Origin: Oscillospiraceae bacterium
GTDB lineage: Bacteria; Bacillota; Clostridia; Oscillospirales; Acutalibacteraceae
Length of the DNA stretch: 64,000 nt
NCBI GenBank assembly: GCA_015066465.1
Contig: SVOI01000002.1
Coordinates: 44,154 to 108,153 of the forward strand
Reading direction: 5' to 3'
The notes beneath the pieces are model-generated. The model searched no databases and was not told the DNA's origin. It saw only the letters and a list, made by a program, of their open reading frames with translations. The position numbers were made by a program, and so were the translations under genes. Shown in pieces: positions 1-64,000 of the stretch (position 1 is the first letter of the stretch; each line of letters starts with the position of its first letter).

Positions 1-1117
1 CAAGCTTTTCTTTGCCGAGTATTTTCTGTGCAAGATTAAAACCTGCTAAAATTCCCGATGATGCCGATTCCATATAACCTTCAACGCCAGAAATCTGACC
101 TGCAAAATATATTCTTGGTTCTTTCTTTAAACTAAAATCATTATCTAAAAGCTGTGGTGAGTTTATAAAAGTGTTTCTGTGCATTACGCCGTAACGTACA
201 AACTCAGCATTTTTAAGAGCTGGAAACATTGAAAAAACTCGTTTTTGCTCTGGGAATTTAAGATTTGTCTGAAAGCCAACTAAGTTATACATAGTGCCAT
301 CAACGTTTTCTTTTCTCAACTGAAGATTTGCCCACGGGCGATGACCAGTTTTGGGGTTAACTAAGCCTACTGGTTTTAAAGGACCATATCGCATAGTATC
401 CTTGCCACGTGAAGCTAAAACTTCAATAGGCATACAACCCTCATAAACATCTTTTTTCTTATCGAATGAGTGAAGCTCTGCACTCTCGGCATTTATAATT
501 GCCTCATAAAAGGCTTCATACTCCTCTTTATTCATAGGGCAGTTTATATAATCCTGCTCGCCACCACGGTCATAACGTGACTGAGTGAAGGCATTTTCCA
601 TATCAATACTATCAGCAGTAACAATAGGTGCCGCAGCATCGTAAAAAGAAAGAAAGTCTTTACCTAAAAGCTTACCTATTTCTTTCGCCAAATCATCGCT
701 TACCAAAGGACCAGCCGCTATAATTACGTAGCCATCTGGAATTTTTGTGACTTCTTCTCTTTTGACAGTTATATTTTCATTATTCAGAATATTTTCTGTT
801 ATAAGACTTGAAAACACGTCTCTGTCAACGGCAAGAGCACCGCCAGCAGGAACCTTTGCTTTATCTGCTGCCTCAAGACACACAGAACCGAAACGACGCA
901 TTTCTTCTTTTAAAAGACCAGCGGCAGAACCGACTCTTTCAGCCTTTAAAGAATTTGAACAGACAAGCTCGGCGAAGTTTTCGCTTTTATGGGCTGGAGA
1001 ATACTTTTTTGGCTTCATTTCATAAAGCGTTACCTTTATTCCCCTTTTAGCCAACTGGTTTGCCGCTTCAACACCAGCAAGTCCACCACCGATAACTGTT
1101 ACTTTTTTATCACTCAT
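1..1117 (-). CDS. trmFO: Folate/FAD-dependent tRNA (uracil54-C5)-methyltransferase TrmFO, 3' end cut by window edge
   Basis: Absent from ORF track because it runs off the edge. Minus-strand ATG at 1115-1117 reads [36 protein letters not shown] (GxGxxG). ATGAGTGA overlap with topA stop. dprA-topA-trmFO synteny is typical of Firmicutes. Confidence 0.85.
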
Positions 1118-3233
1118 CGCTATCTTCCTGTGATTTCTTTGCATTTTTTCTTGGTGCTTTAAAAGAATGACCACATTCTTCGTTAGAGCAAGTAATTATG
1201 CCACCCTTACCCTTAAAGAGTGATTTGCCACACTTAGGACAAATTTCACCTGTTGGCTTATCCCAAGTCATAAAGTTACATTCAGGGTAATTACTGCAAC
1301 CAAAGAACTGATAACCCCTTTTAGATTTTTTACCAATAACGTTACCGCCACAACGTGGACAGGTAGCAGTTGTCTCTTCAACAAGTGGCTTTGTTGTTTT
1401 ACATTCAGGGTAACCTGGGCACGCAAGGAACTTGCCAAAGCGACCGCTTTTAACAACCATATTTCTACCACATTTTTCACATTTAATATCAGTGATATCT
1501 TCTTGCAACTGAATTTTCTGACCTTGCATTTCATCCTTTGCTTTTGAGAGTGTTTCTTCAAGGTCATCGTAGAATTCACGGAGCATTTCTACGTAGTTAC
1601 ATTCACCATTATCAATTTCGTCAAGCTTTGCTTCCATAGAAGCGGTGAATTTTGTATTAACAAATTTAGGGAAGCGTTCTTTTAATAAATCGGTAGTAAC
1701 CTTACCTAATTCTGTATTTTTAAGAACCTTACCTTCACGCTTTATATATTCACGTTTAATAATTGTACTTACAATAGAAGCGTAGGTACTTGGTCTACCA
1801 ACACCAGTTTCTTCAAGAGTTTTAATAAGTGACGCTTCAGTAAAGTGTGCTGGTGGCTGAGTAAAGTGCTGATTACCTTTAAGGTCTTTGAGCTTAGGAG
1901 TGTCGCCAACCTTAATTTCAGGAAGAACGCTTTCTTTTTCTTCGTCATCTGTTGACTCTTCATAAAGAACTGTGAATCCATCAAATTTAACAGAATAACC
2001 ACTTGCAGAGAACATGCAGAACTCATTTGCATTTTCTGCTTTGCTACCCTTTATTTCAATTTTAACTGTTGCCTGTTCACAAGCTGCCATTAAGCTTGCA
2101 ACGTATCTGCACCAGATTAAATTATATAATTTATATTGGTCGTTTGAAAGACTGCTTTTAACTTTTGCAGGAGTTAAAGCAACATTTGCAGGGCGAATTG
2201 CTTCGTGACCATCCTGTGCACCTGCACGAGTTTTAAAATATCTTGGTTTTTCAGGAAGATATTTATCACCATAAGCTGACTTTACAAACTCAGTATGAGC
2301 AGCTCTTGCTTCTTCTGAAATACGAAGTGAGTCAGTTCTCATATAAGTTATAAGACCAGTTGTGCCAAGACCTTCTACATCAACACCTTCGTAAAGCTCC
2401 TGAGCAATTTTCATTGTTTTCTGAGCCTGGAAGTTCAATTTTCTTGAAGCCTCCTGTTGCATTGAAGAAGTAATAAATGGTGGTGCAGGTTGTTTCTTTC
2501 TTGTACCTTTTTTAACTGATTCTGTAACGAAATCAGCACCATCTAAACGTAATAAATATTTATCTGCTTCTTCTTTATTTTTAATTTCTACTTTACCGTT
2601 TTCATCTGAAGTAAGTGTAGCTGAGAATGTTTTTCTCTCTGCTATAAATTTAGCATCTATTGACCAGTATTCTTCAGGCTGGAATTTTGATATTTCTTCT
2701 TCTCTGTCAACAATAAGACGAACTGCAACACTCTGCACACGACCAGCAGAAAGACCACGTCTGATTTTCTGACTGATAAACGGACTGAGTCTGTAACCTA
2801 CTAATCTATCTAAAATTCTACGTGCTTGCTGAGCATCAACAAGACCCATATCTACTGTTTCAGGATTAGAAATACCTCTTTTAACACTTGTTTCGTTAAT
2901 CTCGTTAAATTTAACTCTGTTTTTCTCGTTTAAATCGAGACCTAAAATTGTAGCAAGATGCCAAGAAATTGCTTCTCCTTCACGGTCAGGGTCAGTTGCG
3001 AGATAAACTTTTTCGCTTTTTTCAACCTGAGCTTTTAATTCCTTTACAAGTTTTTCTTTATTCTTGATAATAGCATATTTTGGTGCAAAATCATTTTTAA
3101 CGTCAACGCTTAATTTTGCCGCTGGTAAATCTCTCACGTGACCCATTGAAGCAGTAACTTCAAAATCTTTACCTAAATATTTTTTTATTGTTTTAGCCTT
3201 TGCAGGCGACTCAACTATAACAAGCTTGGACAT
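1110..3233 (-). CDS. topA: DNA topoisomerase I
   Basis: 707 aa. Toprim N-terminus [21 protein letters not shown], active-site region [10 protein letters not shown], three C-terminal CxxC...CxxC zinc ribbons. Confidence 0.96.
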
Positions 3234-3247
3234 TTATTTCTATCCTT

Positions 3248-4459
3248 TCAAACTTTATATTTTTTACCTTCAATGCTTTCAATCTCACTCATTAATTCAA
3301 GTTCGGTAAGCGCTGAAAGCACATCACTCATTTTTAAAGCAGTCTGCCTTAATATATCATCAACGTGAGTAGGCTCACTACTTAAAACAGAATAGACTTT
3401 TTTAGCTTCATCTGAAAAGCTATTGTCTAATTCTTTTTTCTTTACTTTACATTTCTTTTCTTTAACTAACTTTTCATTTACAGGTGGCTTTTCAGTAACA
3501 ACAGCTTTTTTAGTTTTCCTATACTCAACATAAGGAATCTGAGAAAGTGAAGTTTCAGCCTTACTAAAGTCTATTAAATCTCCGTAAAGATATTCGTATT
3601 CTGAAAGAATATCCATAGCAGAAAAAACAGGCTTAGCACCATTTTTTATTAAATGATTAGCACCATCAAATGAAGAACGGACTATATCGCCCGGTACTGC
3701 AAAAACGTCTTTACCTTGTTCCAAAGCAAAATTTGCAGTAATAAGCGAACCACTTTTTATACCAGCTTCAATAACTAAAGTACCCAAAGTAAGCCCTGAA
3801 ATAAGACGGTTTCTTATGGGGAAAGTCGTTCTCGAAGCAGGTGTAAAAGGTGCAAACTCAGAAACAACGGCACCATATTTAGTAATAGCACGTCTTAAAG
3901 ATGCGTTTTCTTTTAAATAATCAAAAGAAAGACCGCAACCTAAAAAAGCAACTGTTCTGCCCTTTGCAAGCATTGCACCAGCGTGGGCTTCACTGTCAAT
4001 TCCCAATGCACCGCCACTTACAATAGTAACACCAGAAGATGCTAATGCAAAAGAAAGCTTCTGAGCAGTTTCTATTCCGTAGTTACTTGCGTTTCTTGTT
4101 CCGACTACACCAATGGAAACAGTATCCTTTAAAACAGAAGTGTCACCCAATGCATAAAGAACTAACGGCATATCACGAAGTTGCTTAAGGCGTTCAGGGT
4201 AATTAATATTATCTGGTGTGATAATTGAATACCCTTTAGCTTTACACTCACGGAAAATGCCACCTGTTTCAGATGGGCTTATACTTTTTAATGCATTTAT
4301 TTTCTTATCTGTAAGAAGACCAGATAATCTCCATTCATTTGACCCCGCATTATACATTTTTTCAGGGTCGCCAAAGTAAGCAATTAACTCATCGGTTTTA
4401 GCTCCTGCACCAAGAGCACATTGAAGCCAAAGCCAATATTCAGTAGGACAAATACTCAT
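3248..4459 (-). CDS. dprA: DNA-processing protein DprA (Smf)
   Basis: 403 aa. DprA Rossmann core GGALGIDSEAHAGA...FPIRNRLISGL. Lies directly upstream of topA. Confidence 0.92.
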   Translation of the reverse strand: MSICPTEYWLWLQCALGAGAKTDELIAYFGDPEKMYNAGSNEWRLSGLLTDKKINALKSISPSETGGIFRECKAKGYSIITPDNINYPERLKQLRDMPLVLYALGDTSVLKDTVSIGVVGTRNASNYGIETAQKLSFALASSGVTIVSGGALGIDSEAHAGAMLAKGRTVAFLGCGLSFDYLKENASLRRAITKYGAVVSEFAPFTPASRTTFPIRNRLISGLTLGTLVIEAGIKSGSLITANFALEQGKDVFAVPGDIVRSSFDGANHLIKNGAKPVFSAMDILSEYEYLYGDLIDFSKAETSLSQIPYVEYRKTKKAVVTEKPPVNEKLVKEKKCKVKKKELDNSFSDEAKKVYSVLSSEPTHVDDILRQTALKMSDVLSALTELELMSEIESIEGKKYKV

Positions 4460-5242
4460 TTATCTCATCATTTCCCACATAATTATCGTTGCAGCAGCCG
4501 CTGCATTCAAGGACTCTGCAAAGCCATTCATCGGAATAGTAACAAGCTGTGAAATCGCTTTGACTTCATCACTTATACCATTACCCTCATTACCAATAAC
4601 ACATACCATTCCCTGTGATTTATTGATATCTGTAATTTTCTCAGCAGTTGCATCTGGCACAGAGCCGTAAATACTCATATTATTTTCTTTAAGTTCTTCT
4701 AAAAGTGATATTAAATCATCAGTCACGAGAACGTCTAATCTGAAAAGTGCACCCATAGCTGCACGAAGCACTTTTGGGTTATAAACGTCGCAACCGCCCT
4801 TTATAATAATGCCATTGAGACCAACTGCCTCAGCAGTTCTGCAAATAGCACCAAAATTGGAAGGATTAGAAATCTCTTCCAATGCAACATATTTGCCATA
4901 GTATTTTATTTTACTTATATTTGCAAATTTGTCAAGCATTGTAACTATCGCAAAAACGCCTTGAGTGCTCTTTGTATCTGCTAATTTTTCTGCAACCTCT
5001 TCTGTTACAACAAATGATTTCTGAGCACTATTTATTGCCTCATTTATATAATCACAATACTTTTCCGTTGCTTCTTCTGTAACAAAAAGCATTCTGATTT
5101 CTACACCACTTAAGAAAGCATCTTTTAAAAGTCGTGGGCTTTCAATAAAAAAAGCATTTTCTTTTTTTCTGAAAGAAGAAGAATCTCGTAATTTCACGGC
5201 ATATTTAATTTTTTCATTAGTTTTTGATGATATAAATTCCAT
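4460..5242 (-). CDS. TrmH/SpoU-family RNA 2'-O-methyltransferase (YsgA-like)
   Basis: 260 aa. SpoU motifs IGNEGNGIS and ESLNAAAAATI. Follows rplT as ysgA does in Bacillus. Confidence 0.85.
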   Translation of the reverse strand: MEFISSKTNEKIKYAVKLRDSSSFRKKENAFFIESPRLLKDAFLSGVEIRMLFVTEEATEKYCDYINEAINSAQKSFVVTEEVAEKLADTKSTQGVFAIVTMLDKFANISKIKYYGKYVALEEISNPSNFGAICRTAEAVGLNGIIIKGGCDVYNPKVLRAAMGALFRLDVLVTDDLISLLEELKENNMSIYGSVPDATAEKITDINKSQGMVCVIGNEGNGISDEVKAISQLVTIPMNGFAESLNAAAAATIIMWEMMR

Positions 5243-5357
5243 TATTCTTTACCACTTTTTTGAATACAAAATTTATTTTATAGCCACTTATGAAATAAAT
5301 TTTACACTCAAAATTTACAATTTCCGACTAAAAATTACTACCCTTAATAAACGCCTA

Positions 5358-5385
5358 ACGCTCGGTCAGAAACCTGACCGAGCGT
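5358..5385 (-). terminator. Hairpin downstream of rplT (probable terminator)
   Basis: Perfect 12-bp stem ACGCTCGGTCAG/CTGACCGAGCGT with a 4-nt loop, 14 nt after the rplT stop. The downstream tract is only moderately T-rich. Confidence 0.55.
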
Positions 5386-5398
5386 ATAGATTAACTTA

Positions 5399-5752
5399 TT
5401 AAAGAGCTGCTTTTGCTTTTTCAACAAGTGCTGTAAAGCCCTGAGGGTCAGCAATAGCAATTTCTGAAAGCATTTTTCTGTTAAGGTCAATGTTTGCTTT
5501 CTTAAGACCGTTAATGAATGTTGAGTAGTTGATACCATTCATCTTGCATGCTGCAGAAATTCTTGCAATCCAAAGACGACGGAAATCTCTTTTCTTTTGC
5601 TTTCTGCCGATATAAGCGTAGTTACCGCTTTTCATAACAGCTTGTTTAGCTGTTTTAAATAATTTGCTCTTTGAGCCATAGTAGCCTTTTGCTAATTTAA
5701 GAACTTTATTTCTTCTTTTGCGAGTCATTGTCGCACCTTTAATACGAGCCAT
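5399..5752 (-). CDS. rplT: 50S ribosomal protein L20
   Basis: 117 aa, [26 protein letters not shown], a canonical L20 N-terminus. Confidence 0.97.
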
Positions 5753-5775
5753 TTAAATTTACCTCCGTTCTAATC

Positions 5776-5973
5776 TTATTTATAAGGAATAAGACGCTTG
5801 ATTTGCTTTGTATTTGTAGCGTCTGCAACTGCTGTCTGACGAAGACCTCTTTTACGTTTTGTAGTCTTCTTTGTAAGAATGTGAGACTTATTTGCATGAC
5901 CACGTACAGGTTTACCGTTTTTTGAAAGTTTGAAACGCTTTTTAGCGCCTGAATGTGTTTTAAGCTTTGGCAT
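5776..5973 (-). CDS. rpmI: 50S ribosomal protein L35
   Basis: 65 aa, [21 protein letters not shown]. Sits between infC and rplT. Confidence 0.97.
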
Positions 5974-5997
5974 AATTTTTCCTCCTTAATAATGCAA

Positions 5998-6516
5998 TCA
6001 TTTAGTTGTCTTGGGTACAAGGAACATAAGCATTGAACGGCCTTCGAGCTTTGCAGGTTTTTCAACTGTGCCAACTTCAGCACAAGCCTCTGCAAATCTG
6101 TCCATAATTACGTTACCGTTCTCAGCATGTGCCATTTCTCTACCTCTGAAGCGAATAGAAACTTTTACTTTGTTTCCATCACTTAAAAAGCGTCTTGCAT
6201 GGTTTGCTTTTGTGTTAAAATCGCCGACATCAATATTGAGAGATAAACGAACCTCTTTAATATCCATAACCTTCTGGTTTTTCTTCGCTTCTTTCTCACG
6301 TTTAGCTTGTTCAAAGCGATATTTACCATAGTCCATAATTTTGCACACTGGCGGGTTTGCACCTGGTGCGATTTTTACAAGGTCAAGATTAGCTTTTTCT
6401 GCTAATTTGAGAGCTTCTTTAGCTGACATAACGCCAACCTGCTCACCTTCTGCAGAAATAACTCTTACTTCTTTATCTCTGATTTCTTCATTGATTTGGG
6501 TTGCTTCCTTGCTGAT
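5998..6516 (-). CDS. infC: Translation initiation factor IF-3, with non-canonical ATC start
   Basis: ORF track starts at an internal Met (6429). The frame stays open 29 codons upstream (ISKEATQINEEIRDKEVRVISAEGEQVGV). There is no ATG/GTG/TTG between the in-frame TAG and an ATC placed 7 nt after GGAGGTG. The product is 172 aa, the normal IF3 size. Confidence 0.88.
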   Translation of the reverse strand: MSKEATQINEEIRDKEVRVISAEGEQVGVMSAKEALKLAEKANLDLVKIAPGANPPVCKIMDYGKYRFEQAKREKEAKKNQKVMDIKEVRLSLNIDVGDFNTKANHARRFLSDGNKVKVSIRFRGREMAHAENGNVIMDRFAEACAEVGTVEKPAKLEGRSMLMFLVPKTTK

Positions 6517-6529
6517 ACCAAAACACCTC

Positions 6530-6660
6530 CTGAAAAATTTAGCGTGAACGGTTTTCCGTTCACGCTAAAAGACACAACACCACTGTTGTTATTTCTTAAA
6601 GGTATTGTACCAAACAATGCTCTCGTTTGGTGAGAACGGAAAAGTTCTGCTTTGTTTTGC
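6530..6660 (-). promoter_or_regulatory. L20-type ribosomal leader/attenuator upstream of infC
   Basis: ~130-nt multi-hairpin leader between promoter and infC. It ends in the hairpin AGCGTGAACGG-AAAA-CCGTTCACGCT (6541-6566) followed by AAATTTTTC, immediately before the infC SD. The position matches the Firmicutes L20 leader. Confidence 0.6.
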
Positions 6661-6666
6661 TCAAAT

Positions 6667-6695
6667 ATAATAACAGTAACTTTCCCATTTGTCAA
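6667..6695 (-). promoter_or_regulatory. SigA-type promoter of the infC operon
   Basis: Minus strand reads TTGACA (6690-6695), a 17-nt spacer, then TATTAT (6667-6672). Confidence 0.65.
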
Positions 6696-6703
6696 TACTT
6701 TTT

Positions 6704-8521
6704 TTAAAATTCTTCAATAATATTGCCGATACCTTCTACACCTTCTATTATGCTGTCAATATTCTCACCAATAGATTGTGTTTCACTTTCTTCTTCGGTT
6801 TCTGGTGGAGTATATTCACCATAACAGTAAATAACGACCTTTAAAGTTGCGCTTATTCTTCTATCCTCAGGAATTGCTTTCCATTCGCTTTCATCCTTTG
6901 GATAATAAACTACGTCTGTAACTTTATTTGAATTTTCTGGTGCTTCAGCAACACTGCTTACTTTAACTTCAACATCTTTAAAGCCCTTATCTGTGAGTTG
7001 TTTATGAGCTTCTGTAGCATCTTCGCCCACCAAATCAGGAACCTTGAGTCCATCACTCACCTTTAAAGTAATTGAACGCTTATTTATTGAAGAAACCATT
7101 GTACCCTCTGGTAAATCCTGAGCGATAACAGTGCCTATCTCCTGGTCACTGTCTTCATAAACTGTGCTTATAACAAGCACGTCTTTATAGGTTTCATCAG
7201 CTTTGACGTCGTCAATATTTTTACCACGGAAATCAGGAACAGAAACATTTATAAACTGGTCTTCTGTTACAACATCTGAATCAGAAACTATCTCATCAGG
7301 AGACGTTGTTTTTTCGTCATCACCATTTCCGCTTGAACTTGTAATACCAATTACAACTGCTAAAAGTATAGCAAGGCAAACAAGAACGCTCACTACAAGA
7401 GTTATAATTGTACTCTTTTTCACACCAGACTTTTCTGGCACGTAGTCATCTTCATAAAATTCTTCGGCATCTTCTTCGTCTTCGATTCTTTGCGGTTCCT
7501 CTATTACAGAGCGACGAACAGCAGCCATTGAAGAATAACGCTCTGCAGCAGAAACGGCTGCTGTCGGTGACGCTGAAAGGTCATCTCGAAGAAGCTCAAC
7601 GTCTTCAGTTCTGTCTTCAGGAAGAATCTGCAAGGCATTAACTAAAGCGTTAATAACGTAAGCTGGAATAATTTCGGCAAATTTACCAGGAATCATAAGT
7701 TTATCGTTAGTAGCTCTTGAAACAGAGCTCATAGGTGTGCTACCAACAAGAACTCTGTAAAGAACAGTAGAAAAACCATAAACGTCAGTCCATGGACCTA
7801 ATTCGCCATCTTCTGCATACTGCTCAATAGAAGCATAACCCTCAGATAAATCTAAAGGAAGTCTGCCACCTTTATATCTTACGTCATCAATACTGAAATC
7901 GGTAATTTTAACTCTGCCATCTTTACCTACAATAAGGGAATTCGGTGAAATTGCACCGTGAATAATTCCATTTTCATGAAGAACACCTAATGCAGAAAGA
8001 ACTGGCATTAAAAGCACACGTGCTTCATCCCACAAAATATAACCTTGCTCGTTTTTAAGTAAATAATCTCTCAAGGTTTCACCTTCGCCAAGATATTCAC
8101 TTACAGCATACGCTGTTCCTAAATCTTCAAAAACATCGTAAACAAGCGCAAGTGCAGAGCACCCTTTAATCTCCTTAAGGGCGTTCCATAGCTTTGTGAA
8201 TTTAGCCTTTGCATCAATGAAAGCCGCTGCTCTGCCTACGTTAACAAGGCAGTAATTATCTTCACCACGGGTTACTTCACCCTGTGGGAAGCACTCCCTT
8301 ACCATTACAGGCTTTTTAAGTTCCAAATCGAAACCATAATACGTTGCACCATCACCATTTGATGAAACAAGCTTGCCTATAAGATATTTACCACCAACAA
8401 CTGCTTTAAGTGGTAAAAAAGGTGCTTTCTGAACCGAAGAAGCTTCATCTTTGCAATAAGGACAAACGTTGCTGTCGCCGATTTTTCTCATACAGCGTAA
8501 ACAAAGTTTCTCTTTTTCCAT
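6704..8521 (-). CDS. Zinc-ribbon / kinase-like / TM / PASTA-repeat protein, predicted pseudokinase
   Basis: 605 aa. N-terminal CxxC...CxxC, Hanks-kinase-like fold, one TM (IITLVVSVLVCLAILLAVVIGI), two PASTA-like repeats (VPDFRGKNIDDV..., KVPDLVGEDATEAHKQL). Catalytic motifs are degenerate: VMVRE, HGAISPNS, DFS. Confidence 0.75.
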   Translation of the reverse strand: MEKEKLCLRCMRKIGDSNVCPYCKDEASSVQKAPFLPLKAVVGGKYLIGKLVSSNGDGATYYGFDLELKKPVMVRECFPQGEVTRGEDNYCLVNVGRAAAFIDAKAKFTKLWNALKEIKGCSALALVYDVFEDLGTAYAVSEYLGEGETLRDYLLKNEQGYILWDEARVLLMPVLSALGVLHENGIIHGAISPNSLIVGKDGRVKITDFSIDDVRYKGGRLPLDLSEGYASIEQYAEDGELGPWTDVYGFSTVLYRVLVGSTPMSSVSRATNDKLMIPGKFAEIIPAYVINALVNALQILPEDRTEDVELLRDDLSASPTAAVSAAERYSSMAAVRRSVIEEPQRIEDEEDAEEFYEDDYVPEKSGVKKSTIITLVVSVLVCLAILLAVVIGITSSSGNGDDEKTTSPDEIVSDSDVVTEDQFINVSVPDFRGKNIDDVKADETYKDVLVISTVYEDSDQEIGTVIAQDLPEGTMVSSINKRSITLKVSDGLKVPDLVGEDATEAHKQLTDKGFKDVEVKVSSVAEAPENSNKVTDVVYYPKDESEWKAIPEDRRISATLKVVIYCYGEYTPPETEEESETQSIGENIDSIIEGVEGIGNIIEEF

Positions 8522-8541
8522 TATAGATTTTTCACCCTTTA

Positions 8542-9087
8542 TCAGTCAAAATCAGGTCTTGGTTCACTTGGAGCGTTAAGTGCATCGTGAAGACTTTGTC
8601 TTAAAGTTCTGATATCGTTAACACTTCTTGTGAGGGTTTCATCAGTATCTTTAATAACGTTTTCAACGTAAGCACTTGCATTTCTTCTCATATCATTTGA
8701 CCAACGCTCTGCCTTATCAGCAATTTCGTTAGCCTTGAGTTTTGAAGCGTTAATAAGAGCCTGAGACTCCTCTTTAGCCTGTTGCATAATTGCTAAAGCT
8801 GCTTCTTTTGCTTCTTTAGTAATCTGATGCTCTTCAACCATAAGGTCTGCTCTCTGACGAGCTTTAATAATAATATCTTCAGCCTGAGCATCTGCAGCGT
8901 TGAGAATATCACGTCTTTCAGCTGCAATTTTCTTAGCCTGAGTAATTTCAACAGGCATATTAAGTCTGATGTCTTCGATAATTCTTCTGAGTTCATCTAC
9001 ATCTACTGCAAGCTTACTTGAAAATGGAACACTTCTGCCTTCTTCAATGACAGTATCCATATCATTAAGTAATGTATCAATACTCAT
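8542..9087 (-). CDS. Coiled-coil protein (ATP-synthase-b/V-ATPase-G-like, function unknown)
   Basis: 181 aa, long Ala/Glu/Lys-rich helix (AAERRDILNAADAQAEDIIIKARQRADLMVEE). No specific function recognised. Confidence 0.5.
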   Translation of the reverse strand: MSIDTLLNDMDTVIEEGRSVPFSSKLAVDVDELRRIIEDIRLNMPVEITQAKKIAAERRDILNAADAQAEDIIIKARQRADLMVEEHQITKEAKEAALAIMQQAKEESQALINASKLKANEIADKAERWSNDMRRNASAYVENVIKDTDETLTRSVNDIRTLRQSLHDALNAPSEPRPDFD

Positions 9088-9136
9088 AAATATACCAACC
9101 TTTCAATAATAAATATATATAAATTTTATTATTATC

Positions 9137-9631
9137 TTATTTAGATAATCTTTCGATTATATCGTCACGGATTTCTGCAGGAACAAACGTAGAAACGTCG
9201 CCACCTAATTTGCAAACCTCTTTAACAACACTTGAACTCAAGAACATATAATCAGCACTTGTAGTTAAAAATATTGTTTCAAGCTCACTGTTTAATTTCT
9301 GGTTAGTGAGTGCCTGACGGAATTCATCGTCAAAGTCTGAAATAGCACGAAGACCCTTAACTACTGCAGAAGCACCTTTTTCACGTGCATAATCTGCCAA
9401 AAGACCTAAGTGACTGTCAACTGTTACGTTTGGTAAATCTTCTGTGCAACGTCTTATAAAATCCATTCTTTCTTCAACAGTAAAGCTACCGCTGTTTTTG
9501 TTGAAGTTTTTCATTACAACAACAATAACGTTATCAAAAAGCTTTGAGGACCTTTTAATAATATCTAAGTGACCTATTGTAAGCGGGTCAAAGCTACCAG
9601 GACAAATTACGGTTTTACCCATATTACTCAC
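9137..9631 (-). CDS. coaD: Phosphopantetheine adenylyltransferase
   Basis: 164 aa. PGSFDPLTIGHLDII nucleotidyltransferase motif and the VKGLRAISDF region. Confidence 0.95.
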   Translation of the reverse strand: MSNMGKTVICPGSFDPLTIGHLDIIKRSSKLFDNVIVVVMKNFNKNSGSFTVEERMDFIRRCTEDLPNVTVDSHLGLLADYAREKGASAVVKGLRAISDFDDEFRQALTNQKLNSELETIFLTTSADYMFLSSSVVKEVCKLGGDVSTFVPAEIRDDIIERLSK

Positions 9632-10160
9632 CCTTTCTGTAAACAGTCAAAGCGATTTTACCATATTTATATCTTTTAGAAGTAAAGCCTTCGATATTTT
9701 CAGGCAAAAATTCTTCACTACCTGTTTCGCAAACGATTACACCATTTTCATTTATATGTGGTGCAATTCTTTCTATTGCATCCTCCATAAGACCAGCTTT
9801 ATATGGCGGGTCTAAAAGAGCAACATCATATTTTTCAATAACTCTGTCAAGATAACCTAAAGCATCTGAGCGGACTGTTTTTGCTTTTTCACGAAAGTTT
9901 GTGATTTTAAGATTTTCTTCAACAACCGAAATTGATTTTGAAGAAGCATCTACAAACACGCAAGAGTCAGCACCACGGCTTAACGCTTCAATTCCTAACT
10001 GACCAGAACCTGCAAAAAGGTCTATAACCTTAGCATCTGGCACATCAAACTGAATAATATTAAAAATAGATTCTTTAACCTTATCGGTTGTTGGTCTTAC
10101 GTCATTACCCTCAAGAGTGAAGAGACGGCGACCACGCTGTGAACCTGTAATTACTCGCAC
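9624..10160 (-). CDS. rsmD: 16S rRNA (guanine966-N2)-methyltransferase RsmD
   Basis: 178 aa. DLFAGSGQLGIEALSRGA SAM motif and LDPPY. GTG start 5 nt after AGAGGTG. 8-nt overlap with coaD. Confidence 0.9.
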   Translation of the reverse strand: MRVITGSQRGRRLFTLEGNDVRPTTDKVKESIFNIIQFDVPDAKVIDLFAGSGQLGIEALSRGADSCVFVDASSKSISVVEENLKITNFREKAKTVRSDALGYLDRVIEKYDVALLDPPYKAGLMEDAIERIAPHINENGVIVCETGSEEFLPENIEGFTSKRYKYGKIALTVYRKGE

Positions 10161-10215
10161 ATAAACACCTCTGAGTATAAAACGCCATATTATTGCATTT
10201 TATATAATCACTATA

Positions 10216-10244
10216 TTATTACACTTTTTTGAGTGATTTGTCAA
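10216..10244 (-). promoter_or_regulatory. SigA-type promoter of rsmD-coaD
   Basis: Minus strand reads TTGACA (10239-10244), a 17-nt spacer, then TAATAA (10216-10221). Confidence 0.6.
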
Positions 10245-10272
10245 GTTTTTGTGTTCAGGTGTTAGGTGTTGA

Positions 10273-10319
10273 ATATAAAAAACACCAACATTGACTGCAG
10301 TAGAGCCAATGTCGGTGTT
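10273..10319 (-). terminator. Intrinsic terminator ending the XRE/paralog operon
   Basis: 13-bp stem AACACCGACATTG/CAATGTTGGTGTT followed by TTTTTTAT on the minus strand, 5 nt after the 10324 stop. Confidence 0.8.
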
Positions 10320-10323
10320 TTTG

Positions 10324-11304
10324 TTATTTAACAAACGGAAGTTTTTCTACAACTACCTTTTGTTTTTCTTTGTTTAAAGTTATTTTATGTTTAGATTTTC
10401 TACGTCCTTCACAACAATAATATAACTCGCCATTCTCTTCCAAAAAACATCTTTTGCCATTTTCCAAACCATCAAGATATGCAGTTTTGAAATCACTTCC
10501 CCGCTTTAATGCACCGAATCCTTTTTCACTTACGATAAAAACAACTCTGTCATCACTGTAATTTATAGTCCACCCTACATTACTTATCACTGTAATACAT
10601 TCATTTTCTCCATCAGAATCAACATCAAAAAGATAATCATCAATCAACTGATAATAATGCTCTTCATATATATTATTTTTTTCTGTTACTATGTCATCTT
10701 CACTTACTATTTCTGTTTCAAAAATCGCTAAACAATGTCCCCATTGTTGCTTTTGTTCATTATCATTCCCGCCATAACCAACACCTATGTATATAGAACC
10801 ATCTTTTTGTTCAAAAATAACATAATCAATCAAGGCACACGCCGTTGTAAGCTCACTTTGGTAAAAGTATTGAACACCCCAGGCACTTTTATTATTTTTT
10901 ATAAATTCTCTTTTTGAAAATTCGCCTGATGTATTTTCGTTGCTTTCAATATAGCGAAAGAACTTGTGATTTTTATTCACATCAAATTCAACCATTTTTC
11001 CACAAGCAACTCTTTTTATATTTTTTAATACATCAGTTCTTTTTATATATCCAAAACTCATATTAGAATAAACCTTATACACTCTTTCTGCATGTAACAT
11101 ACAAGTTCCATAAAGTTCTGGCGAAGAATTAATAAAAGCAAATCCTGTCGGCATAAACATTGCACTTTCGCCATTCATAGTTTCAAAAAATGTTGGCTCG
11201 GTTTTTTTGTTTTCTTTTTCGATATAGTTTATTAAAACCACTGAACCAGAAACAATAACAACCACCAAAGCCAACGCTATTAAAACAATCAACTTCTTTT
11301 TCAT
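10324..11304 (-). CDS. Signal-anchored hypothetical protein (paralog-array member, largest)
   Basis: About 326 aa. The MKKKLIVLIALALVVVIV anchor is shared with three upstream genes. Start moved to the ATG 5 nt after AGGGGGA. Confidence 0.7.
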   Translation of the reverse strand: MKKKLIVLIALALVVVIVSGSVVLINYIEKENKKTEPTFFETMNGESAMFMPTGFAFINSSPELYGTCMLHAERVYKVYSNMSFGYIKRTDVLKNIKRVACGKMVEFDVNKNHKFFRYIESNENTSGEFSKREFIKNNKSAWGVQYFYQSELTTACALIDYVIFEQKDGSIYIGVGYGGNDNEQKQQWGHCLAIFETEIVSEDDIVTEKNNIYEEHYYQLIDDYLFDVDSDGENECITVISNVGWTINYSDDRVVFIVSEKGFGALKRGSDFKTAYLDGLENGKRCFLEENGELYYCCEGRRKSKHKITLNKEKQKVVVEKLPFVK

Positions 11305-11336
11305 TAACATCCCCCTATTATCTTAAGCGTAGCGAT

Positions 11337-11957
11337 TTACGGCGCTGCGGTTGTTTCTATCGAGGAATATGTTACCTGTTTCTTTTTGTACATATTCTCA
11401 GAAAATTCATAATCCTCAATCAACCAATCACAAAAACCATCATAATCTTTAAAGAATGACCTTAGTTCTCTATTCAAGCCTTTATTAAGCGGTTTAAATT
11501 TAAAATCATCAAGTTCAATAGCACCATCTTTACCACCTAACACATAATAACAATCATCTTCTTCGGCTTTTGTTAAAAACAATATGTACTGGTGTTCATT
11601 TAAAAATTTTTCGCCTTCCTGAATTATTGTTATTTCGTAAGATGGTGCATCAAATACATCTTTTTTATTATATTCTATAAAAATCTCGTCTTTTTCTCCC
11701 GCGAACGTGACTATTACTTCCTGATAAAATTTACCATCTTTCTCATACACATCTTTTAATGGTTCACTTGGAATTGCATTGCCACAAAAGAAACCAGCAT
11801 AAGAGGTATCAATCCTGACACAACAATCTGACTCATCAATCAATCTTTGAAGTGTCCATTCAGATTTGTTTTCTGGATAATTAAAGGCTATTACACCAAC
11901 AGTTATTACAACCATTAGCGCAAATGATGTTACTAAAACAATCAACTTCTTTTTCAT
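11337..11957 (-). CDS. Signal-anchored hypothetical protein (paralog B)
   Basis: 206 aa. Clearly paralogous to 11998-12651 (NYPENKSEWTLQRLI-ESDCCV, ILFLTKA, GGK-GAI, C-terminal IETTAAP). Confidence 0.75.
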   Translation of the reverse strand: MKKKLIVLVTSFALMVVITVGVIAFNYPENKSEWTLQRLIDESDCCVRIDTSYAGFFCGNAIPSEPLKDVYEKDGKFYQEVIVTFAGEKDEIFIEYNKKDVFDAPSYEITIIQEGEKFLNEHQYILFLTKAEEDDCYYVLGGKDGAIELDDFKFKPLNKGLNRELRSFFKDYDGFCDWLIEDYEFSENMYKKKQVTYSSIETTAAP

Positions 11958-11997
11958 TATTAATCCCCCTATTATGAATCATCTTTAGCGTAGCGAT

Positions 11998-12651
11998 TTA
12001 TGGTGCGGCTGTTGTTTCAATATTACTGTAATCTATATATGGAATTGTTGTATTGTTGATATCAAACTCAGCGATAGTTGTTTTTTCAACTGGTATCATT
12101 TTGTCTGAAAACTTATATTCGTTTATTCGCCAATGCTCAAATTTTCTGTAATTATTCTCAAACTTCAACCAAACTTCAAACTTTAAATTTTCGTCAAGCG
12201 GCTCTAAACCGTCTTCTGTTATTTTTATTGCACCACTTTTACCACCTGTTATGTAATAATAATCGCCATCTTGGGCTTTTGTCAGAAACAAAATATATGG
12301 TGGTCTGTCTGAGCCCAAATAGCTGGGTGTGTATTCCAATGTACGTTTATAATCTTTAAACTCTTGAACGAGAATAAAATGTCCATCCGGAAAATACAAT
12401 TCATCGCGTTCATCTAAAAACAACAGATATTCACAATCATTAATTTCATTTTCTTTTACTTCAACATAAGGACCCGTATAGCAAAATTTCCCATTAACCT
12501 CTCTTAAAACCACACAACAATCAGATTCTTCAATCAATCTCTGGAGAGTCCATTCAGATTTGTTTTCAGGGTAATTAAAGACTATTACCCCGGCAACTGT
12601 TATAACCATTACAACAAATAATGCTATTAAAACAATCAACTTCTTTTTCAT
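11998..12651 (-). CDS. Signal-anchored hypothetical protein (paralog A)
   Basis: 217 aa, same anchor and motifs as 11337-11957. Its ATG overlaps the upstream stop (TAATG). Confidence 0.75.
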   Translation of the reverse strand: MKKKLIVLIALFVVMVITVAGVIVFNYPENKSEWTLQRLIEESDCCVVLREVNGKFCYTGPYVEVKENEINDCEYLLFLDERDELYFPDGHFILVQEFKDYKRTLEYTPSYLGSDRPPYILFLTKAQDGDYYYITGGKSGAIKITEDGLEPLDENLKFEVWLKFENNYRKFEHWRINEYKFSDKMIPVEKTTIAEFDINNTTIPYIDYSNIETTAAP

Positions 12652-13196
12652 TAAAAATCACCTTCACACCACATTTCCATAAACTCTCGTTGTTGTACTC
12701 CCAATGGTCGCAGATGTTCTTTATTGGCAGATTTAAAATTGCAACACCCTATAATTTGCTCAAGCAAAACGTTTACTGCTGTACATTCTGAAGCACCATA
12801 ATCATACCAAACCGCTTTATCAGCATAATACAACGTAACACACCAAAAGTCAGTAAAACTTACATAACCCTCTATTTCAGTTTTGTTTTTTACGAGCACC
12901 TCATCAATATAAGGTTTCATTAAATCAATCATAATTGCATCTGATTTCACTAATAATTCTTCAATATCGCCATCAGCATTTTTATACTGTGCTAAAATAT
13001 CATTTTCTTCTGTTACCACAAAAATATATCGCTCATCTGACAAAGGGTGCCAAATAACAAATTTCAGAATATAGTTTTCATAATCTTCAACGTTAAGATT
13101 TATAGTATTTTCAGAATTCTTGAAAACAACTACACCAATGGTTATTGATATAATTAAAAATAGAGATGCTACTGCAACAATCAACTTCTTTTTCAT
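12651..13196 (-). CDS. Signal-anchored hypothetical protein (divergent array member)
   Basis: 181 aa, MKKKLIVAVASLFLIISITIGVVVF anchor. The ectodomain is unrelated by eye to the others. Confidence 0.7.
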   Translation of the reverse strand: MKKKLIVAVASLFLIISITIGVVVFKNSENTINLNVEDYENYILKFVIWHPLSDERYIFVVTEENDILAQYKNADGDIEELLVKSDAIMIDLMKPYIDEVLVKNKTEIEGYVSFTDFWCVTLYYADKAVWYDYGASECTAVNVLLEQIIGCCNFKSANKEHLRPLGVQQREFMEMWCEGDF

Positions 13197-13218
13197 TATT
13201 AATCCCCCAAAAACTCAT

Positions 13219-13728
13219 TCAGCGTCTAAAAATACGGCTTATAAAAAACTTTAATTTATAAATCGCTTTATTGTGATTCATAGTTCTGCCCAAGAGATAG
13301 ATACCGGTAATCATTTCTACAATAGAAATTCCTAATAAAAATCCAGAAATAAACTCTCTGAAAGAAGAACCATCAATACAGAATGAAAGTGCAAGTAAAG
13401 AAATACCCATTATAATAAGAAAGAAGCTTGTACTCGAATCTTTTGATTGCTTCAGCTCTTGTATATCTTTAAGCATACCAAGTATTTCTTTATCATCGTA
13501 AACACGTATGCTTTTTTCATTTTCTTCACCATCTAAAAGCTCAGAAACCGAAATATCAAGCTCATTACAAAGAATTTCTACAACGGCGTAATCGGGCATA
13601 CACTTGCCGTTTTCCCACTTAGAAATTGTTTTGTTACTTACACCGATTCTTTCTGCAAGCTGTTCTTGTGTTAAATTTTTCTCTCTTCGCTTCAAGGCAA
13701 TAAAATTCCCTGTTGCTTGTTGGTTCAT
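13219..13728 (-). CDS. XRE-family HTH regulator with C-terminal transmembrane segments
   Basis: 169 aa. Cro/C1 HTH LTQEQLAERIGVSNKTISKWENGKCMPD, then two hydrophobic helices (FFLIIMGISLLALSF, FLLGISIVEMITGIYLLG). Confidence 0.85.
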   Translation of the reverse strand: MNQQATGNFIALKRREKNLTQEQLAERIGVSNKTISKWENGKCMPDYAVVEILCNELDISVSELLDGEENEKSIRVYDDKEILGMLKDIQELKQSKDSSTSFFLIIMGISLLALSFCIDGSSFREFISGFLLGISIVEMITGIYLLGRTMNHNKAIYKLKFFISRIFRR

Positions 13729-13760
13729 TAAAGCACCCCCAAAATCTATGGTTTAATTTT

Positions 13761-13809
13761 AAAAAAATCCACTCAAAATTCACATCCCCCATAAAGCGAA
13801 TTTGAGTGG
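13761..13809 (-). terminator. Intrinsic terminator after the esterase gene
   Basis: Minus-strand hairpin CCACTCAAA...TTTGAGTGG followed by ATTTTTTT. Confidence 0.65.
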
Positions 13810-13820
13810 AATTGTATTTT

Positions 13821-13853
13821 GAATGCAGAATTCAGAATGCATAATGCAGAATT
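13821..13853. repeat. Tandem heptad repeat (GAATGCA-like, about 4.5 units)
   Basis: GAATGCA GAATTCA GAATGCA TAATGCA GAATT, directly beside the 48-bp repeat, which itself contains CTGACCA x2. Confidence 0.8.
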
Positions 13854-13857
13854 TTAG

Positions 13858-13905
13858 CAAACTGACCACTGACCACGGGCGACCACAGGTCTGCCCCTAC
13901 AATTA
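13858..13905. repeat. 48-bp direct repeat, copy A (REP-like, contains imperfect hairpin)
   Basis: caaactgaccactgaccacgggcgaccAcaggtctgcccctacaatta. Matches 15357-15404 at 47 of 48 positions. Its last 3 nt are the esterase stop codon (minus strand TAA). Hairpin GGGCGACC-aca-GGTCTGCCC. Confidence 0.9.
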
Positions 13906-14988
13906 TCGTTTACTTAAATCCTGACTAAACATCCATTCTACCCACGGCTCTGTTCTGTAAAATCTGCCACTCATTCCGTGACCGAACTCATCCCAACGAG
14001 TATATTTTACTGGTGCTGAAACTTTTTCTAATTGGTTGTAGCACTCATCAGCCGAATCTATTTCTACTGTTTTGTCGTCAGAAGAATGTGCAATCCATAT
14101 AGGCATATTTTTAAGTAACTCAAAATCATATTCTTTACAGTTCGCAAATGCACCCATAACAGGAATTGCACAGGCGAAAAACTCAGGATATTTTGTAATT
14201 AACTTCCATGTACAAACGCCACCAAATGAAGTTCCTGTAACATAAATTCTATTTTTATCAATAAAATTCTCTTTACATAAAACTTCTATTAATTGCACTA
14301 CAGATTCAATGTAATTAACGGGTTTCATACCATTCCACATATCGCTATATGGTGCTTGTGGAACCAAAATTGAACAATTCTTATTTAAAAGCAATTCATC
14401 TAACCCGTGACTTTTAAAAATTCTTAATGGTTTTTTATTATCTATACCCATACCATTACCACCATGCAAATAAACGAACAGTGGGCTATTATCTTTCTGT
14501 GATTTTTTAAACCGATAATTTATCAACATATTATTTTCTGTGCTTATAAAACAATATTTTTTAAAATCACTTTTGAAAGTGTGGTGTTCTACAATATGCG
14601 ATTCTTCTTTTTGCATCACACTTTTAGCATAGAGTTTATTATGTTTATGATAATTTCTTAAATTCGTTATAGCATAGTGTTTCTGTTCTAATAAATTAAA
14701 GTTTATATTTTTATCGGTTTTACTTAAACCATCTTGGGTAAGGTTATATAAACAATTATCGCTACCTACAATATTATAACTACCATTCAGTAATCCCAAA
14801 ATTTCTTTTGACATGACTTTACTGTAATTATTATAAATTTCAACACAGTCTTTTTCAGTAAATTCAATAACAATATAATAATTTTTAAAATCTCTTTTTA
14901 TATATGGCTTAAAAGGAGTTTTATCGGCTAAATAGTCATATAAAATAATATCTCTGAATTTCATTTTATCACCCAATACATCTTGCAT
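13903..14988 (-). CDS. Alpha/beta-hydrolase (S9/dienelactone-hydrolase-like esterase)
   Basis: 361 aa. Nucleophile elbow GTSFGG, acid IAHSSDD, His EFGHGM. A better RBS (GGTGAT) serves the internal ATG at 14964, so the start is uncertain. Confidence 0.75.
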   Translation of the reverse strand: MQDVLGDKMKFRDIILYDYLADKTPFKPYIKRDFKNYYIVIEFTEKDCVEIYNNYSKVMSKEILGLLNGSYNIVGSDNCLYNLTQDGLSKTDKNINFNLLEQKHYAITNLRNYHKHNKLYAKSVMQKEESHIVEHHTFKSDFKKYCFISTENNMLINYRFKKSQKDNSPLFVYLHGGNGMGIDNKKPLRIFKSHGLDELLLNKNCSILVPQAPYSDMWNGMKPVNYIESVVQLIEVLCKENFIDKNRIYVTGTSFGGVCTWKLITKYPEFFACAIPVMGAFANCKEYDFELLKNMPIWIAHSSDDKTVEIDSADECYNQLEKVSAPVKYTRWDEFGHGMSGRFYRTEPWVEWMFSQDLSKR

Positions 14989-15011
14989 TTTTCAATAAAC
15001 TATGATACAAT
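14983..15011 (+). promoter_or_regulatory. Plus-strand SigA-type promoter facing the small-peptide gene
   Basis: TTGCAT (14983-14988), a 17-nt spacer, then TGaTACAAT (extended -10, 15003-15011). It overlaps the esterase start region. Confidence 0.6.
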
Positions 15012-15144
15012 AACAAACGGAACATAAGTTCCCAAGGAGTTATTCCTACGGTAGGCGGTTAGTCTCTTTTACAGAGAGACTGGACTCTCTGATTACATAG
15101 AAATCCTTTTTAGGAAATTTTGTTTTTTGAGAGTGGTGATTGCT

Positions 15145-15210
15145 ATGAGTGAAACAATCGCTTTATTAGCTATCATATTCTTAATCATTCTTGTTCTCAA
15201 GGATGAATAA
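15145..15210 (+). CDS. 21-aa hydrophobic peptide, candidate type I toxin
   Basis: MSETIALLAIIFLIILVLKDE. GGTGAT lies 4 nt upstream of the ATG. The gene has a ~127-nt structured leader and is followed at once by a terminator. Too short for the ORF track. Confidence 0.35.
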   Translation: MSETIALLAIIFLIILVLKDE

Positions 15211-15218
15211 AAAGAAAG

Positions 15219-15254
15219 CAACCGCCTGACTTCCAAATAAGGCGGTTGTTTTCT
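15219..15254. terminator. Bidirectional intrinsic terminator
   Basis: CAACCGCCT-12 nt-AGGCGGTTG, followed by TTTTCT on the plus strand and CTTTCTTTTT on the minus strand. Confidence 0.75.
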
Positions 15255-15312
15255 ATAACCCAATTATAAAGTGGAGTCTAACCGTCTACGGAATAACTCC
15301 TTGTTCATTTAT

Positions 15313-15340
15313 ATTATAACACGAAGATAAAAAATGTCAA
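15313..15340 (-). promoter_or_regulatory. Minus-strand near-consensus promoter facing the peptide gene and esterase
   Basis: Minus strand reads TTGACA (15335-15340), a 16-nt spacer, then TGTTATAAT (extended -10, TATAAT at 15313-15318). Confidence 0.65.
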
Positions 15341-15356
15341 CTATTTTTAGTTTCAA

Positions 15357-15404
15357 CAAACTGACCACTGACCACGGGCGACCGCAGGTCTGCCCCTACA
15401 ATTA
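15357..15404. repeat. 48-bp direct repeat, copy B
   Basis: Matches 13858-13905 at 47 of 48 positions. Its last 3 nt are the uvrC stop codon. Confidence 0.9.
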
Positions 15405-17240
15405 TTCACCGTGAAACATTTTATAAATCTCAACCGCATCCGCTTTTGAAATCCCCTGCACACTTTCTAATTCTTCAACACTTGCATTTCTTATATTGTC
15501 AATCGTTCTGAATTTCACTATAAGATTTTTTGCCTTTTTCTCACCAATGCCCTTAATTTGTGTGAGTGAATTTTCTAAAGCAGATTTTGTATGCTTTTTG
15601 CGGTGATATTCAACTGAAAAGCGGTGAACTTCGTCTTGAATCTGCGTAACAAGAGAAAAGGCTTTTCTTTTAGAATTAAACTCAATTCTGCCACCGCTTG
15701 TAGAAATTGCAGATGTGCGGTGCTTGTTATCTTTAACCATACCAAAAACTGGTATATCGAGATTAAATTCTTTTAAAAGTGGCAGAACTGCATTAACCTG
15801 ACCTTTACCTCCGTCAAGTAAAATAAGGTCTGGCAATTTACCAAAACCATATTCTTCGTTATCATTTTTATGATTGTAGTATTCAGTAAAACGACGCCTT
15901 AAAACTTCTTCCATAGAAGCGTAGTCATCTTGCCCCACAAAACCTTTTATTGCAAAGCGCCTGTATGCTTTTTTATATGGTCTGCCATCCTTGAAAACAA
16001 TCATACCAGCAACATTGTCACTACCAGCGGTGTGAGAAATATCGTAAGACTCAATATACTGAGGAATATTTTTCATACCAAGCATAAGCGCTAATTCTTC
16101 AAGTGCGTTTTTAGTTTTTTCACTACTTGAAAGCTTTTCTAATAGCTTTTGGGTAGCATTATTTTTGCACATTGTAATAAGCTTTAACTGGTCGCCTTTT
16201 TGTGGAATTACAATCTGCACATTTGTGTTTCGCTTTTCTGAGAGCCATTTTTCAATATCTTCTATGCCCTCAACCTCACCATCAATTTCAATTCGTGGTG
16301 GAATTGTTCTGTTTAAAGAGTAATAAGAAGTTAAAAACTCTGCTCTCATACTTTCGGGTGTTCCATTTTCTTCAAATATAAAATGCTCGGTGTCACAAAG
16401 CTGATTATCAGAAAAACGAAGAACTGCAATACACACTTTATTTTCAACAATACTAAGTGCAAAAACATCTTGTTCCTTGTAAGTAGAAGAAACGACCTTT
16501 TGCTTCGACTTTACCTTTTCAATACCCCTTATGGTATCACGAAGCTTTGCGGCTTTTTCAAAATTCAATTCTTCCGAGGCTTTTTCCATTTCTTGTTTTA
16601 ATTTACGAACAGTATCCTGAGTGCCAAGCTTTAAAAATTCAATAGCTTCTGTTACTCTTTCATCATATTCGCTTTCTGTAATTTTACCGGCACACACAGC
16701 ACAACATAAATCGAGATGAGAATTAAGACAAGGGCGTTCTTTTTTTATATCCCGAGGAAACACCTTGTTACAGGTAGGTAATTTATAAATTTTCTTTGCT
16801 TCATCGACTGCATTTTTTACAGAATACCCCGCAGTATATGGACCTAAATACTCAGCACCATCATCAGCCTTTTGAAACACAGCTTTGATATTTCGCCACG
16901 GTCTTTTTGTAATTTTGATATAGCTATAACCCTTATCATCCTTTAAAAGAATGTTGTATTTCGGCATATTCTGCTTTATTAAGCTACACTCTAAAACGAG
17001 TGCTTCGAATTCGCTATCTGTAAGAATGTAGTCAAAATTCTGCACGTTCTCAACCATTTTGCGAACCTTTGGTAAATGCTTCTCTTGTGAACCGAAATAC
17101 TGTGTAACTCTATTTTTCAAAGCCTTGGCTTTACCAATATAAATAATCTCTTTGTGAGAATCACGCATTATATAAACACCAGGACTAAGTGGCAATTTGT
17201 TTGCTTTGTCTTTTAATCTTTTTAATCTCTGGTCTTGCAT
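15402..17240 (-). CDS. uvrC: Excinuclease ABC subunit C
   Basis: GIY-YIG (GVYIMRDSHKEIIYIGKA), UVR domain, C-terminal (HhH)2 (IKGIGEKKAKNLI). Start set at MQDQRLK, 5 nt after AGGTGA; the ORF track starts 14 codons earlier. Confidence 0.95.
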   Translation of the reverse strand: MQDQRLKRLKDKANKLPLSPGVYIMRDSHKEIIYIGKAKALKNRVTQYFGSQEKHLPKVRKMVENVQNFDYILTDSEFEALVLECSLIKQNMPKYNILLKDDKGYSYIKITKRPWRNIKAVFQKADDGAEYLGPYTAGYSVKNAVDEAKKIYKLPTCNKVFPRDIKKERPCLNSHLDLCCAVCAGKITESEYDERVTEAIEFLKLGTQDTVRKLKQEMEKASEELNFEKAAKLRDTIRGIEKVKSKQKVVSSTYKEQDVFALSIVENKVCIAVLRFSDNQLCDTEHFIFEENGTPESMRAEFLTSYYSLNRTIPPRIEIDGEVEGIEDIEKWLSEKRNTNVQIVIPQKGDQLKLITMCKNNATQKLLEKLSSSEKTKNALEELALMLGMKNIPQYIESYDISHTAGSDNVAGMIVFKDGRPYKKAYRRFAIKGFVGQDDYASMEEVLRRRFTEYYNHKNDNEEYGFGKLPDLILLDGGKGQVNAVLPLLKEFNLDIPVFGMVKDNKHRTSAISTSGGRIEFNSKRKAFSLVTQIQDEVHRFSVEYHRKKHTKSALENSLTQIKGIGEKKAKNLIVKFRTIDNIRNASVEELESVQGISKADAVEIYKMFHGE

Positions 17241-17368
17241 GATTCTCACCTGCTTTCGTAATTTATAATTAGCATTATACAATAAAGAAAAGAAAAAATA
17301 AAGATAGTAATTTCAGGGATTCAAAATCACCATTTAATATGTTATAATACTTATGAGGAGTGGTGGAA

Positions 17369-17518
17369 ATGGATATTAAAAGCACTATACCATGCGATGA
17401 TTTACACAAACTTTTAAACGAAGGTTTAATTTCAATGCAAAACAAAGACTATAAACCTATTGAAGAAGTTTTTAGCCTTATAGAAGAAAAGTTTTTTAAT
17501 AATGAATGTTGCAAATAA
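17369..17518 (+). CDS. 49-aa hypothetical protein (antitoxin-C-terminus-like, orphan)
   Basis: MDIKSTIPCDDLHKLLNEGLISMQNKDYKPIEEVFSLIEEKFFNNECCK. GAGGAGTGGTGG RBS, with TGTTATAAT about 30 nt upstream. The EGL...KP.EEVF..IE pattern resembles RelB/ParD-type antitoxin tails. Weak call. Confidence 0.35.
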   Translation: MDIKSTIPCDDLHKLLNEGLISMQNKDYKPIEEVFSLIEEKFFNNECCK

Positions 17519-17554
17519 GATACTGGTGGTTTGTCAAAACAAACCACCAGTATC
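17519..17554. terminator. Perfect 15-bp-stem hairpin between convergent small genes
   Basis: GATACTGGTGGTTTG-tcaaaa-CAAACCACCAGTATC. Flanking U-tracts are weak on both strands. Confidence 0.6.
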
Positions 17555-17560
17555 AACACT

Positions 17561-17668
17561 TTAGTTATTTCTAAGATATTTAATAAGTAACCATACAAGC
17601 CAGATACCACCTGTTAAAACAGTCATAACAAGGTCAAATAAAAGTCCGCCAAAGCCACGTTTTTTCAT
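17561..17668 (-). CDS. 35-aa small membrane protein
   Basis: MKKRGFGGLLFDLVMTVLTGGIWLVWLLIKYLRNN. Strong RBS AAGGAGA 7 nt upstream, 13 nt after the Mor-like gene stop. Too short for the ORF track. Confidence 0.5.
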   Translation of the reverse strand: MKKRGFGGLLFDLVMTVLTGGIWLVWLLIKYLRNN

Positions 17669-17681
17669 AAATCATTCTCCT

Positions 17682-17918
17682 TTATTTTTCAGTTTTCAAA
17701 ATACGCCATATACTCCGTTCGGAGTAATTGTATTTTTGAGCTAACTGTGGTACGTTGTCGCCATCATATTCACTGATAATAGCCTTGTGGGTGTAATCCT
17801 TTGAGAAAAGTCTATTAGGAAATGACACTTGTGTTCCGTGAAACATTTTGTAAATTGCCAAGGCATTTTCAATACCAATTTCATCAGCAATATCACGATA
17901 CACATCATAAGACCACAA
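17682..17918 (-). CDS. Mor/CD3324-like small HTH transcription regulator
   Basis: 78 aa. IADEIGIENALAIYKMFHGTQVSFP and C-terminal HTH LAQKYNYSERSIWRIL. It starts at TTG. An SD-preceded ATG (MSINEISFECQGV...) lies upstream in another frame, so the 5' end is uncertain. Confidence 0.6.
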   Translation of the reverse strand: MWSYDVYRDIADEIGIENALAIYKMFHGTQVSFPNRLFSKDYTHKAIISEYDGDNVPQLAQKYNYSERSIWRILKTEK

Positions 17919-18071
17919 AGCTCATTCTTCAAATTCTGCACCCCCTGACACTCAAATGAAATCTCATTTATCGACATAATACCACCCCACTTTCGACATA
18001 ACAAATGACATTATCATTATGTTTGACACTTGTTTTCTGATAAACTGATACTCGTTTAACAACATTTTGCA

Positions 18072-18114
18072 TAAAAAAGAACTCCTTTCTGAACATATAG
18101 TTCAGAAAAGAGTT
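18072..18114 (-). terminator. Orphan terminator-like hairpin (minus strand)
   Basis: 15-bp stem AACTCCTTTCTGAAC / GTTCAGAAAAGAGTT (one mismatch), 5-nt loop, CTTTTTT after it on the minus strand. No annotated minus-strand gene lies upstream. Confidence 0.45.
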
Positions 18115-18282
18115 TGTAAATTTCGCGAATGCAAAATTTATTAAATCTATTTGATGTTATAACAAAACACGTTTGTTATATAGTTAATAACAGTAATCCT
18201 AAACCAAGGAATCAAAAACTTATTGCTTTTTCAAATTAAAAATAATATAATGAAATTGCTATAAAAATTAGGAGGAATAATA

Positions 18283-19059
18283 ATGGATTTACTCAATAGC
18301 ACAAGTCAATCATTTGACTTCGCAGAAATATTTACAACTGCTATAAAAATTCCCGGTGTAAAAGTCAATCGAGATAAGTTTTTAGCAGAAAGATTTCCAA
18401 ATAAAAAATATGCCCTTCAAGATATTATTAATTTCGGACCAGTTTCCGCTGATATTAGTAAAGAGGAACTTTCAAAAATAGCAAATGGTTTAATAATAGA
18501 ACGCACAACAGAATCCTCAATAGTTTCTTTTTTAGCTGGATTACCTGGTGGCTGGGCAATGGCTGGAACAATACCTGCTGATATAGCACAATTCTTTGCT
18601 GTAACGTTAAGACTGGCACAGGAGTTAGGTTATCTTTATGGTGCAGAGGATTTTTGGAACAATGGAGAATTAGATAGTGAAAAAGCAAAAAACAAGTTAT
18701 TGGTTTACTGCGGTGTTATGTTTGGTGTTGCTGGAGCAGAAGCCGGTTTACATATTCTTTCAAGTCAACTCGCAAAAACAACTCTAGAAAAACTTCCGCA
18801 AAAAGCTCTTACCAAAACTTGGTGGTATCCTATTTTGAAAAAAATAGGAAAAGCCATAGGAATTAAAATTACTAAAGAGAAAGTAGCAAATGCACTTGCT
18901 AAATTAATACCTGTTTTCGGTGGTGTATTATCTGGAATACTAAATTTTACATCCCTAAAACCAATGGCAAATAAATTAAAAACAGAATTAGAAAAAACTG
19001 CTTACAACTACTCCGAAACCGATTTAGAAAGAGATATAAAAATACTGGAAAATATATAG
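18283..19059 (+). CDS. EcsC-family protein (putative)
   Basis: 258 aa. GGAGGA RBS. Central LAGLPGGWAMAGTIPADIAQFF...LRLAQELGYLYG and Gly-rich amphipathic segments resemble EcsC-like proteins. Confidence 0.5.
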   Translation: MDLLNSTSQSFDFAEIFTTAIKIPGVKVNRDKFLAERFPNKKYALQDIINFGPVSADISKEELSKIANGLIIERTTESSIVSFLAGLPGGWAMAGTIPADIAQFFAVTLRLAQELGYLYGAEDFWNNGELDSEKAKNKLLVYCGVMFGVAGAEAGLHILSSQLAKTTLEKLPQKALTKTWWYPILKKIGKAIGIKITKEKVANALAKLIPVFGGVLSGILNFTSLKPMANKLKTELEKTAYNYSETDLERDIKILENI

Positions 19060-19134
19060 TAAATCTATTAAATTCAAGTCACACAAAATAAATATCAGCT
19101 AAAAAATTAGGAAACACACAATTCGCTAAGTTTG

Positions 19135-19246
19135 GATGCAGAAGTTAATTTCTTTACCACGTAGGCGTACACAGGTACGTCAAGCGGGTAAAAAATTAAC
19201 TAAAAAAGCCTGTAACTCAAAAGTTACAGGCTTTTTGTTCTGCGCC
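19135..19246. repeat. 112-nt structured repeat, copy 1 (long bulged hairpin plus terminator hairpin, closed by GCAGAA/TTCTGC)
   Basis: GATGCAGAAGTTAATTTCTTTACCACGTAGGCGTACACAGGTACGTCAAGCGGGTAAAAAATTAAC...GCCTGTAAC-tcaaaa-GTTACAGGC-TTTTTGTTCTGCGCC. About 75% identical to 21158-21269, with compensatory stem changes. Confidence 0.85.
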
Positions 19247-19267
19247 AAAATCGGCGAACTTTTAAAA

Positions 19268-19531
19268 TTATTCTTGGAAACCGCTGTCAACCAATGCAGC
19301 AAGTGCTGTAACAGCTTGTTCTTCATCTACACCACCAGCGATGATGCGGATATCTGTACCACCCATAATGCCGAGAGAGAGAACACCAAGAAGACTTTTT
19401 GCATTTACTCTTCTTTCTTCTTTCTCAAGCCAGATTGATGATTTGAATTCATTAGCTTTCTGAATGAAAAATGTAGCTGGACGAGCGTGAAGACCTACTT
19501 GATTTTGAACTGTAACATCTTTTACGAACAT
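19268..19531 (-). CDS. ptsH: Phosphocarrier protein HPr
   Basis: 87 aa. His15 site VGLHARPA and Ser46 site NAKSLLGVLSLG. Confidence 0.95.
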   Translation of the reverse strand: MFVKDVTVQNQVGLHARPATFFIQKANEFKSSIWLEKEERRVNAKSLLGVLSLGIMGGTDIRIIAGGVDEEQAVTALAALVDSGFQE

Positions 19532-19669
19532 ATCAATTTACTCCTAAATTCTAATATTTTGTCAAAATTACTATTCGAATATTTGGTTGTACGCTCGAAC
19601 TCGTCACACAACATTTTGTGGAAAAATTCAGGTACAGAGAATTTTTGCTAAGTTTCCTTAACTGTGATT

Positions 19670-19697
19670 ATTATAACACTAAATTGCCTAAAGTCAA
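19670..19697 (-). promoter_or_regulatory. SigA-type promoter of ptsH
   Basis: Minus strand reads TTGACT (19692-19697), a 16-nt spacer, then TGTTATAAT (TATAAT at 19670-19675). This implies a ~130-nt 5' UTR. Confidence 0.6.
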
Positions 19698-19868
19698 CGA
19701 ATTTTTAAAAGTTCATAGGTAATGCTAAACTGTGCCATTTTTAAAGTTTTCGATTTGTGCAAGTTTACTACAATTTTCGAGTACTTCTATCAAACTTCAC
19801 CAAGTTATTGAACGAGCGTTCACCTTACTGTTACTTGATTTTACACTATATATTATGCAGTAAAATGC

Positions 19869-20612
19869 CTACTTCATACTATGGTTTTCACGAATTTTTG
19901 ATAATATTTTTTTGTCATTTTCACTAAGTTCAGCTTTTTCTAAAAGTTCAGGTCTTCTCAAAAAAGTTCTCTCGAGTGATTGTTCACGCTTCCATTCTTC
20001 AATTTTAGCGTGATGGCCAGAGCTCAAAACCTCTGGCACTTCTATTTCGTGCCATACTGCTGGCTTTGTGTATTGTGGATGCTCTAAGAGTGAAGAATAG
20101 TGACTTTCGCCAATAAAACCCTGTTCATCAGCAAGTACACCAGGTAACATACGTGAAACAGCATCCGCTAAAATCATAGCGGGTAATTCGCCACCTGTTA
20201 CAACGTAATCACCAATAGAAATTTCTTCATCAACAATTTCGTCAATCACCCTCTGGTCAACGCCCTCATATCTGCCACAAAGAATTGCGATATTGTCTAA
20301 TTTTGACAGTTCCTTAACTCTCTCCTGTGTAAGAGTCTTACCAACTGGTGACATATAAATAAAGTGTGGTCTTTCTTTTGTTTCGTTACACACCTTTTGA
20401 AAGCAATCATATATAGGCTGAGCCATCATAAGCATACCCTCGCCACCACCATAAGGCGTGTCGTCAACCTGATTATGCTTGTTTACTGCAAAATCACGAA
20501 TCTGGTGAAAGTTCATTTCAACCGCACCTTTTTTTCTGGCTCTACCTATAATGCTTTCACTCATAACGGCTTCACACATTTCGGGGAAAAGAGTTAAAAT
20601 ATCAATCCTCAC
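19869..20612 (-). CDS. trmD: tRNA (guanine37-N1)-methyltransferase
   Basis: 247 aa, [12 protein letters not shown]..., [32 protein letters not shown]. Confidence 0.96.
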
Positions 20613-21120
20613 TGAAAAGCCCCCTTAAAGCGTTAATATATATTTTCTCATTTGCTACGTCACATTTAACAATAACGTCTGGTATAGCGGGGATAAGCAC
20701 CTCTTCACCAGACGGTGTTTTAACGTACCACACGTCATTTGCACCAGTTTCTGCAACATCTGTGATTTCACCATAGCAAATTTCATTATTTTCGTTATCA
20801 ATTACCTTACAGCCCAAAAGTTCACTTATGAACCACTCGCCATCTGGAAGATGTGCATCTTCTCTTTTTATAAAGAGCACTGTATTTTTGAGACTTTGTG
20901 CCATTTCTACAGTATCAACACCCTCTAATTTAGCAATAGCAACGTTTTTATGCGGACGGCAAGAAATAACCTTAAAAAAATCTTTTCCGTTCGCATCTTT
21001 ATATAAAGTCTTAAATTTTTTTACAAATTCAGGTCCGTTACACCACGGGTTAATTCGTACTTCACCACGAATTCCGTGAGTAGAAACAATCTGACCTATT
21101 TCAAGATAATTTTTTATCAT
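20602..21120 (-). CDS. rimM: 16S rRNA processing protein RimM
   Basis: 172 aa. [17 protein letters not shown]-terminus and a PRC-barrel C-terminus. Overlaps trmD by 11 nt. Confidence 0.93.
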
Positions 21121-21157
21121 AATAAAAACCTTTAAAGCAAATTTGAATTATGTTTTA

Positions 21158-21269
21158 GATGCAGAAGTCATTTTCTTCACTCCGACAGCGTATACAGATA
21201 CGCCGAGCGGGTGAAAAAATGATTAAAAAAGCCCAGAATCTCATAAGTTCTGGGCTTTTTGGTCTGCGC
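21158..21269. repeat. 112-nt structured repeat, copy 2 (inside the rpsP-KH-rimM-trmD cluster)
   Basis: Same architecture as 19135-19246. The long hairpin is AGTCATTTTCTTCACTCCGACAGCGTAT-acag-ATACGCCGAGCGGGTGAAAAAATGATT. The terminator hairpin is GCCCAGAA...TTCTGGGC with T-runs on both strands. Confidence 0.85.
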
Positions 21270-21286
21270 TAAAACAGAGTTCAAGT

Positions 21287-21520
21287 TTAGTCGATGTCAA
21301 CTTGTATTTTTTCATCCTTGCGAACAGCAGCAGCGCGCATAACTGTACGAATAGCTTTTGCAATTCTGCCCTGTTTGCCTATAACACGGCCCATATCTTC
21401 AGCCGCTACATGAAGATGATAAACAACGATGCCCTCTTCGTTGGGTTCGTCAACTGTGACCTCGACTGCGTCGGGAGTCTCTACAAGACCCTGTACGACT
21501 GTTACGAGCAAGTCTTTCAT
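21287..21520 (-). CDS. KH-domain RNA-binding protein (YlqC family)
   Basis: 77 aa. GxxG motif VIGKQGRIAKAIRTV. Start set at the ATG 4 nt after AAGGTGAT; the ORF track starts at a GTG inside the RBS. Confidence 0.9.
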   Translation of the reverse strand: MKDLLVTVVQGLVETPDAVEVTVDEPNEEGIVVYHLHVAAEDMGRVIGKQGRIAKAIRTVMRAAAVRKDEKIQVDID

Positions 21521-21536
21521 TGATATCACCTTTTAA

Positions 21537-21782
21537 TTATTTAATGATGTCTTGTTTTTTGAGAAGTGCACGAACTGTATCAGTTGGCTGAGCACCGTTA
21601 GCAATCCATTTTTCAATTTTTTCAGCATCAAGTTTGATTTCTGCTGGCTCTGTAAGTGGGTTATAGTAACCAACTTCTTCAATGAATCTACCGTCACGTG
21701 GGTAACGTGAATCTGCAACTACTACACGATAGAAAGGTGCTTTTTTTGCGCCCATACGGCGAAGACGAATTTTTACTGACAT
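21537..21782 (-). CDS. rpsP: 30S ribosomal protein S16
   Basis: 81 aa, [26 protein letters not shown]. Confidence 0.97.
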
Positions 21783-21850
21783 TTTAATTACCTCCGAATT
21801 AAAAATTATTAATTAATTATATAAATAGCTCTCGCTTATTTACAACGAAT

Positions 21851-23227
21851 TTACATTGGGAAATTAGGCATTCCTGGCATACCGCCCATACCTTGCATTC
21901 CGCCCATTCTTTGCATACGCTTCATCATTTTCTTTGACCCAGCGCCATTGAGTTGTTTGTAAACCTTCTGAATCTGACGATATTGATTAAGAAGACGATT
22001 GACATCTTCAACCTTTAAGCCACAACCAGCGGCAATTCTTCTTTTTCTTGATGGATTGATTATATCTGGATTTTCACGTTCTTTCATTGTCATTGAACGT
22101 ATAATTGCCATTGTGTAATCAACCTGTTTATCATCAACGTCGGTATCCTTAAGTTTTTTACCAACACCTGGAATCATTGAAAGAATTTCTTTCATTGGTC
22201 CCATTTTTTTCATTTCTTCAAATTGCATAAGCATATCGTTTAAATCGAGCTTATTCTCACGCAATTTCTTTTCAAGCTGTTCTGCTTTTTTATCGTTTAA
22301 GGTTTGCTCAGCTTTTTCAATAAGAGAAAGCATATCGCCCATACCTAAAATACGGCTTGCCATTCTTTCAGGGTGGAAAACGTCAAGATCCTGAAGCTTT
22401 TCACCAACACCAACAAATTTAATTGGTTTACCAGTAACGGCTCTTGCTGAAAGAGCAGCACCACCTCTTGTATCACCATCAAGCTTTGTTAAAACAAGAC
22501 CATCAATACCGAGTGCTTCATTAAATGAAGAAGCAACTGTAACAGCATCCTGACCAAGCATTGAGTCGATAACAAGTAATATTTCGTGTGGCTTAACCGC
22601 CGATTTAACGTTTTTAAGCTCTTGCATAAGCTCTTCATCAATATGAAGGCGACCAGCAGTATCAAGGAACACGTAATCGTAACCCTGGTCTTTTGCAAGT
22701 TTAATTGCTTCAGTTGCAATAGTAACAGGATTTTCTGTGCCCATTTCAAAAACGGGAACACCAATCTGCTCACCAACAACCTGTAACTGCTTAATAGCAG
22801 CAGGACGATAAATATCACAAGCAACAAGTAATGGTCTGTGACCTTGTTCTTTAAGCTTTAAAGCGATTTTTGCACTGTGAGTTGTTTTACCAGAACCCTG
22901 TAAACCACACATCATAACAACTGTTGGTGGGTGTGGTGCAGAAGCAATTCTTGACTGAGTACCACCCATAAGAGCGGTTAACTCTTCATTTACTATTTTA
23001 ATAACCATCTGTGCTGGAGTAAGGCTTTCCATAACCTTTGCACCAATTGCACGTTCGGTAACAGTATTTGTAAAATCTTTTGCAACCTTGTAGTTTACGT
23101 CTGCTTCTAAAAGAGCAAGTCGAACTTCTCGCATCGCTTCACGAACGTCGCTTTCGGTAAGGCTACCCTTACTTTTCAACTTTTTAAACGCAGATTCTAA
23201 TTTATCTGAAAGACCTTCAAAAGCCAT
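21851..23227 (-). CDS. ffh: Signal recognition particle protein Ffh
   Basis: 458 aa. GLQGSGKTT P-loop, DTAGR, TKLDGD, Met-rich M domain. Confidence 0.97.
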   Translation of the reverse strand: MAFEGLSDKLESAFKKLKSKGSLTESDVREAMREVRLALLEADVNYKVAKDFTNTVTERAIGAKVMESLTPAQMVIKIVNEELTALMGGTQSRIASAPHPPTVVMMCGLQGSGKTTHSAKIALKLKEQGHRPLLVACDIYRPAAIKQLQVVGEQIGVPVFEMGTENPVTIATEAIKLAKDQGYDYVFLDTAGRLHIDEELMQELKNVKSAVKPHEILLVIDSMLGQDAVTVASSFNEALGIDGLVLTKLDGDTRGGAALSARAVTGKPIKFVGVGEKLQDLDVFHPERMASRILGMGDMLSLIEKAEQTLNDKKAEQLEKKLRENKLDLNDMLMQFEEMKKMGPMKEILSMIPGVGKKLKDTDVDDKQVDYTMAIIRSMTMKERENPDIINPSRKRRIAAGCGLKVEDVNRLLNQYRQIQKVYKQLNGAGSKKMMKRMQRMGGMQGMGGMPGMPNFPM

Positions 23228-23265
23228 CGAGTGTTCACTCCCTTTACGTAATATTTAAGTATATT

Positions 23266-23625
23266 TTATTCAAAAGAAGATATAACAGATTTGATTCTTA
23301 TAATCGCATCGTTAATTTCTTTTGATAAAGAAGAATTCATATTGTATTCATTAATAAGGTCTGCACATTGTTCAATAGCAATTAAACTATCTTTAGTGCG
23401 CTTTGCTCTTTCTGCTATACCTAACTTCTTTTCCATATCGAAAAGCTGAGTCTCGGCTCTTTTAATAGCATCACGAACACCTTGGCGGGTAATACCTTCA
23501 TTTTCAGCAATTTCTGAAAGTGAAAGGTCATCGTTATAGTAATAATCGATGAATTTTCTTTGATTTTCAGTTAACATTTCGCCGTAGTAGTCGGTAAGTA
23601 AAACTACATCAAGGTTTTTTGCCAT
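23266..23625 (-). CDS. ylxM: YlxM/p13-like putative DNA-binding protein (UPF0122)
   Basis: About 119 aa with a sigma-70 region-4-like HTH (LSLSEIAENEGITRQGVRDAIKRA). Has the conserved position upstream of ffh. Confidence 0.88.
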   Translation of the reverse strand: MAKNLDVVLLTDYYGEMLTENQRKFIDYYYNDDLSLSEIAENEGITRQGVRDAIKRAETQLFDMEKKLGIAERAKRTKDSLIAIEQCADLINEYNMNSSLSKEINDAIIRIKSVISSFE

Positions 23626-23679
23626 CAATTATCACACCCTTCAAGTAATTTGTAAAGATATATAACTTTACAGACACGC

Positions 23680-23708
23680 ATTATAACAGAGTAAGCACCT
23701 ATTGTCAA
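23680..23708 (-). promoter_or_regulatory. Consensus SigA promoter of ylxM-ffh
   Basis: Minus strand reads TTGACA (23703-23708), a 17-nt spacer, then TGTTATAAT (TATAAT at 23680-23685). Confidence 0.75.
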
Positions 23709-23758
23709 TAGGTTTTTATGAAAATGTAAAAGTTTTTTACTTTACACTTAAATTTATA

Positions 23759-25516
23759 TTATTTAAGCTCTTTAAAAGCTTTAACTATTGTAGATGCAGT
23801 CTCTTTACCAAATGAGAAAATTTCAAGATAATGGTTACCAAATATCTTCTGCATAAACTTGTTTGAGCCTAAGAACATCATTGAGAAATCGTTATCTGGA
23901 ATTATGTAGCCACAAGCATCGTTAGTAAGACCAAAAACAGTTAAATCTTCATATTCCAAAGCATCTTTTAATGTACCTTCACTGAAATCCTCATTAGCGA
24001 ATGCAAATTCTTTTTTAAGAGTATCGCCACCGCCGACAATAGTTGGTTCAATCTCACCAGGGATAAATGCAATTTTAAGAACGTTACCTAATTCCAAAAC
24101 GCCAATTTCGGTAACTGATTCATATTGCTTGTTATCACTTTTAGCAACTGTATAATTACCAACCCTTGTCTTTGAAATAAGTTCAAATATAGGGTTACCA
24201 ACCTTTAAAGCAACCTCTTTTGTTTTAAGGCTTATAGCAGGTGTTAATTCAACCTCTTCGATTATTTCGTCACCCTTTGCTTCAACCCACTTTTTGTAGT
24301 AACTTTCTTTGTCTTTGAATATTATAGATTTTGCTTCATAGCATTCTGGACTTAAAAGCTCATCGTTATAAATTTCGTCGTTAGACTTTGTCATAGCAAG
24401 AGTAATTCTGCCTAATTCATTACCAACCGCTTTTGCCTGATTCTCGAATGTATAAACGTCTGCATAAAGTCTTGTTGGGTAAACTGCGGCAATAGCACCA
24501 TTAAAGAAGATAGCATTTTTACCAGCACTTTCTAAGTATTCACAAAGAGAATAAACAAAGTCACCCGAGATATTTTCACCAGTACCCTTTCCCTTTTCGC
24601 TCATTGAGTTAATATATGGATGAGCACCGAAGTTAACAAGTACAGTTTCTTTTATAGATTTATCATCTGGCACAAAGCGTAATCTTAAAAGCTGACAAGA
24701 ACAGTCATCTGGCTCACGTCTATCCCATACGTAGCCTTTGATTCCACGCTCTTTTAAAGGTGCATCTTCACTTACTGATTTTTCTGAAGCTTTACCCATA
24801 TAAGCCTTATAAAGCTTACCAGTAGTTTTATTCTGAACTGCTTCTTTTATAGCTTCAATAACCTTGCCATAAAGAAACTCAAGATATTCTTCATCGCAAG
24901 AATTCATAATATCGCCTTCACCTTTTATAAGCGCTTTACGGTTGTTAATGAAAACTTCTATAATTCTTCCCCAGATACCCATTGTATCTATTGAACTGTG
25001 TGTATGAGTAGAAGAAATATTAATTGAAGCAATATTGTTTTCATCACAGAAGCTACTAAGCCTCTGGCGGATTGTTCTTATACATCTGTTAGAAAGACCA
25101 ATACAGTCAACTGCAGCAAAAACTGAAAGCTCACCTTCTGTTGTGCCAAGGCATATTACACGAACTCTTATATCGTCAAGAACACCACTTGGAAATCTTG
25201 CAGGAAGACGTGTAACACCGCCGATACAATATTCTCTTGTTAAAATATCATCTGGAAGAATACTTTTCTGACTATAACCTAAAACCCATTTTGAATTTTC
25301 AGTTGCTTCAGTTACTAAATCTTTCTGAGCACCCGAAGAAACGTCATCACAAGAACTATTCACCTCAGGCTCAGGAAGTCCGTTTGAGAATTTACTAATA
25401 GCCTTAACAAAATTTCTTGAGAACATATCTGCACGTTCTTTGTTTGGCATTTTATAAAGCTTCACACCTGCACCAACTGCTGCAGCCCCTAATGCTAATT
25501 TTATAAATTTACCCAT
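23759..25516 (-). CDS. Neutral/alkaline-ceramidase-like hydrolase (putative)
   Basis: 585 aa with an N-terminal hydrophobic anchor. The block VDCIGLSNRCIRTIRQRL...INISSTHTHSSIDTMG resembles the ceramidase N-domain signature (SATHTHSGPGG). Confidence 0.45.
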   Translation of the reverse strand: MGKFIKLALGAAAVGAGVKLYKMPNKERADMFSRNFVKAISKFSNGLPEPEVNSSCDDVSSGAQKDLVTEATENSKWVLGYSQKSILPDDILTREYCIGGVTRLPARFPSGVLDDIRVRVICLGTTEGELSVFAAVDCIGLSNRCIRTIRQRLSSFCDENNIASINISSTHTHSSIDTMGIWGRIIEVFINNRKALIKGEGDIMNSCDEEYLEFLYGKVIEAIKEAVQNKTTGKLYKAYMGKASEKSVSEDAPLKERGIKGYVWDRREPDDCSCQLLRLRFVPDDKSIKETVLVNFGAHPYINSMSEKGKGTGENISGDFVYSLCEYLESAGKNAIFFNGAIAAVYPTRLYADVYTFENQAKAVGNELGRITLAMTKSNDEIYNDELLSPECYEAKSIIFKDKESYYKKWVEAKGDEIIEEVELTPAISLKTKEVALKVGNPIFELISKTRVGNYTVAKSDNKQYESVTEIGVLELGNVLKIAFIPGEIEPTIVGGGDTLKKEFAFANEDFSEGTLKDALEYEDLTVFGLTNDACGYIIPDNDFSMMFLGSNKFMQKIFGNHYLEIFSFGKETASTIVKAFKELK

Positions 25517-25519
25517 AAA

Positions 25520-27067
25520 TTAAACCTCTTCCGCTTTTCTTACCGCTTCATCAAAGCGTTTTGTTATTTCATCCGCTTCTGTGCGGTCTTTTATAATAGT
25601 ATTTTTAAATAAATTCTCTGCTTCTTCTTTAGATTCCAATAAATCATCTTTAATTTCCTGTGGCAAATCTTTTTTAAGTAACTCATCAACTCTCGGAAGA
25701 AGCCTGTATTTTATTCTGAAAATATCTCTTGACCCGTTGAATTGTGGGAATCGCGGGTCAGAATAAACGTCTTTAAAATCTTTGTTTGTAATAATCTCTT
25801 TACAAAGGCTCAAAGCAACGTCGTTATAAGCAGTATCATCATGCACCTGATATTTAAAGCAGAATGTAGAATCCGGAAAAATTGCAGTACCTAAATCAAC
25901 TGTTTTGTCAGGTGAAATATGGTTATGCTCTTTATTCTGACATCTGTCATAAACCGGCTCATAATCGTCTGGCAATTTCTTATCAGGTCCCGCTGAATAA
26001 CCACCTAAGGATGCAGATTTAAAATCTACGATTGTATCTGAATTAAGATTTTTAGTACCAGCGAATGGTAAAAGCGGTAAGCCATAACCACAGATTGAGA
26101 AAAACTCTGTTCCTTGTTTTTCAATCTTTGTGAGTAAATCTCTCAAATTGTTCTGTGCTTTAAAAAATCTGTCAGTCTTTTCTCTTAATACGTTATATTC
26201 TTCTCCAATAAGATATTTATCACGATATTCCTGATATTTTTCTCTTGGTATTACCGCCCACATACCTGGGCAATTAAGTAAAAACGTTTCTAAAAGAGCA
26301 TCTACTAATGCACAAACTATGTTTTCTGCAGTATCTTTATGGAATCTTTCTAAAAGCTTTTCTAAGCTCTCAATAGTTTTTGAATCTAAAAACATATTGA
26401 GTAAGGATGTAGGATTAGACAAATCAAGATTTTTTGAGAAAATATCTGCAATCAAAGTCGAACCGTTTGTTGCTGGAACGAAGTAGCAAACACGGTTAAC
26501 GTCACCCTGCTCGCCGTAAGCATCAAAATATGCAGTAGCAATTGAACCACCCAATGAAACCGGAATAAGATTCACTTTATCGTGACCAGTTTCTTTCTTT
26601 ACGTTCTGAATGTAATCGTTTAGTCGTCTTGCTGTTTCATAAGGTTGTCCGAATGAATTGTATGCGAAAAAGTAAAGATGGTCTTCACCTATAACTTCTG
26701 CAAGTTCTTCCATAGGAACCATTTTATATATGTAACGTTTATCATCTGCTGAGCAGTTTTTCAATGATTTACCTTCATAATCTACAATATGAAGATTTTC
26801 TGTTGAAACGCCTTCTTTGTTTACTCTTAAAGGTGTAACTGCTTCACTGATTGCCTTTTTTAAAGCTTTACAAAAAGCCTTATCGCTCTTTGTCAACAAA
26901 AGCAAAATTGCAGATGGTAATATTCTTTTTACCAATGGTTTCGTGTCAATATCCATAGGCCATGCAGATTTAATTCTCTTATTATCAGAAGAATATAAAT
27001 CAACCTTTGACTGACCGATACCGGGAACAATTATAGTAGGGCAATATTCACAAGTACATTTACTCAT
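25520..27067 (-). CDS. Lipase/LCAT-like alpha/beta-hydrolase (putative)
   Basis: 515 aa. N-terminal IIVPGIGQS and nucleophile-elbow-like IPVSLGGS. Its stop lies 3 nt from the next gene's start. Confidence 0.45.
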   Translation of the reverse strand: MSKCTCEYCPTIIVPGIGQSKVDLYSSDNKRIKSAWPMDIDTKPLVKRILPSAILLLLTKSDKAFCKALKKAISEAVTPLRVNKEGVSTENLHIVDYEGKSLKNCSADDKRYIYKMVPMEELAEVIGEDHLYFFAYNSFGQPYETARRLNDYIQNVKKETGHDKVNLIPVSLGGSIATAYFDAYGEQGDVNRVCYFVPATNGSTLIADIFSKNLDLSNPTSLLNMFLDSKTIESLEKLLERFHKDTAENIVCALVDALLETFLLNCPGMWAVIPREKYQEYRDKYLIGEEYNVLREKTDRFFKAQNNLRDLLTKIEKQGTEFFSICGYGLPLLPFAGTKNLNSDTIVDFKSASLGGYSAGPDKKLPDDYEPVYDRCQNKEHNHISPDKTVDLGTAIFPDSTFCFKYQVHDDTAYNDVALSLCKEIITNKDFKDVYSDPRFPQFNGSRDIFRIKYRLLPRVDELLKKDLPQEIKDDLLESKEEAENLFKNTIIKDRTEADEITKRFDEAVRKAEEV

Positions 27068-27273
27068 AGAAAAATAAAACCTTTCAGATTTTTTCGTAAC
27101 TTTTATTTTAACACATTATTTCTTTTCAAGCAATATAAAAGAATTAGTTATAATTACCAAAATACAACAGATAAGTTTGTAAAGTTTAAAATCACAATTT
27201 GATTGAAATAGCTATTTAGTTAGTGTAAAATTGTCTTAACTATATTACTATACTATATATAATAGGATTTTAT

Positions 27274-28017
27274 ATGAGCGATTTTATTTACACATTCCAG
27301 AAAGGGTTTAACTACTCTCAGGATGGGCCAGGCAACAGACTTGTTTATCATTTATCTGGTTGCAATATGTTCTGCCCGTGGTGTTCAAACCCCGAAGGAT
27401 TAAAACGAACAGACAACTCACAAAAACGTAGCATCAATGAAATTTTTGATGAAATTCTGTCTTGCAGAACGATGTTTTTTGATAATGGAGGCGTCACCTT
27501 TACAGGTGGTGAGGTTTCATTACAGGCAGAGGCAGTTTCAACACTTTTTAAGATGCTAAAAAAAGAGAAAATTTCAACTTGCATTGAAACAAATGCATCT
27601 TTAAAAGACACTGAAAAGCTTATTGATGTTGTAGATTATATGATTGCAGATTTCAAATCCCCCAGTAAAGAAGTTTTAAAATCTGTAACTGGTGCAGATA
27701 TTGAAATAATTAAAGAAAATCTTTTAAAAAGAGCTATTACTAAAAAATATCTGCTTATAAGAATCCCTCTCATTAACAACTTTAATACAGGCGAAGAAAA
27801 CGCCCGTGGATTCACTGAATTTTTCAAAGAACTGCACGAGAAAAGTGGTAGTAACAACATATATATAGAAATTCTTACTTACCACGAGTATGGTAAGGAC
27901 AAATATAAAAAAGAGAATTTAGAATACAACTTTTCTGATGGTTTTGTTACACAACATCAAGTAGATATTTTAAAAACTGAATTAGTAAAAAACAATTTTA
28001 AAATTATTAAAACATAA
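27274..28017 (+). CDS. Glycyl-radical enzyme activating protein (radical SAM, PflA-sized)
   Basis: 247 aa. DGPGNRLVYHLSGCNMFCPWCSNPE (Cys30/34/37), GGVTFTGGE. No additional Cys-rich ferredoxin insert. Confidence 0.9.
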   Translation: MSDFIYTFQKGFNYSQDGPGNRLVYHLSGCNMFCPWCSNPEGLKRTDNSQKRSINEIFDEILSCRTMFFDNGGVTFTGGEVSLQAEAVSTLFKMLKKEKISTCIETNASLKDTEKLIDVVDYMIADFKSPSKEVLKSVTGADIEIIKENLLKRAITKKYLLIRIPLINNFNTGEENARGFTEFFKELHEKSGSNNIYIEILTYHEYGKDKYKKENLEYNFSDGFVTQHQVDILKTELVKNNFKIIKT

Positions 28018-28026
28018 GGTGATATT

Positions 28027-30393
28027 ATGTACGAATTTAATGCAACAAAATTAACTCAGATGGCAAATGATTTATTCAAAGAAGAAAGAGTCATTGATAA
28101 TCTTACTGGTTGGTTTATTATAAAAGAAACCGAAAGCAAATTTGAAGAAGAATATAAAGCTTTTTCACCAATGAAAAAGGCTGCTTTAAAATTCAAAGAA
28201 GCAATTAAGGTTTTACCACTTTCAATAAGTGATAATGCAATATTTGTGGGTACTCAGCGTGATGCCTTTGCAAGAAGCTATGCGCTTATTAACCCTACTT
28301 TTAAAGTTGAAACTTTTGCTGGTTACTGCGACCCTACTGCAGTTTATGACGATATTACACCTACAGAAGAATTCACAAAAGAAAGAATTGAGGCTTTAAG
28401 AGAAATTGACAAAAATACACCTTACGTTAAAGAACTCACAGAGGTTTATAATTCTTGTGAAAATTTGACTGGCGAAGTTGCATTTTTCATTGAACAGGTT
28501 ACTGGTCACTTAATTCCAGATATGAGAGTTGCCCTTAAATATGGTGTAAAAAAACTCATAGCTGATATTGATGAGAAATTATCCTCTTGCAGTGACGATA
28601 AAAAAGAAAATTACGAGGCAATGAAGATATCTTTAGAAGCATTACTTTTACTTACAGAAAGATATAAAAGCATTGCAGAAGAAAAACTTAAAAGTGCAGA
28701 TGGCGAACGTAAAGAACAATTAAAGCTTATGGTTGACACATTGAGTAAAGTTCCATTTGAAGGTGCAACTTCGTTTTATGAAGCAATTCAGAGTTACATT
28801 CTTTTATGGCAGACAATGTGTTTAGAACAAGCGCCAAACCCATTCGCATTCTCTGTTGGTAATGCAGACAGAATTTTTGAGCCATACAGAAAAATAAGCG
28901 GACTCGACAGAGAAACAACCGCAGCTCTTCTTAAGCACTTCCTCGTATTCTTCAACGTTGGTGACAGAAGCTGGGCAATTTCACAAAACTTAATCGTAAG
29001 TGGTCGTGATGAAGATGGTAATGATTTAACAAATGACACCACCTATGCACTTTTAGACGCTTATTACGATATGAACTTACCACAGCCAATTCTCTCTGTT
29101 AAATTACATAAAAATACACCTGACAAGTTATACGAAGAATTAGGCAGATTTTTATTCACACCTGGTTGCCTTACACCTTCACTTTTCAATGATGATTCTC
29201 TTTACGAAGTTTTATCAACTGCTGGTGTTGACATTGATGATATTAAAGATACATCAATCGCTGGTTGTCAGGAGCCTCTCATTATGGGTAAAGACAACGC
29301 CAACACAACTAACAGCTGGTTTAACTTAGGGAAAATTTTAGAACTCACATTAAACGATGGTTATTCAACTGTTACAGGTAAAAAAATCTGTGATTTACCA
29401 TCAGGTAACGCAGATGCATTAACGCTTTTAAAAACAGTCCGTGAAAGATTTTATAAAAATGCAGAATATTTCTGTGACGAAATGATTAAATCTGCAAATG
29501 GTGCCTCAAGAGCTATTTCTCATTTACCAGTTCCATTCTTAAGCACAGTTATGGGTGGTATTGAAACAGGCCACGATGTGAGAGATATTAAAAATCAAGG
29601 TACAAAATATAACGGTAGCGGTTGTCTTATTCACGGAACAAGCGTTGTAGCAGATTCCTTTACTGCAATTGATAAATTATTAAATGAACGTCCACAGGAT
29701 GCTGAACGTCTTTTAACTGCCTTAAAAAATAATTTTCAAGGTGACGAAGAATTAAGAGAATTCTTACTCTCTGCACCAAAATTTGGCAACAACAACGAAG
29801 CTGCAGATAATGAAGCTGTTGAAATAACCAACAAAATTGCTGACTTAGTAAGAAGTAAAAAGAATTACTTAGGTAATAATTTCAGACCAGACTTCTCTAC
29901 ACCATCAACGCATCTTCTTTATGGTTACTGGGTTGGTGCTTTGCCTTGCGGTAGAAAATCAAGAGATATGTTAAACTACGGCGTTGACCCACTTTACGGT
30001 GAAGCACAGAATGGTTTAGGCTTCAGAACTCTTTCTTTAATGAAATTACCATTCATAAAAATGTGCGGTGGTTACGCTTCTCACTTTGGTATTGACCCTA
30101 AATATTTTACAACTGATTCATATGAAAGCAAGGGTATTGAATTCAAAAACAAGGTTATGAAGCCACTCTTCTTTAATGAATTAAACAAAAACGTTGCACC
30201 ATTCTATTTATATGTAAACGTTACTACTGCTGAAATTTTAAGAAAAGTTTTAGCTGAACCAAAAAAATACGCACCAAGTGGCGTTTACATTATGAGAATT
30301 CACGGTACATTTGTTAATTTCCTTGATTTATCCCCTGCTATTCAGCAAGATATTATTACAAGGCTTGACCCACAATCTACAACAATTTGTTAG
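28027..30393 (+). CDS. Glycyl radical enzyme (PFL2/dehydratase-eliminase-like subclass), substrate unknown
   Basis: 788 aa. C-terminal glycyl motif YIMRIHGTFVNFLDLSPAIQQDIITR (Gly760). Single-Cys loop IAGCQEP (Cys414, Glu416) rather than the PFL Cys-Cys pair. Confidence 0.88.
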   Translation: MYEFNATKLTQMANDLFKEERVIDNLTGWFIIKETESKFEEEYKAFSPMKKAALKFKEAIKVLPLSISDNAIFVGTQRDAFARSYALINPTFKVETFAGYCDPTAVYDDITPTEEFTKERIEALREIDKNTPYVKELTEVYNSCENLTGEVAFFIEQVTGHLIPDMRVALKYGVKKLIADIDEKLSSCSDDKKENYEAMKISLEALLLLTERYKSIAEEKLKSADGERKEQLKLMVDTLSKVPFEGATSFYEAIQSYILLWQTMCLEQAPNPFAFSVGNADRIFEPYRKISGLDRETTAALLKHFLVFFNVGDRSWAISQNLIVSGRDEDGNDLTNDTTYALLDAYYDMNLPQPILSVKLHKNTPDKLYEELGRFLFTPGCLTPSLFNDDSLYEVLSTAGVDIDDIKDTSIAGCQEPLIMGKDNANTTNSWFNLGKILELTLNDGYSTVTGKKICDLPSGNADALTLLKTVRERFYKNAEYFCDEMIKSANGASRAISHLPVPFLSTVMGGIETGHDVRDIKNQGTKYNGSGCLIHGTSVVADSFTAIDKLLNERPQDAERLLTALKNNFQGDEELREFLLSAPKFGNNNEAADNEAVEITNKIADLVRSKKNYLGNNFRPDFSTPSTHLLYGYWVGALPCGRKSRDMLNYGVDPLYGEAQNGLGFRTLSLMKLPFIKMCGGYASHFGIDPKYFTTDSYESKGIEFKNKVMKPLFFNELNKNVAPFYLYVNVTTAEILRKVLAEPKKYAPSGVYIMRIHGTFVNFLDLSPAIQQDIITRLDPQSTTIC

Positions 30394-30407
30394 GATGATA
30401 TTATTTT

Positions 30408-31787
30408 ATGAGTATTTTAGGTATTGATATAGGAACAACAACTATAACTGCATTACTTTTAAGTGAAAATCGTGGCAGACTTATTGATAAAGTTACGTTA
30501 AAAAACGATTCTTTTATAAGTGGTGACTTACACTTCGCACGACTTCAGGATCCCGAGGTTATTCTTGATACTGTTATTGAAGCAGTAACTAAAATAACCG
30601 ATGGCAGTGACGTTTCTGCAATAGGTGTTACAGGGCAGATGCACGGTATTCTTTACCTTGACGAAAACAACGCCCCTGCTTCACCGCTTTTCACCTGGCA
30701 GGATTTACGTGGCAATGAAAAATTTGAAGGTGGCATGACTTACGCTGAGTATCTTACAGAGAACTCTGGCCATAAAGCTGCCACTGGATATGGTCTTACC
30801 ACTCATTTTTATAATTTAAAAAACAGACTCGTTCCAAAAAGAGCACGAAAGATTTCTACAATTCACGATTACATCGTTTCACATTTAACAGACTCAGTTC
30901 CTGTTACTCACTCGAGTGATGCAGCAAGTCTTGGTTTTTATGATTTAAGACATCATCAGTTTGATAATGTCGCACTTTTAGAAGCTGGTATTGACCCTGA
31001 ATTTTTACCAAAGGTGGTAAAAAACACAAGAATTGCCGGTACTACAAAATGCGAGTTTTTGCCAGATGGAATTCCTGTAGCAGTTGCTATTGGTGATAAT
31101 CAGGCAAGCTTTATCGGCTCAATGATTAACCCAGATAAATCAATTTTAGTAAACGTGGGTACAGGTAGCCAGATTTCATTCATAACAACATCGTTGAAAG
31201 CAACTGAATCAGGCGAAACAAGACCATTAACTGATGACGAATACATTTTTGTTTGTTCCTCACTTTGCGGTGGCAGGTCTTACCAGATTCTTAGAAACTT
31301 CTTCATCTCATGTATGGACTTTTTAGGTGGAACAGAAGACGACATTTATAAGAAAATGGATGAGCTTTCTGAGGAAATATATAATTTAAAAAACCCTCTT
31401 AAAATCAACTGTGAATTTGCAGGAACAAGAGCTCACCCTGAAAAGCGTGGTTCAATTGAAAATATTTCGACAGAAAACTTTACACCAACTCATTTAATCT
31501 GCGGATTTCTTACAGGTGTTGCAGATGAACTTAAAATGTTATATGAAGAATCAAAATCTCATATCGCCTTTAATCCAAGAGTGCTTATAGGTTCTGGTAA
31601 TGGTTTGAGAAAGAGTGAAGTATGGCGAAGCATTTTCGAAAAAGAATTCGATTTAGATTTAGTTTTACCAAAACATTCTGAAGAGGCTGCAGTTGGTGCT
31701 TGTATTTTTGCAGCTACTGCTAATAGTAAATACAGAAACATAAGAGAAGCACAAAAAGCGCTTTTAGGAGGACACAATGAATTATAA
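30408..31787 (+). CDS. FGGY-family carbohydrate kinase (sedoheptulokinase/xylulokinase-like)
   Basis: 459 aa. ILGIDIGTTTITALL phosphate-1 motif, GVTGQMHGILYLD, C-terminal GSGNGLRKS. Confidence 0.8.
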   Translation: MSILGIDIGTTTITALLLSENRGRLIDKVTLKNDSFISGDLHFARLQDPEVILDTVIEAVTKITDGSDVSAIGVTGQMHGILYLDENNAPASPLFTWQDLRGNEKFEGGMTYAEYLTENSGHKAATGYGLTTHFYNLKNRLVPKRARKISTIHDYIVSHLTDSVPVTHSSDAASLGFYDLRHHQFDNVALLEAGIDPEFLPKVVKNTRIAGTTKCEFLPDGIPVAVAIGDNQASFIGSMINPDKSILVNVGTGSQISFITTSLKATESGETRPLTDDEYIFVCSSLCGGRSYQILRNFFISCMDFLGGTEDDIYKKMDELSEEIYNLKNPLKINCEFAGTRAHPEKRGSIENISTENFTPTHLICGFLTGVADELKMLYEESKSHIAFNPRVLIGSGNGLRKSEVWRSIFEKEFDLDLVLPKHSEEAAVGACIFAATANSKYRNIREAQKALLGGHNEL

Positions 31788-32838
31788 AGAATATGCTAAA
31801 AAACCGATATTTTTTGAAAAAAACCGAGTTTTCAGAGTTTATTTAGGTGGCAAACTTTTTTCTGATTTTTTCGGTGATGATAGCGAAGATTCATTTTATC
31901 CGGAAGAATGGATTTGTTCATCTACAAAAGCATTGAACGATGGTAGTAAGGATGAATTTGAAGGCATTTCAAAAATAAAAGGAGCTGACATTTATTTTAA
32001 TCAGCTCATTGAAGCGGAAAAAGAGTTGATGTTAGGTGACAGAGATGGTCTCGACGTACTCGTAAAAGCTCTCGACTCTGCAATACGTTTACCTGTTCAG
32101 GCTCATCCAGATAAAGAATTCTCAAGAAAGCATTTCAATTCAGAATTCGGTAAAGCAGAAGCCTGGCTTATTTTAGCTACAAGACCAGATGCTCATATTT
32201 TCTTTGGTTTTAAAGATGATATTACTAAAGAAGATTTAGAAAAGGCTGTTGAGGACAGTGAACACGATAAAGATGCAATGGAAAGATTCGTAAACAAATT
32301 CCCGGTAGCTCCTGGCGACGTTTACTTTATTCCTGCAAAGGCAATTCACGCTATTGGTAAAGGTTGTCTCATTTTAGAAATTCAGGAACCTACCGATTTT
32401 ACAATTCAGCCTGAAAGACTTTGTGGTGATTACAGATTATCTGATAAGCAGATGTATCTTGATTTAGATAAAGAAACTGCGCTTTCTGTTTTTGATTATT
32501 CATATAACAAAGAGCGTGTGTTAAATGAATGTCGAAAAACACCGACTATTATTTCTAACGAAAACAATTGTATTAAGTCAGTTCTTATCAGCAAAGAAGA
32601 TACACCATGTTTTTCACTCCATAGATATGAAATATCAAATGGTAAAACAGAAAAGCTTTCTGCACCAGTTATTTACGTTGTTACAGATGGAAAAGGTACT
32701 CTTACAAACGGTAATGAATATATAGATATCAAAAAAGGCGATTATTTCTTTATGCCATATTCATGTAATAAAGAATATTTTGTTGAAGCGAGTGACAAAT
32801 TGACTTTAGCTGCTTGTATTCCGCCTGAAAGGATTTAA
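31777..32838 (+). CDS. Type I phosphomannose-isomerase-like cupin
   Basis: 353 aa. Metal-site motifs VQAHPDK, GKAEAWLIL, AIHAIG. Overlaps the kinase gene by 11 nt. Confidence 0.75.
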   Translation: MNYKEYAKKPIFFEKNRVFRVYLGGKLFSDFFGDDSEDSFYPEEWICSSTKALNDGSKDEFEGISKIKGADIYFNQLIEAEKELMLGDRDGLDVLVKALDSAIRLPVQAHPDKEFSRKHFNSEFGKAEAWLILATRPDAHIFFGFKDDITKEDLEKAVEDSEHDKDAMERFVNKFPVAPGDVYFIPAKAIHAIGKGCLILEIQEPTDFTIQPERLCGDYRLSDKQMYLDLDKETALSVFDYSYNKERVLNECRKTPTIISNENNCIKSVLISKEDTPCFSLHRYEISNGKTEKLSAPVIYVVTDGKGTLTNGNEYIDIKKGDYFFMPYSCNKEYFVEASDKLTLAACIPPERI

Positions 32839-32840
32839 GT

Positions 32841-33296
32841 ATGGCTAAAGAAAATTTTAATTCAATTGACTCTAATGATTTTTATTCACTTGCAAAATAT
32901 TACGAATCGAATGAAGACTATAATAGTGCACTCGAATATTACAAAAAATATTTTAGTGAGAATCCTTCAATAGAAGGAGAAAATAAAATTCTTTTAAAAA
33001 TAAATTTATTAAAAAATAATTTCACATACTCCGAAGAAATAAAAGAATTACTTTTTAAGAGTTACGGCGAATATGACCTCGGTCTTCGTAACGACAGAAT
33101 TTATGAAAATATTGCTGAATATTTATTTTTTAAAAATGAAAACAATATTGAAAAAGCAGAAGAAAAAAGGATAGATTTAAAAGCGTTATTAAAATATGGT
33201 CAATTACCATTACTCGATGTAATCATCAGAAAAGATAGTATTTTCAACGTTTTAGACGTACCAGTTGAAGTTATAAACTTTATAGAAAAATTATAA
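32841..33296 (+). CDS. Hypothetical protein (TPR-like N-terminus)
   Basis: 151 aa, FYSLAKYYESNEDYNSALEYYKKYF. Starts 2 nt after the PMI-like stop. Confidence 0.55.
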   Translation: MAKENFNSIDSNDFYSLAKYYESNEDYNSALEYYKKYFSENPSIEGENKILLKINLLKNNFTYSEEIKELLFKSYGEYDLGLRNDRIYENIAEYLFFKNENNIEKAEEKRIDLKALLKYGQLPLLDVIIRKDSIFNVLDVPVEVINFIEKL

Positions 33297-33300
33297 AATA

Positions 33301-33345
33301 AATAAACCGCAATTGTTTTAAAATTAATTGCGGTTTATTTTTATT
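33301..33345 (+). terminator. Intrinsic terminator of the GRE operon
   Basis: AAACCGCAATT-11 nt-AATTGCGGTTT followed by ATTTTTATT. Confidence 0.8.
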
Positions 33346-33732
33346 ATTAATACAATTGTTTTTTAATATGCTTTTATTTTTGTTTTTATTTAATTTCATA
33401 CTTGCATTTTAAGTGTGATTTTCATATTTTAGATTTTTATATTTTATTTTTTGTTTTTATAACCCAAATTCATTTTCCGATATTTTTTCTTTTTTATGTT
33501 TACTTTTTGTTTTAGCATTTAAAAATTTTTATTTTCGAAAAATTTTCTATCCAAATTTTGAATTTGTTTTTTACTATTTTTTCAATAAAAATAATTACAA
33601 AAATAAATACAATAAAACAAAAAACAAATATTAAAAATACGATTCGAAAATTCTTGAAAATTGAAATATATAAAACAAAAAAGCAATGCAAAAATCAAAA
33701 ACCCAAAATAATATTCAAATTAATAATTTACT
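33346..33732. other. Extremely AT-rich, strand-asymmetric non-coding tract
   Basis: About 390 bp between two facing terminators. T-tracts dominate the plus strand up to about 33590 and A-tracts after that. The TTTTTGTTTTTAT motif recurs in both orientations. The only ORF is low-complexity (K/I/T). Confidence 0.7.
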
Positions 33733-33771
33733 CAAAAAAATAAAAACCTCGGTTTTTTTATTTAACCGAAG
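33733..33771 (-). terminator. Intrinsic terminator of the GT2 gene
   Basis: Minus strand reads CTTCGGTT-loop-AACCGAGG followed by TTTTTATTTTTTT. Confidence 0.7.
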
Positions 33772-33795
33772 TTTTTTATTTTCATTTTTTTATTT

Positions 33796-34872
33796 TTATA
33801 AATTTTTAAGTCTCTCTGTTGCCTGTTTGTACCCCTGACGTTGCGCTAACTGGTAGTATTCCTTAGCTTTAGCGGTGTTTCCAGTCACTTCATAAAACAC
33901 ACCTAAATTATATGATGCTTTAAACGTACCGCAACCAACTACACCTTCATAATATTTATTTTCACCAATTTCTAAACATTTTAAAAATGATTTTTCAATT
34001 TCAAAAAAATATTCCATATATTTTTCTACATTTGCTAAAACTGTTTGCATATAATAAACACCACATGCAAAATAAAAATCTGGTTCAGAATTAAATTTAT
34101 TTTTTTCTTTTTCTATTAATTCTAATCCGTCATCATATTTTTTTAATTCTAATAAATTATATAAATACGAAACAATTCCGACCTTACGATAATTCGCAGT
34201 AACATTTTTTGAATTTTCATAAAATTCTTTAAAATATTTATCTGCCTCTTCATATCTTTTTAAAACCCATAATGTTTTAGAAATCTGATAAAGCGTATAA
34301 GGATTTTCAGAATCCTCTTTATATTGCTCTAATAATATCTCTAAATTTCTTTCGCCTTTACCATCCTGAAGATATCCGTCGTGGTCAAAAACCAAAGGTA
34401 ATTGAATGCCTTTAAACTGTGAATCAACCTGCTCGTGAATTGCACCACGATATCTAACACCTTTAGGCATAATTCTTGGAATAAAGGTTTTGCTTTTGCT
34501 TATAGCATCATCATCTTCTTTATAGTAGTCAATTCTTTCAACGTAACCTATTGCTTCACTCAGAGATAAAAACTTCTCTATATCTTTTCTTTTACCACTG
34601 ATTAAGTATTCATCAGCATCAAGAACTAAATTCCAATCACAATCTGATTGTTCTAAAGAGAAGTTTCGAGCCTCAGAAAAATCATTAACCCAATCAAAAT
34701 GCGATATATGTGCACCGAATTTCTTAGCAATCTCGACTGTTCTGTCAGTAGAACCTGTATCTGTTATGTAAATTTCATCAACAAGGTTTCTTACAGCTTT
34801 TAAGCACTTTTCAAGTGAACGTTCTTCGTTCTTCACAATCATTACTAAGCCTAATTTTTTCTTATCAGCCAT
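33796..34872 (-). CDS. Family-2 glycosyltransferase with C-terminal TPR-like repeats
   Basis: 358 aa. GLVMIVKNEERSL, DTGSTD, LDADE motifs. The C-terminal half has helical repeats. Confidence 0.8.
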   Translation of the reverse strand: MADKKKLGLVMIVKNEERSLEKCLKAVRNLVDEIYITDTGSTDRTVEIAKKFGAHISHFDWVNDFSEARNFSLEQSDCDWNLVLDADEYLISGKRKDIEKFLSLSEAIGYVERIDYYKEDDDAISKSKTFIPRIMPKGVRYRGAIHEQVDSQFKGIQLPLVFDHDGYLQDGKGERNLEILLEQYKEDSENPYTLYQISKTLWVLKRYEEADKYFKEFYENSKNVTANYRKVGIVSYLYNLLELKKYDDGLELIEKEKNKFNSEPDFYFACGVYYMQTVLANVEKYMEYFFEIEKSFLKCLEIGENKYYEGVVGCGTFKASYNLGVFYEVTGNTAKAKEYYQLAQRQGYKQATERLKNL

Positions 34873-34892
34873 ACTAAAATTCTCCTTGTCGG

Positions 34893-35435
34893 TTATTTTC
34901 GACTATTTAAGTGCTTTTCAGCCTTTAAAATCAACGTTTGTGTTTTTGAGTCCTTTATCGAACCATTCATCACCATATCAACTGCTTCTGTAAGTGGTAT
35001 CTCTGAAACGTTAATAAATTCATCCTCATCTAAGTCCTGCTCACCTGAAACCAAGTCAGTTGCTAAATATAAATGAATAATTTCGTCGATTAGTGCAGGT
35101 GTAGTATACATTTCGCCTAAATAAATAATATTATTAGCACTAAGTCCTGTTTCTTCACGAAGCTCACGCTTTGCAGCCTCTAAAGGCAGTTCACCTTTAT
35201 CGAGCTTACCTGCAGGCGCCTCAAGAGTAACTTTATTAAAAGCATATCTGAACTGGTTAACAAAAATGATATTACCTTCATCTGTAATAGGAAGAACACA
35301 AACAGCCCCAGGATGTCTGATAACTTCTCTTACACCTTGTTTTCCATTTGGTAATAACACTTCATCGCGATATAAATGAATTGCAACACCATCGAAGATT
35401 TCTTCTGAAGAAAGCTTTTTTTCTGTTAATTCCAT
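34893..35435 (-). CDS. NUDIX hydrolase (ADP-ribose pyrophosphatase-like)
   Basis: 180 aa. Nudix box GKLDKGELPLEAAKRELREETG. Confidence 0.88.
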   Translation of the reverse strand: MELTEKKLSSEEIFDGVAIHLYRDEVLLPNGKQGVREVIRHPGAVCVLPITDEGNIIFVNQFRYAFNKVTLEAPAGKLDKGELPLEAAKRELREETGLSANNIIYLGEMYTTPALIDEIIHLYLATDLVSGEQDLDEDEFINVSEIPLTEAVDMVMNGSIKDSKTQTLILKAEKHLNSRK

Positions 35436-35540
35436 ATTAACACAACCTTTTTATCATATAAGTTTATTTTACCATATAATATTTTTTCTTGCAACAATTA
35501 TAAATACATTATATAATAGTTTATAAAAGAGGTGTTTTTA

Positions 35541-36149
35541 ATGCATTTATATATAATAAGACATGGCGAAACTTACGGAAATCTTAACGGTGATGGTTTT
35601 ACTGAAACCGATTTAACTGATAACGGCTTAAGACAAGCATTTCTTTTAGGTGAACGCTTCAAAGATGAAAGAATTGATGCTATTTACACGAGCACGTTAA
35701 TAAGAGCTGTAAGAACAGGTGGCGAAATTTATAAATACCATAAAAACGCTAATTTTAACATTTTTACGACATTGATGGAAAAAGGTACTGACAAAGATTA
35801 CACAGGGCTCCCAGACGATGTATTGCAGAATATTGTACCAGATGCAGTAATACGTGACAGAACGCCATTAGGTGAAGAAGACCAACTAAAAGCTCTTGAG
35901 AGAGCAAAAAAGGTTATCAATACAATTCTCTCTGAAAATGACGATAACAGTAATGTTGTTATTGTCGCCCACGGTATGTTTAATACATATTTAATATTAG
36001 CCGCTACTGGTTTAGGTTTAATTCCTGATTTTAATTTTTCACAAAATAACACAGGTGTTACACTTATTCGTTATTTATATGAAAATGGGGTAAAAAAGAC
36101 TAAATTGACTTACGTGAATGACTGTACACATTTAATTTCCAATTTCTAA
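35541..36149 (+). CDS. Histidine phosphatase family protein (phosphoglycerate-mutase-like)
   Basis: LYIIRHGETYGN catalytic RHG motif and VVIVAHG. Start set at the ATG 6 nt after AAGAGGTG; the ORF track starts at a GTG inside the RBS. Confidence 0.85.
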   Translation: MHLYIIRHGETYGNLNGDGFTETDLTDNGLRQAFLLGERFKDERIDAIYTSTLIRAVRTGGEIYKYHKNANFNIFTTLMEKGTDKDYTGLPDDVLQNIVPDAVIRDRTPLGEEDQLKALERAKKVINTILSENDDNSNVVIVAHGMFNTYLILAATGLGLIPDFNFSQNNTGVTLIRYLYENGVKKTKLTYVNDCTHLISNF

Positions 36150-36172
36150 TTCCTAATTCCTATTTTCTAAAT

Positions 36173-36206
36173 AAAAAAAGCTTCGCATAAGCGAAGCTTT
36201 TTTTAT
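36173..36206. terminator. Bidirectional terminator (phosphatase gene / rnpB)
   Basis: AAAAAAAGCTTCGC-ataa-GCGAAGCTTTTTTT. Confidence 0.8.
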
Positions 36207-36209
36207 TAT

Positions 36210-36556
36210 ATAAGTCGGTAAAACTGTAAGCCGGGTTTTGTCGTTTAAGGCAATCATCTATCTACACCTTGCGTTGCCACAAGGTTCAAGCCACCCTTCG
36301 GGGTTGCGAATACATCGCTGTCCGGCAAACTCCCCATTCGGTGTTGCATCGAGTAGGGTTTACATGGCAGTATTGTCTCCAATACCCCGGTGAGCTCTTA
36401 CCTCGCCTTTCCACCCTTACCGTAAAAAACGGCGGTATATCTCTGTTGCACTTTCCCTAAGGTTACCCTCGGCGGCCGTTAGCCGTTACTCTGCCGTGTG
36501 ATGCCCGGACTTTCCTCGTCTGTGTTACCACATCCGCGACTGCCCATTTTACCGAT
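36210..36556 (-). ncRNA. rnpB: RNase P RNA
   Basis: Minus strand carries the universal GAGGAAAGTCCGGGC (P4/CR-I) and ACAAAACCCGGCTTA (CR-V) blocks. P1 pairing TCGGTAAAA/TTTTACCGA joins the ends. The GC-rich structured island has its own promoter. Confidence 0.92.
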
Positions 36557-36561
36557 AACTT

Positions 36562-36590
36562 ATTTTATTACATTTCTTTTTATTCGTCAA
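36562..36590 (-). promoter_or_regulatory. SigA-type promoter of rnpB
   Basis: Minus strand reads TTGACG (36585-36590), a 17-nt spacer, then TAAAAT (36562-36567). Confidence 0.65.
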
Positions 36591-36641
36591 GGTCGATATT
36601 TTCAGCCCTTGTATTTTTCAAAAACGTTAAAACGCCTTATT

Positions 36642-37478
36642 TTAAGCCATTCTCATCGATATATCAAAAGCAGTAACCGAATGAGTCAAAGCACCTATTG
36701 AAAGAATATCAACACCTAAAAGCGCTACTGAACGAAGTCTTTCTGGTGTTAAGTTACCAGAAGCTTCGAGTAAAGCTTTTTTATTTACGATTTTTACTGC
36801 CTCTGCCATAGTATCATTATCCATATTATCAAGCATGATAATATCTGCGCCAGCAGAAAGTGCTTCTTTAACTTCTTCTAAGGTTCTTGTTTCAACTTCA
36901 ATCTTAACAGTATGGCCTATTTTTTCTCTCAAGGCTTTGACTGCAGGGGTAATTCCACCTTTTGCATCAATGTGATTATCTTTAAGCATAGCACAGTCAG
37001 ATAAATTATAACGGTGATTTTTACCTCCACCACAAGTAACAGCATATTTCTGAAGTGAGCGAAGACCTGGTAAAGTCTTTCTTGTATCTGCAATAGTTGC
37101 TTCTGTTCCTTCAATCTGCTTTACACATTCATTTGTAAGAGTTGCAATACCACTCATATGCTGAAGAAGATTAAGTGCAGTTCTTTCACCTTTTAAAAGA
37201 TAAATAGTTCTGCCCTCTATTTCTGCTATTATATCGCCTTTTTTGACATTTTCACCGTCTTTTTGATATAAAGTATATGTAAACTCTTCATCTAAAAGAC
37301 TGAAAACTCTCATTGCAACTTCTATACCACAAAGCACACCATCTGCTTTTGCAATAAACTTTGCTTTGCTTTTTTCGTTTTCATCGAGTAAATAATCAGT
37401 AGCAACGTCAATATAGTTTATATCTTCACTTATTGCTCTTTTAATTACATCATCTACATAAAATTGTGGCAAAATCAT
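36642..37478 (-). CDS. nadC: Nicotinate-nucleotide pyrophosphorylase (quinolinate phosphoribosyltransferase)
   Basis: 278 aa. GERTALNLLQHMSGIAT, DTRKT.PGLR, MLDN motifs. Confidence 0.93.
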   Translation of the reverse strand: MILPQFYVDDVIKRAISEDINYIDVATDYLLDENEKSKAKFIAKADGVLCGIEVAMRVFSLLDEEFTYTLYQKDGENVKKGDIIAEIEGRTIYLLKGERTALNLLQHMSGIATLTNECVKQIEGTEATIADTRKTLPGLRSLQKYAVTCGGGKNHRYNLSDCAMLKDNHIDAKGGITPAVKALREKIGHTVKIEVETRTLEEVKEALSAGADIIMLDNMDNDTMAEAVKIVNKKALLEASGNLTPERLRSVALLGVDILSIGALTHSVTAFDISMRMA

Positions 37479-38953
37479 TTGTCTGCCTCCCTTAAAATAA
37501 TATAAGCAACTGTTGCGAGAGAAAGTGCCTCACAATAGTCTGACGTTACGGCAAATTTACCATTTCTCAATCTGTTAAGAATTGATTCAATTCGCTTTTT
37601 ACCCTGATGAATTGCACCCTCATCTGGTATTACAAAATATGCTTTTTGCATTATTTCTCTTATTTCTGTTCTTGTGCCTTTAGGTAATGGAGCACCACTG
37701 TAATCAGTTGTTTCTTCAGGTTGCTCCTTTACTGCATAGAAATTAGCGTTTATACATCTCATAATATCTTCTGCTGCACGTCTGCCGAAAACAAGTGCTT
37801 CTAAAAGTGAATTACTTGCAAGTCGGTTTTTTCCGTGCACACCAGTACAAGCACACTCACCTGCTGCATAAAGTCTTGGCAAGGTTGTTTTTGCATTGAG
37901 GTCAGTTTCAATACCACCCATAAGGTAATGCTGACACGGGAAGATTGGTATCAAATCCTTACTTATATCAACACCTTGAGCCAAACATCCTGCATAAATA
38001 CCAGGAAAACGTTTTTTAAGATACTCTTCGCCTTTATAACGGATATCAAGATAAAAGTTATTACTACCAAGTCTTCTTGATTCCATAATAATTGAGCGTG
38101 AAACAACATCTCTCGGTGCTAATTCAAGACGATTGTCATATCTGTCCATAAAGCGTTCCTTGTTAGAGTTTAAAAGATACGCACCCTCACCACGAACTGC
38201 TTCACTTATCAAGAACTGCTCACGGTTAGCACCATTAAATGCTGTCGGATGGAACTGCACGTAACTTAAATTTTTAATTGATGCACCCATTTCATAAGCT
38301 AATCTTATTCCGTCGCCTGTTGCAACAGATGGGTTAGTTGTGTATTTATAAACTCTGCCTATACCACCTGATGCCAAAAGACAGAATGAAGCATAAACAG
38401 TTTTAAACTCTTCATCACGCATAATAGTCGCTTTAAAACCGTTGGTAATTCTCGACATAGACGTTACCATTGTATTATCTAAGAGAGTGACGTTTGGCAA
38501 TTTTTCAACCGCCAGCATCAATTTATCTACCATTTCTTTACCGGACGTGTCTTTATGGTGAAGAATTCTTCTTTTAGAGTGACCACCTTCAAGTGTTTTA
38601 ATGAGATTGCCATTTTCATCTCTATCGTACTCTACGCCATAATCTATTGTGCGAAGAACATCTTTGGGACCTTCTTCAACTAAAACTCTTACTGCATCTG
38701 AATCATTTTCATTTTTACCTGCAATTAAAGTATCATCAAAATGAAAATCGTAACTATCATTTTCTAAATCGAGCACACAAGCAACGCCACCCTGTGCTAA
38801 AGAGCTGTTTGAAATGTGACGTTCTTTTTTTGAAAGCATAAGTATGTTTACCGTAGATGGAAAGTTAAGCGCTGCATAAAGCCCTGCTATACCACTACCT
38901 ACGATTACAACGTCATATGCTCTTTTAAGTTCAGAAAGTTTCATTTTCATCAA
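37475..38953 (-). CDS. nadB: L-aspartate oxidase
   Basis: 492 aa. FAD motif VVIVGSGIAGLYAAL, FHPTA, GRNRLASNSLLE. 4-nt overlaps with both neighbours. Confidence 0.93.
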   Translation of the reverse strand: MMKMKLSELKRAYDVVIVGSGIAGLYAALNFPSTVNILMLSKKERHISNSSLAQGGVACVLDLENDSYDFHFDDTLIAGKNENDSDAVRVLVEEGPKDVLRTIDYGVEYDRDENGNLIKTLEGGHSKRRILHHKDTSGKEMVDKLMLAVEKLPNVTLLDNTMVTSMSRITNGFKATIMRDEEFKTVYASFCLLASGGIGRVYKYTTNPSVATGDGIRLAYEMGASIKNLSYVQFHPTAFNGANREQFLISEAVRGEGAYLLNSNKERFMDRYDNRLELAPRDVVSRSIIMESRRLGSNNFYLDIRYKGEEYLKKRFPGIYAGCLAQGVDISKDLIPIFPCQHYLMGGIETDLNAKTTLPRLYAAGECACTGVHGKNRLASNSLLEALVFGRRAAEDIMRCINANFYAVKEQPEETTDYSGAPLPKGTRTEIREIMQKAYFVIPDEGAIHQGKKRIESILNRLRNGKFAVTSDYCEALSLATVAYIILREADK

Positions 38954-39867
38954 CCTAATTCTAACATTTTATCAATACTTCTAAGTGCTTTTTTTCTCAA
39001 AACTTCATCTAATTCAATACTCTCGCCTTGTTCACCAATTACTGCACGGTAAACGTCATTGAGTGTTGTAATTTTCATATCCTCACAAACGAGCTTTTCT
39101 CTTGAAAGCTGAATAAATCTTTCACCATTCTCTTCGTGCGTTGAAAGATAATCTACAACACCGATTTCTGTGCCTATAATAACCTTACCACTCTGACTTT
39201 TCGCGAATTTAATAATCTCAGAGGTTGCACCAATCATATCGGCGTGCTCTAAAACCTCTTCAGGAGATTCAGGATGCACTGCAAAAAGAGCTTCTGGGTG
39301 TTCTTTTTTGAGTTCGATAATATCTTCTTTTGTGAGTTTATTATGAACAGGACAGTAACCATCCCAGAGAATAATATTTTTTTCAGGTATCTGTTTCTTT
39401 ACGTAAGAACCTAAATTTTTATCAGGAATAAAAAGAATATCTTTATTAGGGAGTGCTTTTACAATCTTTAATGCAGAAGAGCTTGTAACACAAACGTCAC
39501 ACTCAGCCTTTAAAGCGGCAGTAGTATTTATATAAGCAACAACTGCTGTATCAGGGTTATTCTTCTTAAATTCACGTACTCTTTCAGGTGAAATCTGCTC
39601 TGCCATAAGACAAGTTGCAGATGGAACTGGTAATACAACCTCAGTTTCTGGTGAAAGAATTTTCACACTCTCAGCCATAAACCTTACGCCACACATTATA
39701 ACTCGTTTTTCTTTTAAATCCTTCGCTTTCTGACTTAAAAAGAAGCTGTCGCCTGTTATATTAGCAATGTCAATAATATCAGGATTTTGATAAGTGTGAG
39801 CAAGTATTACTGTATCACGTTTTTTGGCTTCTTCTACAATTTTTGATTTTAATTCGCTGACTCTCAT
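38950..39867 (-). CDS. nadA: Quinolinate synthase
   Basis: 305 aa. ILAHTYQNPDI, VRFMAESVKIL, and Cys ligand contexts (TCLMAEQ, CPVH). Confidence 0.93.
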   Translation of the reverse strand: MRVSELKSKIVEEAKKRDTVILAHTYQNPDIIDIANITGDSFFLSQKAKDLKEKRVIMCGVRFMAESVKILSPETEVVLPVPSATCLMAEQISPERVREFKKNNPDTAVVAYINTTAALKAECDVCVTSSSALKIVKALPNKDILFIPDKNLGSYVKKQIPEKNIILWDGYCPVHNKLTKEDIIELKKEHPEALFAVHPESPEEVLEHADMIGATSEIIKFAKSQSGKVIIGTEIGVVDYLSTHEENGERFIQLSREKLVCEDMKITTLNDVYRAVIGEQGESIELDEVLRKKALRSIDKMLELG

Positions 39868-39928
39868 AAATCATACCCCTTTGATACAATTATATAGCAC
39901 CAAATTTTCCTATTATAATTATACCATT

Positions 39929-39954
39929 AATTTAATATAACACAATATTAAATT
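39929..39954. promoter_or_regulatory. Perfect 10-6-10 palindrome upstream of nadA (candidate operator)
   Basis: AATTTAATAT-aacaca-ATATTAAATT, 62-87 nt upstream of the nadA start. It overlaps the predicted -35 region of the TATAAT boxes at 39912-39923. Confidence 0.4.
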
Positions 39955-40038
39955 TCCCAAAAAATTGAGTTTATATTTAAAGCTTTTTGTAAATAACTTA
40001 AAACTTTTTTGAATTAAAGAATAACCAGAACTTAGCTA

Positions 40039-40067
40039 TTGCAATAAATTGATGGTTATTGTAAAAT
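40039..40067 (+). promoter_or_regulatory. SigA-type promoter of glyA
   Basis: TTGCAA (40039-40044), a 17-nt spacer, then TAAAAT (40062-40067). Confidence 0.55.
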
Positions 40068-40105
40068 ATAAAAGTATTAATTTCTTATATTGGAGAAAGA
40101 AAGCT

Positions 40106-41356
40106 ATGAATTATTATCTCGAAAAAAACTTTGAACTTTTACAAACAAGCGATGAGGAATTATTCTCTGCTTTTCAGAGCGAAATGGAACGTCAGGAAAG
40201 AAACATTGAGCTTATCGCAAGTGAAAACTACACTTCACCCGCTGTTATGGCAGCTTCAGGCAGTATTCTCACAAATAAATATGCTGAAGGTTATCCTTCT
40301 AAAAGATATTACGGCGGTTGTGAATGTGTTGACGTTGCAGAAAACCTTGCAATAGAAAGAGCAAAGAAGCTTTTTAACTGTAATTTTGCAAACGTTCAGC
40401 CACACTCTGGTTCACAAGCGAACTTCGCAGTATATTTTGCCCTTTTAAAACCAGGTGACACTGTTTTAGGTATGAGTCTTGCCGATGGCGGTCACTTAAC
40501 TCACGGTTCACCAGTTAACGTAAGCGGTAGCTACTTCAATTTTGAAAGCTATGGCGTAGATGAAAATGGTTACTTGGACTACGAGGCACTCGAAAGAAAA
40601 GCAACTGAATGCAAACCAAAAATGATTGTAGCTGGTGCTTCTGCATACCCAAGAACTATTGATTTTAAAAAAATAAAAGAAATCGCTGACAGCGTCAACG
40701 CTCTTTTTATGGTTGATATGGCACACATTGCTGGTCTTGTTGCAAGTGGTATGCACCCTTCCCCAATTCCTTATGCAGACGTTGTTACATCTACAACTCA
40801 CAAAACTCTTCGTGGTCCACGTGGTGGTCTTATTCTTACAAACAATGAAGAAATTGCTACAAAAGTCAATAAAGCTATCTTCCCTGGTATTCAGGGTGGC
40901 CCATTAATGCACATTGTCGCTGCAAAGGCTATCTGCTTTGGTGAAGCATTAAGACCTGAATTCAAAGAATATGGTAAAAGAATTATTTCTAACTGTAAAG
41001 CACTTGAAAATTCACTTTGTGCGCAAGGTATTGATATGGTTTCAGGCGGTTCAGATAACCACTTGCTTTTACTTGATTTACGTTCACTTAACATTACTGG
41101 TAAAGAATTAGAGCACAGACTTGATAACGTTTATATCACAACAAATAAAAACTCTATTCCGAACGACCCACAAAAACCATTTGTTACAAGCGGTATAAGA
41201 ATTGGTACTGCAGCAGTTTCTACAAGAGGCTTTGGTGCTCACGAAATGGTAAAAATTGCTGAATTCATTAAATTAGCGGCAACTGATTACGAAAACGACA
41301 TTGATTATATCCGTAATTGTGTAACAGAAATCTGCAACAAATACCCACTTTATTAA
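40106..41356 (+). CDS. glyA: Serine hydroxymethyltransferase
   Basis: PLP-lysine motif [16 protein letters not shown]. Start set at [12 protein letters not shown] after GGAGAAAG; the ORF track begins 19 codons earlier. Confidence 0.96.
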
Positions 41357-41362
41357 AATATA

Positions 41363-41405
41363 AAAAAGCAAACGGCAACGAGTATAACACTCGTTGCCGT
41401 TTACT
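41363..41405. terminator. Bidirectional terminator (glyA / hpf)
   Basis: AAACGGCAACGAG-tataaca-CTCGTTGCCGTTT, flanked by an A-run and T-rich sequence. Confidence 0.8.
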
Positions 41406-41440
41406 AATAAAGAAAGGAAAAATGAAAAATTACACACAAT

Positions 41441-41968
41441 TTAATCGTCATAATCAGGAACAATCAAACCGTAACCAGAATCTTTTCTGGTATATACTAC
41501 GTTCACAATTCCTGTATCTGCATTAAGAAACATATAGAATTGATGTCCCAAAAGATTCATTTGTAAAATTGCTTCTTCTACGCTTTGTGGTTTTAAAGCA
41601 ACTGTTTTTTCACGAATCAAATCAAATTCGGCTTCTTCTTCAACTTCTTCTATATTGAAATCTTCAAAAGTAACTTCACGAAGTTTCTTTTCAAGTCTCG
41701 TTTTATTTTTTCTTATCTGACGAACAAGAGAATCAACACACTCATCAAGAGCATCGTTAATATTTTCTGCTCGTTCTTCTGCACGGAAAATCATTCCGCC
41801 TTTGTTTACAGTAACTTCAACAGCCTGATAGTTTTTCTCAACTATTGCTGTAACTTTAGCTACTGCATCTTCGCCAAAGAGTTTTTCTACTTTTACAAGC
41901 CTTTTCTCAACTCTCGTGCGAAAATCTTCACGTGGGTTACATTTGCGACCAATAATAGTAATATTCAT
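41441..41968 (-). CDS. hpf: Ribosome hibernation-promoting factor (long HPF)
   Basis: S30AE N-domain (MNITIIGRK...) and C-terminal dimerisation domain (HQFYMFLNADTGIVNVVYTRKDSGYGLI). Start set at the ATG after AAGGGGA. Confidence 0.92.
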   Translation of the reverse strand: MNITIIGRKCNPREDFRTRVEKRLVKVEKLFGEDAVAKVTAIVEKNYQAVEVTVNKGGMIFRAEERAENINDALDECVDSLVRQIRKNKTRLEKKLREVTFEDFNIEEVEEEAEFDLIREKTVALKPQSVEEAILQMNLLGHQFYMFLNADTGIVNVVYTRKDSGYGLIVPDYDD

Positions 41969-42002
41969 AGAAACATCCCCTTTGCTTATAGTTTCTATAT
42001 AA

Positions 42003-42031
42003 ATAATAACATTCTTAGGCGTAATTGTCAA
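42003..42031 (-). promoter_or_regulatory. SigA-type promoter of hpf
   Basis: Minus strand reads TTGACA (42026-42031), a 17-nt spacer, then TATTAT (42003-42008). Confidence 0.65.
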
Positions 42032-42064
42032 CAACTTTTGTTAAATTTGCACAGTTTTATTTTG

Positions 42065-42889
42065 CTATTTGGAATTATCGAGATTACGACGCCAATGAAA
42101 AAGGTATTGCTGTGCTATACCTTCTGTACCCTTTATACACTGAGGCAGACCATCAGGATATAGCTCGCTTACTATTCTTTTTACCCAGACATCCTGCGGG
42201 AAGGCCTCTAAACGTCCGAAACCATAAAGAAGTGCACATTGGGCAACCTTTTCACCTACACCCTTTATTTTAAGTAATTCTTGCTTCGCTTCTTCAAAGC
42301 TCATATTTTTAATTTCTTCAATATCAACCTCTTTGGTCGATATTTTCCGTGCAGCATCTAAAATATATTTTGCTCTGAAGCCTGACCTGATTACCCCTAA
42401 ATCATCCACTTCAAGCTCTGCTAATTTTTCAGGTGTAGGAAACGAAAAACGCTCGCCTACTCTTGCACCAAAATTTTCACACAATCTTTCTATAATACCC
42501 TTTATACGAGGAATATTATTATTAGCCGAAATAATAAAAGAGCAAATCGCTTCCCATTCATCCTGTTTCAATATTCTTATTCCGTTATATGCTTCGCAAG
42601 CGGAAATTAAACTTTTGTCATCATAACTATTTAAAATAGAAGCATAATCTCTTTCTAAATCAAAATATTCTTTCCATATTAAATTAAAATCTTCTTCAGT
42701 TGTATCATAAAAAATAATATTATTTTCATTTTGTTTTATTTTTAAATATTTATTTTTTACTACACCAGACCAGATATTATCATTTTCAACACGCCATCTG
42801 AACGCCTGACCACAATCGAGCGAAAGAGCAATATTAAAACATTCAATATTTTTAATTATTAAATTATTATTTTCTTTTATAATTTCCAA
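42065..42889 (-). CDS. ogg: 8-oxoguanine DNA glycosylase/AP lyase (Ogg, HhH-GPD family)
   Basis: 274 aa. N-terminal OGG_N-like LDCGQAFRW and HhH-GPD KIKGVGEKVAQCALLYG...FPQDVWVKR. Confidence 0.85.
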   Translation of the reverse strand: MEIIKENNNLIIKNIECFNIALSLDCGQAFRWRVENDNIWSGVVKNKYLKIKQNENNIIFYDTTEEDFNLIWKEYFDLERDYASILNSYDDKSLISACEAYNGIRILKQDEWEAICSFIISANNNIPRIKGIIERLCENFGARVGERFSFPTPEKLAELEVDDLGVIRSGFRAKYILDAARKISTKEVDIEEIKNMSFEEAKQELLKIKGVGEKVAQCALLYGFGRLEAFPQDVWVKRIVSELYPDGLPQCIKGTEGIAQQYLFHWRRNLDNSK

Positions 42890-43448
42890 TTAAACCACCA
42901 TTGAAAAAATATTTTTTATAATTTATAAAATAATTATATCATTAATAAATTAATCAATCAACTATTTTAAAAAATAAAAAAGCGTAAAATCTTATTTCAA
43001 AAAATTCTACTTTTTAACCATAAATTCGAGTTAAATTTCAGCACTTTTTCGCATTGGTAAAACTTAACAAATTTCTATAATTGATTAATTAAAAAATATT
43101 TTCCAAATTGTATAATTAAATATACAAGCATAACAAACTGTATATTTCTATTTTTTTGAATTTTTGTCAATTTCTCTGAAGAAAATGTCGAAAACCCATC
43201 TAAATAAACGTTTTGGGCTTAAGTTGTAAACATTTTGAACAGAGTTATGAACATTTTTTATTGATTTTTACACTTTTTCTATTATACTAAAAGTATAAAA
43301 TACTTGCATGTCATTTTGACAAACACGTAATTTGACAAATATTTTTATCGAATTTTAAATTAAATTCCTATTTATTTTTTATATATTCCTGAATATTTTT
43401 ACTCATTTTTTCAAAGTATATTTTATATATGAAAGCGAGGTATTTTTT

Positions 43449-43718
43449 ATGATAAAAGGAATCAATAAACAAGTTTTAGAAGTGCTAGAACCGAGTAACG
43501 ATTATTTTGAAAAAGCATTATTTTTTGTAAAACCTGAATATTCAGGTTATTCTGAAAATAAATTAAAAGAATTAGCACAAAACGAATTAAAATCCGCTTT
43601 AAAACCACCACTTCAAAAAACAACAAAAACTTTTAAAAACATTAAATTTTTTATCTCAGGATTATCTATATTTATTATTGGTATTTTTCTCGGATTTGTT
43701 TTATCATACTTTATTTGA
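43449..43718 (+). CDS. Hypothetical C-terminally membrane-anchored protein
   Basis: 89 aa with a GAGG RBS and C-terminal TM FFISGLSIFIIGIFLGFVLSYFI. Preceded by a 560-bp AT-rich intergenic region. Confidence 0.55.
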   Translation: MIKGINKQVLEVLEPSNDYFEKALFFVKPEYSGYSENKLKELAQNELKSALKPPLQKTTKTFKNIKFFISGLSIFIIGIFLGFVLSYFI

Positions 43719-43776
43719 AATTTTCGTTTATATGTGATAATATATTCTTATATTATCTTAGTAAACAGGAGTTCTT

Positions 43777-45258
43777 ATGAGATACCACAACATTTTATGG
43801 GATTGGAACGGCACGCTTATTGATGATGCTGTTACCTCTCTCAACTGCGTTAACGATATGCTCACCGAAATGAACAAACCACTTATTTCCTTAGAGCAAT
43901 ACTACACTTATGTAGAAACGCCCATAATCGGCTTTTACAGGCATATTTTAACAGAAGACGAGTTGGATTTCCCTGTTATATCAAAATCGTTTCACGATAG
44001 CTACAATAATCGTATAAAAGAAACATTTTTAGCTGATAATGCAGAAATCACTTTAAAAACATTAAAAGAAAAGGGTGCAAAGCAATACATAATAACTGCC
44101 ACTAAAGAAGAAAGTGCCAGAAATTTAGCATTTCAATATGGTGTAGGCGAATATTTTGAAGGTATTTTTGGTGCTGACAACACACTTGCTGAAAGCAAGA
44201 TAGAAAGAGCATTAAGCTTCTTTAAAAAAAATAATATCAATCCAAGAGATACACTTTTTATTGGTGATACCCTACACGATTTAGAAACTGCTAACGCTTT
44301 GGGTGTCGATTGTATTCTTGTAACTTATGGTCACCAAGGCAAAGAAATCACTGAGAACAGTGGCACCGTAGTTGTTGATAATCTGAACGACGTTTTAGAT
44401 ATAATCCTTGATGACAGAGCAGTTGACTTTCACACTCATTCAACTTGTTCTGATGGTACTTTAACACCAACAGAATTAATAAAGCACGCAGAAAGCGTCG
44501 GTCTTTCTGCTATAGCTCTTACCGACCACGATTCCGTAGATGGAATTGAAGAAGCAATACTTGCAAGTAAAGACACTAACCTTGAATTTATTCCCGGTAT
44601 TGAATTCTCTGTTACTGCGGATACAGAAATTCATATCATTGGTCTTTTTATAGACCATAAAAATAAAACTCTTTTAAAAACAATTGAAAAAACAAGAAGC
44701 CAACGAAAAGGCAGAATGGAAGAAATTTGTGAAAAACTAAGAGCCCACGGCTTTGAAATTACTTATGAAGAGGCTTCAAAGCTTGCTGGAGGTGACTTCT
44801 TGGGCAGAGCACACATAGCACAGCTTATGATGAACAAAGGCTACGTAGAAACTGTTAAAGAAGCGTTTGATAAATATATCGGCTTAAACAAACCTTGCTA
44901 TGCCGTTAAGAAAGAAATCACCCCAAAAGACGCTATAACGGCTATAAGAAGCGCTGGTGGACTCGCTTTCTTAGCTCATTTACATCAGACCAAATTTGAC
45001 AACGAAAGACTTTACAAGCTATTAAAAGAATTAAAAGGCTACGGCTTAAATGGTATTGAGGGGTATTACACAGAATACTCAGATGAAAATATTGCTGAAT
45101 TCAGAACACTCGCTCAAAAGCTTGGACTTTTTTACTCTGGTGGCTCAGATTTTCACGGCAGTATGAAGCCAAAAGTAAGTTTAAAAACAGGATATGGTGA
45201 TTTACATATTCCTTATAGTACTTTATCAACATTAAAACGTTTAAAATCAAAAATATAG
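43777..45258 (+). CDS. HAD-hydrolase / PHP-phosphoesterase fusion protein
   Basis: 493 aa. The N-terminal HAD fold has motif I as ILWDWNGTLID and motif IV as FIGDTLHD. The C-terminal PHP domain has VDFHTHSTCSDG and LTDHDSVDG. Confidence 0.8.
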   Translation: MRYHNILWDWNGTLIDDAVTSLNCVNDMLTEMNKPLISLEQYYTYVETPIIGFYRHILTEDELDFPVISKSFHDSYNNRIKETFLADNAEITLKTLKEKGAKQYIITATKEESARNLAFQYGVGEYFEGIFGADNTLAESKIERALSFFKKNNINPRDTLFIGDTLHDLETANALGVDCILVTYGHQGKEITENSGTVVVDNLNDVLDIILDDRAVDFHTHSTCSDGTLTPTELIKHAESVGLSAIALTDHDSVDGIEEAILASKDTNLEFIPGIEFSVTADTEIHIIGLFIDHKNKTLLKTIEKTRSQRKGRMEEICEKLRAHGFEITYEEASKLAGGDFLGRAHIAQLMMNKGYVETVKEAFDKYIGLNKPCYAVKKEITPKDAITAIRSAGGLAFLAHLHQTKFDNERLYKLLKELKGYGLNGIEGYYTEYSDENIAEFRTLAQKLGLFYSGGSDFHGSMKPKVSLKTGYGDLHIPYSTLSTLKRLKSKI

Positions 45259-45262
45259 TCAA

Positions 45263-45300
45263 AAATAAGGATTGCAAGTAATTTGCAATCCTTATTTTCT
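45263..45300 (+). terminator. Intrinsic terminator after the HAD-PHP gene
   Basis: AAATAAGGATTGCAA-gtaa-TTTGCAATCCTTATTT followed by TCT. It abuts the next gene's RBS. Confidence 0.7.
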
Positions 45301-45310
45301 GGTGATATTT

Positions 45311-46156
45311 ATGAGTGGTTTTATAAAAGTCAAAGTAAAAGAATTATTACTGAATAATACTTTAAAATTGTTTTTAGTTTCTTTTACAGCTTTTATATTA
45401 AAAGCTTTAATGAGTGCTTTTGTATTTCTTTTTACAAACACACTTTTAATAAGTCCCTTTTTACAAGACTTGGTTATAAAGTATAACAGTCTGCTTGTGT
45501 ATTTCATTTATAGCTTATTGACAATTACTCTTTATTTTTTATTAATCTTATTTATTTGTGGTTTAAAAATGGGTGAAAATGCTATTTATTTTATGGAATC
45601 AAAAATGAGTAAAGCAAAATTTAAATATCTGTTTATCTTTTTGAGACCAAGCCAGAGCTTCAGAGCATTTCTTCTATATTTCAGATTATTATTCTTAAAA
45701 ACACTGTGGGCATTATTCTTTTTTTCTGTTCCACTATTTTGTGTTACTCTTATTATTTTCTTATATGTTACTACTTCAAGCTATGCTTTGGTTTTATATA
45801 CGCTTATAATTGGCACGGCGTTTTTATCATCTGTATCATTATTTTATTATAACTGTTCAAAAATCCGCTACTCTTATGCAATTTATTATTTATGCACCGA
45901 CTTAAAAATAAGTGTAACAGATGCTATAAATAAGAGTATTGAACACTCCGATAACTTTATTAAAGATGGTGTGATTTTAAAATCATCTTTTTTATTCTGG
46001 CTTCTTAGCTGTATGCTGTTTTTCCCAATTTTTTACGTTATTCCATTTACTAAGCTTTCAAAAGCAAGATTTATTACTTTTACTGATGGATTAAGATATG
46101 CTTTACCACAAACTAATTATTTACCTTACACAAATAAAAAAGGCAACCGTATTTAA
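45311..46156 (+). CDS. Polytopic integral membrane protein (DUF975-like, uncertain)
   Basis: About 281 aa with 5-6 hydrophobic helices. Start set at the ATG 4 nt after GGTGAT. Confidence 0.6.
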   Translation: MSGFIKVKVKELLLNNTLKLFLVSFTAFILKALMSAFVFLFTNTLLISPFLQDLVIKYNSLLVYFIYSLLTITLYFLLILFICGLKMGENAIYFMESKMSKAKFKYLFIFLRPSQSFRAFLLYFRLLFLKTLWALFFFSVPLFCVTLIIFLYVTTSSYALVLYTLIIGTAFLSSVSLFYYNCSKIRYSYAIYYLCTDLKISVTDAINKSIEHSDNFIKDGVILKSSFLFWLLSCMLFFPIFYVIPFTKLSKARFITFTDGLRYALPQTNYLPYTNKKGNRI

Positions 46157-46174
46157 TAATACGGTTGCTTTTTA
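46143..46174. terminator. Bidirectional terminator
   Basis: GCAACCGTATT-taat-AATACGGTTGC followed by TTTTTA. It overlaps the end of the upstream CDS. Confidence 0.7.
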
Positions 46175-46183
46175 TTAAAAGAA

Positions 46184-47263
46184 TTATTCATCCAAATTGA
46201 TATTACCAGTTTTATTGATTTTTCTGATTGCATCTTCATTCATTTCAAGAGAAGCATTTTCATCTACATACTCCTGACCATGAATTTGTGGTGCTTGTTG
46301 TTTTTCCAACTTACTACGTCTGTTTCTCACGAAGTCATCGTGACGGATTGCAGGCTGACCTGACATAGGTTCAACAAAGAATAATTCATCTTCTTCCTCT
46401 TCAGGTAAGAATCTATATCTGTTAACAATAAGCCAGATTATAACGCCTACTACAACAATAGCAATAGCAACAATAGTTAAAATCTTGCCTAAGCCCATCT
46501 TAGTTGCCTCGTCGTTCTTGTCATCCTCTACTTCTGCAATACTCTCGAACTGAGCTTCTACAATAACGTTGTTAGCCGGCATTTCAAAAGTATATTTATC
46601 AATAAATTTACCATTCACGCTCAAGGAATTCTCAACTAATCTGCTACCCTTATCAGGAGTAACTGTGATTGTAACAATTTCACCTTCAGCTGCTCTTGTT
46701 GGTTCAACCGTAACTACACCACCTAAGTTTGTACTTACAGTAATTGAGAATAATGAATCTTCGTCAAGTGAAATCCACTTTGCATAAAGAACTGTATCTT
46801 CTGTTGCTTTAGATGTTAAGAAATCCCATTTTTCAGTTAATAATTCATCTGAATACCAACCATCAAATTTAAAGCCTTCCTTTTTAGGAGCAGCTGGAAC
46901 AGCCACTTTACCATCTGCTGAAACGTCAGCGTAAATCGCCGCTTCACCATTGTTCAACTCCAATTTAACACCTTCGCCTGTAACTGTAGTCACTGTAGAA
47001 GTTGTTGGTGGGTTAGTAGTTGTTGGACGATAAACAGGCCTTGTTGTAGTTGGTGCCTGTGTAGGTCTTTGTGTAGTTGGTGCTTCTGTAGGAGCACTTG
47101 TTGGTGCCTCTGTAGGAGCTTCTGTTGGTGCTTCTGTTGGTATTTCTTCAATAACAAAATCGTCTTCGCCATCAGTTGTAGCAAAAGCACATAAATTAAT
47201 TGAGAGTGCTGAAATAAGCACTAACAAAGCCACAAGTAAAACCTTAACTTTCTTCACTTTCAT
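46184..47263 (-). CDS. Surface protein with Pro/Thr-rich linker, Listeria-Bacteroides (Flg_new) repeat and C-terminal TM
   Basis: Signal peptide, (PTEA)n tract, GFKFDGWYSDELLTEKWDF...VLYAKW repeat, TM ILTIVAIAIVVVGVIIWLIV. Start set at the ATG 6 nt after GGAG. Confidence 0.75.
   Translation of the reverse strand: MKVKKVKVLLVALLVLISALSINLCAFATTDGEDDFVIEEIPTEAPTEAPTEAPTSAPTEAPTTQRPTQAPTTTRPVYRPTTTNPPTTSTVTTVTGEGVKLELNNGEAAIYADVSADGKVAVPAAPKKEGFKFDGWYSDELLTEKWDFLTSKATEDTVLYAKWISLDEDSLFSITVSTNLGGVVTVEPTRAAEGEIVTITVTPDKGSRLVENSLSVNGKFIDKYTFEMPANNVIVEAQFESIAEVEDDKNDEATKMGLGKILTIVAIAIVVVGVIIWLIVNRYRFLPEEEEDELFFVEPMSGQPAIRHDDFVRNRRSKLEKQQAPQIHGQEYVDENASLEMNEDAIRKINKTGNINLDE
47075..47140 (-). repeat. 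In-frame 12-nt tandem repeat encoding (PTEA/PTSA)x5
   Basis: The DNA repeats gcttctgttggt-like units. The protein reads PTEAPTEAPTEAPTSAPTEAPT. Confidence 0.85.
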
Positions 47264-47275
47264 CACATACTCCAA

Positions 47276-48433
47276 TCAATAAGTTGAACTCATATCTTCA
47301 TTTATTTTTTCGTTAACCGTTTTCTGGTATGTAGAGTTATTAATTTTTTCCTGAAGCATAGAGTAGAATAAATCCTCATCAATAGGTAAAGTAACAGTTT
47401 TTCCTAACCAGCTTGAAAGGAAAGCCGCATTAGAAATAGTAAGACCGTTAATACCCTCTTCACCTGATGCTGTAAGCTCTTCCCCACGAAGAATAGCACC
47501 AGCGAACTTATTCATAACCTCTGTGTGTTGCTCATTTCTGCCATCAAGCTCCGCTTCATAGGTCTTGCTTTCAATAGTAGTGAAGCCATCTTCGCAGCAT
47601 TTAATATTATCTGACACACCTTGTGACAATTCGGTCACTGACAATATACCATTTTCGCATATAATTTTGGCTTTGTCAAGTGTTATTTCTAACCTATTTG
47701 TGCCTGGAAAATCGCCTGTTGTTGTGATAAATGTACCAGTTGCACCATTTTTATATTGTGCATAAATCATAACGTCGTCTTCAACTTCGATATCATGCCA
47801 CTTACCCTCGTGACAAACAGCAGTAATCTTTTCAGGCATACCGCAAATCCATTGCCATAAGTCTAATTGGTGTGGACATTGATTAAGAAGCACACCGCCA
47901 CCTTCACCAGACCAGGTTGCACGCCATCCGCCTGAATTATAATAGCTCTGTGTTCTATACCAATCTGTAATAATCCAAGTAACTCTTTTTAATTCGCCAT
48001 ATTTACCACTGTGAACAATCTCATGTGCTTTTCTATAAAGGCAGTTTGTTCTCTGGTTGAACATAATACCGAATATTTTGTCGCTCTTTTTAGCAACTTC
48101 ATTCATTTCACGAACCTGTTTTGTGTAAACACCTGCAGGCTTCTCACTCATAACGTGGAGACCTTTGTTAAGACCTTCAATAACCATTGGTGGATGGAAA
48201 TAGTGTGGTGTAGCAATTAAAATTGCATCAACCTCACCTGAATCCATAAGAAGAGAAGCATCCTTAAAGGTTTTCACATCAGGAAGCTGTTCTTTTGCCC
48301 ATTCTAATCTGTCTTCTTTAACATCACAAACTGCGGTAATAATAAATTCAGGCATCTCGTTTTTGAGATAATTTCTTATGTGGCTTGAACCCATATTACC
48401 TACACCAATAATACCTAAACGTACTTTTTCCAT
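47276..48433 (-). CDS. Gfo/Idh/MocA-family oxidoreductase
   Basis: 385 aa. N-terminal Rossmann RLGIIGVGNMGSSH and an EKP motif. Confidence 0.85.
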   Translation of the reverse strand: MEKVRLGIIGVGNMGSSHIRNYLKNEMPEFIITAVCDVKEDRLEWAKEQLPDVKTFKDASLLMDSGEVDAILIATPHYFHPPMVIEGLNKGLHVMSEKPAGVYTKQVREMNEVAKKSDKIFGIMFNQRTNCLYRKAHEIVHSGKYGELKRVTWIITDWYRTQSYYNSGGWRATWSGEGGGVLLNQCPHQLDLWQWICGMPEKITAVCHEGKWHDIEVEDDVMIYAQYKNGATGTFITTTGDFPGTNRLEITLDKAKIICENGILSVTELSQGVSDNIKCCEDGFTTIESKTYEAELDGRNEQHTEVMNKFAGAILRGEELTASGEEGINGLTISNAAFLSSWLGKTVTLPIDEDLFYSMLQEKINNSTYQKTVNEKINEDMSSTY

Positions 48434-48455
48434 AAGTTTTCTCCTTCACAAGTAA

Positions 48456-50906
48456 TTACATAGATTTAAACAAATCCGGTAGCTTCATTAAAGCTGACGG
48501 AATATTTTTTACTAATTTGAGAGCACTCGGAGTCAATGGCTTATCATTGAGAACGTCGCAAAGCGCATCACACATCTCGTCATTGAACACACCCGAGCTC
48601 ATTGTTACAAAGCAACGAAGTGGTATCTGGAACGCTGTGTTCTTCATCATCTCGCTGTTTATACCGCCACCGCCGATTTTTTCAACCGCCGCCGTAATGA
48701 GTTTTGTTATTTTTTCACCACGAACTGTACCATCTGCATATTCAAGTGTACAGTTTTTATCAATAGGAAGTGACATATCACGTTCACTCTCTGGTATTTC
48801 GTGACCTAAAACTGCAGTAAACTCATCATCTGTGACAACAGCCATATCGCCATTGTAATATACAGGTGCCACTTCTCTGTAATCAGGAACCTCAGCACCA
48901 ATAGATGACGTAACCTTAACTGAATCAGTTAAATAAATTTCTTTTGATGAAGCACCAACGAGAATTTTATATTCCCCTGTTTCTACGTGCCAATCATTTA
49001 TATTTACATTATAAAAAGCAAATGAGCGTTTATTGAGCTCCACCGAAACTTCTTTTTCTTCACCCGATTTCAAAAATACCTTTTTAAAGCCTTTTAATTC
49101 TTTAGGCGCTTTGAAAATTTTACTTTCAGGAGAAGCTACGTAAACCTGTGCTACCTCTGCACCGTCTCTCTTACCAGTATTTTTAACTTTGAATGAAACG
49201 GTAACTGTATCAGTATCTTTAATACTTTTACTACTGAGTTTAATATCTGAATATTCGAACGTTGTGTAAGAAAGACCAAAACCGAATGGGAATAAAACAT
49301 CCTTTTCTGTTTTATCGTAATATCTGTATCCAATAAATATACTTTCACGGTACTCTACTGAAAGAAGTGTACCAGGGAAATTATTTCTTGCTGGAGTATC
49401 TTCTAAATTAAGAGGATAGGTTTCAGAAAGCTTACCAGACGGATTAACCTTGCCTGTAAGAACGTCAAACGTTGCACCGCCACCTGCCTGACCCAATAAA
49501 AGACCATTAAGAACTGCTTTCACGTCATAAAGCCACGGCATAGAAACTGCAGAACCGCCTGAAAGCACAACTACAACATTACTGTTACACTCTGAAACTG
49601 CTTTAATAAGTTCATTGTGGGCTGGTGGAAGATTAATATGCTTTCTGTCAAAGCCCTCTGATTCATAAATCTCGGTAAGACCTGCAAACACCACTGCTAC
49701 GTCAGCTTTTTTTGCAAGTTCAACTGCTGAAGCAATAAGCTTACTGTCAGGTTCATCAGTAGATTTATCGTAGCCACGAGCATACGCTACTTTATAACCA
49801 TTCCTTAAAAATTCCTGATAACACGAGTCGAGTTCGGTTGGATTTATAAGCGAACTACCTGCACCCTGATATCTCGGATATTTAGCCATTTCACCGATAA
49901 ACGCTATCTTCTTTGATTTATCCAATGGTAAAATGTTATCTGTATTTTTAAGAAGCACCATAGATTCACTTGCAATTTTTCGTGCAAGCTTATGGTTTTC
50001 TTTCATATCACAATTATAATCTGAATGTAAATTCTCTGCACCCTTTAATATCAATTCTAAAATTGTATCAACGTTTTTATCGAGTATATTTACATCTAAT
50101 TCGCCACTCTCAACGGCTTTTATAATTTTTTGTGGACCTAAGCCACCAGAGCTTGGCATTTCAAGATTTTTACCAGCTTTAATGCCATCAACAATTTCGT
50201 TTTCAGCACCCCAGTCGGTAACTACCACGCCACTGTAGCCCCATTCATCTCTTAAAACATCTGTAAGGAGCCATTTATTTTCCGCACAGTACGTACCATT
50301 CAACTTATTATAAGCATTCATAACTGTCCAAGGTTTTGACTCCTTAACAGCAATTTCGAATGCTGTGAGATAAATCTCTCTTAAAGTTCTTTCATCTGCA
50401 ACTGTGTTTATGGTCATTCTTCTGCATTCCTGATTATTCGCAGCAAAATGCTTTAAAGACGTGCCGACACCTTTACTCTGAACACCATTTATAAATGAAG
50501 CAGCCATTTTACCAGCTAAAAATGGATCCTCTGAAAAATATTCAAAATTTCTGCCACAAAGTGGAGAACGCTTCATATTTATACCTGGTCCTAAAAGAAC
50601 TGAAACGTTTTCTTTTAAGCATTCATCACCTAAAGCTTTACCCATTTCACAAATCAATTCAGTATCCCAACTACTTGCAGTAGCACTCGCTGTAGGGAAA
50701 CACGTTGCAGGAGCACTGTTGCCTAAAACGTCACCAGCCGCAGTTTTTTCCTGATTTTGTTTTCTTAAGCCGTGTGGGCCATCGGTTACCATAATTGATG
50801 GTATTCCTAAACGCTCAACACCAACTAAATGCCAGAAATCTTTACCTGAACAAAGTGCTGCTTTTTCTTCTAACGTAAGCTTTGAAATAATATCTTTATA
50901 TTTCAT
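48456..50906 (-). CDS. Glycoside hydrolase family 3 beta-glucosidase (canonical domain order)
   Basis: 816 aa. MVTDGPHGLRK, KHFAANNQE, nucleophile VVVTDWGA, then an alpha/beta sandwich and an Fn3-like domain (FGFGLSYTTFEYS). Confidence 0.9.
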   Translation of the reverse strand: MKYKDIISKLTLEEKAALCSGKDFWHLVGVERLGIPSIMVTDGPHGLRKQNQEKTAAGDVLGNSAPATCFPTASATASSWDTELICEMGKALGDECLKENVSVLLGPGINMKRSPLCGRNFEYFSEDPFLAGKMAASFINGVQSKGVGTSLKHFAANNQECRRMTINTVADERTLREIYLTAFEIAVKESKPWTVMNAYNKLNGTYCAENKWLLTDVLRDEWGYSGVVVTDWGAENEIVDGIKAGKNLEMPSSGGLGPQKIIKAVESGELDVNILDKNVDTILELILKGAENLHSDYNCDMKENHKLARKIASESMVLLKNTDNILPLDKSKKIAFIGEMAKYPRYQGAGSSLINPTELDSCYQEFLRNGYKVAYARGYDKSTDEPDSKLIASAVELAKKADVAVVFAGLTEIYESEGFDRKHINLPPAHNELIKAVSECNSNVVVVLSGGSAVSMPWLYDVKAVLNGLLLGQAGGGATFDVLTGKVNPSGKLSETYPLNLEDTPARNNFPGTLLSVEYRESIFIGYRYYDKTEKDVLFPFGFGLSYTTFEYSDIKLSSKSIKDTDTVTVSFKVKNTGKRDGAEVAQVYVASPESKIFKAPKELKGFKKVFLKSGEEKEVSVELNKRSFAFYNVNINDWHVETGEYKILVGASSKEIYLTDSVKVTSSIGAEVPDYREVAPVYYNGDMAVVTDDEFTAVLGHEIPESERDMSLPIDKNCTLEYADGTVRGEKITKLITAAVEKIGGGGINSEMMKNTAFQIPLRCFVTMSSGVFNDEMCDALCDVLNDKPLTPSALKLVKNIPSALMKLPDLFKSM

Positions 50907-50968
50907 AAATATCGCCTCGCATTTTACAGAGTTTTTCGGGAATACTGATGTTAATAGGTGGTGAAACT

Positions 50969-51124
50969 ATGAGTAAAAATAAAAAGAAAAATCTTTCTAA
51001 AGATGAAGAAGTAATAAAAGCGTATAAAACCGATTTTACCAATGTAAAGAGTGATGTCAACGGCTCTTATACAGGTATTACTGAAAATTACGAAGTACCT
51101 GAACAAGATGCCGACGACCTTTAA
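50969..51124 (+). CDS. 51-aa hypothetical protein (basic N-terminus, acidic C-terminus)
   Basis: MSKNKKKNLSKDEEVIKAYKTDFTNVKSDVNGSYTGITENYEVPEQDADDL. GGTGGTGA RBS 5 nt upstream, own terminator. Too short for the ORF track. Confidence 0.5.
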   Translation: MSKNKKKNLSKDEEVIKAYKTDFTNVKSDVNGSYTGITENYEVPEQDADDL

Positions 51125-51133
51125 TTTATTTTC

Positions 51134-51160
51134 AAAAATCCGTTAAAGCAACGGATTTTT
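51134..51160. terminator. Bidirectional terminator
   Basis: AAAATCCGTT-aaagc-AACGGATTTT with flanking A and T runs. Confidence 0.75.
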
Positions 51161-51161
51161 G

Positions 51162-53615
51162 TTATTTTTTGCGTATTTTTGTTTTTGTGCTTATAAAACC
51201 AATAACAGAAAATACTGCCTGTGTAATTATGAGCGGAATAACAGAAAGCTCTGCGCCACCCGCAACGAATGAGAATGCTGCCGCAAAAGCAATACCAATT
51301 CCAATTGCACCAATCTGGAGCACAGAAGTTGAACTTTTAACCTTGTTAAGCGAAAGCGCTGAAGCTACTGCTGATAAATATGAAGCGCTTTTACCATCGT
51401 GCATAAGAGCACTGTCGCCCGCAGTTCTTATCTCTTTTGTGTAACTGTTTAATATATCACCAGAAACTGCACTTAAAACTTTAATTCCGCTTGATGGAAT
51501 TGAAAGATTATTTGCAACCATATTATCTGTAATATTTGCATCATCATTTCTTAAAAGAAGTGAAATACTTTCTTTTTCTATTCGCTTTAAATATTTTGCA
51601 TTTTGTTCATTTATATCATAACTCACAATAAACATTGCACCTAATTTACCTTCAATAGCAAGGAACAACGGATATCTGCCATCGTGAGTATGTTTTTCAA
51701 CAAAAGCTTTATCTGGAACTTCAACATTATGATTTCTTAATAAATCATAACTACCTACTAAAACACGTCTGTTCTGAATCCATGCAGAAAGACCTAATTT
51801 ATCTTCATAAGCTAAAGTATCAACTGGTGGTAAAAGCTCTGTTTTATCCATAACAACTCTTTTAAAGAGATTGCCTAAAGCACCACCCGAAGCCACAACC
51901 ATAGCCGCTGTATAAAGAATTGCTTCGTCAACCTTCATTGAATGGAATGTCTTAATTCCATAAACGTTACCGCCATTTTCGTCAAAAACATCGGTAGAAT
52001 TAACTGTAATACCATTAGCAACAGAACACATTCTACAAGCTTCCCAACCAGTGAGAACGCCACCTTCTTTTCTGAGCTTTAAAGAAAGCTTATTAACTGC
52101 AAGGTTATCACAAAGGAATATAAAGCAAGGTGTAGCCATAGCAGTTACTGCTGAAAATGCACTTATACCGTTAAATAGATTCTTTGAAATAACAGTTGTG
52201 ATTATACCTACAATTAATGCTACACCGAGAGAAATCGGAACAGTTTTCTTGTTAATTTCATCTGCAGGGTAATATTTTTTAGAAAGCTCTAAAAATCTAC
52301 CTGGGAATTTTGTTTTTTGTGAAGCTAATATAATAGGTTCATCAAGTAAAAGACCTCTGCCTATTTCAAATGCAGTTTCTTTTCTTTCAATATGAGAAAT
52401 TGAATGAAGTTCTTTTTCTGAAACTATATAAAAATTCTTTTTCATACGTTTTGCTTCTAAAACACAAGCAAAATTATTAAGCACTAATGAAAAAACTGCT
52501 ACCGAAGTGTAAAGAGAAAGCCTGTTTTCAAAAGGAAGTGGAGCAAAAAAGAAAAAGAAATTCTGAATTAAAGTAACAAGCAGTGCTATTGCACAACCAC
52601 TGTTTCTGTTAAATTTAAAGCCTTTTATTGATTGTAAGCCATCAATGAAAACATCTTTTGAAACTACACAAGCAATTATTGTAATAATTGCATTAAGCAA
52701 AATTACTGGAAATTCATTTTTATGCACAAGAGAGTTTGGTGAATAAACCACACTCGCAATTACTGAAAGTGCCACGAGTAAAGCAAAGCAAATAACCGAT
52801 GTAACAGTTGCAAAGGTTGCATTTTTTTCTTGCTTTTTAAGGTAGAACTTAACCTTGAATTTATCATTCACGCTTCTGTATTCATCTAAACCGAATTTTG
52901 AATTAGAGACTTCCTCAAAATCTTCTTCTGGCTCTGTACTTACAACAAATTCAGCCGCTTTTTTACGTCTTTTCTTAATTAACTCTCTTTCAATCTCTTC
53001 TTCATCAACAGTCTCTATTTCAGATGTATTGAAGCCCTCAAAAGAAAGTTGCATATCCTCTTCTTCAATAAGTTCTGTTTCTGGTGAACTACCATCAGTA
53101 ACAGCAAGAGAACGAAGACCTATTGTTTTTTCATTACGGATTTCTTTTGTTGATTCTTCTTTTTTCTGCTCTTCTCTTAATAAATCTTCTGAAACGAGTA
53201 GTGGCACGGGTTCTAACTCTTTTGTGTTTTTAAAGTTACTTGTTTTTTTAACAAAACCGCCACGTTCATAAGGCTGTTCACCTGCAGGAATAAATTTATG
53301 CTCTGCGGTCTTTTCTAAATTGTGCATAGGTTTATTTAAAAACCTATCACGATATTTATCACTTTCAAGAGCAGTAAACGCTCTTGTAGCACCATCGACC
53401 GAGGATTTTTCAACCTTGTTTGTTTTAATTTTATGCTCAATTTCTTCGTTATAGGTAGGTCTCGGGTCAATAGCTTCAGGTTTATTTATAGTTTTTAAAA
53501 TTGGCTCGGGCTGGAACTCCTTTTCAGAAGTCATACCACTATCCTGTAATAGTTCGTCAATTTCTTCAAACGTCCATTTTCTTGGACTTTTACCAGTATA
53601 ATATTCGTCGTACAA
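51162..53615 (-). CDS. P-type-ATPase-like membrane protein with degenerate catalytic motifs and long acidic N-terminal region
   Basis: 817 aa, TTG start after AGGTAGGTGA. TM bundle plus a cytoplasmic domain alignable to heavy-metal P-type ATPases. DKTGT is replaced by DENGG, TGDN by RNDDAN, and GDGxND by HDGKSA. Confidence 0.6.
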   Translation of the reverse strand: MYDEYYTGKSPRKWTFEEIDELLQDSGMTSEKEFQPEPILKTINKPEAIDPRPTYNEEIEHKIKTNKVEKSSVDGATRAFTALESDKYRDRFLNKPMHNLEKTAEHKFIPAGEQPYERGGFVKKTSNFKNTKELEPVPLLVSEDLLREEQKKEESTKEIRNEKTIGLRSLAVTDGSSPETELIEEEDMQLSFEGFNTSEIETVDEEEIERELIKKRRKKAAEFVVSTEPEEDFEEVSNSKFGLDEYRSVNDKFKVKFYLKKQEKNATFATVTSVICFALLVALSVIASVVYSPNSLVHKNEFPVILLNAIITIIACVVSKDVFIDGLQSIKGFKFNRNSGCAIALLVTLIQNFFFFFAPLPFENRLSLYTSVAVFSLVLNNFACVLEAKRMKKNFYIVSEKELHSISHIERKETAFEIGRGLLLDEPIILASQKTKFPGRFLELSKKYYPADEINKKTVPISLGVALIVGIITTVISKNLFNGISAFSAVTAMATPCFIFLCDNLAVNKLSLKLRKEGGVLTGWEACRMCSVANGITVNSTDVFDENGGNVYGIKTFHSMKVDEAILYTAAMVVASGGALGNLFKRVVMDKTELLPPVDTLAYEDKLGLSAWIQNRRVLVGSYDLLRNHNVEVPDKAFVEKHTHDGRYPLFLAIEGKLGAMFIVSYDINEQNAKYLKRIEKESISLLLRNDDANITDNMVANNLSIPSSGIKVLSAVSGDILNSYTKEIRTAGDSALMHDGKSASYLSAVASALSLNKVKSSTSVLQIGAIGIGIAFAAAFSFVAGGAELSVIPLIITQAVFSVIGFISTKTKIRKK

Positions 53616-53649
53616 AGCTATTCACCTACCTTTAATAATATAATCAAAA

Positions 53650-54420
53650 TTAATCTCTCTGACGAGAAACTTCATACATTAAAATACCAGCCGCAACAGA
53701 AGCGTTAAGGGAATTGATTTTACCCTTCATTGGCATAGAAAGAGTTACGTCACATTTTTCTTTAACGAGTCTGCCAACGCCATTACCTTCTGAACCTATT
53801 ACAAGAGCAATAGCACCTTTTAAATTACTCTTATAAAAAGGCTCACCGTCCATATCTGCACAGTAAACCCACACCCCACGTTTTTTGAGTTCATCAATAG
53901 TCTGTGGAATATTTGTAACTCTTGCAACGTGCATAAATTCAACTGCACCAGCACTTGTTTTAGCAACTGTGAAGCTTAAAGATGCACTTCTTCTTTTTGG
54001 AATAATTACACCGTGAGCACCAGCCGCTTCTGCTGTACGGATAATTGCACCTAAATTATGTGGGTCCTCGATTTCGTCACAGATAATTATAAATGGTGGT
54101 TCATTTCGTTCTTCTGCAGTTACAAAAATATCTTCAACAGAAGAATATTCTTTTACTGCACCAAATGCGGCAATACCCTGATGATTATTGTGACCACAAA
54201 CGAAGTCTAATTTTTTAGGGTCAACTTCTTTTATAACAATCCCAGCTTTTTTAGCATCAGCTACTATTTTAGGAATAGAGCCACTTCTGTCACCACGAGC
54301 AACCATTACGCTATCGAGCGGTCTGCCACTTTTTATTGCTTCGGCAACTGAATTTCTGCCGAATATAACGTCTTTTTCATTTTCTCTTTCGTTATTCTGA
54401 GAAACGTCATTTTTTATCAT
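53650..54420 (-). CDS. rlmB: 23S rRNA (guanosine-2'-O)-methyltransferase RlmB (YacO-like)
   Basis: 256 aa. SpoU_sub_bind N-terminus (IFGRNSVAEAI) and SpoU motifs IGSEGNGV, SLNASVAAGILMYE. Confidence 0.88.
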   Translation of the reverse strand: MIKNDVSQNNERENEKDVIFGRNSVAEAIKSGRPLDSVMVARGDRSGSIPKIVADAKKAGIVIKEVDPKKLDFVCGHNNHQGIAAFGAVKEYSSVEDIFVTAEERNEPPFIIICDEIEDPHNLGAIIRTAEAAGAHGVIIPKRRSASLSFTVAKTSAGAVEFMHVARVTNIPQTIDELKKRGVWVYCADMDGEPFYKSNLKGAIALVIGSEGNGVGRLVKEKCDVTLSMPMKGKINSLNASVAAGILMYEVSRQRD

Positions 54421-54438
54421 TTTTATAATCCTTAAATC

Positions 54439-55728
54439 TTATTTGTTATTAGGAATAAGCTTTTCTTTACCACCCATATATGGTCTTAATGCAACTGGAA
54501 TATTAACTGTTCCATCTTCATTAAGATTGTTTTCAAGGAATGCAATTAACATTCTTGGTGGAGCAACAACTGTGTTATTGAGTGTATGTGGGAAGTATTT
54601 TCCATCTTTACCGTTTACACGGATTTTGAGTCTTCTTGCCTGTGCATCTGAAAGATTTGAGCAAGAACCAACTTCAAAGTATTTCTGCTGACGTGGGCTC
54701 CAAGCTTCAACGTCGATTGATTTAACCTTTAAGTCTGCAAGGTCGCCTGAGCAACACTCAAGAGTTCTTACAGGAATATCGAGTGAACGGAAAAGGTCAA
54801 CAGTATTCTTCCAGAGATTAGTGAACCACATTGGGCTTTCTTCTGGTTTACAAACAACAACCATTTCTTGTTTTTCAAACTGGTGAATTCTGTAAACTCC
54901 ACGTTCTTCAATACCGTGAGCACCTTTTTCTTTTCTGAAGCAAGGTGAATAGCTTGTAAGTGTCTGTGGAAGTTTTTCTTCAGGGACAATCTGGTCAATA
55001 AATTTACCAATCATTGAGTGTTCACTTGTACCGATAAGGTAAAGGTCTTCACCTTCGATTTTATACATCATAGCTTCCATTTCAGCAAAGCTCATAACAC
55101 CTGTTACAACGTCACTTCTTATCATAAATGGTGGAATGTAATATGTGAAGCCACGGTCAATCATAAAGTCACGAGCGTAAGAAATAACTGCAGAATGAAG
55201 TCTTGCAATATCGCCTGAGAGATAATAGAAACCGTTACCAGCAACACGACCAGCACTGTCTAAATCGATACCATCGAAAGTTTCCATAATTTCTCTGTGA
55301 TATGGAATTTCAAAATCAGGTACGAGTGGTTCGCCGAATTTTTCGAGTTCAACGTTTTCACTGTCGTCTTTACCAATAGGAACGCTGTCGTCAATAATAT
55401 TAGGAATAACCATCATAATATCATTAACTTTTTTAGAAAGCTCTGCTTCTTTTGCTTCTAATTCTGCTAATTTCTGTGCAGCTTCAGAAACTTGTTTTTT
55501 CATTTCTTCAGCTTCTTCTTTTTTGCCTTGAGCCATAAGAGCACCAATCATTTTACTATTTTTGTTTCTCAAAGCTCTTAAATCATCAGCTTCGCCTTTT
55601 ACTGCTCTGCTTTCTTTATCGAGTTCAATAACTTCATCTACTAAAGGAAGTTTTTTATCCTGAAACTTCTTTTTAATATTTTCTTTTACTACGTCTGGAT
55701 TTTCTCTTAAAAATTTAATATCTATCAT
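54439..55728 (-). CDS. serS: Seryl-tRNA synthetase
   Basis: 429 aa. N-terminal coiled-coil arm (MIDIKFLRENPD...) and class II motifs (CFRKEKGAHG, RIHQFEKQE, SCSN). Confidence 0.96.
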   Translation of the reverse strand: MIDIKFLRENPDVVKENIKKKFQDKKLPLVDEVIELDKESRAVKGEADDLRALRNKNSKMIGALMAQGKKEEAEEMKKQVSEAAQKLAELEAKEAELSKKVNDIMMVIPNIIDDSVPIGKDDSENVELEKFGEPLVPDFEIPYHREIMETFDGIDLDSAGRVAGNGFYYLSGDIARLHSAVISYARDFMIDRGFTYYIPPFMIRSDVVTGVMSFAEMEAMMYKIEGEDLYLIGTSEHSMIGKFIDQIVPEEKLPQTLTSYSPCFRKEKGAHGIEERGVYRIHQFEKQEMVVVCKPEESPMWFTNLWKNTVDLFRSLDIPVRTLECCSGDLADLKVKSIDVEAWSPRQQKYFEVGSCSNLSDAQARRLKIRVNGKDGKYFPHTLNNTVVAPPRMLIAFLENNLNEDGTVNIPVALRPYMGGKEKLIPNNK

Positions 55729-55748
55729 TTTTATTACCCTCTCAAGTA

Positions 55749-56603
55749 TTATTCGTTATCAAAAATTTTAATTAACTTCTTTAAATCTTCATCATCAAAG
55801 AATTCAATTTCAATAGCACCTTTTTTAGTTGACTTTGTAACTCTTACTTTTCTTTGTAAAACGTCACTTAATGCAAGTTCAACTTCATCATAATAAGGAT
55901 TTCTCTTTTTTGTCTTTTTACCCGTAGGTTCTACTTTTATTTGCTTTCTTGCAAGTCTTTCAGTTTCTCTTACTGAAATATCCTCTTTAATTACAAGCTT
56001 TGCAAGTTCAATTTTTGCTTTATCATCCTCTAAAGTAAGTAATGCTCTTGCGTGACCTGCAGAAAGCTCTTTTTTAGAAACCAGAGCAATAATTTCTTCT
56101 GGTAACGTTAAAAGCCTTAAAGCATTCGCTATTGCAGGACGTGAAGCGCCAACAAGATTTGAAATTTCTTCTTGTGTGTAGTCAAACTTTTCAGCTAATT
56201 CTTTATAACCCAATGCTTCTTCAATAGGGTCTAAATCTTCACGCTGTAAGTTTTCAACAAGAGCAATTTCAGCAACCTGAGCATCTGTTAATTCTTTTAT
56301 AACAACAGGAACCTCCGTAAGCCCTGCTATACGTGAAGCTCTCCAACGTCTTTCACCAGCAACTAACTGATAGCTACCATCTGGCATCGGACGAACCACG
56401 AGTGGCTGAAGCACACCGTGAAGCTCAATGCTGTGAGAAAGCTCCGCTAAAGCTTCTTCATCAAAATTCTTTCTTGGTTGATTTTTATTAGGTTCAATTT
56501 CAGAAAGTTTTAATTTAACTGCACTCGAAGAACTGAGTTCTTCTGTAGCATTATCTATAAAAAGCTCACTAAGCCCTTTACCTAAGCCTGTTTTCTTTGC
56601 CAT
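55749..56603 (-). CDS. spo0J: Chromosome partitioning protein ParB/Spo0J
   Basis: 284 aa. ParB box LVAGERRWRASRIAG and HTH YTQEEISNLVGASRPAIANALRLL. Confidence 0.94.
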   Translation of the reverse strand: MAKKTGLGKGLSELFIDNATEELSSSSAVKLKLSEIEPNKNQPRKNFDEEALAELSHSIELHGVLQPLVVRPMPDGSYQLVAGERRWRASRIAGLTEVPVVIKELTDAQVAEIALVENLQREDLDPIEEALGYKELAEKFDYTQEEISNLVGASRPAIANALRLLTLPEEIIALVSKKELSAGHARALLTLEDDKAKIELAKLVIKEDISVRETERLARKQIKVEPTGKKTKKRNPYYDEVELALSDVLQRKVRVTKSTKKGAIEIEFFDDEDLKKLIKIFDNE

Positions 56604-56616
56604 TTTCTTTCACACC

Positions 56617-57381
56617 TTATTTCTGCATTTTCAAAAATTCTTCTGCTAAATTATTATAGCTTTCAGCACCCTTTGAACCACGGTCATAATAAAGAACCGG
56701 TTCGCCGAAAGACGGTGCTTCTGAAAGACGAACGTTTCTTGGAATAACTGTTGCATAAACTTTTTTAGGGAAGAAGTTTTTAACTTCATCTACTACCTGC
56801 TGAGTGAGATTGAGTCTGCCGTCATACATTGTAAGTAAAACACCCTCAAGCTCTAAGTATTCGTTATAAAGTCTTTTAATCGTTCTTACAGTTGCCATAA
56901 GCTGTGAAAGACCTTCAAGAGCGTAGTATTCACACTGAATAGGAACAATAAAAGTGTCTGATGCAGTAAGAGCATTAAGAGTAATAAGACCTAAAGATGG
57001 TGGGCAATCGAAGAAAACGAAATCGTAATTTTCTTGTATTGGAGCAATCGCCTTTTTAAGTAATGACTCTCTGCCCTCTAAAGCTGCCATTTCAAGCTCA
57101 GCACCAGCTAAATTCATATTTGACGGAATAATATCAACACCCTGATATTTAGTCTGAATAACAGCATTTTTCGCTTCTGCTGAATTTATTAAAAGCTCAT
57201 AAGAAGTAGCAGTAAGACCTTTACGCTGAATGCCATAACCACTTGTTGTATTACCCTGCGGGTCAATATCTATAAGCAAAACCTTTTTACCCATAGCACC
57301 TAAAGCGGCAACTAAGTTTACGGCACTCGTTGTCTTACCAACGCCACCCTTCTGATTAACAATAGAAATGATTTTTGCCAT
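56617..57381 (-). CDS. soj: Chromosome partitioning ATPase ParA/Soj
   Basis: 254 aa. Deviant Walker A NQKGGVGKTT and IDIDPQGN. Confidence 0.95.
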   Translation of the reverse strand: MAKIISIVNQKGGVGKTTSAVNLVAALGAMGKKVLLIDIDPQGNTTSGYGIQRKGLTATSYELLINSAEAKNAVIQTKYQGVDIIPSNMNLAGAELEMAALEGRESLLKKAIAPIQENYDFVFFDCPPSLGLITLNALTASDTFIVPIQCEYYALEGLSQLMATVRTIKRLYNEYLELEGVLLTMYDGRLNLTQQVVDEVKNFFPKKVYATVIPRNVRLSEAPSFGEPVLYYDRGSKGAESYNNLAEEFLKMQK

Positions 57382-57571
57382 TTTAATTCTCCTTCCAAAA
57401 AAGAATTAACACATAATTTTCCATATTACTATAATTAAAATATATTATAACATAATAGTAATGAAAATGGAATAGAATAAAACAAAAAATTCGATGTTTT
57501 TTTGCAAAATGTTTCACAAATTTTGATGTGTTTTCAAAAAGATATTTTTACACCAAATCTCAACAAAACAC

Positions 57572-57600
57572 TTGACAATTAAATACTGCCTATGTATAAT
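57572..57600 (+). promoter_or_regulatory. Consensus SigA promoter of the tRNA-Thr gene
   Basis: TTGACA (57572-57577), a 17-nt spacer, then TGTATAAT (TATAAT at 57595-57600). Confidence 0.75.
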
Positions 57601-57622
57601 AACCCTTGCAATTAAATATTGT

Positions 57623-57698
57623 GCTGATATAGCTCAGGTGGTAGAGTGCATCCTTGGTAAGGATGAGGTCACCGGTTCAAATCCGGTTATCAGCTCCA
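57623..57698 (+). tRNA. tRNA-Thr (anticodon GGU), CCA encoded
   Basis: Cloverleaf folded by hand. Acceptor GCTGATA/TATCAGC, anticodon stem CATCC/GGATG with loop TTGGTAA, T-arm ACCGG-TTCAAAT-CCGGT, 3' TCCA. Confidence 0.93.
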
Positions 57699-57702
57699 AA
57701 AC

Positions 57703-57738
57703 AAAATCCGTTCACAAGCGTGAACGGATTTTGTTTTT
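57703..57738 (+). terminator. Intrinsic terminator after the tRNA
   Basis: AAATCCGTTCAC-aagc-GTGAACGGATTT followed by TGTTTTT. Confidence 0.85.
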
Positions 57739-57788
57739 ATTATTCTATTATTCACTAAAAATCAACAATAATAATTGTGGCATTACTG

Positions 57789-58808
57789 TTATTCAAGAAT
57801 TTTTGAAACTTTTAACAACTTTAAATCTAACATTAAGTACGATGCTAAAACACTATCGATAAATCCAGCGAATGTAAATATAGCACCTAAACCAACAAAT
57901 GCCCAAAAAACTGGTTCTATATAAAGCCTATCTTCTCTAAAGAAACTTATTATAACTTCAACAATTTTTGAACATAAAGCTTTTATTTCAAATGGTAAAT
58001 CCTTTTTCACAAAATACACTGGTGTTAAAACTAATATATGCAAAAGGCTCTTTAATGGATACCCTATTATGTAACCCAACACTGCACCAACACTTAAAGA
58101 AACAAATTCAGCTTTACAAACCTTACCACCGAACAAATGATAGCTCTTAAACATTGCCAAGCCTGTAAAAATTGCAATTACCACAAGAAGCATTAAAATC
58201 AAAAATATATCTACGTATTCATTTATTTTTGGTGCAACCACAAGGGTTATAAACCAAAAAATAATTCCACCTAATACTGCGCACAACAAAACTCCTATTG
58301 TACCACGAATCACATTATTCTTTTCTTTTATTGTTTCTTTTACCTCTTCAACTTTATCTATTAGTTTTTGTGCACAATCGCTATGCACTTTATGCACAAA
58401 ACCATTTTTAATTACAAGTTTAGTTTCTTTATCGTTAATATCTTCTGAACACTCGGCACATATCTGGGTACCACTTACTCCATTTTCTTTCAACAAAGGT
58501 ATAAAAGCATTCAAAAACTTCTTTAGTTTCGGCAAAACAGTTAAACGCTCAAAGAAAAACAATTGTATCCCTTGAGTTGTTATTTTATATTTTTCTATAT
58601 GAAATTTTTTCGAATATTTTGTTTCTTCAAAAAACTTCAAAACATTTTTATTATCATTAATTTTACATGAAATTGAGAGAACTTTTATACCATACCCTTC
58701 GGCAATACAAAGCATATAACCATCATATTCCCCATAAACAAAGGTTTTTGAAATAGTCATCCCTTTTTCTTTTGCGAATTTTTTTAGGTCAGGCATTACA
58801 AACAACAT
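57789..58808 (-). CDS. Hypothetical membrane protein with cytoplasmic Cys4-type motif
   Basis: 339 aa. Soluble N-domain with CAEC...HSDC, then about 5 TM helices. Promoter-like TTGTAA-17-TAGAAT lies upstream. Confidence 0.6.
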   Translation of the reverse strand: MLFVMPDLKKFAKEKGMTISKTFVYGEYDGYMLCIAEGYGIKVLSISCKINDNKNVLKFFEETKYSKKFHIEKYKITTQGIQLFFFERLTVLPKLKKFLNAFIPLLKENGVSGTQICAECSEDINDKETKLVIKNGFVHKVHSDCAQKLIDKVEEVKETIKEKNNVIRGTIGVLLCAVLGGIIFWFITLVVAPKINEYVDIFLILMLLVVIAIFTGLAMFKSYHLFGGKVCKAEFVSLSVGAVLGYIIGYPLKSLLHILVLTPVYFVKKDLPFEIKALCSKIVEVIISFFREDRLYIEPVFWAFVGLGAIFTFAGFIDSVLASYLMLDLKLLKVSKILE

Positions 58809-58863
58809 AAAAAACTCCCCTTTTTCTTTTATTCTACCATAACAAACTTTTCTTTACAATAAA

Positions 58864-58903
58864 AACCAACCTGTCAATTTACTTAAAAATCGACAGGTTG
58901 GTT
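58864..58903. other. 12-bp-stem hairpin between two divergent promoters
   Basis: AACCAACCTGTC-16 nt-GACAGGTTGGTT, with an A-run before and T-rich sequence after. Confidence 0.5.
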
Positions 58904-58942
58904 TATATATTTTAAACAATCATTCAAGTATCTTCAAAACCA

Positions 58943-58971
58943 TTGACCATTTTCTGATTTCACAGTATAAT
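58943..58971 (+). promoter_or_regulatory. SigA-type promoter of the permuted GH3 gene
   Basis: TTGACC (58943-58948), a 17-nt spacer, then TATAAT (58966-58971). Confidence 0.7.
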
Positions 58972-58999
58972 AATATCAGCAACAAAAAGGGGTGTAAAA

Positions 59000-61423
59000 A
59001 TGAACTTAGAACAAGCAAAGAGAAAAGTTTACAACATAATCGGTAAAGCAATCAACAGCATTGCACAAAATGAAGCTGGTAACACAAGCGATATTCCTAA
59101 AACTGTTACAGATGGTGCACCAGAGCTTATATGTAAAGCAGGTATTGAAGGCTCAGTGCTTTTAAGAAATGATGACGTTTTACCATTTAAAAAGACCGAT
59201 AAAATTTCTGTATTTGGCAGATGCCAGTATGACTGGTTCTACGTTGGTTATGGTTCAGGTGGCGACGTTATTAAGCCATATACCGTAAATCTTATTGAAG
59301 GTCTCGAGAACTTAAGCGCAAACTTAAACGAACCTTTAAAAGAAAAATATAAAGCGTGGTGCCACAAAAATCCACCAGACCACGGCTTCTGGGGGCATTG
59401 GCCACACTATTACAACGAAATGCCTATAACCGAAGAAGAAATTGAAAGCTTCAGCAAAGATTCTGAATGTGCAGTCGTTATAATAGGGCGTTCTGCTGGT
59501 GAGGATAGAGAAAACTATTTAAAAGAAGGTAGTTACTTACTCACAGAGGATGAAAAAAATCTTATTAATAACGTAACAAAGCATTTTAAAAAAACTGCTA
59601 TTTTACTTAACACTGGTAACGTTATAAGTCTTTATGACATCAATTTAATTGATAGTGACTTAGCAATTCTTATGTGTTGGCAAGGTGGTATGGAAAGCGG
59701 TAACTCTGTTGCAAAAATGCTTTTAGGTGAAGAGTCACCAAGCGGTAAATTAACCGATACTATTGCTTATAATTATGAAGACTACCCTTGTAGTGAAAAC
59801 TTTGGTTACAAGGATTACACAAACTACGTTGAAGATATTTATGTTGGTTATCGTTACTTTGAAACCTTCAATAAAGAAAAAGTTTTATATCCTTTCGGTT
59901 TTGGTCTTACTTATACAACATTCAAACAAGAATTTGTAAGTGCTGAAATAAATGACGACGAAGTTACTTTAAAAGTTAAAGTTACAAACACTGGTAATTT
60001 TAAATGTAAAGAGATTGTAGAAGTTTATGTTAATGCACCACAAGGCAAATTAGGTAAGGCAGAAAAGGTTCTGGTGGGATTTAATAAAACAAAAGAATTA
60101 GCACCAGATGAAAGCGAAACTGTTACAGTTACGTTCCCCCTTTACTTCTGCGCATCTTTCGATGACAGTGGAAAAACCGGTAATAAATCCTGCTACGTGT
60201 TAGAAGAAGGCGTTTACAATATTTTTGTAGGCGAAAACGTCCGCGAAGCTGTAAATGTTTGGAACTTTACAGTCGAAAAGTTAAGAATTATCAACGTTTT
60301 AAGCGAGGTTTGTGCACCAAAAAATAAATTCCAGAGAATGATTACTGCAACAAATGAGAGTGGCGAATTAATCCCTGAATTTGAAAACGTTCCTCTCGCT
60401 ACAACAAATTTACGAGATATTATACTAAAAAAACTGCCTAAAGAAATCGAGTATACAGGCGATAAAGGTATTAAGTTAACCGATGTAAAATCAGGTAAAA
60501 ATACTCTTGATGAATTCATAGCTCAACTTAATACAACAGAGTTAGAAGCACTTTCACACGGCCATTATACAATGGATAGTCCTTTAGGCAACAAAGGTAA
60601 TGCTGGTGCATTCGGTGGTATAACCCAGAGCCTCAGAGCAAAAAAAGTACCAGCAGTTGTTACCACAGACGGACCTTCTGGTATAAGAATCCGTTCTTGT
60701 TGTTCGCTTCTTCCTAATGGTACTGCTTTAGCTTGTAGTTGGAACACAGATTTAGTTACTGAACTTTATACACTTATAGGTAACGAAATGAAAGAAAAAG
60801 GTTCTGATGTTCTTTTAGCCCCTGGTATGAACATTCACAGAAGTATGCTTTGTGGCAGAAACTTTGAGTATTTTTCAGAAGACCCTGTTATAACTGGTAA
60901 AATTGCAAGTGCCGTAGTTAAAGGTGTTCAGAGTGCTGGTGTTTCTGCTTGCCCTAAGCACTTTGCTTGTAACAATCAGGAAACAAACAGAACTTACAAC
61001 GACTCCCGTGTTTCAGAAAGAGCATTGAGAGAGATTTATTTAAAAGGTTTTGAAATTTGCGTAAAGACTGCAAAACCACTCAACATAATGACATCTTACA
61101 ATAAAATAAATGGTGTTTGGGGTCATTATCATTACGAACTCTGTACCACCATTTTAAGAAATGAATGGGGTTACACTGGCAACGTTATGACAGACTGGTG
61201 GATGAGAAGTGCTAACTCTCACGAATTCCCACAGTTAAGAGATAATGCTTACAGAGTGAGGGCTGGTGTTGACGTTTTAATGCCAGGTGGTAAACGAAGT
61301 GGCAGAAAGAAGCCAGACGGCACACTTCTTGAAACATATAAAAAAGAGAATGGAATTACACTCGGCGAAATGCAACAAGTAGCCCGTAACGTTTTAAGCC
61401 TATGCTTAAAACTTGATAAATAA
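59000..61423 (+). CDS. Glycoside hydrolase family 3 enzyme with circularly permuted domain order
   Basis: 807 aa. The sandwich domain (SVLLRNDDVLPF...ISVFGR) and Fn3-like domain (YPFGFGLTYTTFKQE) come first. The catalytic barrel (VVTTDGPSGIRI, KHFACNNQE, nucleophile NVMTDWW) comes last. Confidence 0.85.
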   Translation: MNLEQAKRKVYNIIGKAINSIAQNEAGNTSDIPKTVTDGAPELICKAGIEGSVLLRNDDVLPFKKTDKISVFGRCQYDWFYVGYGSGGDVIKPYTVNLIEGLENLSANLNEPLKEKYKAWCHKNPPDHGFWGHWPHYYNEMPITEEEIESFSKDSECAVVIIGRSAGEDRENYLKEGSYLLTEDEKNLINNVTKHFKKTAILLNTGNVISLYDINLIDSDLAILMCWQGGMESGNSVAKMLLGEESPSGKLTDTIAYNYEDYPCSENFGYKDYTNYVEDIYVGYRYFETFNKEKVLYPFGFGLTYTTFKQEFVSAEINDDEVTLKVKVTNTGNFKCKEIVEVYVNAPQGKLGKAEKVLVGFNKTKELAPDESETVTVTFPLYFCASFDDSGKTGNKSCYVLEEGVYNIFVGENVREAVNVWNFTVEKLRIINVLSEVCAPKNKFQRMITATNESGELIPEFENVPLATTNLRDIILKKLPKEIEYTGDKGIKLTDVKSGKNTLDEFIAQLNTTELEALSHGHYTMDSPLGNKGNAGAFGGITQSLRAKKVPAVVTTDGPSGIRIRSCCSLLPNGTALACSWNTDLVTELYTLIGNEMKEKGSDVLLAPGMNIHRSMLCGRNFEYFSEDPVITGKIASAVVKGVQSAGVSACPKHFACNNQETNRTYNDSRVSERALREIYLKGFEICVKTAKPLNIMTSYNKINGVWGHYHYELCTTILRNEWGYTGNVMTDWWMRSANSHEFPQLRDNAYRVRAGVDVLMPGGKRSGRKKPDGTLLETYKKENGITLGEMQQVARNVLSLCLKLDK

Positions 61424-61427
61424 AATC

Positions 61428-61463
61428 AAAAACCCGATAACTTCAAGTTATCGGGTTTTTATT
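61428..61463. terminator. Bidirectional terminator
   Basis: AAACCCGATAAC-ttcaa-GTTATCGGGTTT followed by TTATTATTTT. Confidence 0.8.
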
Positions 61464-61474
61464 ATTTTCAACGT

Positions 61475-62944
61475 TTAATTGTAATTTATTGCAACCATTA
61501 AAAGCATCATTGCTGCAGAGAAAATAAATTCTCCTAAAAACAATTTCCAGCTCCATTTAAGCCACTTGCCGTAAGACACACCAACTAAACCTATTGCTAT
61601 AATCATAATACCGCTTGTTGGGTATAAAAGGTTTGTAAAGCCATCTGCAAGACAGAAGGTTGTTACAATTGACTGTCGGGTAATGCCGACTAAATCTGAA
61701 AGTGGTGCTACGAGTGGCATAATCAAAAATGCTTTTGCGGTACCGCTACCAATGAAAAATTCAAGGAAAGCAATAAGCAAAAATAAGAGTATTATTGCCG
61801 CATAAGGTGGCACGCCCTGAATAAAATTATAAACGTAATAAAGAATTGTGTGCATAATTTTTGCTTCGCCTAAAATATAAGAAATAGCAACAACAAAAAT
61901 AACAACTGGAATTACAGGTGCAATAGTTTTAGCACCACTCAAAAAGCTTTTTAAAAGTGGTTTTCCTTTAAGACCTGTAAAGTAGCCCGCTAAAATACCA
62001 CCAACTGTAAAAAGTATTGCCATTGCAGGAAGTGAAAGCCCACCGCCTAAATCTAAAGCAAAGTCAATTACAATTGCTACTATATCAATAACCATACAAA
62101 TAAGGAAAGCCTTTGCGCCCTTTTTAGTATCTTTGTTACTGAGTACGGCTTCAATATCTTCTATTTTATATTTTTCTTTTAACACTTTGTCAGATTCATA
62201 AACCAACGATTTTTTAGGATTTTTCTCGATTTTTTTCGCATACAAGAAAAGAAATACAAAAAGAATAAGATAAACGCCTAAAAATACTACCAATCTCAAA
62301 GGAAGTCCTGAAAAGACATCTAAACCTGCTAATTTTTGAACAGTTGCAACGTTAAACGGGTTAAAAGTTGCTGCAGTAAAGCCCCAGGCAATTGAAACAA
62401 GACTAAGACCTAAACCTACGAGTGAATCCCATCCTAAAGCAAGTGACACAGCAACTGCAATAGGCACTAAAGTAACAGATTCTTCTAAAACACCAGCAAC
62501 AGAGCTTAACGCCATACAAGCAAAAATTATAATTCCCATAAGGGTGTATTTTCGCTTACTGAACTTCTTTATGAGTGTAGCCATTAAGAATTTCATAACA
62601 CCGCATTTATCAAGAATTAAAAATGCACCGCCAATTAACACAACCATTGCAATAATTAAAATACCGGTTGCTGCATAACTACTTGTAAAACAGAGTATTG
62701 GTGCTAAGAAAATTTTCCATATTGGCATTTTGTAGTCGTTGAGTTCCTTGTATGTACCGTCTACAATCTGCTCGTAACCATTTTCAATTATAACGTCATA
62801 TTCGCCACGTGGTAACACCTGAGTTAATACACCTACAAGTGCCATTATAAGAACGAGCGCAGAAATAATTGCAATAACCGTTTTTTTATCAAGCGAAATA
62901 CCAAGCTCTTTGCTCTCAGTACTACTTATATTTTCATTACTCAT
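61475..62944 (-). CDS. YfcC/DcuC-like anion or basic-amino-acid transporter
   Basis: 489 aa with more than 10 TM helices. The N-terminal pattern KKTVIAIISALVLIMALVGVLTQVLPRGEYD is typical of the YfcC family. Confidence 0.7.
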   Translation of the reverse strand: MSNENISSTESKELGISLDKKTVIAIISALVLIMALVGVLTQVLPRGEYDVIIENGYEQIVDGTYKELNDYKMPIWKIFLAPILCFTSSYAATGILIIAMVVLIGGAFLILDKCGVMKFLMATLIKKFSKRKYTLMGIIIFACMALSSVAGVLEESVTLVPIAVAVSLALGWDSLVGLGLSLVSIAWGFTAATFNPFNVATVQKLAGLDVFSGLPLRLVVFLGVYLILFVFLFLYAKKIEKNPKKSLVYESDKVLKEKYKIEDIEAVLSNKDTKKGAKAFLICMVIDIVAIVIDFALDLGGGLSLPAMAILFTVGGILAGYFTGLKGKPLLKSFLSGAKTIAPVIPVVIFVVAISYILGEAKIMHTILYYVYNFIQGVPPYAAIILLFLLIAFLEFFIGSGTAKAFLIMPLVAPLSDLVGITRQSIVTTFCLADGFTNLLYPTSGIMIIAIGLVGVSYGKWLKWSWKLFLGEFIFSAAMMLLMVAINYN

Positions 62945-62945
62945 C

Positions 62946-64000
62946 TTATTTCAAATTCCTTTCAAGGTGAACTAAAAAGTCCTGAATATTTGTAACCAAA
63001 CCTTTAACAGAAAGTGACCCTCTGTCGTGTAATTTATTAACTGCAAATTCTGAAATATCCACTGAATAAATAAATACAGGTCTTACTTCGCCATCAACTA
63101 CACAGTAAGACGGTGTCATATTACCAGTTGCAATAGTGTGAAGCTGAGTTGCAAGTGCAATAACCGTCGTAGCCTTTCTTGTGTGCTCACGCATTTTATC
63201 TTGCGACTCATAAACACTGTGAACAACCTCAGGGAGCGGACCATCATCACGTATAGAACCCGCTAAAACAAACGGCACGTCGTTTTTCACAAGAGCACTC
63301 ATAATGCCATCTTCAATATTATTTTCATTGATAAAATTCTTAATAGAACCCGCTTTTCTTACAAGGTTGATTGTATGAAGATGGTTATAATGACCATCCT
63401 TCATAAGCTTTTTGGTGTAAATATCCTGACCAAGACCTGTGTGGAAAACAGATGCTTCAAGGTCGTGAGTAGCAAGTGCATTACCAGCAAAAAGAGCGTG
63501 ACAATATCCTCTTTTAATGAGATTTGCCATAGCATTACGACTGTCGTTATCAAATGCACAAGCAGGGCCTAACACCCACACAATGTGACCGTTATCTTTG
63601 TCATTCTTAAGAATATCGTAAAGAATATCATATTCACGTGAAAATGAAGTTTCTCTTGACTGACCAGTTCTGAATGCAAATGTTGAATTGTGTTCTTCCT
63701 CTTCACTTTCTTCCACGAAACAATCAGCATTAACAAAAACACCAGTAGTGCCGTCGTCACATCTGCCGACAACAACCTCATCGCCCTCTTCTACCCTTCT
63801 TGGCTCAGTAACAACAGGCTCGCCGTCCTTTATAACAATTACTGAATCCATACGGCTCTCTTTTATCATTTTCCATTCGCCGTTAATTTTAAAATATTCT
63901 GGATAAATTGTCGTTGCATAAAAATTAATAGGCAAATAATTTTTACCAGCCTTTTCAGTTTTTACATCCGGAGCAGAAATAAAAGGCTCTTTTGTAAAAT
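62946..64000 (-). CDS. TIGR00300/LOR-SDH-N-domain family protein (possible ornithine-cyclodeaminase type), 5' end outside window
   Basis: The frame stays open upstream of the ORF-track TTG start (...FTKEPFISAPDVKTEKAGKNYLPINFY) to the window edge. Its stop lies 2 nt before the YfcC start. Family assignment is from recollection only. Confidence 0.4.
   Translation of the reverse strand, partial: FTKEPFISAPDVKTEKAGKNYLPINFYATTIYPEYFKINGEWKMIKESRMDSVIVIKDGEPVVTEPRRVEEGDEVVVGRCDDGTTGVFVNADCFVEESEEEEHNSTFAFRTGQSRETSFSREYDILYDILKNDKDNGHIVWVLGPACAFDNDSRNAMANLIKRGYCHALFAGNALATHDLEASVFHTGLGQDIYTKKLMKDGHYNHLHTINLVRKAGSIKNFINENNIEDGIMSALVKNDVPFVLAGSIRDDGPLPEVVHSVYESQDKMREHTRKATTVIALATQLHTIATGNMTPSYCVVDGEVRPVFIYSVDISEFAVNKLHDRGSLSVKGLVTNIQDFLVHLERNLK

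What the first reader, a model, noticed from the sequence alone, without database searches (positions are those of the whole stretch)
14983..15340. Candidate type I toxin-antitoxin-like locus: 21-aa hydrophobic peptide between face-to-face promoters
The uvrC-esterase spacer contains a plus-strand promoter, TTGCAT-17-TGaTACAAT. A ~127-nt leader follows with several hairpins, including GGAAC-ataa-GTTCC at 15019-15032 and AGTCTCT/AGAGACT at 15061-15081. Then come GGTGAT and an ATG encoding MSETIALLAIIFLIILVLKDE, followed by a bidirectional terminator at 15219-15254. Facing it is a near-consensus minus-strand promoter, TTGACA-16-TGTTATAAT. Its transcript would either stop at the shared terminator, giving a ~90-nt RNA overlapping the 3' end of the peptide mRNA. 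Or it would read through antisense to the peptide ORF and into the esterase gene. The unit is enclosed by ~30-bp inverted arms (15034-15066 and 15274-15303). The 5' arm also contains AGGCGGTT, identical to the 3' half of the terminator stem, so alternative pairings are possible. A short hydrophobic peptide with a charged tail, convergent sRNA-like transcription and long-range 5'/3' pairing are hallmarks of Fst/TxpA/BsrG-type systems. The alternative is a MITE-like element carrying outward promoters.
Basis: partly seen in the sequence, partly recalled or inferred. Interest (0 to 1): 0.7.

Follow-up and report, generated by a model that had tools for sequence, protein, structure and literature searches.

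The report
Candidate new type I toxin-antitoxin module

Summary
The unit (window 14983-15340) is a discrete module. I found homologues in 12 further loci (13 with the window; 9 distinct sequences, 4 subtypes) from Acutalibacteraceae/Clostridia MAGs and metagenome contigs, in different contexts and in both orientations relative to uvrC. Close relatives of the window organism lack it.

All members keep:
- a weaker toxin-side promoter with an extended -10;
- a structured leader that buries the Shine-Dalgarno sequence, with compensatory changes between subtypes;
- a 21-33 aa hydrophobic ORF with a polar or charged end, diverging mostly at third codon positions;
- a shared bidirectional terminator abutting the stop codon;
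- a perfect-consensus facing promoter for a ~95-nt RNA.

No Rfam, Pfam, NCBIfam or PHROG family matches the window's RNAs or peptide.

Best reading: a new family of type I toxin-antitoxin-like modules with 3'-end overlap. It is laid out like par (Fst) and probably works like TxpA/RatA, but belongs to neither.

The inverted arms give the two RNAs the same 5' hairpin, not complementary ends. Their role is unexplained. They would clamp the ends of any read-through transcript. A MITE is unlikely.

The parts
14983..15011 (+). Toxin-side promoter P(+): -35 TTGCAT, 17-nt spacer, extended -10 TGaTACAAT
   Evidence: Read. A -35 TTGnnn plus TGnTAnnnT occupies the same position in all 11 aligned elements. 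It is weaker than P(-).
15017..15256 (+). Predicted toxin mRNA, RNA(+), about 240 nt. Ends are inferred from the promoter and terminator and are not mapped.
   Evidence: Folds at -85.8 kcal/mol, z = -7.8. The homologous stretch is conserved in 12 other loci.
15019..15032 (+). 5'-terminal hairpin GGAAC-ataa-GTTCC. On the minus strand it reads as a terminator-like hairpin followed by a T-run.
   Evidence: It is replaced by a different hairpin (GCAGAG...CTCTC) in subtype L085/87/92 and is absent in L089.
15033..15066 (+). Arm X(+): CAAGGAGTTATTCC-TACG-GTAGGCGGTTAGTCTC
   Evidence: GGAGTT and ACGGTAGGCGGTTA are invariant in all 11 leaders.
15061..15081 (+). Hairpin H1, AGTCTCT/AGAGACT. It shares its 5' strand with the end of X(+).
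   Evidence: The other subtypes have GCCCTC/GAGGGC at the same place, which is a compensatory change.
15084..15140 (+). Shine-Dalgarno-occluding structure. ACTCTC (15084-15089) pairs with GAGAGT (15129-15134), which abuts the SD GGTGAT (15135-15140). An inner hairpin lies at about 15098-15118. GUGAU also pairs with AUCAU inside the ORF.
   Evidence: MFE. Probability of the SD being unpaired is 0.13 in the window and 0.01-0.13 in all 10 members, against an RNA-wide mean of 0.32-0.41. Stems covary: CCCUCUUU/AAAGGGGG (L043), CCCUCUUA/UAAGGGGG (L091), CCCUCUAAAU/AUUUAGGGGG (L085).
15145..15210 (+). ORF of 21 codons plus stop: MSETIALLAIIFLIILVLKDE. This is the putative membrane toxin.
   Evidence: GRAVY is 1.81. 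An ORF of 21-33 aa sits at the same place in every member. Differences fall mostly at the third codon position and are conservative.
15213..15256 (.). Shared bidirectional intrinsic terminator with a 12-nt loop, an A-tract on one side and a T-tract on the other
   Evidence: Folds on both strands at -24.4 and -22.4 kcal/mol. 14 terminator pairs are supported in the alignment of 10 small RNAs, 4 of them with changes on both sides.
15207..15306 (-). Predicted antitoxin small RNA, RNA(-), about 95-100 nt: X(-) hairpin, linker and terminator. It is complementary to the last ~50 nt of RNA(+), including the stop codon.
   Evidence: -31.9 kcal/mol, z = -4.4. The covariance model finds it at 78-97 bits in 13 loci and nowhere else.
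15274..15303 (-). Arm X(-): CAAGGAGTTATTCC-GTAGACGGTTAGACTC, at the very 5' end of RNA(-). It folds as GGAGUU/GACUCC enclosing CCG-UAGA-CGG.
15313..15340 (-). Antitoxin-side promoter P(-): TTGACA, 16-nt spacer, TGtTATAAT
   Evidence: 12/12 with TG. TTGACA-16/17-TATAAT is exact in all 11 elements.

Best explanation

Toxin side: a moderately strong promoter makes a ~240-nt mRNA. Its long leader is heavily folded and buries the ribosome-binding site, so the 21-aa hydrophobic peptide is made rarely or only after refolding or processing.

Antitoxin side: a consensus-strength promoter on the other strand makes a ~95-nt RNA. It runs into the same bidirectional terminator and is therefore perfectly complementary to the last ~50 nt of the toxin mRNA (stop codon plus terminator hairpin).

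Proposed action: the two terminator hairpins have unusually large loops. They pair, a duplex forms, and the toxin mRNA is destroyed, probably by RNase III as in TxpA/RatA. If the short RNA is lost, the peptide inserts into the membrane.

Shown here: the conserved anatomy, the coding signature, the Shine-Dalgarno sequestration with covariation, the promoter asymmetry, the complementarity, and the patchy, context-independent distribution.

Inferred only: that both RNAs are made with these ends, that the peptide is toxic, that the small RNA neutralises it, and the route of neutralisation.

The paralogous 5' hairpins (X) on both RNAs are part of the design but their role is open. My preferred guess has two parts. 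X(+) plus the complement of X(-) forms a 5'-3' clamp in toxin transcripts that pass the terminator. The antitoxin, being the exact complement of that 3' arm, opens the clamp.
For: 1. Discrete conserved module. Homology starts at one -35 box and ends at the other. In L011 both flanks differ from the window. In L043 the module is inverted relative to uvrC. Six further metagenome copies (L085, L086, L087, L089, L091, L092) and one duplicate (L090) sit next to unrelated genes.

2. The ORF is always present at 21-33 aa, with SD GGTGAT, GGGGGTGAT or GGAGGGAT, GRAVY 1.3-1.9, and a K/KK/KDE/KQQ end. The stop codon abuts the terminator.

3. Coding signature. Differences by codon position (1st/2nd/3rd) are 3/1/8 for L085 vs L087, 6/5/13 for window vs L086 and 5/3/7 for L043 vs L091. 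The ORF is 62-81% identical where the leader is 83-93%.

4. The SD is sequestered in 10 of 10 members (probability unpaired 0.01-0.13), with compensatory stem changes.

5. P(-) is exact consensus in all members. P(+) is always weaker.

6. The terminator is supported by covariation and folds on both strands.

7. Patchy presence among species with 91-98% identical UvrC.

8. Both RNAs fold far better than shuffles.

9. This layout is the one described for Gram-positive type I systems: antisense RNA on the 3' side, SD/anti-SD, 5' stem-loop and 3' terminator (PMC8594479). The txpA/ratA precedent shows repression through 3' overlap alone via RNase III (PMC4147584).
Against: - There are no expression data of any kind. 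Transcript ends are inferred.
- The window peptide matches no toxin family.
- Its hydrophobic run of about 16 residues is short for a membrane span.
- The overlap with the antisense RNA is only about 50 nt and does not reach the ribosome-binding site. No conserved pairing of the small RNA with the SD/start was found.
- The conserved X hairpins are not needed by this mechanism and remain unexplained.
- The family is small (9 distinct sequences), so the covariation statistics are thin.
- In the window, the strong P(-) points at the hydrolase gene, which has no obvious promoter of its own. Read-through could therefore have a second, mundane role.
Confidence: 0.6

Rival explanations
1. The module is a small membrane-protein gene with a cis-antisense regulator, but not a toxin-antitoxin pair. 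The peptide would have a benign role, for example modulating a membrane complex or sensing stress. The facing RNA would simply tune its level.
For: All the anatomical evidence fits this equally well. Many small hydrophobic bacterial proteins are not toxic. No known toxin family matches.
Against: - The extreme cis-repression of translation, plus a consensus-strength antisense promoter, is the pattern expected for a product that must be kept off.
- The peptide sequence drifts fast while only hydrophobicity and a charged end are kept. That is typical of pore- or membrane-damaging toxins rather than of specific partners.
- Presence is patchy among near-identical species and in unrelated contexts.
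Confidence: 0.2
2. X is a sensor hairpin for a protein or small ligand, and it decides termination versus read-through at the shared terminator in both directions. In each RNA the X core GGCGGUUA can pair with the ascending terminator strand UAACCGCC as an antiterminator. Read-through from the strong P(-) would drive the downstream gene (the hydrolase here, NUDIX in L011) and would also give a full antisense RNA to the peptide gene.
For: - The X core is sequence-invariant in all arms, more than a plain hairpin needs.
- The same 8-nt motif occurs four times per locus and its complement twice.
- In L006 the NUDIX gene directly follows uvrC, so the inserted module cuts the downstream gene off from the uvrC promoter.
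- A second terminator-like hairpin lies on the minus strand at 15032-15019.
Against: - No Rfam family matches.
- The orientation relative to neighbours is not fixed. In L043 P(-) faces the end of uvrC. Neighbours differ everywhere else.
- The terminator plus X-hairpin state is much more stable than the 7-8 bp antiterminator.
- No covariation between the X core and the terminator could be shown, because both are nearly invariant.
Confidence: 0.12
3. The unit is a MITE-like or palindromic mobile element whose arms are terminal inverted repeats. On this view the ORF and promoters are incidental.
For: - The arms are long inverted repeats (score 39 against a shuffle maximum of 25).
- Presence is patchy among close relatives, and one copy is inverted.
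- The module plus hydrolase is bracketed by a 55-nt direct repeat.
Against: - The arms are internal. Conservation continues outward through both promoters and stops at the -35 boxes.
- Every copy found keeps an intact ORF with a coding-type substitution pattern.
- X(+) arms of different elements are more alike (0.71-0.95) than the two arms of one element (0.62-0.74). The arms are therefore old paralogues under separate constraint, not ends kept matched for a transposase.
- There is one copy in the 64-kb window and none elsewhere in 796 kb of related loci.
- There is no target-site duplication at the arm ends.
Confidence: 0.05

Closest known systems
par locus of Enterococcus faecalis plasmid pAD1 (Fst toxin mRNA RNA I / antitoxin RNA II) and its chromosomal relatives
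   Same: [quoted passage not shown]
- The overlap stays essentially outside the coding region.
- The toxin is a short hydrophobic peptide with a charged tail.
- The toxin leader is structured and occludes the ribosome-binding site.
- The antitoxin is small (65-100 nt).
   Different: - In par, direct repeats DRa/DRb make the 5' ends of the two RNAs complementary and block the ribosome (PMC4147584). Here the repeats are inverted, so the 5' ends are alike rather than complementary. No conserved pairing to the SD/start exists.
- The peptide has no match to any Pfam family, Fst included.
- No Rfam match.
TxpA/RatA of Bacillus subtilis, with SprG/SprF, and the 'holin-like toxin' family Hol_Tox PF16935
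   Same: - Converging transcripts overlap only at their 3' ends.
- The antitoxin has no complementarity to the translation initiation region, so repression is expected to act through duplex-triggered degradation (PMC4147584).
- One family member, the 33-aa peptide in L089, gives a near-full-length but sub-threshold match to Hol_Tox (E = 0.0017; 18.6 bits against a cut-off of 23.3).
- TxpA relatives have been annotated as holin-like toxins (PMC2887945).
   Different: - The window peptide (21 aa) and six other family peptides give no match at all.
- The overlap is about 50 nt here, against about 75 nt or more.
- The small RNA is about 95 nt, against 222 nt for RatA (that figure is from my own knowledge).
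- Paralogous X hairpins on both RNAs are, as far as I know, not described for that family.
hok/sok (plasmid R1) and aapA1/IsoA1 (Helicobacter pylori)
   Same: Toxin mRNAs are kept inert by SD sequestration and by a long-distance 5'-3' interaction (from my own knowledge of these systems). Any read-through RNA(+) in this family is predicted to close with a 25-30 bp helix between X(+) and the complement of X(-).
   Different: - Those are Gram-negative systems with the antisense RNA at the 5' side or inside the mRNA.
- Here the clamp needs read-through of a terminator that looks efficient in the window subtype.
- There is no sequence relation.
Ibs/Sib of Escherichia coli
   Same: The toxin is about as short: 18-19 aa, almost purely hydrophobic (from my own knowledge).
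   Different: - Sib covers the whole ibs ORF.
- It is a Gram-negative system.
- There is no shared terminator design and no sequence relation.
Clostridioides difficile type I modules (CD2517.1/RCd8 and others)
   Same: Type I systems in Clostridia with convergent antisense RNAs (PMC6563280, PMC5961336).
   Different: - Those toxins are about 50 aa with lysine-rich tails and longer overlaps (from my own knowledge).
- No match to any Rfam model.
- Different order: Peptostreptococcales against Oscillospirales.

Membership tests
Type I toxin-antitoxin systems (the class) | Small hydrophobic peptide ORF with its own ribosome-binding site, conserved as a coding sequence | tested here: met
   The ORF is present in all 13 loci. 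GRAVY is 1.3-1.9. Divergence is biased to the third codon position.
Type I toxin-antitoxin systems (the class) | Separately promoted non-coding RNA complementary to the toxin mRNA | tested here: met
   At sequence level only. A consensus promoter, a ~95-nt RNA and ~50 nt of perfect complementarity at the shared terminator. The transcripts themselves were not observed.
Type I toxin-antitoxin systems (the class) | Peptide is toxic when over-produced, and the RNA neutralises it | not testable with these tools
   This needs expression experiments.
Fst/RNAII (par) | Toxin of the Fst/Ldr family | tested here: not met
   No Pfam or NCBIfam hit for the window peptide, even at E <= 10.
Fst/RNAII (par) | Convergent RNAs sharing a bidirectional terminator, with the overlap outside the coding region | tested here: met
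   The overlap reaches only the stop codon and last codons.
Fst/RNAII (par) | Direct repeats (DRa/DRb) that make the antitoxin's 5' end complementary to the toxin's initiation region | tested here: not met
   The repeats are inverted, so the two RNAs carry like sequences. There is no conserved helix of 7 bp or more at the SD/start across subtypes.
TxpA/RatA (Hol_Tox, PF16935) | Toxin matches Hol_Tox/TxpA | tested here: inconclusive
   Window peptide: no hit. Only the L089 relative hits, and below the cut-off (18.6 against 23.3 bits, E = 0.0017).
TxpA/RatA (Hol_Tox, PF16935) | 3'-end overlap without complementarity to the initiation region | tested here: met
TxpA/RatA (Hol_Tox, PF16935) | RNase III-dependent degradation of the toxin mRNA | not testable with these tools
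   Needs an rnc mutant or in vitro cleavage.
Any curated RNA family (Rfam 15) | Covariance-model score at or above the gathering threshold | tested here: not met
   Best scores were 22.4 bits (SR1, terminator only; gathering score 45) and 22.1 bits (SSRC34_2; gathering score 48, E = 0.8). In the whole window only RNase P and one tRNA reach threshold.
MITE / small palindromic mobile element | Inverted repeats at the very ends of the conserved unit | tested here: not met
   Conservation extends beyond both arms through the promoters.
MITE / small palindromic mobile element | Many copies per genome, including decayed ones | tested here: inconclusive
   One copy in the 64-kb window and none elsewhere in 796 kb of related loci. 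All copies found carry the ORF. Whole genomes could not be scanned.

The most novel reading that the evidence does not exclude
This is a new design of RNA-controlled toxin module in which the antitoxin works by mimicry. The toxin mRNA and the antitoxin carry paralogous 5' hairpins whose core (GGCGGUUA) also copies the descending strand of their shared terminator. The toxin's 5' hairpin can clamp onto the mRNA's 3' extension, or compete with terminator formation. The antitoxin is both the exact complement of that 3' arm and a look-alike of the 5' arm. It would therefore switch the mRNA between clamped and open, or terminated and read-through, states rather than simply masking a site. One shared factor that binds X could control both RNAs at once.
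Probability: 0.15. Interest if true: 0.75.

Novelty: new variant of a known kind. Interest (0 to 1): 0.55.

Why it matters
If confirmed, three things would follow.
- It would add a type I toxin-antitoxin family from Oscillospirales, a dominant but largely uncultured gut and rumen group. My two literature searches turned up no type I system for this group. They were not designed to exclude one.
- Its toxin, at 21 aa, would be among the shortest known.
- It would show that such modules can be found from raw sequence and then verified by comparative genomics, even though gene callers miss them. None of the 21-28 aa peptides is in a 15-billion-protein collection.

The paired 5' hairpins and the four-fold repeated terminator motif are not explained by current models of antisense control. 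They could reveal a further way in which a 3'-overlapping RNA governs a distant ribosome-binding site or mRNA stability. On the practical side, short self-contained toxin/antisense cassettes are useful as counter-selection markers and RNA devices (PMC7699646, PMC12721322).

Tried and rejected
- Rfam with permissive thresholds on the spacer, and gathering thresholds on the whole window: nothing relevant.
- Pfam, NCBIfam and PHROGs on seven family peptides: only one sub-threshold Hol_Tox hit, for L089.
- Near-identical strains L001-L004 gave a 100% identical spacer and so no information.
- The X pattern in viral contigs gave 0 hits.
- blastn of the module against plasmids gave only a chance 40-nt hit. 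tblastn of the L089 peptide against plasmids found nothing.
- The search for homologous proteins refuses queries under 40 aa.
- The supplements of Fozo 2010 are not held.
- RNAduplex and an exhaustive helix search for par-like pairing between the small RNA's 5' domain and the toxin leader gave inconsistent sites across subtypes, so I rejected that pairing.
- I tested the idea that the 5'-3' clamp frees the Shine-Dalgarno sequence. The SD stays paired in the clamped, unclamped and 3'-blocked states alike, so the idea is not supported.
- I tested recent gene conversion between the arms. Arms of one element are no more alike than arms of different elements, so I rejected it.
- Marginal covariance-model hits (L018, L051 and others) are ordinary bidirectional terminators after unrelated genes.
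- A leaderless ORF at the start of RNA(-) (MNKELFRRRLDSTL in the window) is not conserved.
- L088 from the metagenome scan is a chance match inside a coding-looking region.
Full report
**Where we are.** The window comes from an uncultured member of the Acutalibacteraceae (Oscillospirales, Clostridia). The UvrC protein encoded at 15402-17240 (-) occurs identically on JGI and ENA metagenome contigs. It is 91-98% identical to UvrC of ruminant and gut MAGs labelled Acutalibacteraceae, Oscillospiraceae or Clostridia. The finding lies in the 437-nt spacer between uvrC and a minus-strand gene for an S9/alpha-beta hydrolase (13903-14964).

**Checking the observation.**
- Plus-strand promoter: TTGCAT (14983), 17-nt spacer, TGaTACAAT (ending at 15011).
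- Hairpin GGAAC-ataa-GTTCC at 15019-15032.
- Hairpin AGTCTCT/AGAGACT at 15061-15081.
- GGTGAT at 15135-15140.
- ATG at 15145, encoding MSETIALLAIIFLIILVLKDE, with the stop at 15208-15210.
- An A-tract/hairpin/T-tract terminator at about 15213-15256. It folds on both strands, at -24.4 and -22.4 kcal/mol.
- Minus-strand promoter TTGACA-16-TGTTATAAT at 15340-15313, a 12/12 match and the best site in the region.
- Inverted arms at 15033-15066 and 15274-15303.
- AGGCGGTT both in the left arm and in the terminator.

These features exceed chance. The arms score 39, against 17.1 +/- 2.4 in shuffles. The predicted RNAs fold with z = -7.8 and z = -4.4. One correction applies: the promoters face each other and lie outside the arms.

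**The unit is a conserved, autonomous module.**
- Among 80 species-level genomes with related UvrC, the spacer sequence recurs downstream of uvrC in L007, L008, L009 and L011 (90-100% identity). A diverged form is present in L043, whose UvrC is 72% identical.
- It is absent from L005, L006, L010 and L012-L017, whose UvrC is 91-98% identical.
- In L011, homology to the window begins exactly at the -35 of the minus-strand promoter and ends just past the -35 of the plus-strand promoter. Both flanks differ, and the next gene is a NUDIX hydrolase rather than the window's hydrolase.
- In L006 the same NUDIX gene follows uvrC directly, with no module.
- In L043 the module is inverted relative to uvrC.
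- A pattern built from the arm core found seven further copies on metagenome contigs: L085 and its duplicate L090, L086, L087, L089, L091 and L092. An eighth hit, L088, is a chance match. The neighbours of these copies are unrelated.
- The family held here is therefore 13 loci, 9 distinct sequences and 4 subtypes.
- A covariance model of the small RNA scores 78-97 bits on all of them. It finds nothing else in the window or in 796 kb of related loci. Its marginal hits are ordinary terminators.
- No copy was found in viral contigs or plasmids.

**What is conserved.** All members share the same order of parts.
- A toxin-side promoter with TTGnnn and an extended -10.
- Usually a 5'-terminal hairpin.
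- Arm X(+).
- A hairpin (H1) that uses the end of X(+).
- An anti-SD/SD structure, followed by a strong Shine-Dalgarno sequence of the GGTGAT type.
- A hydrophobic ORF whose stop codon abuts the A-tract of a large-looped bidirectional terminator.
- Arm X(-).
- An exact-consensus promoter, TTGACA-16/17-TATAAT.

The peptides are:
- MSETIALLAIIFLIILVLKDE (window)
- ...KSE (L008)
- MNEIIVVLVIILFTIVVIKQQ (L086)
- MEYYFLIVLVLIVATGYITSIKK (L043)
- MEYLTILVIVLVVATGYIISIKK (L091)
- MEYYYLIITLVLITVIIFASKK (L085)
- MEYYYLIVTLVLIIVIILTSKK (L087, L092)
- MQYVTYGDLFTFAMVIVGIISLIFTILAFMHKK (L089)

**The ORF behaves as a coding sequence.** Frame, length class, start, stop, hydrophobicity (GRAVY 1.3-1.9) and a polar or charged end are all kept while the sequence drifts. 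Differences concentrate at third codon positions: 3/1/8 for L085 vs L087, 6/5/13 for window vs L086, and 5/3/7 for L043 vs L091. Replacements are conservative. The ORF diverges faster (62-81% identity) than the leader (83-93%). This means two things. The leader is constrained as RNA. And the ORF is constrained as a hydrophobic peptide, not by pairing with an antisense RNA along its length.

**The leader hides the ribosome-binding site.**
- In all ten members folded, the Shine-Dalgarno window has a probability of being unpaired of 0.01-0.13. The RNA-wide mean is 0.32-0.41.
- The occluding stems covary between subtypes: CCCUCUUU/AAAGGGGG (L043), CCCUCUUA/UAAGGGGG (L091), CCCUCUAAAU/AUUUAGGGGG (L085) and ACUCUC/GAGAGU (window).
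- H1 changes from AGUCUCU/AGAGACU to GCCCUC/GAGGGC.
- SD/anti-SD pairs, 5' stem-loops and 3' terminators are the descriptors used to recognise type I toxin mRNAs (PMC8594479).

**The facing RNA.**
- RNA(-) would start about 7 nt after the consensus -10, at about 15306.
- It forms the X(-) hairpin: GGAGUU/GACUCC enclosing CCG-UAGA-CGG.
- It ends at the shared terminator, near 15207.
- Fourteen terminator pairs are supported in the alignment of ten small RNAs, four of them with changes on both sides.
- It is perfectly complementary to the last ~50 nt of RNA(+), that is, the stop codon and the terminator hairpin.
- The terminator loops are large, 12-19 nt, which would suit loop-loop contact. That last point is inference.

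**What the arms are and are not.**
- Because they are inverted in the DNA, the two RNAs carry like, not complementary, 5' sequences. The par mechanism, in which direct repeats make the 5' ends pair over the initiation region (PMC4147584), therefore does not apply.
- Neither RNAduplex nor an exhaustive helix search found a pairing between the small RNA's 5' domain and the toxin SD/start that holds across subtypes.
- X(+) arms of different elements are more alike (0.71-0.95) than the two arms within one element (0.62-0.74). The arms are thus old paralogues, each with its own constraint: a 4-8 nt insert and GGC in X(+), and GAC in X(-).
- Their core, GUAG[G/A]CGGUUAG, is almost invariant. It repeats the descending strand of the terminator on both strands. 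Each RNA therefore has two copies of GGCGGUUA and one of UAACCGCC.
- Any RNA(+) that passes the terminator is predicted, in all eight members tested, to close with a 25-30 bp helix between X(+) and the complement of X(-).
- In subtype L085/L087 the shared terminator does not fold on the toxin strand, because of two C-A mismatches. In L085, L087 and L092 a canonical terminator lies beyond and overlapping the -35 of P(-). L092 keeps a foldable shared terminator as well (-17.1 kcal/mol). In L085/L087, at least, the toxin mRNA probably spans the whole antitoxin gene and carries the clamp.
- In the window subtype the terminator looks efficient on both strands, so the clamp would form only in read-through molecules.
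- The SD stays paired in the clamped, unclamped and 3'-blocked states. I therefore cannot assign the clamp a role in translation. A role in stability, or in presenting the 3' arm to the antitoxin, is my guess.

**Most likely mechanism.**
- This is a type I toxin-antitoxin-like module with 3'-end overlap. It is laid out like par and probably acts like txpA/ratA.
- In txpA/ratA the antitoxin has no complementarity to the initiation region, and represses through duplex formation at the 3' ends followed by RNase III cleavage (PMC4147584).
- Translation is additionally held down in cis by the leader.
- I put this at 0.6.
- The steps from 'RNAs are made' onward are inferred.

**Rivals.**
- A non-toxic small membrane protein with a cis-antisense regulator (0.2).
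- An X-dependent termination/read-through switch that also feeds the downstream gene from the strong P(-) (0.12). This is prompted by the invariant motif and by the fact that the module separates uvrC from a gene that is otherwise directly downstream. It is weakened by the variable orientation and neighbours.
- A MITE (0.05). This is contradicted by the internal position of the arms, the intact ORF in every copy, the separately constrained arms and the single copy seen.

**Comparison with known families.**
- No Rfam model reaches threshold. The best scores are 22 bits, against gathering scores of 45-48.
- The window peptide has no meaningful Pfam, NCBIfam or PHROG match: no hit in Pfam or PHROGs, and only a chance-level NCBIfam hit (TatA, E = 0.19, 11.4 bits).
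- Only the 33-aa L089 peptide gives a near-full-length but sub-threshold match to Hol_Tox PF16935 (E = 0.0017; 18.6 against 23.3 bits). TxpA relatives have been annotated as 'holin-like toxins' (PMC2887945). A distant link to TxpA is therefore possible but unproven.
- The module is not a member of Fst/RNAII: the toxin family and DRa/DRb features were tested and not met.
- Membership of TxpA/RatA is inconclusive.
- None of the 21-28 aa peptides is in the public protein collection. The L089 peptide is present but unnamed.

**Verdict.** The type I toxin-antitoxin reading is the best available and is considerably strengthened by comparative data, but it remains a prediction. The arms are real and conserved, but they do not do what a par-like model would require. 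I rate the finding as a new variant (a new family) of a known kind, with interest 0.55.

Noticed in passing
window 15351-15405 and 13852-13905: A ~55-nt element starts right at the stop codon of uvrC and recurs right at the stop codon of the hydrolase gene, with 1 mismatch in 39 nt. It consists of the GC-rich hairpin GGGCAGACC-TGY-GGTCGCCC followed by tandem GTGGTCA. The module plus hydrolase cassette (~1.5 kb) is therefore bracketed by direct repeats.
   Followed up: partly
downstream of uvrC in L005-L017, L043 (e.g. L006:5840-6414; L011:5840-6400): This site is a variable hotspot among closely related species. L006 has NUDIX only. L011 has module plus NUDIX. The window and L007-L009 have module plus hydrolase. 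L043 has an inverted module next to a NUDIX 3' remnant.
   Followed up: partly
L085:~330-390 of the extracted element; L087, L092 likewise (just outside P(-)): In this subtype a 10-11 bp hairpin (GCAAAATGTC...GACATTTTGC) followed by a U-run overlaps the -35 of the antitoxin promoter on the toxin strand. In L085 and L087 the shared terminator does not fold on that strand. In L092 it still folds (-17.1 kcal/mol). The toxin mRNA in L085/L087 probably covers the whole antitoxin gene.
   Followed up: partly
window 14965-15340, minus strand: The hydrolase gene starts 19 nt from the toxin promoter's -35 and has no evident promoter of its own. Its transcription may depend on read-through from P(-) or from uvrC. 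A weaker promoter-like site, TTGAGA-17-TATGAT, lies at 15200-15172 antisense to the ORF.
   Followed up: no
window 36211-36555 (-) and 57623-57695 (+): Bacterial RNase P RNA class A (269.8 bits) and one tRNA. These are the only Rfam matches at gathering threshold in the window.
   Followed up: no
window 17682-17903 (-), 18283-19059 (+): A Mor-family (phage Mu-type transcription activator) ORF and an unannotated 258-aa ORF lie just upstream of uvrC. This may be a remnant of a mobile element.
   Followed up: no
window ~11000-13200: Internally repeated segments. Stretches around 11818-11969, 11931-12662 and 11000-11360 each match two or more places in related loci. This suggests tandem paralogous genes downstream of the HTH_3 gene at 13219-13728.
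   Followed up: no
L089:~100-330: The most divergent family member has a 33-aa peptide and no 5'-terminal hairpin. It is the only one whose peptide resembles Hol_Tox (sub-threshold). Its exact peptide is in the public protein collection without a name, on 2 contigs.
   Followed up: partly
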